Origin: Candidatus Acetothermia bacterium | GTDB taxonomy: Bacteria > Bipolaricaulota > Bipolaricaulia > M55B111 | NCBI GenBank assembly: GCA_046543235.1 | Contig: JBKGZT010000007.1 | Span: 1 to 34,159, forward strand | Direction: 5' to 3' | Length of the DNA: 34,159 bases | Part shown: one piece after another, positions 1-34,159 of the stretch | Layout: each line of letters begins with the position of its first letter | How positions within the stretch are numbered: position 1 is the stretch's first letter | Made by a program: the position numbers and the translations under genes | Notes under the pieces: generated by a model | What the model was told of the DNA's origin: nothing | Database searches by the model: none | What the model saw: only the letters and a program-made list of their open reading frames with translations

Positions 1-2
1 CT

Positions 3-467
3 TTGGCGGAAGAAGGTGTCAAAGTAGTAGTGAACGGGAGAGATAAAGAGAAACTATTCTCGGTTCTGGAAAAGTCTCTGAGTGAAGTAAAGCAGCGGCT
101 GGGATTTGACAGGCAAATCCAACTGGACGAGACCAGCATCCTGGGGGAGGCGGATATGGGCAAGTACCACTGTCCTATGTGCCAGAAATTCTTCGAGTTT
201 AACGTGCAGAAGGAGACCGTAACCTGTCCCTTTATGGCCCAGAAATGTATGGCCACCCCCACGAACATAGAGAAGATGAACTACGATATCGATAGCCTAA
301 TTAAAATTTACAAAGTGACTCCTGACATATATCGGAGGATGATACGAGAGATATATGACGGCAAGGGCGGATTTGAAACTCTGGGAGATACATTGCAAAA
401 GGATTGGGACTTTGAATTCAAGGAGGCTCAACTGGAGAGAGTGGGGGTTTTGTTGGGGTTGCAATAG
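3..467 (+). CDS. Hypothetical protein, probably 5'-truncated by the window edge, with a Cys-rich putative Zn-binding segment
   Basis: Open frame from the window start to TAG at 465-467. Contains CPMC...CPFMAQKC. The first ~18 residues (LAEEGVKVVVNGRDKEKL) resemble an SDR Rossmann beta2 segment. Confidence 0.55.
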   Translation: MAEEGVKVVVNGRDKEKLFSVLEKSLSEVKQRLGFDRQIQLDETSILGEADMGKYHCPMCQKFFEFNVQKETVTCPFMAQKCMATPTNIEKMNYDIDSLIKIYKVTPDIYRRMIREIYDGKGGFETLGDTLQKDWDFEFKEAQLERVGVLLGLQ

Positions 468-687
468 GAAGTGGAACCATATTTAGCAAAAACCAGAACT
501 TCAATTCCCCGGCCACAGGCTGGCGTATATTAACAGTCTGGCCCCAAACCTACTGTGGAGGTTGCCTGCGTTTCTGCCTCCGGTGAAAGCTGCCAGGGTG
601 AAATCTTTCTTTCGTTTTTTATAATCTTTGCAGTTCCTTGCTTCTGAAAGAGATTGATAAAATGACGACAACTCAAGGAGGATAGTC

Positions 688-2241
688 ATGAGTGAGAGAT
701 TTTTGGCGGGAACGGACATAGGAACACAGGGGACAAAGACGGTCCTGGTCGATTCGGCGGGAAGCGTGGTAGGTACTGGATATTCTTCTTATTCGCCCGA
801 ACAGCCCCGGCCTTCCTGGGCCCAACAGTGGCCGGAAGTCTGGGAGGAGGCGACTTACGAATCGATTAGAGGAGCTCTGGATGGTTCCGGCGTAGATCCG
901 GATAGGATTTCAGGAATTTCCATCAGCGGCCTATACGGCGGATCCGGCGTTCCTCTTGACGAGGACCTGGAGCCGATCCATCCCTGTCTTATCTGGATGG
1001 ACAGGCGGGCTACCGAGGAGGTAGGCTGGGTCAAAGAGAACATAGATCTGGACTGGTTGTTCGAAATTACCGGAAACTACGTAGATTCCTATTACGGTTA
1101 CACCAAGATCCTCTGGTTGAAAAACAACGAGCCCGATCTCTGGGAGAAGATCCATAAGTTCGTTCCCCCCTCCAGCTACATAGAATACAAAATGACCGGC
1201 GAGCTGGCAGTTGACTACTCTTCGGCAGGTAACATAGGCGGTGTCTTCGATATGAATGAACTTACATGGTCCCGGGAAGCTTGTGAAGCACTCGGGATAC
1301 CCGTCGATATGATGCCGGAGAGGTTAGTTCCATCGGATTCCGTGATGGGGGAAATAACTTCCGTTGCTGCCGATAAAACGGGCCTGGCTGAAGGTACACC
1401 AGTGATAGCTGGAGGAATTGATGCCCCTATGTCGGCATTGAGCGCGGGAGCCTTCTCCGAAGGGGACAACGTGGCAATGATGGGAACCTCGACCTGCTGG
1501 GGAATAATACACGAGGGAGAGGGTCTTACCGAGGAACTCGTATCCATGCCTCACGTAGCCAATTCCGAGGAGAAGATTTATACTTTTGGTGGTTCGGCTA
1601 CAACTGGTGCTTTGGCCAGCTGGTTCAAGGAACAGTTTGGGATGCCGGAGGAAGAGATGGCCGAAAAATCGGATCTTAGCCCCTTTGAACTGCTAGATGC
1701 CCAGGCGGCAAAGATCCCTCCCGGGTCGGACGGATTGCTTGCTCTTCCTTATTTCAAGGGCGAACGCTCGCCGATTTGGGACCCAAGAGCCAGTGGTACC
1801 CTGATTGGGTTATCGCTTTACCATACTAAACCGCATGTATTCCGAGCTCTGCTAGAATCCGGTGCATATAGCTTGAGACACAATATGGAAATAGGTGAGC
1901 GGGTTGGTACTCCCATTGATCAGGAAACCAGCGTGGTTGGGGGAGTTTCCAAGTCCAATCTATGGACACAAATAATAGCAGATGTCACCGGCAGGGAAAT
2001 CGTAGTACCCTCCGGCGGGGTGGGTGCACCGTTTGGAGATGCTTTGCTCGCGGGAGTTGCCACCGGGGTCATCGAGGATTACGCGGAAGTGGAAAACTGG
2101 ATTACCCGGGGCCGTGTAGTTACCCCTAACGAGGAGAATTGGGAGGTCTACGACAAGTACTACGAACTCTATCTCGACCTTTACCGCAAGAGCAGCTCTA
2201 TCATGCACAAACTGGCGGAGCTCTCGAAGAGGCCGGGTTGA
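688..2241 (+). CDS. FGGY-family carbohydrate kinase (xylulokinase-like)
   Basis: GTDIGTQGTK, WMDRRA, kinase-type GGIDA, LPYFKGERSPIWDP and GGVSKSNLWTQIIADV motifs. SD AAGGAGG upstream of the ATG. Confidence 0.92.
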   Translation: MSERFLAGTDIGTQGTKTVLVDSAGSVVGTGYSSYSPEQPRPSWAQQWPEVWEEATYESIRGALDGSGVDPDRISGISISGLYGGSGVPLDEDLEPIHPCLIWMDRRATEEVGWVKENIDLDWLFEITGNYVDSYYGYTKILWLKNNEPDLWEKIHKFVPPSSYIEYKMTGELAVDYSSAGNIGGVFDMNELTWSREACEALGIPVDMMPERLVPSDSVMGEITSVAADKTGLAEGTPVIAGGIDAPMSALSAGAFSEGDNVAMMGTSTCWGIIHEGEGLTEELVSMPHVANSEEKIYTFGGSATTGALASWFKEQFGMPEEEMAEKSDLSPFELLDAQAAKIPPGSDGLLALPYFKGERSPIWDPRASGTLIGLSLYHTKPHVFRALLESGAYSLRHNMEIGERVGTPIDQETSVVGGVSKSNLWTQIIADVTGREIVVPSGGVGAPFGDALLAGVATGVIEDYAEVENWITRGRVVTPNEENWEVYDKYYELYLDLYRKSSSIMHKLAELSKRPG

Positions 2242-2242
2242 G

Positions 2243-3406
2243 TTAGCTCAGAGGGTATTCTCCAAACTCTTTTACAGCGTCGACCATTGCCAGGACGTTT
2301 TCTGCCGGGACTTCGTCCATGATGGTATGGACAGCGGATACCATGTAACCGCCGCCCGGGCCGAGGGCTTCAATTACTCGTTTTACTTCTTTCCCGACGT
2401 CCTCGGGGGAGCCGTTCGGGAGAACTTCCTGGGTATCTATTCCGCCACAGAAGACCATTTCGTCTCCGTATTCCTCATTTAATTTTGTAAGGTTTGCCAT
2501 CTTGCCCGCGGAAGTCTGGATCGGGTTGAGCACGTCAACGCCGATCTCGATGAAATCGTCTATCAGAGGAAATACGTCACCGTCCGTGTGGAAGAAGACC
2601 GCCGCGTCCGTTCGCTCCTTGATAAAGCTAATGTAATCGTCGTGGATCGGCTTGAGAATTTCCCTGTAAGTTCTGGGCGAGATCAAGAGGCTTTCCTGGG
2701 TGCCGAGGTCGTCGCCAATTCCTATTATATCGACGTTACCGTCGAGTTCTTTCAAGAAAGAGTCCATTAGGGTTTTGCACTTTTCCGTTATCTTCTCCAG
2801 CAGAGCCACGGCGAAGTCCTGGTTACGAACGAGGTTCTGCAGGAAGACGTCCATTCCCTGCATGGCGAAGGCCCGCTCCAGCGGGAACAGTAGCCAGGGC
2901 GTGGCCATGATCGCGTACTCGTCTTCTTCTGCTAGCTCCTTCGCCCGTTCCTTTACGTGGGCGACACGAGTCGGGGCGGTCATGTCGGGCCAGCCGTCGT
3001 AGCCTTCAACCTCTTCGACCGAATCGGCGTCCGAAAGGGGGTGAATCCCGGGAAACCATTCCCCGGGTTCCGTTTCGACCTGGCCGCTCCCCCACGAGTT
3101 TATGTAGGGGGTATGAGGTTCTCTCGAGCGGTTTCTCTCTAAAACGGAAGCAGGTTCGAGATCCCTGACGCCGCGGACGTCGACCCCGAGCCGCTCCATC
3201 GTCTCCTCGTCCAGCTTTGCCGCCCCCAGTTCCGGCCACTGATACAGGTATCGGTTGGGCGCCTCGACCCCGATTAACTCTTTTATCTTCCTGTAGGTTT
3301 CCATCTTGATCCCGGTAGTGTTGTTTGCCCCGATCACGATAGGAACCCTGTCGGGTTCTTCGTGATTCAGGGCAGCCAAAACCCGTTCTCTTGAACTATA
3401 AGTCAT
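2243..3406 (-). CDS. Uroporphyrinogen decarboxylase / MtaA-CmuA methyltransferase superfamily protein
   Basis: SRERVLAALNHEEPDRVP N-terminus, GDDLGTQ, FHTDG, LNPIQ, FCGGIDTQ, GGGYMVSAVHTI, PAENVLAM. SD AAGGAG. Confidence 0.85.
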   Translation of the reverse strand: MTYSSRERVLAALNHEEPDRVPIVIGANNTTGIKMETYRKIKELIGVEAPNRYLYQWPELGAAKLDEETMERLGVDVRGVRDLEPASVLERNRSREPHTPYINSWGSGQVETEPGEWFPGIHPLSDADSVEEVEGYDGWPDMTAPTRVAHVKERAKELAEEDEYAIMATPWLLFPLERAFAMQGMDVFLQNLVRNQDFAVALLEKITEKCKTLMDSFLKELDGNVDIIGIGDDLGTQESLLISPRTYREILKPIHDDYISFIKERTDAAVFFHTDGDVFPLIDDFIEIGVDVLNPIQTSAGKMANLTKLNEEYGDEMVFCGGIDTQEVLPNGSPEDVGKEVKRVIEALGPGGGYMVSAVHTIMDEVPAENVLAMVDAVKEFGEYPLS

Positions 3407-3438
3407 AAATTCAGCTCCTTAATCTACGTTTCTATTTC

Positions 3439-4809
3439 TCAATTATTGCCGACTAAATCCTCTTCAATATTGCTTATTTTATCGACGTAACTCTGGATGT
3501 CGAACTTCCGCTCCAGCCCGTTGGCGTTCATATACCTGGTTTTCCCGAAGACGGGCCTCTCCTTCCATCCCTGATCGTGTTTGCCGTAGCACCAGGCGAC
3601 GCCGGTGAACCCGTTCGGATCGCGACCGTCGAGTTCGTATTTGTTATTCAGGTAAAGCGTGATCTCGTAGCCGCGCTCAGGATTTGGCGTCCACTCGAGT
3701 ATCTTCTTGCCCCAGTACATCCTCATGTATCCGTGGGTTTTACCCGTTAGGTTCATCTCCTTCTGGGCGGCGTTCCAGTAAGGGTCGTGGGTTTCCGCGT
3801 TTCCGAATTCCTCGAGCGTGTAGAGGTACTCCCTTTCGTCGTCTTTGTGTTCCATCAGGGTTTCCAGGGCCCACTCCGGTAGAACCGACCCGAAGTCGTC
3901 GTAGCGCTCGTTGTAATGTACGAAGTTGGCGCTGAGCTCGCGTCGAACTATCAGCTGCTCTAAATAATCTTCCACCCCGGGGCCACCTGCCTCGCGAATC
4001 CTGTTAGCTATGTACGTAGGAGAAATCTGCCCAAAGTGCAGGTAAGGGCTCAAGTGGGAAACGTAATCCACGCCTGGATCGTTGCTCAGTTGGTCGTATT
4101 TGTCCAGTTTGTTCTCGATAAAATCTTCCAGTAGCTTCTTCGCCTCGGAAGTGCCACCAGGGAAACGTGATACGGGTTTGACGCTCCGATCTATCTCCAG
4201 CTCGTCCAGCAGGACTTCCGGGTCGGAGGTTTCGAGTGGCGTGTCGAGGTCCAGAGAGGGCTCTTTAGGTTCCGGTATCTGGTGGACTTCCAGAAACTCG
4301 TCTAGCTTCTCGTTTATTTTAGGACGGATAGTTCTAGCTGCATATTCCTCCTCTTTGCTTGCCGTCTCGACTGGAACCACGACGTTACCCTCGACTTGAA
4401 CCAGCTCGACGTCGATGGCCTCCCCGACTTCCTGGCGCCATTCTTTCTGAGTACGCAGGTAGCCCCGGTCCACTATCACCGACGTGGCCCGGTCGGACAG
4501 TTTTATTGCACCTTCTGGAGGTGGAAGATGGGTGATGACGGTCTTTATACCCATCTCCTTCAGGTTTTCCAGGGTTTCCTTTAATCCCTCGATCATAAAG
4601 TGGTAGTGGCGCAGATTGCCTTCTGGAAAATCGTCGGTAAGGCCGAAGTAAGTTAATAGGGGAAGGTTTTCCGCGTTTGCTTTTTCTATTGCGACTCGGA
4701 GTGCTTTGTTATCTTCCGCTCGCTGTGATGCCTGCATCCAGTAGAGAACGTAATCACCTGGGCCGGCTCGCTGGTCGTTTAACCTCTCTACTCGCTCCGA
4801 GTGGACCAT
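3439..4809 (-). CDS. phr: Deoxyribodipyrimidine (CPD) photolyase, class II
   Basis: YVLYWMQASQRAEDN, SHLSPYLHFGQIS, EQLIVRRELS, THDPYWNAAQ, HGYMRMYWGKKILEW, LDGRDPNG and WKERPVFGKTRYMN are class II photolyase signatures. Confidence 0.95.
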   Translation of the reverse strand: MVHSERVERLNDQRAGPGDYVLYWMQASQRAEDNKALRVAIEKANAENLPLLTYFGLTDDFPEGNLRHYHFMIEGLKETLENLKEMGIKTVITHLPPPEGAIKLSDRATSVIVDRGYLRTQKEWRQEVGEAIDVELVQVEGNVVVPVETASKEEEYAARTIRPKINEKLDEFLEVHQIPEPKEPSLDLDTPLETSDPEVLLDELEIDRSVKPVSRFPGGTSEAKKLLEDFIENKLDKYDQLSNDPGVDYVSHLSPYLHFGQISPTYIANRIREAGGPGVEDYLEQLIVRRELSANFVHYNERYDDFGSVLPEWALETLMEHKDDEREYLYTLEEFGNAETHDPYWNAAQKEMNLTGKTHGYMRMYWGKKILEWTPNPERGYEITLYLNNKYELDGRDPNGFTGVAWCYGKHDQGWKERPVFGKTRYMNANGLERKFDIQSYVDKISNIEEDLVGNN

Positions 4810-4821
4810 TCTAGCCCCGGT

Positions 4822-5712
4822 TCATCTTGAGTTGTCGTATTGACCGATTAGGCTGGATAAGTCTTCCAGGTCCAATTCTTCCATTTTCTCGGGCAGTTCC
4901 TCGATAATCTCGGAATAGCTCTCGACTCCGCCGGAAATGGCCGTCGAAAGCATCTGTGTCCCCGAGGCTCCGGCTGCGATAAACTGGAGGAGGTCACGTG
5001 CCGAAGCTATACCGCCGACTCCGATAACCGGCACGTCAACGGCTTTGTATATCTCGTTAACTGCCTCAAGGGCCAGTGGCTTGATCGGGGGACCCGAAAG
5101 CCAGCCGTATCCGTCCTCGCTGCCAAGAGGGGAATTCATGTGTTCCAGGTCTATTTCAAGTCCTGGGCCGACCGAATTGATGGCGACTATGCCTGCCGCT
5201 CCTCCTTTGACAGCTGCAGATGCGAATTCGCCGAGATCCGGTACGTGTGGGGAAAGTTTGACGAATACCGGTTTATCGGTCAGCTCTGTCGCGGCGGAAG
5301 CTATTTTCCTTATCGGTTCCGGGTCCCGTCCGAGGTAATGTGAGGAAAGTTCAAAGGCGTCCGCGAACGGCTCTATTTCAGGAATGAGTTCCCTTATCTG
5401 ATCCGGTTCGTAGCCGAGGCTAACTATTATCGGTACTTCAAGTTCCTCTCTGATGGTCGGGTAGTAGTCCTCGATCCACTTCGACGGAGGTTCCTCGGCC
5501 CACTTTTCACAGTTCAAAACCCCGCTGTCCAGTTTTGCGATTGCCGGTTTTGCTACTTCAGCTGCCTCTGTAGATACAGTTTTCGTCACTATCCCCCCGA
5601 CTCCCTGATTCACTACCCTTTTGATCGTTCCGGGGCTTCCGGTCAAAGGGCCGGCTGCGGGCATGAGGGGGTTTTCGAATTCTAACCCAGCAATTTCCGT
5701 AGATATATCCAT
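4822..5712 (-). CDS. Dihydroorotate/dihydropyrimidine dehydrogenase-fold FMN protein, non-canonical active site
   Basis: LEFENPLMPAAGP, GIVTKT, PVFVKLSP, AINS, GWLSGPPIKPLAL, VIGVGGI. The family-1 NxSCPN catalytic loop is replaced by ELSSHY. Confidence 0.8.
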   Translation of the reverse strand: MDISTEIAGLEFENPLMPAAGPLTGSPGTIKRVVNQGVGGIVTKTVSTEAAEVAKPAIAKLDSGVLNCEKWAEEPPSKWIEDYYPTIREELEVPIIVSLGYEPDQIRELIPEIEPFADAFELSSHYLGRDPEPIRKIASAATELTDKPVFVKLSPHVPDLGEFASAAVKGGAAGIVAINSVGPGLEIDLEHMNSPLGSEDGYGWLSGPPIKPLALEAVNEIYKAVDVPVIGVGGIASARDLLQFIAAGASGTQMLSTAISGGVESYSEIIEELPEKMEELDLEDLSSLIGQYDNSR

Positions 5713-5794
5713 GTTTCCTCCTTTGCTCTTAAAGGGTTTGATCTGTGACTGCTCATCATGTCGGTTCTATAGCCCGAAAAAAGAAGTTTTCCGG

Positions 5795-7141
5795 TTATCC
5801 GTCGATCCTCTCCCAGAGGTCTTCGGCCGCTTCTCTCGCCGCCCTGTAGGCTTCCTCTTCGTTCACGCCGAGGATATCCGATTCCTTCATAACGGGCGAA
5901 CCGTTAACGAAAACCGTTTCCACGTCGTAGTTATTGCCTCCAACTCCGAAGTAAAGGTGGCCGAGGAAGGTTTCCTCCTCCAGCGGCGTTGGATGCGGAT
6001 AGTCCATGACCACTAGGTCGGCCTTATAGCCGGGACGTAGCTTTCCAAGTTCTACGCCGAAAGCACGGCCCGCCAGCTCGTAGTTGTTTATGAACGCCAT
6101 CTCTCTAACGTCCTCAAGCCCCATGGCACCCGAGGATCCGTGGTAGATCTTCTGGAGCAGCAGGGCATCCCGGAGCTCGTCGAACATGTTGGAGCCGAAA
6201 CCGTCGTTTCCCAACCCGACTTTCAGACCCCTGTCCAGCAACCCTTTTACGTCGGCAACTCCAGCACCGTTGTTCATGTTTGAACGTGGGTTGTTGATCA
6301 GGAAGGGCTGCTGATCGAGCAGAATTTCCTTTTCCGGCTCGGAGAGGTGCAGGCCGTGGGCGAGTATGGCTTTTTCGTCCAGAAGACCGAAGTTGTCGAG
6401 CCGGTTTACGACACGCGTTCCGTAGTTTTTCAGCGAGTCCTCCTGGTCCTCACGGCCTTCGGCCAGGTGGATATGAATTCCCGTATCCAGGTCCTCTAGG
6501 TAGTCGGCGACTTCCGCCAGCGTTTCGGAAGAAAGCGTAAAAGAAGCATGAAGGCCGAACTGTCCGGCTGTCAGGTTATCGTCTCTATTTGATACCCGAC
6601 TGAGCCAGTTTATGTTTTCCCTTATCCCCTGCTCGGCTTCCTCTTTTCCATTTCTGTCCGTGACCTCGTAACAAAGCGAGCTCCGCAGGCCGAGCTTTTC
6701 GACTACTTCCTCCTCAACCAGTTCGAGACTGCCCTTGACGTAACTGGGGCTAGAATGGTGGTCGAATATAGTCGTTACGCCGTTTTTTATTAGCTCCATC
6801 CCGCCGATTAGCGCGCTGGCGCGGATGGCTTCTTTGTCCAGGCTCCTGTCCAGCTTCCACCACAAACCGGTCAAAATATCCGAGAGGTTTTCCGGGGAGT
6901 AGCCTTTCAGGGGTAGTCCTCGGGCAAGCGTGCTGTAGAGATGAGTGTGGGCATTTACCATTCCCGGGATTATTAACTTTTCTGAGACGTCAAGTACTTC
7001 GTCCTCCTCGCCGGGTGTCTCCTCGAGGTCCCCTGGCTCAGCGAGTTCGACTATTTCGTTTTCCTCTATTACTATCCTGGCATCCTCGATCAAATCGCCG
7101 TCGTTGGTCCATACCGTCCCGCCTTCGAGAAAATATCTCAT
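5795..7141 (-). CDS. ssnA: SsnA-like metal-dependent amidohydrolase
   Basis: PGMVNAHTHLYSTLARG, LWWKLDR, GVTTIFDHH, CYEVTDRNG, GLHASFTLS, HIHLAEG, NPRSNMNN, GLGNDG. Start moved from the ORF-track 7354 to ATG 7141 (MRYFLEGG), which follows GGGGGAAAAG. Confidence 0.85.
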   Translation of the reverse strand: MRYFLEGGTVWTNDGDLIEDARIVIEENEIVELAEPGDLEETPGEEDEVLDVSEKLIIPGMVNAHTHLYSTLARGLPLKGYSPENLSDILTGLWWKLDRSLDKEAIRASALIGGMELIKNGVTTIFDHHSSPSYVKGSLELVEEEVVEKLGLRSSLCYEVTDRNGKEEAEQGIRENINWLSRVSNRDDNLTAGQFGLHASFTLSSETLAEVADYLEDLDTGIHIHLAEGREDQEDSLKNYGTRVVNRLDNFGLLDEKAILAHGLHLSEPEKEILLDQQPFLINNPRSNMNNGAGVADVKGLLDRGLKVGLGNDGFGSNMFDELRDALLLQKIYHGSSGAMGLEDVREMAFINNYELAGRAFGVELGKLRPGYKADLVVMDYPHPTPLEEETFLGHLYFGVGGNNYDVETVFVNGSPVMKESDILGVNEEEAYRAAREAAEDLWERIDG

Positions 7142-7151
7142 CTTTTCCCCC

Positions 7152-7297
7152 GTAAAAAAGCAATAAACGTAGCTGAGAAGCCCTCTAATCCGGAATCGAT
7201 GATAACGATACGAGGGGGTGAAAGTCAAATACTCGGGAGGGATCCTACTGGTTCCGGCGTTGTTCCGTGGGTTTCCCCAGCTACTTATGAGTTTTAG
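7152..7297 (-). ncRNA. Candidate structured 5' leader or small RNA upstream of ssnA
   Basis: Nested complementary segments 7169-7175/7278-7284, 7177-7183/7269-7275, 7190-7197/7250-7257 and 7211-7214/7232-7235. A T6 tract follows on the minus strand, and a possible promoter lies just upstream. No match to a family I recognise. Confidence 0.4.
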
Positions 7298-7304
7298 TTT
7301 ATAA

Positions 7305-7333
7305 ATTACGTTTTGATGGAAGAATTTGGTCAA
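7305..7333 (-). promoter_or_regulatory. Putative sigma70-type promoter for the ssnA leader/operon
   Basis: Minus strand TTGACC-N17-CGTAAT. Confidence 0.3.
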
Positions 7334-7425
7334 AGTCGATTTGACGGAGCTCAAAAGAAGTTTGGGTCACGGGAAGAAGAAGGGTAAATTGCAGAAGCAC
7401 GGATTTCGTCCTAAACTTTCCCGAG

Positions 7426-8157
7426 GTGATAAGATTGGATTCACTCCAAGATAGTCAAAGCAAAATCAAGACTCTTTCCTTGAACTTCTTGCTTCTAATG
7501 CTCTGGTTTGGGGCTCTCTGGGGGGCAGTCGAAGCGTTGATCGGTGGCCTACTCCACTACCTCCTGCCGCCCACGGTACCCGGAAAGTTCATGATAGTTA
7601 TTGCGACCGGCTTAATGGCCTGGTCCTTAAAAAAGACAGGCAAACCTTGGGCCCCCTTGGCCATGGCAGTAATTGCTGCGCCGTTGAAGCTCTTTTCCGG
7701 GGTGGTTTTTAGCCTACCCCTCAATGCGCCGGCGATCCTGAATCCCGTCTTCGGTATCCTCTCGCAGGGGCTCGGGTTTACGGTGGTCGCCCTGGCGCTT
7801 TACAAGCTTCCCGTCCACAAGTACGCGAGGTATCTCGGGATTGGAGCAGGGGCAGGAGCGATTTATTCTTTCGTCTTTATCGGCCTGGTTGCCGGACCCG
7901 GTCTGGCTCTCTTTCCGCCGATGGAGGTAGTAATTAACGAGCTGGGGTCAAAGTTTCCCGGCTGGGCGACGTCTGTTTCCGGCCTGATCGGGTTCGCGAG
8001 TTCCTCGCTGCCTTATTCGGCGATAGCCGGTGGATTGGGTGGTTTGCTTGTTGGGGTATTGCCGCTTGACGTATACCCGAAGGTAAAACCCGGAGCGCTC
8101 GTCTCCGGTTCGGTTTTATGGTTGACGATCTTCTTCGTCTCCTCCTGGCTAATTTAA
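7426..8157 (+). CDS. Integral membrane protein of unknown function (about 6 hydrophobic helices; S-component-like size)
   Basis: Several long hydrophobic stretches and an N-terminal FGALWGAVEALIGGLLH motif. The true start may be TTG 7435 after GAGGTG. Confidence 0.75.
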   Translation: MIRLDSLQDSQSKIKTLSLNFLLLMLWFGALWGAVEALIGGLLHYLLPPTVPGKFMIVIATGLMAWSLKKTGKPWAPLAMAVIAAPLKLFSGVVFSLPLNAPAILNPVFGILSQGLGFTVVALALYKLPVHKYARYLGIGAGAGAIYSFVFIGLVAGPGLALFPPMEVVINELGSKFPGWATSVSGLIGFASSSLPYSAIAGGLGGLLVGVLPLDVYPKVKPGALVSGSVLWLTIFFVSSWLI

Positions 8158-8657
8158 AGAAATCGCAGGAGGTCTCCGTAATAGTCTCCGGTGACGTTGG
8201 GGCAGGAAAGACTACCGCCTGTCAGGAGATTATCGATGATCTAAGGGATAACGGTTTTCAGTCCGGAGGGGTTCTGTCACCTCGAGTTACGGATTCGGAG
8301 ACCACGGTGGGCTATGACGTGGTCGATCTCCTCACGGGCGAACGGAGGAGTTTTTTGAGGAATAAGCCTCCCGGGGAGGGAAAGCTCGGACGATTTTACC
8401 TTCAGGAAGAGGGGCTTTCCTTCGCAGTTGAGGCAATCCGTCGGGGCATCGAGGGTGCGGATCTGGTCTTCTTAGACGAGGTTGGCAGGATGGAGTTAAA
8501 CGGTCAGGGTTTGGCCGACCCGCTTGGAGAACTACTGGAAGCCGAGGTTCAGGGTGTCTACCTCGTTCGGCCGGCCTATCTTGGTCGCTTCAGAGAGGAA
8601 TTTCGGATAGAGGAGTACGTCGAACTGAGGATTCGGAAAGACGAAGGTGGGAGTTAG
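8118..8657 (+). CDS. THEP1/NTPase_1-family P-loop NTPase
   Basis: Walker A SGDVGAGKTT, GYDVVDL, GRFY, Walker B LVFLDEVGRMEL. Start uncertain because it overlaps the upstream gene by 40 nt. Confidence 0.85.
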   Translation: MVDDLLRLLLANLKKSQEVSVIVSGDVGAGKTTACQEIIDDLRDNGFQSGGVLSPRVTDSETTVGYDVVDLLTGERRSFLRNKPPGEGKLGRFYLQEEGLSFAVEAIRRGIEGADLVFLDEVGRMELNGQGLADPLGELLEAEVQGVYLVRPAYLGRFREEFRIEEYVELRIRKDEGGS

Positions 8658-8685
8658 CTCCTCCACTTTAGCCCCGAAAAGTTAC

Positions 8686-8714
8686 TTGTAACTGCCCGCG
8701 GGCCGATCTAATAT
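8686..8714 (+). promoter_or_regulatory. Putative sigma70-type promoter of metF-metV
   Basis: TTGTAA(8686-8691)-N17-TAATAT(8709-8714). The palindrome AGTTAC-TT-GTAACT overlaps the -35. Confidence 0.45.
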
Positions 8715-8780
8715 TAAAAAAATATTTTGTGAAGAGAATCATTAAATTAGAAAACCAACTTAATCAAAGGAGGAGTGAAG

Positions 8781-10322
8781 ATGGCAAATACCTTTAAGGA
8801 ATCAATAGAATCCGAGGGCGATTTTACCATAACGTGGGAGTTAGTGCCTGGTAGGGGGGCAAAGGAGAAGAACCAACAGGAGATATTCGAGCATGCGGAA
8901 GAGGCAACCGGAAGCGACCTGATAGACGGTATATCTCTTACCGATAACCCGAGCGGAAATCCTGCCATTTCTGCCGAATACCTTGGCATGAAGCTAAAGG
9001 AGATGGGGCTGGAGCCGCTGGTTCACTTCACGGCCAAGGACAAAAGCCGGAACGAGATGGAGAGCTTCCTCTACTCCCTGGAGAGGGAGGGCGTGGAAAA
9101 CCTCCTGTTGATGACCGGAGACTACCCGAATCAGGGTTACGAGGGTCAGTCGAAGCCGGTTTTCGATCTTGATTCTACCCACATGCTGGAGTTGGTCAAT
9201 TCGCTGAACGACGGGCTGCAGTATACCGACGACTTCGGGAGGTCGCAGGAGTTGAAGGAAACCCATTTCTTCCCGGGTGCCGTAGTCTCGCCGTTTAAAA
9301 GCGAAGAATCGGAAATCCTGACTCAGTATTACAAGCTGGAAAAGAAAGTCGAGGCTGGAGCGAACTATATAATTACCCAGCTCGGCTACGATGCCCGCAA
9401 GTTTCACGAATTGAAACAGTACGTCGACGATGCAGGACTTGACGTTCCACTGATCGGCAACCTTTACCTGCTTTCTTACGGGGCCAGCAGGGCGATGAAC
9501 AGGGGGGATATTCCGGGCTGTGTCGTTACCGATGACCTGGTCGACGAACTATCCGAAGAAAAGGAAGCCGAGGACGGCGGCAAGCAGGCCAGGCTGATGA
9601 GAGGAGCAAAGATGTACGCCTTCCTCAAGGGAATGGGTTACGACGGCGTCCATATCGGCGGTCACGGTATCGATTACGAGGACGTGGAGTTCGTGGTTAA
9701 CAAAGGCGAGGAGCTAGTATCGGACTGGGAGGAGTTCATTCCGGAGTTCGATTTCCCGATGGAGGACGGGTTCTACTATTACGAGAAGGATCCGGATACG
9801 GGCCTGAACAAGGAGAACCGCTCCGACCTCGCCCCCAGGCCTCGAAAAGGCGTGGTAAACTCCCTCTTCCGGCTGATGCACAACCAGCTCTTCGAACCGA
9901 ACGGCCTCTTCTTTACGCCGATGCGGACCCTGTTGAAGTGGATTGACGGGACCTGGGCCGAGGAACCGTTCCAGGCATTTGAAAGGATAATCAAGACAAT
10001 CACGAACGATTGCCAGGAATGCGGAGACTGTGCTCTAACCGAGATGGCCTACGTCTGTCCGATGTCGCAGTGCCCGAAGGAGCAGAGAAACGGACCCTGC
10101 GGGGGCAGTAGGGATGGAATGTGCGAGGTTTATCCTGAGAAACAATGTGTATACGTTAGAACTTACAACAGACTGAAGGAGTACGGCGATCAGGAACAGC
10201 TGAAGGAACGGGTACCTCCGAATTACTGGGAGCTGAGACATACCTCTTCCTGGCTCAATTACTGGCTCGGACGGGATCACGCTTCCGAAAAAGCGGGAAT
10301 CGAGCCTCCGGAAGAAGGTTAA
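8781..10322 (+). CDS. metF: Methylenetetrahydrofolate reductase: MetF domain fused to a C-terminal MetV-like Cys-rich domain
   Basis: ITWELVPG, LTDNPSG, HFTAKDKSR, LLMTGD, KKVEAGANYIITQLGYD, then CQECGDC...CPMSQCPK..RNGPCGGS..GMCEV....CVY. SD AAGGAGG places the start at ATG 8781. Confidence 0.9.
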   Translation: MANTFKESIESEGDFTITWELVPGRGAKEKNQQEIFEHAEEATGSDLIDGISLTDNPSGNPAISAEYLGMKLKEMGLEPLVHFTAKDKSRNEMESFLYSLEREGVENLLLMTGDYPNQGYEGQSKPVFDLDSTHMLELVNSLNDGLQYTDDFGRSQELKETHFFPGAVVSPFKSEESEILTQYYKLEKKVEAGANYIITQLGYDARKFHELKQYVDDAGLDVPLIGNLYLLSYGASRAMNRGDIPGCVVTDDLVDELSEEKEAEDGGKQARLMRGAKMYAFLKGMGYDGVHIGGHGIDYEDVEFVVNKGEELVSDWEEFIPEFDFPMEDGFYYYEKDPDTGLNKENRSDLAPRPRKGVVNSLFRLMHNQLFEPNGLFFTPMRTLLKWIDGTWAEEPFQAFERIIKTITNDCQECGDCALTEMAYVCPMSQCPKEQRNGPCGGSRDGMCEVYPEKQCVYVRTYNRLKEYGDQEQLKERVPPNYWELRHTSSWLNYWLGRDHASEKAGIEPPEEG

Positions 10323-10350
10323 TTCTTCAACGGATAAATAGTTTTTCGTT

Positions 10351-10383
10351 AACTGGCACCCCTGGTACTTCGGGGTGCCAGTT
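10351..10383 (+). terminator. Hairpin downstream of metF-metV (likely terminator)
   Basis: Perfect 12-bp stem AACTGGCACCCC / GGGGTGCCAGTT with a 9-nt loop. The U-tract is weak. Confidence 0.65.
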
Positions 10384-10488
10384 CTAATTGATATCGCTAG
10401 CTATACTGCCGATAATTATCAAAAGAATGAGAGGCTTTACTAAGTGTTAATAAAATAGGGTCTTTTTGGTTGGTGGTGTATTATTTCT

Positions 10489-10964
10489 GGTAACCGTTTG
10501 GTAAAACCGGAGGCGATTTCCCAAGCGTGGAAATCGCCCCTTTCGATCTCGGGTCTCGCTATCCACCTTTCCTTGTTTAACTACGACAAGGAAGGGCACC
10601 GAACCGAGAAAATTCCAGCGATGCAGCGCATATGTCTGACCGATCCAGCACTTACTTCGGTTTCGGTATTGAGTGCGATTATAGGGTTTGATTTACAGCA
10701 TAAACCTTTAGCTGTAAATGTATATTCATCTTCACTATCCGATACTGAAGTAAGTGCTGGAGAGGGATATTACCATAACCGAACGGGATTAAATATTTAT
10801 GCATAATACTCTCTGTAGTGGAAAACACTTCCATAAAGAGAACAGTTTGAGCACGCGAGTCGGAAATTTCTCGGTTCGGGAAGCCCGAAGGTCGAGAACA
10901 AGTCCCACGAAAGGGTGGAACCGTGCCCGCTCGGCCTCCGATGGGATTTTCCTGAACGGTTACC
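10489..10964. mobile_element. MITE-like non-autonomous element (476 bp) with long imperfect terminal inverted repeats
   Basis: Ends GGTAACCGTTTGGTAAAA (left) and GGTAACCGTTCAGGAAAA (right, reverse complement). Subterminal inverted 18-mer 10599-10616/10862-10879 (17/18 identical). Flanks ATTATTTCT / AAAATTTCT (7/9) resemble a decayed target duplication. No transposase ORF. Confidence 0.55.
10644..10761. repeat. Long internal inverted repeat / hairpin within the element
   Basis: TCCAGCACTTACTTC (10644-10658) pairs perfectly with GAAGTAAGTGCTGGA (10747-10761) and extends imperfectly inward. Inner stem ATTTACAGC/GCTGTAAAT (10691-10699/10711-10719). Confidence 0.85.
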
Positions 10965-11066
10965 AAAATTTCTTCGTAAATGGATGACTACTGATTAAGC
11001 TGATTGATTTGTTGCATTACTTGTACTGGGCAAAATTATCCGTGTTTTTATAGAATAGGAGAAAAA

Positions 11067-11519
11067 ATGAGTCAAGAAGACGTCAGGATGATTGATGTAG
11101 GCGACAAGGACGACACGAATCGGGAAGCGGTCGCCGTCGGGTCGATAGAAATGAAGGATGAAACGAGGAAAAAGGTCCTGAACGGTGAACTGGTCAAGGG
11201 TAACGTACTATCCGTCGCCCGGACTGCCGGGATCATGGCGGCCAAAAGGACCTCGGATCTTTTACCTCTGTGTCACCCGTTACCGATCAACAACGTGAAG
11301 GTAGATATAAAGCCCGATACGACAGGGCTCGCGGTCGAAGTTACCGTTAATTACCGCGGCAAGACCGGCGTTGAGATGGAGGCCCTGACGGGCTGTTCAG
11401 TCGCCCTGCTGACGATATACGATATGGTGAAAAACGAGGAGAGGGGGATGGTTGTCAGGGAAGTCAAGCTAACCGAAAAATCGGGAGGTCAAAGTGGCCA
11501 CTGGAAGAGACAACGATAA
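11067..11519 (+). CDS. moaC: Cyclic pyranopterin monophosphate synthase MoaC
   Basis: MIDVGDK, KGNVLSVARTAGIMAAKRTSDLLPLCHP, KTGVEMEALT, TIYDMVK, KSGGQSG. Start ATG 11067 after AGGAG. Confidence 0.95.
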   Translation: MSQEDVRMIDVGDKDDTNREAVAVGSIEMKDETRKKVLNGELVKGNVLSVARTAGIMAAKRTSDLLPLCHPLPINNVKVDIKPDTTGLAVEVTVNYRGKTGVEMEALTGCSVALLTIYDMVKNEERGMVVREVKLTEKSGGQSGHWKRQR

Positions 11520-11967
11520 GAGAGGGGAATTGACGTCGATAAACACCAGCGAGGGGAAGGGCGAGGTAAAGACTCCGGTATCTGAAGTCAGTGTTCTGAA
11601 GGACCACGGCATCGAGGGAGACGTCCATGCCGGTTCGCCCGTAAAACAGGTCAGTCTGTTGGATAGTTCCGAGATCCGGGCGATGGAGGACAGGACCGGG
11701 GTAGACCTTAAACCGGGAGATTTTGCGGAGAACCTGACCACGACGGGTCTTGATCTTGATTCTTTTGCGGAAGGAGATAAGTTGAGGGTAGGGGCTGACG
11801 TCCTGCTCGAGGTCTCCCAGATCGGGAAGACCTGCCACGAGGATTGCGTCGTAAAGGAGAAAACGGGGGAGTGCATAATGCCCGAAAAGGGACTGTTTTT
11901 CAGAGTTCTCGAAGGGGGCGAAATCTCTCAAGGAGATCCCGTTGAGCCAGCGAATAAGGAGGGCTAG
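11494..11967 (+). CDS. MOSC-domain protein (putative sulfur carrier)
   Basis: HGIEGDVHAG, QVSLL, GDFAENLTT, LEVSQIGKTCHEDC, CIMPEKGLF. GTG start after GGAGGT. Confidence 0.9.
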   Translation: MATGRDNDKRGELTSINTSEGKGEVKTPVSEVSVLKDHGIEGDVHAGSPVKQVSLLDSSEIRAMEDRTGVDLKPGDFAENLTTTGLDLDSFAEGDKLRVGADVLLEVSQIGKTCHEDCVVKEKTGECIMPEKGLFFRVLEGGEISQGDPVEPANKEG

Positions 11968-11968
11968 C

Positions 11969-12469
11969 TTGGGACACGAAGGGTTGGAGAAATCCGAGAT
12001 CCCCTGTGGTGTCGTAACCGTAAGCAGCAGCAGGACGACTGATACCGACGAGAGCGGGGGGAAGCTGGTGGAGCTGCTGCGCTCCGAAGGGCATAAGGTC
12101 GTCGAAAAGGACCTGGTACCTGATGATACCTCCAAATTGGAGGACCGGATTCGGGATGCCCTCTCAAGTGAGATCAGGGTCCTGATACTTACCGGCGGTA
12201 CCGGCTTATCGACCAGCGATCAGACCGTAGACGTACTGGCAGAACTGGAGGAAAGGGAACTGCCTGGCTTCGGCGAGAAATTTCGTTCTTTGAGCTTCGA
12301 GGATATAGGGCCGAGGGCAATTCTCTCTCGAGCTCGTGCTTCCCTGGCAGGAGATACCCTGATATTCGCCCTACCCGGTTCGACTGCGGCCGTCGAACTC
12401 GCGATGAACGAGTTGATATTGCCGACGATCGGCCACGCCCTTTACGAAATGGACAAGGAGGAGGAATGA
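11969..12469 (+). CDS. moaB: Molybdopterin adenylyltransferase MoaB/MogA family
   Basis: VVTVSSSR...DESG, VPDD, TGGTGLS..DQT, LPGFGEKFR, AILSRA, FALPGS. TTG 11969 follows AAGGAGG. Confidence 0.9.
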   Translation: MGHEGLEKSEIPCGVVTVSSSRTTDTDESGGKLVELLRSEGHKVVEKDLVPDDTSKLEDRIRDALSSEIRVLILTGGTGLSTSDQTVDVLAELEERELPGFGEKFRSLSFEDIGPRAILSRARASLAGDTLIFALPGSTAAVELAMNELILPTIGHALYEMDKEEE

Positions 12470-13437
12470 AGGATAGTTACGGACGTGAAATCAACTACCT
12501 CCGGCTCTCCGTCACGGACAGGTGTAACTTCCGCTGTCGGTACTGCATGCCCGAGGCCGGGATCGAGAAGATATCCCACGACGAGATACTTAGTTTCGAA
12601 GAGATAGCCAGGTTAATCAGGGCCGCTGCCAACCTGGGGGTTGAGAAGGTCAGGTTGACCGGAGGAGAACCTCTGGCCAGGAGAGAGCTTCCCCGACTTG
12701 TCGAGATGATCGACGGAATTGAGGGTATAAAGGACCTATCGATGACGACAAACGGTTCGAGGTTAAGCGAGCTTGCCGAAGAGCTGGCCGACGCCGGACT
12801 CGATCGGGTCAATATCAGCCTGGATTCCGTTCACCCGGAGACTTTTTCGGAGATCACCAGGGGCGGAGACCTGAACGGGGTACTGGCCGGGATAGATGCG
12901 GCGAAGAAAGCCGGGCTGGATCCGGTCAAGCTAAATACCGTGATCATGAAAGGTTTGAACGAAGCCGAAATACCCGACCTGGTCGAATTCGCCGTCCGGG
13001 AGGAGCTGGTCCTGCGGTTTATAGAACTAATGCCCATGGGCGAGGCCTCCGGCGGGGCAATCGAGCCCCTCCCGCTCGAGGAAGTCAGGGAAGCGGTAGA
13101 GGAAGACTGGAAGTTAAAGCGGGCTTCCGGACCGAAGGGCAACGGACCCGCCAGGTATTTCCGGGCTGAAAGGGACGGATTAGAGGGCGAGATCGGATTT
13201 ATCTTCCCGATAAGTGAGAGCTTCTGTGCGGGCTGCAACAGGTTGCGAGTCACCGCCCAGGGAACCGTCAGACCGTGCCTGGCCCGGGATGAAGAATACG
13301 AACTGGAAATAGAGGACGATACGACCGTCTCGGAGCTTGAGGATCGTTTGAGCGAGATAATAAAGAAAAAACCCTACGGACATCAGTGGGAGGAGAAGAG
13401 TAAGACCGCCGGAGAGATGTCGGAGATCGGTGGTTGA
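12466..13437 (+). CDS. moaA: GTP 3',8-cyclase MoaA (radical SAM)
   Basis: YLRLSVTDRCNFRCRYCMP, KVRLTGGEP, RFIELMP, FCAGCNRLR..CL, C-terminal MSEIGG. Confidence 0.97.
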   Translation: MKDSYGREINYLRLSVTDRCNFRCRYCMPEAGIEKISHDEILSFEEIARLIRAAANLGVEKVRLTGGEPLARRELPRLVEMIDGIEGIKDLSMTTNGSRLSELAEELADAGLDRVNISLDSVHPETFSEITRGGDLNGVLAGIDAAKKAGLDPVKLNTVIMKGLNEAEIPDLVEFAVREELVLRFIELMPMGEASGGAIEPLPLEEVREAVEEDWKLKRASGPKGNGPARYFRAERDGLEGEIGFIFPISESFCAGCNRLRVTAQGTVRPCLARDEEYELEIEDDTTVSELEDRLSEIIKKKPYGHQWEEKSKTAGEMSEIGG

Positions 13438-14627
13438 TCATGAAGGAGAAGGGTTTCAAGGACCTCACACGGGTCGACCAGGCACGCAAGGAGTTTTTCT
13501 CCTCCGTCGAACCCCTGAAGAGAACCGAAGAGCTTCCCCTTCCCGAAGCCGACGGTCGTGTTTCCGCGGAAGACGTCCTATCCCCGCGTCCCGCTCCCCA
13601 TTACCGGAGAGCTGCGATGGACGGATTTGCCGTGCGGGCTGCCGATACCTTTGGCGCGACCCAGTCGTCCCCAAACAGGTTGAAGGTCGGCGAATCGATC
13701 CGAGAGGGCGTCGGGGTTCCGGTCCATACAGGAGGACACGTGCCGGAGCGAGCGGACGCCGTGTTGAAGATCGAGGATACAAGAAAGCGGGACGATAGTT
13801 TGGATGTATATTCTTCTATAGCCCCGGGCGACAACGTCAGCCCGGTCGGGGAGGACGTGGAAAAAGGGGACCTCCTGCTGGAGAAGGGGGACAGAATTCG
13901 GCCCTCGGGTCTCGGGCTGTGCAGGTCGCTTGGATTGGAGAGTTTGAAGCTGGTGGCCAGGCCGGAGGTGACGGTTGTTCCTACTGGCGAAGAGCTCGTC
14001 TCACCGGGCGAGGAACCCGGTCCGGGGGAAACCGTCCAGTCGAACGGGATTATGATCTCGAGTTGCGTCCGGAGGTGGGGAGGTAACCCGAACGAGCGGG
14101 AGGTCCTGAGCGACCGCCCGGAGGACCTTCGTACGGCGCTGAACGCCGGCGTGGATGAATCGGACGCCGTTGCCTTCACCGGAGGTAGTTCCGTCGGCCG
14201 CAGGGACAGGATAGTCGGAGTTTTAGGGGAAGAAGGTGAGGTTCTGGTTCATGGCGTGGCCGCCCAGCCCGGCAAGCCGGTCGCCCTGGCACTGGTCGAC
14301 GATACCCCTGTTATCGCCCTGCCCGGGTATCCGGTGGCTGCTCTCGCCGATGCCTATTTCTTTTTAAAGCCCCTCATCGGGCACTTGACCGGAGCTAAAT
14401 CCGAGGATAGAACTGCTACCGTCAGGCTGGGCAGGAAGATATCGTCCAAGCTGGGGCGGTTGAGCCTGGTCAGGGTAAGGGTTGAGGAAGGCGAAGCCCA
14501 TCCGATCCGGGTCGCCGGCTCCGGAGTTCTGTCCAGCGTGACCCGCAGTGACGGTTTCGTCCTCGTCCCTGAGGACTCGGAGGGTGTCGCGGTCGGAGAA
14601 GAGGTAGAGTTGCATCACTGGAGGTAA
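13434..14627 (+). CDS. moeA: Molybdopterin molybdotransferase MoeA
   Basis: RAAMDGFAV, VHTGG, PTGEEL, TGGSSVG, HGVAAQPGKP, LPGYP, SGVLSS. Confidence 0.93.
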   Translation: MIMKEKGFKDLTRVDQARKEFFSSVEPLKRTEELPLPEADGRVSAEDVLSPRPAPHYRRAAMDGFAVRAADTFGATQSSPNRLKVGESIREGVGVPVHTGGHVPERADAVLKIEDTRKRDDSLDVYSSIAPGDNVSPVGEDVEKGDLLLEKGDRIRPSGLGLCRSLGLESLKLVARPEVTVVPTGEELVSPGEEPGPGETVQSNGIMISSCVRRWGGNPNEREVLSDRPEDLRTALNAGVDESDAVAFTGGSSVGRRDRIVGVLGEEGEVLVHGVAAQPGKPVALALVDDTPVIALPGYPVAALADAYFFLKPLIGHLTGAKSEDRTATVRLGRKISSKLGRLSLVRVRVEEGEAHPIRVAGSGVLSSVTRSDGFVLVPEDSEGVAVGEEVELHHWR

Positions 14628-14630
14628 GAA

Positions 14631-16589
14631 GTGAGAAAGGAGTTTCGAGATCTGATCGATCCGGGCGAGTTTCGAGAGCTGATCGGGGATTTCGACCTGA
14701 GCAGGAAGCAAACGAGCGTACCGCTGGATGACGCTCTCGGGGAAGTCGCCGCCGGTGACATCTACGCCCGTTCCGACGTGCCTCCGTTTAGCAGGTCACT
14801 GATGGATGGCTACGCGCTGGTGGCATCCGATACCTACGGCGCGGACGAGGAAAACCCGAACCGGGTGGAGATCGCCGGGGAGGTCGAAATCGGCCGATCG
14901 TCTTCCTTAACCGTCGAAGAAGGGAAGGCGCTGGAAATACCGACAGGAGCCGCTATTCCGGCCGGAGCCAACGCGGTCGTGATGGTCGAAGATACGGACC
15001 GGGAAGAGGACGAACTTTTGATCAGGTCGTCAGTGGTGCCGGGCGAGAACGTCCTTTCCGCGGGAACGGATATCGCGACCGGTGACCTTATAATCAGGCG
15101 GGGCGAGGAGCTAACGCCGCTGCGGATTGCGGAGCTGGCCGCTTCCGGGCTGGACGAGGTCGAGGTCTACCGACCGCCCGAGGTAGGGATTATTTCCACC
15201 GGGCCCGAACTGGTACCCCCGGGAGGAGAACTTCCCGAGTCGAAGATTTACGACGTGAATACTTCCCTCTTGTTAACCGGCGTCCGGGAAGCCGGTGGTC
15301 GAGCTTCGGGACTCGGCATCGTAAACGACGACCTGGAAAAGATGGACGGGCTGATCGAGCGTGGCCTTGAACAGTACGATATATTGATCTCTTCCGGCAG
15401 CACGAGTGCCGGCCCTCACGATATGGTCTACGACGTCCTCGAGGATAAAGGGGATTTACTCGCTCACGGGGTTAAGATCAAGCCCGGCAAGCCGACCGTC
15501 CTTGCGGATCTGGGCGGGACTCCCTTCTTCGGCCTGCCCGGGAACCCGTCCTCTGCTTACGTCGTTTTTACCAATTTCGTTGCCCCCTTTATCAGGGAAC
15601 TTGCCGGCAAAAGAAAATCGGGGGCTCCTTCTACCTCGGCTAGGCTGACCGAGAGGACGACTTCGGAGGGAGGCCGGACCGAACAGAAGTTCGTCGGAAT
15701 AGTTGATCGAGACCAGGGAAAGCGTGCTTACCCGATCAACAAGGTAAGCGGTGCGGTGACTCTCCTTTCCCAGGCCGACGGTTACGTGGCGATCCCGGAA
15801 GGGGTCAATTACCTGGAGCGTGACCAGGAGGTCGATGTGACCCTTCTGACCGAGGACCCGGAGCTGCCGGAGCTCCTCCTGATTGGAAGCAACTGCGTCG
15901 GCTTGAATAGGTTACTGGAATTGTTGCCTATTAAAACCCGGTCGCTCAGCCGGGGCTCGATGGGTGGAGTGGAGGCCATGAGTAACGGCGTGGCCGACGT
16001 AGCGGGAGTTCACATCTGGGACGAGAGCGGCTACAACGTCCCTTTCCTGGAGGAGCGGGGAATCGAGGACGTAAAGCTACTGAGAGGGTACCGAAGGGAA
16101 CAGGGGTTGATCCTTCAGTCCGATAACCCGAAGGGCGTGAGTTCAGTCGGGGATCTGATAGAGAAAGAGGTCTGTATCGTCAACAGGACCTCCGGTTCGG
16201 GTACCAGAATCCTGTTCGACCACCTGCTGGAGGAGGCGGCTCGGGAGCTGGGCAGGGATTTTCATGAGTCGAAACGGAGTATACCGGGCTACCAGGTCGA
16301 ACTGGCTACCCACAACGCCGTGGCTGCCGCAGTCGGGGACGGCAAAGCCGAGGCTGGGCCGGGTATTAGGTCCGTGGCGGAGGCTCAGGGACTCGACTTC
16401 GTTAAGCTACAGGATGAGGAGTTCGACTTCCTCTGCCGGGCGGGTTTCCTGGAAAGTGACGAAGGTAGGGCCTTCCAAAAGGTACTTTCGGGTTCCCGAT
16501 TTAAGGAAATACTGGAAGGGATTCCCGGTCTCCACGCCCGAGAAAAAACCGGCCAGGTCGTCTTTACATCTTTCTCAGAGGATGAATGA
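14631..16589 (+). CDS. moeA: MoeA fused to a C-terminal PBP (LysR-type substrate-binding) domain
   Basis: SLMDGYA, IPTGA, STGPEL, SGSTSAG, IKPGKP, LPGNP. The C-terminal domain carries GSMGG, AGVH, REQGL, NRTSGSGTR and THNAVA. Confidence 0.92.
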   Translation: MRKEFRDLIDPGEFRELIGDFDLSRKQTSVPLDDALGEVAAGDIYARSDVPPFSRSLMDGYALVASDTYGADEENPNRVEIAGEVEIGRSSSLTVEEGKALEIPTGAAIPAGANAVVMVEDTDREEDELLIRSSVVPGENVLSAGTDIATGDLIIRRGEELTPLRIAELAASGLDEVEVYRPPEVGIISTGPELVPPGGELPESKIYDVNTSLLLTGVREAGGRASGLGIVNDDLEKMDGLIERGLEQYDILISSGSTSAGPHDMVYDVLEDKGDLLAHGVKIKPGKPTVLADLGGTPFFGLPGNPSSAYVVFTNFVAPFIRELAGKRKSGAPSTSARLTERTTSEGGRTEQKFVGIVDRDQGKRAYPINKVSGAVTLLSQADGYVAIPEGVNYLERDQEVDVTLLTEDPELPELLLIGSNCVGLNRLLELLPIKTRSLSRGSMGGVEAMSNGVADVAGVHIWDESGYNVPFLEERGIEDVKLLRGYRREQGLILQSDNPKGVSSVGDLIEKEVCIVNRTSGSGTRILFDHLLEEAARELGRDFHESKRSIPGYQVELATHNAVAAAVGDGKAEAGPGIRSVAEAQGLDFVKLQDEEFDFLCRAGFLESDEGRAFQKVLSGSRFKEILEGIPGLHAREKTGQVVFTSFSEDE

Positions 16590-17166
16590 TCTATCGATAG
16601 CAATTCTTTGCGGCGGCGATTCCAGCCGCTTCGGCGGGGACAAGACCCGCGCCGAGATAGACGGGGTGCCGCTCTACAAACGGACCTGGAAAAAACTCAA
16701 GCCAAAAAGCGACGACCTTTTTCTTCAAGTTGCTCCTGGAGACGAATACGATTTGAAGAGCTACCCGGACCTCTATCGGGATGGTGGGCCGCTCGGCGCC
16801 ATCTATTCGGCCCTCACTCACGCAGAGCACGATTGGCTTTTCGTCTCTGCCTGTGATTTACCGTACCTGAATCCTCGTATCGTGGACGAACTGTACTCGG
16901 AAGCAGAAGAGGAGACTGAGGTGGTAATTCCTAAGTGGAATAACGGGTACCTGGAACCGCTGACCTCCCTGTACCACGGTAGGGTGAAAGAGCAGCTCGA
17001 AGAAATGTTGGCTTCTGGTTCCAGGAAGATAACTTATTTCCTGGATCGTCTAAATCACGTAAAGGAGATCTCAGTTGATCGAATGGCTGAAAGTGGAAAG
17101 ATCAACCGAAGGTGTTTTTACAACGTCAATACCCGGGAGGATCTTGAAGAGCTAAAGTCGCTCTAA
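16582..17166 (+). CDS. mobA: Molybdenum cofactor guanylyltransferase MobA
   Basis: ILCGGDSSRFGGDK, GPLGAI, ACDLP, EPL..LY, FYNVNT. The real start is ATG 16582; the ORF-track extension from 16264 overlaps moeA. Confidence 0.93.
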   Translation: MNDLSIAILCGGDSSRFGGDKTRAEIDGVPLYKRTWKKLKPKSDDLFLQVAPGDEYDLKSYPDLYRDGGPLGAIYSALTHAEHDWLFVSACDLPYLNPRIVDELYSEAEEETEVVIPKWNNGYLEPLTSLYHGRVKEQLEEMLASGSRKITYFLDRLNHVKEISVDRMAESGKINRRCFYNVNTREDLEELKSL

Positions 17167-17216
17167 CTTCCTAGTCCGTTCGGTAATCTATATCAGCTGA
17201 AATATGAAGAGATAGT

Positions 17217-17241
17217 CCCCTCCCCCGAAACGAGGGAGGGG
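17217..17241. terminator. Hairpin between convergent mobA and fdhA
   Basis: CCCCTCCC ... GGGAGGGG stem around a CGAAACG loop region. Confidence 0.55.
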
Positions 17242-17250
17242 TTGAACAGT

Positions 17251-19965
17251 TTAGCTTAGCTTCTCTATTTTGACTGCGGCTACCTTTAGTTCGGGTATTT
17301 TGGCTATCGGATCGAGTACTGAATTGGTCAGTCTGTTGGCTGCCGCTTCCGCGAAATGGAAGGGGACGAAGATCGTCCCTTCCGGCACCCTGTCGGTTAC
17401 CTTGGTGTTTATCTCTATCTCTCCTCTGCGGGAGCTGATCTTGACTTTTTCTCCTTCTTCGACCTCCAGCGAATCCGCGTCCGCCGGGTTCATTTCCACG
17501 TAAGCCTCGGGTACCAATTCGTCCAGTCCTTTGGATCTACCCGTCATCGATCTGGTGTGGAAGTGGTAGTACATCCGTCCCGTCGTCAGGGTCATCGGGT
17601 ACTCCTCATCCGGGACCTCTGCCGGTTCGCGGTAGCTGATAGCGTGGAACTTGCCCTTGCCCCGGCTGAACTCGCCTTCATGGAGAAACTTGGTGCCCGG
17701 ATCGTCTTCGTCCCGGCAGGGCCACTGCAGCCCCTGTTTGTCTTTAATCCTATCGGAGGTAATTCCACCGTATATTGGCGTGACTTCGGTAATTTCGTCC
17801 GTGATCTCCATTGCCGAGTTGTAGTCCATCGGGTAACCCATCCTGGTGCTCAGCTCCGAGATGATCTCCCAGTCGGGTTTGGTGTTACCTTTAGGTTCGA
17901 GGGCCCTGTTTAACTTCTGGATTCTCCTCTCGGAGTTGGTGAACGAGCCCTCCGTCTCCGCGAAGCTGGCGGCCGGCAGGACGACGTCGGCGTATTCCGC
18001 CGTCTCGGTCAGGAATATATCCTGGACCGCCAGGAAGTCCAGCTTCTCCAGAGCGTCCTCTACGTGGCCGATATCGGGATCGCTGACCATCGGGTTCTCG
18101 CCCATGATGTACATTCCCCGGACGTCGCCCTCCTCGGCGGCGTTCATCATTTCGACCACGGTCAGGCCGGGTTCGGGTGATTGGTCAACTCCCCAGGCTT
18201 CTTCGAACTTTTCCTGGTTTTCATCAACGTCGACGTTCTGGTAGCCCGGATATACGTTGGGCAAAGCTCCGAGATCGCAGGCGCCCTGAACGTTGTTCTG
18301 TCCGCGCAGCGGGTTGACGCCGGTCGATTCCCTTCCGACGTTGCCGGTAACCATGGCCAGGTTGGCCACCGATAGGACGTTGTCCGTGCCGTGGCTGTGC
18401 TGGGTAATTCCCATGGCAAAGAGTATCGACGCTTTTTCTGCCTCGCCGTACATACGGGCTGCCTCTCTCAGTTTTTGTTCGGGGATTCCGGCGATTTCTT
18501 CTACTTTCTCGGGCGGGAACTCCTGTGCAGCTTCCTTCATTGCTTCGAAGTTCTCGGTTCTTTCTTCGATGAAGTCCTCGTCAGCCAGTCCTTCCTCGAG
18601 TATTATATTGATCATTCCCATGAGCCAGGCGACGTCGGTCCCGGAGTTCTGTCGGAGGTGGATGTCGGCGTCACCCTCCTGTACCAGCTCTATCTCCCTT
18701 GGATCCGCGACGATCAGGTTTGCACCCTCCTCTACGGCTTTCTTCACCTCCAGGCCGATTACCGGGTGTGATTCCGTCGTGTTGGAACCGGTAACCAGGA
18801 TCGTGTCAGCGCCCCTGATTTCTCCTATTGAATTCGTCATTGCTCCGCTACCAAAGGCCCGTACCAGGCCGGCTACCGTCGAGGAGTGGCAGAGCCGGGC
18901 GCAGTGGTCGACGCTGTTGGTACCTATCGTAGCCCTCATGAACTTCTGGAAGAGGTAGTTCTCCTCGTTAGTACAGGTTGCCGAAGAGAGGCCGGCTATA
19001 GCGTCGGACCCGCTCTCTTCCTTTATGTCTCCGAGCTCCTCGCTGACCAGGTCGAGTGCTTCCTCCCAGGAAGCCTCTCTGAACTCGCCGTCCTCCTTTA
19101 TCAGCGGTTCGGTTAGTCTGTCGTCACGGTTTACAAAGTCGAAACCGAACCTACCTTTGCTACATAGACGTATATCGTTTGCCGGTGCTTCCGGGTCCGG
19201 TGCCACGTCGACGACTTCTCCGTCCCTCGTTTTGACTTCCATCCGGCAGCCGACGCCGCAGTACGTGCAGATAGTGGACGTAGATTCTACTTCGTTGGGG
19301 TTTCCTTTTTCGAGCCTCATATTCGAGGTCAGAGCACCGGAAGGACAGGCGTCGACGCACTGGCCGCAGAACTGGCATGTGCCTTCGGTGAGTGAGCGAT
19401 CAAGAGGGGGTGCTACCTTCGTTTCAAATCCCCTGTTTACGAAATCTATCGCCGAGCGCCCTCTGATCTCGTCACAGGCTCTGACACAACGGCCACAGAG
19501 AATGCACTTGTCGTGGTCGAGCTCGAAGAACGGGTTGTCGTCCATCTTGGGATGGGACCGTTCTTCGCCCTCGAACCTTTCGGGGTTGAGATCGTATTGA
19601 CTGGCCAGTTCAGCCAGCTCGCATCGTGTTTCATCGCCCTTACACTCGGTATCGACTTCCGTATTTGACAACAACAGTTCCAGGTTTAGTTTTCGGGACC
19701 GCTCCAGACGTTCATTTTCTGTCTCAACTTCCATCCCGTCACTGGCCGGTTGAGTGCATGAAGTTACTACTTCGTCCGAATTAACGAGCTCTACCAGGCA
19801 CATCCGGCAAGCTCCGGTCGGCTCCAGCTGATCCATGTCACAGAGAGTTGGTATTTCTATCCCATTCTTTTTGGCTACGTCGAGGACCGTGTCTCCCTTC
19901 TCTCCAGTGACTTCTTCCCCATCTATCTTCATTTCTAAACTCTTAGTTTTCGTCGTTTTGGCCAT
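17251..19965 (-). CDS. fdhA: Formate dehydrogenase alpha subunit (Mo/W-bis-PGD, Cys-ligated) with N-terminal Fe-S domains
   Basis: N-terminal [2Fe-2S] (IPTLC..GACRMC..SC), CILCGRCVRAC, CQFCGQCVDACP, CTYCGVGC..C-SKG, DHCARLCHSST (TGC Cys, not TGA), PLRGQNNVQGACD. Confidence 0.95.
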   Translation of the reverse strand: MAKTTKTKSLEMKIDGEEVTGEKGDTVLDVAKKNGIEIPTLCDMDQLEPTGACRMCLVELVNSDEVVTSCTQPASDGMEVETENERLERSRKLNLELLLSNTEVDTECKGDETRCELAELASQYDLNPERFEGEERSHPKMDDNPFFELDHDKCILCGRCVRACDEIRGRSAIDFVNRGFETKVAPPLDRSLTEGTCQFCGQCVDACPSGALTSNMRLEKGNPNEVESTSTICTYCGVGCRMEVKTRDGEVVDVAPDPEAPANDIRLCSKGRFGFDFVNRDDRLTEPLIKEDGEFREASWEEALDLVSEELGDIKEESGSDAIAGLSSATCTNEENYLFQKFMRATIGTNSVDHCARLCHSSTVAGLVRAFGSGAMTNSIGEIRGADTILVTGSNTTESHPVIGLEVKKAVEEGANLIVADPREIELVQEGDADIHLRQNSGTDVAWLMGMINIILEEGLADEDFIEERTENFEAMKEAAQEFPPEKVEEIAGIPEQKLREAARMYGEAEKASILFAMGITQHSHGTDNVLSVANLAMVTGNVGRESTGVNPLRGQNNVQGACDLGALPNVYPGYQNVDVDENQEKFEEAWGVDQSPEPGLTVVEMMNAAEEGDVRGMYIMGENPMVSDPDIGHVEDALEKLDFLAVQDIFLTETAEYADVVLPAASFAETEGSFTNSERRIQKLNRALEPKGNTKPDWEIISELSTRMGYPMDYNSAMEITDEITEVTPIYGGITSDRIKDKQGLQWPCRDEDDPGTKFLHEGEFSRGKGKFHAISYREPAEVPDEEYPMTLTTGRMYYHFHTRSMTGRSKGLDELVPEAYVEMNPADADSLEVEEGEKVKISSRRGEIEINTKVTDRVPEGTIFVPFHFAEAAANRLTNSVLDPIAKIPELKVAAVKIEKLS

Positions 19966-19986
19966 ATTTCCTCCTTGGCAGTATTG

Positions 19987-21663
19987 TTATTGCTCGAAAC
20001 ATACGCCGGCTGGACAGTTTCCTTTCAGGTGAGCTTCGTACTCATCCCTGAAATATCTGAGTGTCGAAAGAACCGGGTTGGGTGCGGTCTGACCCAATCC
20101 GCAAAGAGAAGATTCTTTGACGTAGTGGGAAAGTTCTTCTAGACGTTCGATGTCTTCTTCCGTTCCTTCTCCGTCTGTCAGCCTTTCGAGAATTTCGAGC
20201 ATTTTCTTCGTACCGTCGCGGCATGGGGTACACTTGCCGCAGGATTCATCCTGTATAAAGTTGAGGAAGAATCGGGCTACTTCTACCAGACAGGTATCTT
20301 CGTCCATAACTATTAGACCGCCGGAACCCATTATCGACCCCGCATCCTGCAGGGATTCGTAGTCGATCGGAAGCTCAAACTTCTCCTTTGGAATGACGCC
20401 TCCGGAGGGGCCACCAGTCTGAACGGCTTTTATCGACCCGCGCTCGGTATCGCCTATCTTGTACACTATTTCCTCGATTGTCGTACCCATGGGGACTTCT
20501 ACTAGCCCCGTATTTTCAATGTCACCGGTAAGCGAGAAAACCTTTGTCCCCTTGCTGTTTTCCGTACCGATCGCGGAAAACCAATCCGCTCCTTCGGAAA
20601 GGACGGTCGTAACGTTTGCCCAAGTCTCTACGTTATTGATATTCGTTGGCTGGCCCCACAAGCCGGATTGGGCGGGAAACGGCGGTCTCGGATCGGGCAT
20701 GCCCCTCTTCGACTCAATAGAGGCGATCAGGGCGGTTTCCTCGCCACAAACGAAGGCGCCAGCTCCCTGTTTGATATCAAGCTCGAAGTCAAATCCGGAG
20801 CCCATTATGTCTTCCCCGAGGAGACCGTGTTCTTTTGCCAGATCTATCGCTTTTTTCAACCGGTCTATCGCCACGGGGTACTCAGCTCGAACGTAGATGT
20901 AGCCCTGGCTGGCTCCGATGGCGTAGGCTCCGATCGTCATCCCTTCCAGAACCGAGAAAGGATCACCTTCCAGTATGCTCCGGTCCATATAGGCACCCGG
21001 ATCGCCCTCGTCAGCATTGCAGATAACGTATTTTTGTTTGCCTTCCTCTTTCCTGGCAAATTCCCACTTCTTGCCAGTGGGAAACCCGGCTCCACCACGT
21101 CCCCGGAGCTGAGAAGACTTGACTTCCTCTATTACTTCCTCCGGATTGAACCGGTTCAGAGCTTTCCAGAGCCCCAGGTATCCGTCTTTTGCCACGTACT
21201 CTTCAAGTTTTTCCGGGTCGATAACTCCGCTGTTTTTCAGTACCAGCTTTCTTTGGGACTCGTAAAAGCTCAATGAGTTTAGTGTCTCCGAATCGGCGCT
21301 CTTACCATGGCCGTTTTCTCTTCGTCCCAAAACACCTTCCCTGTAGGTTTCCCCCTTGATTAGAGAATCTGCTATCTTGGCAGCTCTATTTTCGTTCACT
21401 TCCTCGTAGATTAGGGAACCACCTTTCGGCTCATCGACTTCTACTAGTGGTTCCTTGGCACAGAAACCGAGGCATCCGGTCTTTTCTACGGATATGCCCT
21501 CCTGGTCTCCGAGCCTATCCATCAGTTTGTCGTAAACTTTATCTCCTCCGGCGGCTTTACCACAAGATGCCAGGCCTACCTTAACCTTTGTATTCTCGGA
21601 TTCAAGGGAATTTAACCCTTTTTCTTTCAGTTCTTCTAAATTCTCCTTGCTGGTAACTTTCAT
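19987..21663 (-). CDS. nuoF: NuoF/HydB-like FMN- and NAD(H)-binding beta subunit of the FDH complex
   Basis: LRGRGGAGFPTG, CNADEGDPGAYMDR, GAGAFVCGEETAL, GGPSGG, ESCGKCTPCRDG, SLCGLGQ. N-terminal thioredoxin-like domain. Ends at CPAGVCFEQ. Confidence 0.93.
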   Translation of the reverse strand: MKVTSKENLEELKEKGLNSLESENTKVKVGLASCGKAAGGDKVYDKLMDRLGDQEGISVEKTGCLGFCAKEPLVEVDEPKGGSLIYEEVNENRAAKIADSLIKGETYREGVLGRRENGHGKSADSETLNSLSFYESQRKLVLKNSGVIDPEKLEEYVAKDGYLGLWKALNRFNPEEVIEEVKSSQLRGRGGAGFPTGKKWEFARKEEGKQKYVICNADEGDPGAYMDRSILEGDPFSVLEGMTIGAYAIGASQGYIYVRAEYPVAIDRLKKAIDLAKEHGLLGEDIMGSGFDFELDIKQGAGAFVCGEETALIASIESKRGMPDPRPPFPAQSGLWGQPTNINNVETWANVTTVLSEGADWFSAIGTENSKGTKVFSLTGDIENTGLVEVPMGTTIEEIVYKIGDTERGSIKAVQTGGPSGGVIPKEKFELPIDYESLQDAGSIMGSGGLIVMDEDTCLVEVARFFLNFIQDESCGKCTPCRDGTKKMLEILERLTDGEGTEEDIERLEELSHYVKESSLCGLGQTAPNPVLSTLRYFRDEYEAHLKGNCPAGVCFEQ

Positions 21664-22142
21664 TCGTATTCCTCCAGAACTTCTTTTGCCTTTTTAGGGT
21701 CCAGGTTGCCGTGGACGTTTTCATCTACCATCATAACCGGAGCTAGGCTGCATGCTCCCAGGCAGCGAACATTTGTTAGAGTGAATTTCCCATCGTCAGT
21801 AACTTCACCGGCAGTTACGTCCAGTTCCCGTTTGAGCTCGTCGAATATCTCGTCGGCTCCCTTAATATGACAGGCCGTTCCCTGGCATATTTTTATCGTA
21901 TGTTCACCCTGGGGCTCCAGATAAAATTGAGAATAGAATGTTGCTATACCTGTCACGTTTGCCAGCGGGGTGCCGGTATGTTCGGAAATGGCCTCTAGTG
22001 CTTCCTCCGGTAGATAGCCTTCACTCTTCTGTATGGTTTGTAGTGCCGGGATGACTGATTCCCTCTCTTTTGGTAATTCTTTTAACATCTCATTGTAGGC
22101 CGGAGTGGTAGCCTCTTTTGTTTCTCCAGTACTAGTGCTCAT
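21660..22142 (-). CDS. nuoE: NuoE/HydC-like [2Fe-2S] gamma subunit
   Basis: GYLP, ATFYSQF, CQGTAC, RCLGACSLAP. SD GAGGAGG. 4-nt overlap with the beta gene. Confidence 0.93.
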   Translation of the reverse strand: MSTSTGETKEATTPAYNEMLKELPKERESVIPALQTIQKSEGYLPEEALEAISEHTGTPLANVTGIATFYSQFYLEPQGEHTIKICQGTACHIKGADEIFDELKRELDVTAGEVTDDGKFTLTNVRCLGACSLAPVMMVDENVHGNLDPKKAKEVLEEYE

Positions 22143-22184
22143 AAATCCTCCTCTTAGTTTACCTAGGATTAATGCTTCTTATGT

Positions 22185-22904
22185 TCACTTAATAGAATCC
22201 GAACTGTAGTCCTCAAACTCACCGTCTTTTAGGTTCATAGCTAGTTCCGAAAGTTTTTCAGTTGTTTCCTTAAAAATTTCCTTCCCTTTTTCTTCCGTGG
22301 CTCCCGTTGGATCACCTACAACCCCGTCTTCGGTAAAGAGACTGGTGTCGTAATCTACCCTGGTGCCTCCGAGACTTCTGCCCCATGAATCAGCCCCTTC
22401 CCGCCCCTCGTTGCCGACCAGTTCCTCCTGAAGGTAAAGCACGAGTGACGTTTCGAGTTTTCCGGCGTGGCCCATCTCTTTTGCGGATATCGCGTCGAAC
22501 CAGGTCCATTCCAGGGCCAGGATGTTTAGGTCGTGGTAAAGGTCTTGACAGACCTCCCTTATAGAGGATACGTTGCCCCCGTGCCCGTTCACGACCACGA
22601 ACTTTTCCACTCCGCTTTCATTTGCCGAAAGGATCTCTTCCTTCAGTTGTCTACGGAAAGTTTCCGGGGAAAGGTAAAGCGTTCCCGGAAAGCTAGAGTG
22701 CTCCCTCGATACGCCGACCTTCATGGACGGAAGCAGGAGCGTTCCGGTATCCTCAGCCGCCCGCTCGGCGATTTTTTCGGCTATCAAGCTGTCGGTACAC
22801 AAGGGACAATGTGGCCCATGCTGTTCGGTACTGCCCGCCGGCAGAAGGGCGACCTCTGGGCCCGCTTCCTCAAATTCAGTCCAGCTCATTTCCCCTAATT
22901 TCAT
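22185..22904 (-). CDS. Creatininase-family amidohydrolase (creatinine amidohydrolase / formamide hydrolase-like)
   Basis: GSTEQHGPHCPLCTD, SREHSSFPGT, NGHGGN, GHAGKLETS, GVVGDP..AT.EKG. Confidence 0.9.
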   Translation of the reverse strand: MKLGEMSWTEFEEAGPEVALLPAGSTEQHGPHCPLCTDSLIAEKIAERAAEDTGTLLLPSMKVGVSREHSSFPGTLYLSPETFRRQLKEEILSANESGVEKFVVVNGHGGNVSSIREVCQDLYHDLNILALEWTWFDAISAKEMGHAGKLETSLVLYLQEELVGNEGREGADSWGRSLGGTRVDYDTSLFTEDGVVGDPTGATEEKGKEIFKETTEKLSELAMNLKDGEFEDYSSDSIK

Positions 22905-22959
22905 TTCTTCTCCCGGTTTGAGTTAAATTTTATGGGAGTCACTAGAATTAATTTATTGC

Positions 22960-22988
22960 ATGTTATCGCACATAATGAACTCGGTCAA
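22960..22988 (-). promoter_or_regulatory. Putative sigma70-type promoter of the creatininase-family/FDH operon
   Basis: Minus strand TTGACC-N17-TAACAT, about 55 bp upstream of the 22904 start. Confidence 0.5.
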
Positions 22989-23134
22989 CTAAGCTGGTCG
23001 TTAATATAAGCACGAAGTTGGCGGCTTGCAACTCCCCTGCGGAGACCCACGGCCTTGCAAAAGCGGGACGGGACGGTCAAAATGAATGGACTTTCCCGAA
23101 TTGGTTGCTAAATCCGAGGTGGTAGTTAGCCCAG

Positions 23135-25060
23135 ATGAGTTACGCAATTGGAGTCGATACCGGCGATACTTTTACAGACGCTGTGCTTTTCGATCTCATG
23201 AGGGAGCAGGTGGGTTCCGTAGCAAAGGTCCCGACCACCCACGGGGACCTCTCCCGAGGAATATTTAACGCCCTCGACTCGGTAATGGCCGGAGCAAAAG
23301 AAGAAGAAATTGTCCAGGTTTCTCTTTCTTCAACACTGGCCACCAACGCGATAGTCGAGGACAGAGGGGGTCCGGTAGGCTTGCTGGCGCTCGGCTGGAA
23401 GCCGGGCGCAGAAAGGGAGTTTCCCAGGTCGAAAAAGGCCTACGTTCCCGGGAGGTTCAACGCCCGGGGCGAGGAGGTAGAGCCCCTCAGAACCGATCCG
23501 ATCCGGGAGATCGTCAGTGACTGGGAAGACGAGGTAGTTGGGTTCGCCGTCTCCGGCTATTTTTCCGTTCGAAATCCTGAGCATGAAAAAGAAGTCAAGC
23601 TGGTCCTCAATGAAGCCACGGATAAACCCGTCGTTACCGGGCACGAACTATCCTTGGAGCTAGGGTTTTACGAACGGGGTGTGACGGCGGTCTTAAATGT
23701 AAAAGTAATTCCGATAATAAACTCCTTCCTCGATAGTGCGGAGGCGGCACTGCGGGAGAGGGGGATCGACGCACCCGTTACGATGATGAAAAGTGACGGT
23801 TCTCTCGCAAGCTCCAGTGAGATCAGGAAGAAGCCTATCGAGACGGTGTTTTCGGGACCCGCGGCGAGCGTGATAGGAGCCCGATGGCTGTCCGGTAGAG
23901 AGGACGGCGTAGTGGTAGATATCGGAGGTACCACCGTTGATATCGGTATCCTTCGTGAGGGATTACCGAGCCTGGACGAAACCGGCGTTCAGGTAGGTAA
24001 GTGGCGAACCAAGGTAAAGTCACTTGATCTGCATACCGTCGGCCTCGGGGGAGATAGCCAGGTTAAAGTCGATGAAGAAGGTAATTTTCATTTTGGCCCG
24101 GAGACCGCTAAACCGCTGGCATTTGCGGATTTATCAGCAAAGGAATTGGAAAGGGTGGAGACTTTCGAAGATCCAACTTTTTTAAAAAAAAGCCAAACAC
24201 CGGAGGGGCCAGGAGAACAACTGGGCAGGGCAGCCCGGAGGTTTTACGATTTGATCGGCGAAGGCCTCGTCAACAGGCAGGAGCTGTTGAACCGGGCGCG
24301 GGAGGAAGGCTTAATTCGAAATAGCTACTATCTGAGAAAGCTAGAGAGGCTCGGGTACGTTCGGAGAAGGGGCCCCACTCCGACGGATCTGCTTCACGTT
24401 ACCGGGAAATATACGGCCGGCGACGGGACGGCTTCCCGGCTGGGGTTAGAAGCCCTTTCCGAGGACGGGAGACCTGAAACGGATGAATTCGCCGGTATGC
24501 TCAGATCAAAATTCGAAGGTGCTATCTCCGAAGAGATAATCAAGAGGTTCGTGCTCGATTCCTACCCGGAATGTGACTTCGGGGATTCCCTTATCTGGGA
24601 TTACTGTAGAGGGAATAGCGGTAAGGAGGGGTTGTCCGTAAACTTCGTCCTGGACCTTCCTTTGATCGGGGTCGGCGCGCCGGCTGACGCGTTTCTTCCC
24701 CGTGTGGCCTCCCGATTGGACGGCGAGTTCGTAGAGGTTGAAAATTACCAGGTTGGCAACGCAGTTGGCACCGTTACCGGCAGGATAACCAGGAGGTTTG
24801 AGGTTCCTCTCGTGGAAAACCCCGAGACCGAAGAGTTCTTATTGTTCCTCCCGGACCGAAGGGAGATTATCGAAGAAGATGATGAGGAGTTGGCCCTTGA
24901 GGAGGCGAAGAATTGTGCCCGGGAGAGCGCGAGGAGAATGGTCGAGGCTGCCGGGGGGCGAAATATAGAGATAAGTGTGGAGGCAGACGATATTATTCAC
25001 GGACGGTCGACAGTCAGCGCCATCGCGGTCGGACAACCCAACTTAAAATGGGTGAATTAA
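23135..25060 (+). CDS. Hydantoinase A / oxoprolinase family protein
   Basis: IGVDTGDTFTDA, KVPTT, STLATNAIVE, FSVRNPEHE, ERGVTAVLN, SGPAAS, DIGGTTVDI, GLGGDS, TPTD, GNAVG. Confidence 0.88.
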   Translation: MSYAIGVDTGDTFTDAVLFDLMREQVGSVAKVPTTHGDLSRGIFNALDSVMAGAKEEEIVQVSLSSTLATNAIVEDRGGPVGLLALGWKPGAEREFPRSKKAYVPGRFNARGEEVEPLRTDPIREIVSDWEDEVVGFAVSGYFSVRNPEHEKEVKLVLNEATDKPVVTGHELSLELGFYERGVTAVLNVKVIPIINSFLDSAEAALRERGIDAPVTMMKSDGSLASSSEIRKKPIETVFSGPAASVIGARWLSGREDGVVVDIGGTTVDIGILREGLPSLDETGVQVGKWRTKVKSLDLHTVGLGGDSQVKVDEEGNFHFGPETAKPLAFADLSAKELERVETFEDPTFLKKSQTPEGPGEQLGRAARRFYDLIGEGLVNRQELLNRAREEGLIRNSYYLRKLERLGYVRRRGPTPTDLLHVTGKYTAGDGTASRLGLEALSEDGRPETDEFAGMLRSKFEGAISEEIIKRFVLDSYPECDFGDSLIWDYCRGNSGKEGLSVNFVLDLPLIGVGAPADAFLPRVASRLDGEFVEVENYQVGNAVGTVTGRITRRFEVPLVENPETEEFLLFLPDRREIIEEDDEELALEEAKNCARESARRMVEAAGGRNIEISVEADDIIHGRSTVSAIAVGQPNLKWVN

Positions 25061-25066
25061 GGTAGT

Positions 25067-25108
25067 TTGACGCGAGAGAGAAAAGATTTTATTATATAGC
25101 CAGTATAT
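25067..25108 (+). promoter_or_regulatory. gntR promoter with an overlapping degenerate operator
   Basis: TTGACG(25067-25072)-N17-TATTAT(25090-25095). The operator-like TTATAT-AGCCA-GTATAT at 25092-25108 overlaps the -10. Confidence 0.6.
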
Positions 25109-25242
25109 TGCACTTTTTGTGGGGGATATAATGACGCGCTATGCCAGAGATCGAGGGGATTCTGACCGGTACGAACTAACTTTACGGCTATGACAGGTTC
25201 GAGTAGTTTCGGTTGTTATTTAGATTGTGAAAGGAGTAAGTG

Positions 25243-25884
25243 ATGGACAGAGAAGACGTTCTCGAGATCTTGAAGGAGAGAATTGTCTACCTGGATTACG
25301 AGCCGGGAAAGCAACTCAGGGAAAAGGAGCTACGGGAGGAGTTCGACATCGGTAGGACTCCGCTGAGGGAGATATTTATAAAACTCGAAAGCGAAGGACT
25401 GATCACCACAGTTCCTCATAGCGGTACCTACGTTTCTACCGTCAGCTTTCACGAACTCAGGGATTTATTCGAGGTAAGGAGTTATCTAATAAGTCTTGCC
25501 GGAAAGCTCGCCGCACGGAGGATTAATGAAGGAGAGCTCGAAGAGCTGAGGGAACACTTAAAAGAAATGGAAGACGTGGAAGAGCCGAAAAAGCTGATGA
25601 AGATGGATTCACAGGCACATGAAATGGTAAACAGGGCGACCAAAAACGGCGTGCTTGCCGAGAGCTTGAAGAAGCTTAGGGAACAATCAGTAAGGATATG
25701 GGTTTTTCCGAGAACAAAGAAGTTCATGAACAACTTCAAGGATGAGTTCTCGGGGCTTGTAAAGGCTCTAGAGGAAGGAGATGAAGCCCGCAGCGGCAAG
25801 ATACTCGCTTCTCACATGGAAGACTTTATCGACGAGATCAAAGAGCAGTTTATCAGCGAGAGTCACGTGGATTATGATGTCTGA
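25243..25884 (+). CDS. GntR-family transcriptional regulator (FCD effector domain)
   Basis: PGKQLRE..L..EF.IGRTPLRE...L..EGL......GTYV winged HTH and ELRDLFEVR..L, followed by a helical FCD with His residues. Start is GTG 25240 or ATG 25243. Confidence 0.93.
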   Translation: MDREDVLEILKERIVYLDYEPGKQLREKELREEFDIGRTPLREIFIKLESEGLITTVPHSGTYVSTVSFHELRDLFEVRSYLISLAGKLAARRINEGELEELREHLKEMEDVEEPKKLMKMDSQAHEMVNRATKNGVLAESLKKLREQSVRIWVFPRTKKFMNNFKDEFSGLVKALEEGDEARSGKILASHMEDFIDEIKEQFISESHVDYDV

Positions 25885-25958
25885 AAGGGGGGTGGTGAAA
25901 AGTACCGAATAAAGATTTTTTGGTGGGTAGTAAAACTTAGACGGGATAAGGGTGGAAT

Positions 25959-26003
25959 TTGCAATTTTTTTTGACTCAGGTTAATATACTGAATGTATAT
26001 CGG
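25959..26003 (+). promoter_or_regulatory. Promoter and palindromic operator upstream of the methyltransferase pair
   Basis: TTGCAA(25959-25964)-N17-TAATAT(25982-25987). Perfect ATATAC-TGAAT-GTATAT at 25984-26000, followed by CGG. Confidence 0.7.
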
Positions 26004-26034
26004 TCTAATAAATTAAAAGAACCTGGAGGTCTTT

Positions 26035-27492
26035 ATGTTACAGACGAACAAGCTCGTAAATAAAACTCCCCAGTTCAACATTCTCTCCGAGGACGATAAG
26101 GAGGAGTTATTCCATGCGTCCTTGGAGATACTCCAGAATACTGGGATGAGGGTCGATCACGAAGAGGCAAGGTCAATTTTTGCGGACGCCGGAGCCCGGG
26201 TAGAGGAAAACATGGTCTATATACCTCCTCACCTGGTGAAAGAAGCCCTAAGTAAAGCTCCGGAAAAGATACTGATTTACGACAGAAACGGCGAGCTCGC
26301 GATGAGGTTGGGCGGGACGAACTCCTATTTCGGATCCGGGACGGACGTGCCCAGAACGCTGGACGAAGACGGCGAGATGAGAAACTCCACCGAGGAAGAC
26401 CTCGCAAAATGGGCGAGGGTCTGTGATAACCTCGAAAACATCGATTTCACGTCTCCAATAGGTTTGCTCAGAGACAGGCAGGAGAATATCCAGGACCTGC
26501 TTGAAGCCCGGCAGATGATAGCGAATACGACGAAGCCCGTGATGTTTTGCTCCTGGGACGACCAGGGGACGGAAGACATCTTCGAAATGGCCTCGATTGC
26601 GGTCGGAGGAAAGGATCAGCTGAAGGCGAAACCCTACATAATACACTACATCGAGCCCGTAACGCCGTTGAGCCATAGCAAGGAGGTAATGGCGCAGACG
26701 ATCTTTGGCGCTAAAAACCACCTGCCGACGATCTATACACCGATGCCCTCCGCCGGAGCGGTCAGTCCGATGACCTTTGCCGGTTCGATCGCGCTGGGGC
26801 TGGCCGAGTCTCTGACCGGTATTACGCTCGCACAGCTGGTAAACGAGGGTGCTCCCATGATTACGGGGGGAATTTATTCCATCCTGGATATGCAGACTTC
26901 CGGTTTCGTTTACGGGGGACCCGAGTTCGCCCTGATGAACGGAGCGGTAGCCGAAATGAGCAACTATCTCGGCCTGCCGATGTTTGGTACGGCCGGAGTT
27001 ACGGACTCCAAACAGGTCGACGCCCAGGCGGCGATCGAGGCAACTTTCAACCTCGCGACACAATCGCTGGTCGGTTCAAACCTCATTCACGACGTCGGTT
27101 ATCTATCCTCCGGTCTGCTTTATTCCTACGACCAGCTCGTAATGAGCGACGAGATCATCGGGATGGTAAAGCGAGTAATGGAAGGAATAGATACTTCTGG
27201 CGACCGGATCCCGCTCGATTTAATCGACGAAGTTGGTCCGAAGGGGAATTTCCTCAATACTTCGCACACCATGGATAACTTCAAGGAAGAGCACTGGCAG
27301 CCGAGCCTCATGGACCGCCAGAACTTCGATGCCTGGAAGAGTAACGGGAGCAAGACCATGGGTGAAAGGATAAGCGAGAAGTCCAGGGAAATCCTGGAAA
27401 ACCATGAAGCTCCTCGCCTCGATGAAGACAAGCTGGAAAAGCTGGATGAGATCATCGCCGAGGAGAAAGAAAAGAGAGACGTGAGCTATTAA
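26035..27492 (+). CDS. mttB: Trimethylamine methyltransferase (MttB/COG5598) family protein, pyrrolysine-free
   Basis: ASLEILQNTG, ALSKAP, PVTPL, GAVSPMT.AG....LAE.L.G, DMQTSG..YGGPE, TDSKQVDAQA, NLIHDVG, VGPKGNFL..HT, DR.....W...G. No in-frame TAG. Confidence 0.92.
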   Translation: MLQTNKLVNKTPQFNILSEDDKEELFHASLEILQNTGMRVDHEEARSIFADAGARVEENMVYIPPHLVKEALSKAPEKILIYDRNGELAMRLGGTNSYFGSGTDVPRTLDEDGEMRNSTEEDLAKWARVCDNLENIDFTSPIGLLRDRQENIQDLLEARQMIANTTKPVMFCSWDDQGTEDIFEMASIAVGGKDQLKAKPYIIHYIEPVTPLSHSKEVMAQTIFGAKNHLPTIYTPMPSAGAVSPMTFAGSIALGLAESLTGITLAQLVNEGAPMITGGIYSILDMQTSGFVYGGPEFALMNGAVAEMSNYLGLPMFGTAGVTDSKQVDAQAAIEATFNLATQSLVGSNLIHDVGYLSSGLLYSYDQLVMSDEIIGMVKRVMEGIDTSGDRIPLDLIDEVGPKGNFLNTSHTMDNFKEEHWQPSLMDRQNFDAWKSNGSKTMGERISEKSREILENHEAPRLDEDKLEKLDEIIAEEKEKRDVSY

Positions 27493-27501
27493 GGAGGAAC
27501 A

Positions 27502-28950
27502 ATGTTAGAAAACAAACTTGCAAGCAACAAATCCGTTCAAGACAAAGTCGGTTTTCAGGTTCTGACGGAATCGCAGGTAAAGGACATACATCAGGCTTCC
27601 CTTGAAATTCTCCAGACTACCGGCGTGAATATTCACCTCAAGGAAACCAGGGACATGCTTGAAGACGCCGGCTGCAAAGTTGAAGGAGAGAGGGTATTCT
27701 TTCCGCCCGGACTGGTCGAATGGGCAATTGACGCGGCTCCTTCCCGAACCTTCCTTTACGACAGAAACGGTGAGAATCCCCTGACCCTTGGAGGGCATAA
27801 TACGACTTTCGGCCTCGGACCCACGCTGCTCAACATGAGGGATCCCGAGACCGGGGAGAGGAGGCCATTCCGAAAACAGGATACGGTGAATGCGGCCCGG
27901 CTGGTGGACGCGTTGGACAACATCGACTGGGTATCGGGACTAGGCACCATAGACGATGTCCCGCACGAGTACTCGGATCGGCACGAATTCGAGGCAATGG
28001 TCAAGAATACGACCAAGCCGATCGTCGCCTGGTCTTATACGAACGAAGGTCTTAAGGACATCATCGAGATGGCATCGGCCGTGGCGGGAAGCGAGGAGGG
28101 GTTCCTGCGCAAGCCTTTCGTCGTGTCCTACTCCGAACCTATTTCCCCTCTGACGCATGATAAGGACGCATCCGAGAAACTGCTCATGACCGCCGATTAC
28201 GGTATTCCGACGATCCATACCCCAATACCACAGGCCGGTGCGAGTGCACCCGTTACGCTGGCCGGACAGCTCGCCCAGGGTAACGCGGAAAACCTCTCCG
28301 GGCTCGTCATCTCGCAGGTCAGAAGAGAAGGCCTGCCCTACTTTATCGGTGGCGTGATATCGATCATGGATATGCAGACTGCGATACTTGCTTACGGTGC
28401 TCCGGAGAAGGAGCTGGCGACGGCCGCTTACATGGATATGGCCCACCACTACGATATACCTACTTTCGGTACGGCAGGTTGCACGGATTCCAAGGTCGTC
28501 GATCAGCAGGCAGGAATTGAAGCCACCTTCTCCTCCCTCTTTTCGGCGTTAAGCGGAGCAAATCTCGTTCACGATGTCGGCTATATCGAATCCGGTTCCA
28601 CGGGATCACTCAGCCAGATAGCGATGGTTGACGAAATAGTCGGGATGCTCAAGAGGTTCTCGAACGGTATAGAGGTGAACGATTATACCCTGGCGTTGGA
28701 CGTAATAGACGAGATTGGTCCCGAGGGAGATCACCTGACTCATAAACACACATTGGATAATTTCAAGGAGGTCGCCTGGCGCCCCACGCTCATGGATAGA
28801 AACGTTCCCGATACCTGGAAGGACAAGGGGGCAAAGACCATGGAAGAAAGGTTGAAGGAAAAGGTCAAAGATATACTGGAGAACCACGAACCCGAGCCGT
28901 TACCGGATGACGTGATAAAGAAGATAGACCAAGTAATTGAAGGGCTATAA
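27502..28950 (+). CDS. mttB: Trimethylamine methyltransferase (MttB/COG5598) family protein, pyrrolysine-free, paralog 2
   Basis: IHQASLEILQTTG, PISPL, GASAPVTLAG...GNAE.L.G, DMQT...AYGAPE, TDSKVVDQQAG.E, ANLVHDVG, IGPEGDHL..HT. No in-frame TAG. Confidence 0.92.
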   Translation: MLENKLASNKSVQDKVGFQVLTESQVKDIHQASLEILQTTGVNIHLKETRDMLEDAGCKVEGERVFFPPGLVEWAIDAAPSRTFLYDRNGENPLTLGGHNTTFGLGPTLLNMRDPETGERRPFRKQDTVNAARLVDALDNIDWVSGLGTIDDVPHEYSDRHEFEAMVKNTTKPIVAWSYTNEGLKDIIEMASAVAGSEEGFLRKPFVVSYSEPISPLTHDKDASEKLLMTADYGIPTIHTPIPQAGASAPVTLAGQLAQGNAENLSGLVISQVRREGLPYFIGGVISIMDMQTAILAYGAPEKELATAAYMDMAHHYDIPTFGTAGCTDSKVVDQQAGIEATFSSLFSALSGANLVHDVGYIESGSTGSLSQIAMVDEIVGMLKRFSNGIEVNDYTLALDVIDEIGPEGDHLTHKHTLDNFKEVAWRPTLMDRNVPDTWKDKGAKTMEERLKEKVKDILENHEPEPLPDDVIKKIDQVIEGL

Positions 28951-28957
28951 GGTGGCA

Positions 28958-28987
28958 GGGAGGAAGGGCACGACGGCTCTTCCTCCC
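28958..28987 (+). terminator. Hairpin after the second methyltransferase
   Basis: 12-bp stem GGGAGGAAGGGC / GCTCTTCCTCCC (one G-U) with a 6-nt loop. Lacks a strong U-tract. Confidence 0.55.
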
Positions 28988-29028
28988 GCTACCCTAATTT
29001 GGAGATCCGGAGGTGATTGCTTAATTAC

Positions 29029-29080
29029 TTGCAATTATTCCTAAGCAGGGTATACTGAAAATATACTAGCCGTATATCGG
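29029..29080 (+). promoter_or_regulatory. Promoter and palindromic operator upstream of the ABC importer
   Basis: TTGCAA(29029-29034)-N16-TATACT(29051-29056). Perfect ATATAC-TAGCC-GTATAT at 29061-29077, followed by CGG. Confidence 0.7.
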
Positions 29081-29125
29081 CAAAACCAACAAAAACTTCA
29101 AACCACGGGAGGTTTATTCGCAGAT

Positions 29126-30418
29126 ATGTTTAAATCTACCGAGAAACTGTTCGGCCTGTTTGCCGTTATCCTGGCCATTTCTCTTCTAGTTGGTGCTGGC
29201 TCGGTGGCGCGTGCCGAGACGTATAAGGTCGGTACGATATGGCCCATGACAGGTACTTCTGCCGCCTTTGGGGTAATCCAGAAAGCAAATAGCCTCGTGG
29301 AGAAGTACGTCAACGAGGCGGGAGGTATCAGGGGTTACGACCTGGAGCTCGTACAGCGGGATTCGGCAAGCGAGCCCAATAAAGGTGTCGACGCGGCCAG
29401 AAAGCTCGTCAACGTCGAAGGTGTTCACGGTATGGTCGGTGCTTACTCCAGCGGCGTCGCGATGGCCGTAGCTGAGGGAGTAACCATTCCAAACGAGATA
29501 CCTTATATTACTATTGGAACTTCCCCGACGATCTCTGTAGTGGATGACGATGACTACTTCTTCCGGACCTCTGCCCACGATCTCTTCAACGGAAGGGTGC
29601 TGGGAGATGCCATGTGGGATGACGGACACGAGAAGGTCGGAATCATTTACGTGAATAACGCCTATGGACAGGGGCTGGCGGACGCGGCCGCGGTCACGAT
29701 CGAGGAGATCCATGACGGTGAAGTTCTGGGCAAGGTCCCGTTCGAGATAGGTAAATCCAGCTACACCTCTCAGTTGAAGCAGGCTTACGCCGACGGTGAA
29801 GTCGACGCGGCGTTGATTATTGCTTATCCCGAAGACGCGACGACGATGCACAATAACATCGTGGCGCTAGGTTATCAGGACATACCCTGGTACGGTAGCC
29901 CGGACCAAAAGGTGCCGGAATTGATCGACTCCCTCGGCGTTGGATACATGTCGAGCATCCAGATCGGCTCAACTCAGGGTCGTTGGGAAGGTCCTTCCAA
30001 CGATAGCTTCGTTAATGGGTATAAAGAGGAATACGGGGAAGAACCACCCAAACCCTACATGGCACCTGGTTTCGATGCCGTAGCTTCCATGGCTCTTGCC
30101 ATCGCGGCTACCGGGGAGGACCCCGGAGAGATAACCGGGACGGACATCCGGGACCAGCTTAGACCGGTGACTTCTCCTCCCGGCGAGGAAATCTATGCCA
30201 CACCTGAAGGCTTTGAGAAGGCATTCAGCCTGCTGGAAGAAGGAAAGGATATCAACTACATCGGTGCCAGCGGTAAGATCGAATTTGACAAGTACGGAGA
30301 CGCCATGTCGGCCATTCAGACCTGGACGATAACTGAGGACGGGAACATCAAAGTCGTGGAAAACGTCCTTCCCGAACCGATTCCCAGAGACTTAATGGGC
30401 GAAGAATACCAGGGGTAG
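29126..30418 (+). CDS. ABC transporter substrate-binding protein, LivK/LivJ (HAAT) family
   Basis: Signal peptide ending ARA, KVGTIWPMTG, VNEAGGIRG, GAYSSGV, DYFFRT, NNAYGQGL, YIGASGKIEFD. Confidence 0.9.
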   Translation: MFKSTEKLFGLFAVILAISLLVGAGSVARAETYKVGTIWPMTGTSAAFGVIQKANSLVEKYVNEAGGIRGYDLELVQRDSASEPNKGVDAARKLVNVEGVHGMVGAYSSGVAMAVAEGVTIPNEIPYITIGTSPTISVVDDDDYFFRTSAHDLFNGRVLGDAMWDDGHEKVGIIYVNNAYGQGLADAAAVTIEEIHDGEVLGKVPFEIGKSSYTSQLKQAYADGEVDAALIIAYPEDATTMHNNIVALGYQDIPWYGSPDQKVPELIDSLGVGYMSSIQIGSTQGRWEGPSNDSFVNGYKEEYGEEPPKPYMAPGFDAVASMALAIAATGEDPGEITGTDIRDQLRPVTSPPGEEIYATPEGFEKAFSLLEEGKDINYIGASGKIEFDKYGDAMSAIQTWTITEDGNIKVVENVLPEPIPRDLMGEEYQG

Positions 30419-30438
30419 GTTAGCTTTTCGGAGAAGGT

Positions 30439-30468
30439 AGAGCGGGGCAGGTCTTCCTGCCTCGCTCT
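30439..30468 (+). terminator. Intra-operon hairpin after the substrate-binding gene (mRNA stabiliser or partial terminator)
   Basis: 13-bp stem AGAGCGGGGCAGG / CCTGCCTCGCTCT with a TCTT loop. Confidence 0.6.
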
Positions 30469-30547
30469 TGTATATCCGAGGAATCGGTAATGATCCCTGA
30501 AAGATAAACTTTGGCCCTTTATTAGATATTATCAGGAGGTAAGAAGG

Positions 30548-31321
30548 GTGGCATTACTTGAGCTCAACGAGGTAACGAAGGAGTTTGGAGGTATAACTGC
30601 CGTGGATCGGGCGGACATCAGCGTCGAAGAAGGAAGCATTACTGGTCTGATTGGCCCCAACGGGGCGGGGAAGACCACGGTCTTTAACCTGATAACGGGT
30701 TTCCATCCTCTGACTGGCGGTGAAATCTACTTCGATGGTGAAAAAATCCAGCCGGGCCACAAGCCCCACGAGATCTTCAACAAGGACATATATCGATCGT
30801 TCCAGGTGACGAGGGAGCTTTCGAAGATAACTGTGCTGGAGAACCTGCTGATAGCACCTCCGGATCAACCGGGAGAAAAGTTCTGGAAGACCTGGATGCA
30901 ACCGGGAGCCGTCGCCGACAAGGAGGAAAAGAACTACAGCAAGGCAATGGAGACTCTGGAGTTTCTCGGGATGAGCGACGTAGCAGATGACTACGCCGGT
31001 AAGCTCTCCGGCGGCGAGAGGAAGCTGTTGGAGCTTGGTCGGATGATGATGGTAGAACCAAAGCTCGTGCTGCTGGACGAACCCGGAGCGGGAGTCCCGC
31101 CCAACATGCAAAAGAAGGTAAACGACAAGATAAGGGAACTAAACGAGGACTTCGGCATGACTTTTCTGGTCGTAGAACACGACATGGCCGTGATAATGAA
31201 CCTCTGTCATCCGATCAACGTGTTGGTAGATGGCCGCAAGATGACGGTAGGCTCGCCGGAGGAAGTCCAGAATGACGAGCGCGTGGTCAAGGCCTATCTC
31301 GGAAAATCAACTGAAAACTAG
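30548..31321 (+). CDS. livG: ABC transporter ATP-binding protein, LivG-like
   Basis: FGGITAV, GPNGAGKTT.FN, LSGGERK, LLDEP, VEHDM, VVKAYLG. Confidence 0.9.
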   Translation: MALLELNEVTKEFGGITAVDRADISVEEGSITGLIGPNGAGKTTVFNLITGFHPLTGGEIYFDGEKIQPGHKPHEIFNKDIYRSFQVTRELSKITVLENLLIAPPDQPGEKFWKTWMQPGAVADKEEKNYSKAMETLEFLGMSDVADDYAGKLSGGERKLLELGRMMMVEPKLVLLDEPGAGVPPNMQKKVNDKIRELNEDFGMTFLVVEHDMAVIMNLCHPINVLVDGRKMTVGSPEEVQNDERVVKAYLGKSTEN

Positions 31322-31332
31322 GGAGGACTGAT

Positions 31333-32097
31333 ATGGTTTCGGAAAACTCGGAGGAGCAGAAAGCAGAGGAGGTCGGGAACGCACGTGAGGGTACCCCTCT
31401 GCTGGAAGTAGATGGAGTAACGGCGGGTTACGGGGATATCAACGTCCTGTTTGACGCTTCTATCCAGGTAAACGAAGGAGAATTCGTCGTCCTGATCGGA
31501 CCGAATGGTGCTGGCAAGACGACCCTGATAAGGTCGATTGACGGGGTTCTAGAGCCGAAGGAAGGACGGGTAGTATTTGGTGGAGAGGACGTAACTTACG
31601 AGAGCCCGGCCGACATGCTGGAAAGAGGGATCAGCACTGTACCTCAGGAAGGTAACATATTTACAGACCTTTCCGTAAAGGACAACCTGATAATGGGGGC
31701 TTACACTTACGATGGTATCGTCGAGAGCCGGCTCGAGATGGTATACGATCTCTTTCCAATATTGGAGGAAAGGTCCGATCAGGTAGCCGGAACCATGTCC
31801 GGCGGTCAACGCCAGATGCTCGCGATTAGCCGGGGCACCATGGTAGATCCGGATATGTTGATCCTGGACGAGCCTACAGCCGGCCTACAGCCGAACTTGG
31901 TAACAGACGTACTGGATTCAATTGCCAGGCTGAAGAAAGAGGAGAACCTGACGGTACTCCTTGTAGCCCAGACCGAACAAGCGATACCGATGGCCGACTG
32001 GGGATACCTGCTGAGAAGCGGCGAAATCCTGGTGGACGACAGGGCGGACAGACTGCTGGATAACGAACTGGTCAGCGATCTATATTTCGGAGGGTGA
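31333..32097 (+). CDS. livF: ABC transporter ATP-binding protein, LivF-like
   Basis: AGYG, GPNGAGKTT, FPILEER..Q.AGTMSGGQRQML, LDEPTAGL, YFGG. Confidence 0.9.
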   Translation: MVSENSEEQKAEEVGNAREGTPLLEVDGVTAGYGDINVLFDASIQVNEGEFVVLIGPNGAGKTTLIRSIDGVLEPKEGRVVFGGEDVTYESPADMLERGISTVPQEGNIFTDLSVKDNLIMGAYTYDGIVESRLEMVYDLFPILEERSDQVAGTMSGGQRQMLAISRGTMVDPDMLILDEPTAGLQPNLVTDVLDSIARLKKEENLTVLLVAQTEQAIPMADWGYLLRSGEILVDDRADRLLDNELVSDLYFGG

Positions 32098-32107
32098 TGA
32101 GTAAAAA

Positions 32108-33040
32108 ATGCTAGGCAGTATACTTGACGGTATAATACTCGGTTGCGTGATTACCCTGGGGGGACTTGGGATTTCTTACGTGTTACTCCTCCAAAACTAT
32201 TTCAACTTCACTGGAGGTACGTACTTCACGCTCGGGGCATATATGGCACTTGCCTTTCTCGGCTTTATCCCCATGGGTTCGTTTCCGCTGGTAACGTTCG
32301 GGCCTGGATTGATCCTCGCCCTCTTGTTGTCGATGATTTCCATGGCGTTGATCATGACGGCCGTCGACAAGTTCCTCTACCGGCCTTTGCGAGAGAGAAA
32401 TTCCCCCTTTATGTTCTTCTACCTGACTGCCTTTGGGATGCTCTTCGTTTTCCGCAGCATAATTTATCTTACCTGGGGAGCCCAGCTCAAGAACTACACA
32501 TCAGGGATCCCCAAATATCTGAGGTTTGCCGGGATGAGCGTAACGTGGGACGAGATCTTCGTCGTCATAGCTACCTTGGTGATAGTAGCGATCGTTTACT
32601 ATTTCCAGTATCACACGAAACTTGGAAAGGGAATGCTGGCGACGGCGAACAATTCCGAGTTGGCTGAGATGTCCGGGATTAAGAACCGGGACATAAATAC
32701 ATTGACGACCGTCATAGCGGGGATATTGACGGCGACGGGCGGAGTTTTTTACGGCCTTACCATACAGCTCCGGCCGATGATGGGGTTCACGTTGCTCATG
32801 GCGATGTTCTTCGCGGTAGTGACGGGCGGTGAGGGAGCGATTCTCGGCACGTTTGGCGCCGGTTTGATCATCGGGATAACGCAGGAGTTCGGGTCCTCTC
32901 TCCTCCAGATGCTTTGGGATTCCACGGGAGTACCAATTCAGATGGGTGGTTACAAAGCTACCCTCTCTTTCCTTTTACTCGTGGTAATCCTGATCTTTCA
33001 GCCGGAGGGAATATTCAAAGGGACCCCGCTCGAAAAGTGA
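32108..33040 (+). CDS. livH: ABC transporter permease, LivH-like
   Basis: Hydrophobic. Motifs G...G.....GLG, FNFTGG, YRPLR, TKLGKGMLA.A.N.ELA..SGI, QPEGIF. Confidence 0.88.
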   Translation: MLGSILDGIILGCVITLGGLGISYVLLLQNYFNFTGGTYFTLGAYMALAFLGFIPMGSFPLVTFGPGLILALLLSMISMALIMTAVDKFLYRPLRERNSPFMFFYLTAFGMLFVFRSIIYLTWGAQLKNYTSGIPKYLRFAGMSVTWDEIFVVIATLVIVAIVYYFQYHTKLGKGMLATANNSELAEMSGIKNRDINTLTTVIAGILTATGGVFYGLTIQLRPMMGFTLLMAMFFAVVTGGEGAILGTFGAGLIIGITQEFGSSLLQMLWDSTGVPIQMGGYKATLSFLLLVVILIFQPEGIFKGTPLEK

Positions 33041-33060
33041 TTATCGGAGGAGTGATCTAA

Positions 33061-33993
33061 ATGGACGCATATATTGCGGCACTGCTTTGTATGGGGGCGG
33101 CCTATTCGGTTTTTACGATAGGCTATAACCTACAATGGGGTTATACGGGTCTGTTCAACCTCTCGGTCTTTGGTCTGGCTGCGGTCGGAGGTTATACCTC
33201 CGTCATTTTGACTACCTCCGCGGCCGGTGGACATCTTGGTGGATTCGGTCTTCCCTATATTGTCGGTATACTCGCAGGTGCTTTGATAGCTGGGTTGATC
33301 GGAGCTGCGATCGGTACAATTACGCTGCGGCTGGAATTCGGCTTCTTCGCGATCGCCACGCTTGGGCTGGGAAAGTTCCTCATTGCCATATTAAAGAACG
33401 AAAAAGGCCTGACGAACGGGGTCTGGGGAATTGGAGGTGTTCCTAAACCCCTTTCAGGCGTCGCGGGGCCTTATGCCAACTGGGCTTACGGTGGCATCAG
33501 CCTGGTCATCCTCCTGGTGGTCTATTATCTTGCTCAGAAACTGGTTACCTCGCCCTGGGGGAGACTTCAGCTGGCAATCAAGGACGATGAACACCTGACG
33601 CAGATGCTCGGTAAAAACGTCTGGCGCTACCGTATGGAGTCGCTCGTGCTGGGTTCCATGTTGATGGGGCTCGGTGGAGCGATGTATGCGCACTATCAGG
33701 GCTATATCAACCCGAAATCCTATACGGACATAATGTGGGCCTTCCTCCCTTTGCTGATGGTCGTCGCCGGAGGTAGCGGGAACCACAAAGGGTCCATCCT
33801 GGGTGCGTTTGTCGTCTGGGGCGCCTGGAGTGTTTCCGAGGTATTTGCCGGCTACCTGCCTATAGCCTCAATGAAGATACCTCACATCAGGACGCTCGTC
33901 GTCGGTATTTTGATAATCTCGATTCTGAGGTGGAGACCTCGGGGATTAATTGGACGTAAGAGAGCAGTATCGTCCTCCGCCGGTGAGAGATAG
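33061..33993 (+). CDS. livM: ABC transporter permease, LivM-like
   Basis: NLQWGYTGLFN, LRLEFGFFAIATLG, SPWGR...AIKDDE.....LGKN, GGSGN..G..LGA, RPRGLIG. Confidence 0.9.
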   Translation: MDAYIAALLCMGAAYSVFTIGYNLQWGYTGLFNLSVFGLAAVGGYTSVILTTSAAGGHLGGFGLPYIVGILAGALIAGLIGAAIGTITLRLEFGFFAIATLGLGKFLIAILKNEKGLTNGVWGIGGVPKPLSGVAGPYANWAYGGISLVILLVVYYLAQKLVTSPWGRLQLAIKDDEHLTQMLGKNVWRYRMESLVLGSMLMGLGGAMYAHYQGYINPKSYTDIMWAFLPLLMVVAGGSGNHKGSILGAFVVWGAWSVSEVFAGYLPIASMKIPHIRTLVVGILIISILRWRPRGLIGRKRAVSSSAGER

Positions 33994-34014
33994 GACAACT
34001 GAGCGCGCGGAAAT

Positions 34015-34159
34015 ATGAAAACGGTTCAAAATCCGCACGAGAGAGAATATACCGGGCTGGAGCGAAACTTACTTCGGTTATCCGACTACTACCTTTCCGC
34101 GAGCAAGCTCAGGTACCAGGACGACGTAGTGGAAACTCTGGAGTCCCTTTACTGTATCA
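34015..34159 (+). CDS. Possible start of a further gene, truncated by the window end
   Basis: ATG 34015 opens a stop-free frame (MKTVQNPHEREYTGLERNLLRLSDYY...) to the edge, 21 bp after livM. No family recognised and no strong SD. Confidence 0.35.
   Translation, partial: MKTVQNPHEREYTGLERNLLRLSDYYLSASKLRYQDDVVETLESLYCI

Follow-up and report, generated by a model that had tools for sequence, protein, structure and literature searches.

What is the 476-nt non-coding sequence that stands upstream of moaC in this genome: a mobile element, a structured RNA or a switch for the gene downstream? The window analysed here, a stretch of 34,159 nt, belongs to contig C55 of the source genome G000 (1.32 Mb in 97 contigs, 87% complete), and the sequence occupies positions 10489–10964 on the + strand. 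It had been described in the first-pass annotation as a set of nested inverted repeats, and these are real and far above chance level. A repeat search of the window recovered paired arms at 10485–10506/10947–10968 (22 nt, 82% identity), 10599–10616/10862–10879 (18 nt, 94%, the same 17 of 18 positions as reported earlier) and 10644–10666/10739–10761 (23 nt, 91%). When the left arm (10489–10616) was aligned with the reverse complement of the right arm (10862–10964), 78 of 138 columns were identical and the alignment score was 93.5, as compared with 39.6 +/- 6.7 (maximum 65.5) in 2000 shuffles. Both strands are also predicted to fold far more stably than their shuffled counterparts (−201.8 kcal/mol, z −10.3, for the + strand; −192.2 kcal/mol, z −9.0, for the − strand).

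The element is best described as a module A enclosing a module B, all features being given for the + strand. The left arm of A (10489–10592) contains an internal inverted repeat, GGTAACCGTTTG, found in the repeat search, and two local hairpins (10512–10521/10529–10538 and 10566–10576/10586–10596); the right arm (10894–10964) terminates in AACGGTTACC. Module B, also seen in an alignment of 36 copies, spans roughly 300 nt (10593–10893) with invariant blocks and covarying stems. Repeat search and alignment agree on its closing stem, composed of a 5' strand CCGAACCGAGAAAATTCC (10599–10616) and a 3' strand GGAAATTTCTCGGTTCGG (10862–10879), within which lies a variable central hairpin, CCAGCAC...GTGCTGG (10644–10761), a module of its own. 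The 3' strand of the closing stem can alternatively pair with the bases that follow it (10874–10890, TTCGGG AAG CCCGAA), and elsewhere this alternative hairpin changes together with the stem (TCCGGG AAG CCCGGA in other copies).

The setting is the one given in the first-pass annotation, between a metF terminator and moaC: a terminator-like hairpin with 12 perfect base pairs (10351–10383, + strand, repeat search) follows the MTHFR-domain gene, and moaC (11067–11519, + strand; NF006870, 198 bits, above the cut-off) lies downstream, with moaA situated beyond it. A promoter-like site, TTGATA-17-GATAAT (10388–10416, + strand, 10 of 12 positions), is located 72 nt upstream of the element. The gene named metF is a 515-aa ORF (8775–10322) in which the best match spans residues 15–270 and other MTHFR models reach about residue 293; as its NCBIfam matches all fall far under their cut-offs, it represents an unusual long form, and its relatives are found in Halanaerobiales and other anaerobes. 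We also observed a direct repeat, TACTGCCGATAATTATC/TACTGGGCAAAATTATC (13 of 17 positions identical), at 10404–10420 and 11024–11040, i.e. approximately 70 nt beyond either end of the element; its second copy overlaps another promoter-like site (11027–11056).

Neither a protein nor a catalogued RNA accounts for the sequence. The two ORFs crossing it (102 aa on the + strand and 95 aa on the − strand) had no Pfam match, in line with the earlier view that it holds no credible ORF. No Rfam 15 family reached its gathering threshold in the window; at E-values up to 10, only three chance-level matches to microRNA precursors appeared (17–20 bits against thresholds of 88–110; E-values 0.059–1.4).

Further copies, for which the first-pass annotation had recommended a search, proved to be numerous. 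BLAST with the element and a 174-nt mini copy as queries revealed 38 merged loci in G000, 4803 bases in total, including a near-full copy at C18:17562–18009 (81% identity) and several minis of 99, 142 or 150 nt, in which element positions 1–67/83 are joined to 421/441–476 (the 99-nt minis combining 1–67 and 441–476). Of the 194 contig ends of G000, 21 lie in the repeat family (a locus within 60 nt of the end). Matches to the element occurred in every one of the 14 other genus genomes and in 16 of 18 genomes of the family, and were absent from the 22 genomes searched in seven further families of the class. The covariance model R1, built on B, matched the window at 10598–10878 with 188.9 bits; it was searched against 151 genomes of the phylum and was positive in G000 and eight of nine genus genomes, in none of four sister-genus genomes and in none of 137 genomes from other families of the phylum. 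Metagenome contigs supplied 29 loci, apparently all from one lineage and none with an associated gene, and a conserved 25-nt block of B had no exact counterpart in viral contigs. The contigs of four DNA runs break inside the element, with the repeated blocks at 65–150 times the summed depth of the flanks, and no informative joint was seen in them. Clustering of neighbouring genes at 59 loci yielded recurrent ORFs only inside the repeat or as orthologous neighbours; a candidate for cargo within B (L177, with a spacing of 1.6 kb) was rejected, as it consisted of two fragments flanking a LexA-like gene. We found no description of the family in a full-text search of the literature on repeats of Bipolaricaulota/Acetothermia and on IS256-type MITEs, and the main text of a 2024 survey of prokaryotic MITEs (PMC11602168) mentions neither IS256 nor Bipolaricaulota. 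The repeat family appears to be undescribed, and its hosts are salt-lake bacteria of a little-studied candidate phylum, Candidatus Bipolaricaulota.

The better-preserved copies in G000 and its relatives reveal what the window copy has lost. In these, the core, be it A or A+B, is usually enclosed by outer arms of 34 and 41 nt. The arms begin with GATAGTGTAG and carry TGTAAA; one has the sequence GATAGTGTAGCATTTTATGTGTAAAACTAGCTTT, the opposite one AAAGCTATAAATTCATTTTACACAGTTGCTTCTACACTATC. The sequence GGTAACCGTT does open both ends of the window element, as had been noticed earlier; in the 18 copies with recognisable arms, this GG(A/T)AACCGTT repeat is internal to the arms, which makes it a subterminal repeat with the true termini 34–41 nt further out. 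We compared the 8 nt outside each tip in 14 complete outer-arm elements: the two flanks matched at 8/8 positions in seven, at 7/8 in two and at 6/8 or fewer in five, and none of 182 non-self flank pairs used as a control reached 7. Perfect duplications surround L246 and L287 (both 466 nt), which share the A+B core of the window copy, and direct repeats of 8–9 bp were seen by eye at L241 and L248, whose tips are damaged and which are not counted among the 14.

Movement has also left an empty allele. The site of a 172-nt copy (G000:C86:4976–5147), flanked by GTGATTGA/GGGATTGA, is empty in G005, G001, G007 and G013. The flanking genes are 47–82 nt apart in these four genomes, as compared with a distance of 252–280 nt separating the equivalent flank matches of G000, and GG(T/G)GATTGA is present twice in G000 and once in the empty genomes. 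Copies consisting of B or A without IS256-type arms exist as well. No empty site was resolved for such copies: opposite the B-only copy at G011:C136, the spacer of the relatives is much shorter, but divergence of the intergenic DNA prevents the boundaries from being placed.

These data bear directly on the possibility that the sequence is an IS1-like MITE with GGTAACCGTT as its ends and a 9-bp AT-rich target duplication, as the first-pass annotation had suggested. The window itself offers the GG start, and the 9-mers next to the element (10480–10488 and 10965–10973; ATTATTTCT/AAAATTTCT) indeed match at seven of nine positions. However, the duplications of the family measure 8 bp and lie outside the outer arms, with GG(A/T)AACCGTT inside those 34–41-nt arms in intact copies. 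Moreover, at the orthologous locus of G008, G002 and G001, the element is bordered by a T-run on its left and an A-run on its right, which extend the inverted repeat and are inverted, not direct. The 7/9 match seen in G000 hence does not represent a duplication, and both 9-mers were rejected as such. As the autonomous element that matches the family belongs to IS256, not IS1 (see below), we regard an IS1-like origin as highly improbable.

The Mutator-family transposase domain of the IS256 family (PF00872) was present in four of five large genomes of the genus; among other transposase families, PF01610 was found in none of five genomes and PF01609 in one of five. In the sister genome G009, contig C129 carries a 1491-bp insertion sequence (L260 1859 to 369) with an intact 432-aa ORF (PF00872, 383 bits), which starts with GATAGTGTAGCATTAAATGTGTAAAA, ends with ...TTTTACACACTAAACTTGACACAACC and is flanked by the 8-bp repeat GTGAAACA. 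Its end matches the MITE arms, GATAGTGTAGCATTTTATGTGTAAAA, at 24 of 26 positions; the alignment is confined to this end, and the interiors of IS and MITE are unrelated. Among the 19 family genomes, 9 contain homologues of this transposase, which are intact in G009:C129 and G008:C26, truncated at the end of a contig in G004:C56 and fragmentary elsewhere; none was found in G000, at its 87% completeness. We also noted in G000 a solitary sequence (C65:1833–1859) that is 96% (26/27) identical to the G009 IS end and has no transposase near it.

As described in passages of PMC7780238, IS256-family elements generate 8-bp duplications, possess a conserved subterminal TGTAAA in each end, bind their transposase in bipartite fashion within the end itself, over roughly 26–31 bp, and transpose by a copy-out/paste-in route; a duplication length of 8 or 9 bp is stated in a passage of PMC3189936. 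With their terminal inverted repeat of about 26 nt, subterminal TGTAAA and 8-bp duplication, the intact MITEs resemble IS256-family insertion sequences (e.g. ISCth4 and IS256 itself, Mutator-type DDE elements); they differ in having no transposase gene and an interior unrelated to that of the IS, and the window copy is further set apart by its lack of ends. The arms, the TGTAAA motif, the 8-bp duplication and the IS partner together give the family the defining features of an IS256-type MITE. The unusually long bipartite ends that had been postulated in the first-pass annotation, a terminus combined with a more distant protein-binding site, are at most putative binding sites; in the IS256 family, the bipartite site lies within the short end, according to the same passages of PMC7780238.

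The extensive hairpins, whose stems change in sequence and retain their structure, would also be in keeping with a palindromic element of REP/REPIN-like or IS200/IS605 type that a Y1 (HUH) transposase mobilises in single-stranded form. Y1 transposition is not known to generate target duplications, yet 8-bp duplications are present in this family. PF01797 was detected in 3 of 15 genus genomes, with no repeat within the loci around those genes, and PF07282 in none of the 15; a Y1-driven origin thus appears very unlikely.

In our assessment, the 476-nt sequence is probably the core of a non-autonomous MITE, a member of a genus-wide family mobilised in trans by an IS256-family (Mutator-type DDE) transposase, and the window copy an old insertion in the moaC leader. 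The general idea of a MITE-like element mobilised in trans was already contained in the first-pass annotation and gains support from the multiple copies, the 8-bp duplications, the empty C86 sites and the IS256 partner. Points that weigh against this reading are the missing outer arms and duplication of the window copy, the negative search for a transposase homologue in G000 and the mostly fragmentary homologues of the other family genomes, the five complete elements with 6/8 or fewer matching flank positions, and the existence of B-only and A-only copies that lack IS256-type arms. An intact member would consist of three layers, namely the outer arms of 34 and 41 nt, the first 26 nt of which form the IS256-type end (GATAGTGTAG...TGTAAAA), the 8-bp target duplication, and a hairpin-rich core unrelated to the transposase gene, made up of A, which optionally encloses B, and the variable hairpin. 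By analogy with the IS256 family, transposition may proceed by copy-out/paste-in.

The core is modular to an unusual degree: inverted repeats delimit every module, and the relative orientation of the modules varies through flips. Module A (in the window approximately 10489–10592 plus 10894–10964) is a hairpin unit that carries the internal inverted repeat GG(A/T)AACCGTTC and is also found alone, as minis of 99–142 nt. The sequence of its apical stem varies among copies and the pairing is kept (CCACCTTTC/GAAAGGGTGG in the window, CCATGCTTCC/GGAAGCATGG in L127, CTCTTGATTTC/GAAATCAAGAG in L248–L251). Module B (approximately 10593–10893), closed by its 18-bp repeat, occurs alone (L124, L129 and L130), in tandem behind a mini A (L125, L127 and L128) or nested inside A, as in the window, and falls into length classes of 186 and 255–271 nt. 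The central hairpin of B (10644–10761) is placed directly in the apex of A in L240, L245, L252 and L256 and so constitutes a separate module. Among copies with recognisable arms, the core lies one way relative to the arms in 13 of 18 and the other way in 5 of 18; flipping between the 17-bp repeat AGCTTTGGAAACCGTTC is therefore common. Recombination or template switching between repeat arms is the most likely route of such flips, and exchange among copies may have added to the rearrangement of modules.

The history of the window copy can be followed at the moaC leader of related genomes. The metF-like gene, the promoter-like block and moaC are syntenic across the genus, with the block conserved in G007, G001, G002, G003, G008, G009 and G010, and the element is found between this block and moaC in G000, G007, G001 (two contigs), G008, G002 and G003. 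Its state differs among them: the full A+B of G000 corresponds in G007 to an A of the same orientation with a flipped B, in G008 to A+B with a short central hairpin, in G002 to an entirely inverted element, in G003 to a truncated inverted copy and in G001 to an inverted 109-nt mini on contig C20, while contig C4 of the latter genome starts inside the element. The stretch between the metF-like gene and moaC in G009 (C2, L039) is masked and reads N. From these differing states at a syntenic position, we infer that the insertion is old and has since been remodelled; it would be common to most species of the genus and would have lost its arms and duplication. The first-pass annotation had advised looking for an empty metF–moaC site. 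This locus is filled in the six genus genomes just listed, retains only a remnant resembling the left end of A in G010, and yielded no element in the sister-genus genomes G015 and G018; the four genomes with an empty allele described above are those at C86.

The window copy itself exhibits little of the outer layers. Its flanks had no significant similarity to the outer arms (p = 0.39–0.92). All that can be traced is an ATAG motif in the right place: the expected site of the left outer arm (10455–10488, + strand; similarity p = 0.39) starts with ATAGGGT; a recognisable 8-bp duplication is absent. The membership of this copy in the family consequently rests on homology of its core, and, with the outer arms and duplication lost beyond recognition, it is probably immobile now. 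In module B, the G000 moaC copy is 88.1% identical to the C18 copy of its own genome and 82.5% identical to its G007 orthologue, the G007 moaC copy has its best matches at different loci of G001 and G007 (89–90%), and the moaC orthologues of G008 and G002 are near-mutual best matches (90.2%). These identities suggest exchange among copies, or replacement, in some lineages.

The TTGATA-17-GATAAT site, in its conserved block between the terminator-like hairpin and the element, is probably the promoter of the moaC operon. As this conserved promoter-like site is upstream of the element, the element would be part of the moaC leader, and transcription probably yields the window copy as a long hairpin within the 5' leader of moaC. 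At the same locus, B is inverted within A in G007 relative to G000, and the whole element is inverted in G002, G003 and G001, which could point to an inverton, i.e. a DNA switch that regulates moaC by flipping between inverted repeats. However, the modules are present at dozens of unrelated loci, the flips were observed between species and not within a population, and no promoter-like site was found inside the element; we give a regulatory switch very little credence compared with an old, remodelled MITE insertion.

More serious is the question of whether module B, perhaps together with A, represents a functional structured RNA, be it a ribozyme, a regulatory RNA specific to the lineage or a selfish RNA riding in the MITE, whose hairpins and blocks are kept by selection on the RNA. 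The 36 distinct copies of B that were aligned, taken from 13 genomes, contain long invariant blocks, e.g. GAAAATTCCAGCGA and GTTTGAGCACG, which are predicted to be unpaired; since the copies were chosen via two conserved anchor motifs, these motifs themselves are invariant simply through the way in which the copies were picked. Of 47 predicted pairs, 16 have pair-keeping changes on both sides. In the closing stem, the outer five pairs vary (columns 18–22, part of an 11-bp helix), four of them with changes on both sides, one further pair has a both-side change and the remaining pairs are invariant. The variable pairs comprise 104 G-U as compared with 17 A-C cells, with minority G-U in 16 pairs as compared with A-C in 9, a count biased by the prediction of the structure from the + strand. 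In addition, the blocks of B are retained at the moaC locus despite the decay of the arms.

On the other hand, the covariance model detects B only within the genus, and B is antisense in 14 and sense in 7 cases among co-oriented neighbours and flips at one locus between close species. The consensus energy is nearly equal on both strands (−46.3 and −43.9), and the element lacks an internal promoter-like site. Compared with Rfam families, it is similarly rich in structure and covarying stems and differs in having no family match at the gathering score. Correction of palindromes by template switching, combined with exchange among copies, can furthermore mimic covariation. We consider a functional RNA in B an unlikely alternative, albeit one to be taken more seriously than the IS1, Y1 and inverton readings.

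The reading as an IS256-type MITE, in turn, leaves one residue, namely the strong conservation of the blocks inside B. These long invariant blocks persist at loci where the arms have decayed, and a purely selfish, neutral relic does not predict such persistence. The core (B, perhaps with A) could conceivably be a new device peculiar to this lineage, acting as structured RNA or as single-strand DNA, e.g. a self-processing or protein-recruiting RNA, which has co-opted IS256-type ends and on which selection outlasts the decay of these ends; we rate this as improbable, on a par with the functional RNA considered above. The invariant blocks are the only part of the family that could prove to be more than ordinary.

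Small, non-coding, multi-copy intergenic elements that form hairpins are well known, among them Correia/NEMIS, ERIC and the pneumococcal BOX, which are often co-transcribed with their neighbours and produce size variants by internal insertion or deletion. The present family shares these general traits; it differs from them in a much longer core (up to about 480 nt), in nested modules that also occur separately and flipped, in its long invariant blocks and in its restriction to a single genus of Candidatus Bipolaricaulota. Overall, the observation is real and for the most part ordinary: a family of IS256-type MITEs whose hairpin core is unusually large, modular and flippable. It explains part of the poor assembly of these genomes, as seen from the contig ends of G000 that fall within the repeat, and the pair of MITE and IS256-family partner is usable for testing which parts of the element the transposase needs. 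Nested hairpin modules that flip, shrink and are exchanged between copies provide a case for the evolution of palindromic repeats. When genomes of this genus are annotated, sequences of this kind in front of genes should not be taken as riboswitches or locus-specific regulators without further evidence.

Two minor observations concern fragments of the core. On two metagenome contigs (L204, at about 2001, and L220, at about 821), only the last roughly 45 nt of B are present, and both copies start at the identical base (GTTTGAGCACGCG) straight after unrelated DNA; either truncation at the 5' end or a join made in assembly could account for them. The spacer that holds the B-only copy at G011:C136 (L226) also contains, about 250 nt further downstream, a lone hairpin of the B-central type (…CAATTGGAGCCTCC…), and a module of this central type hence also exists by itself.
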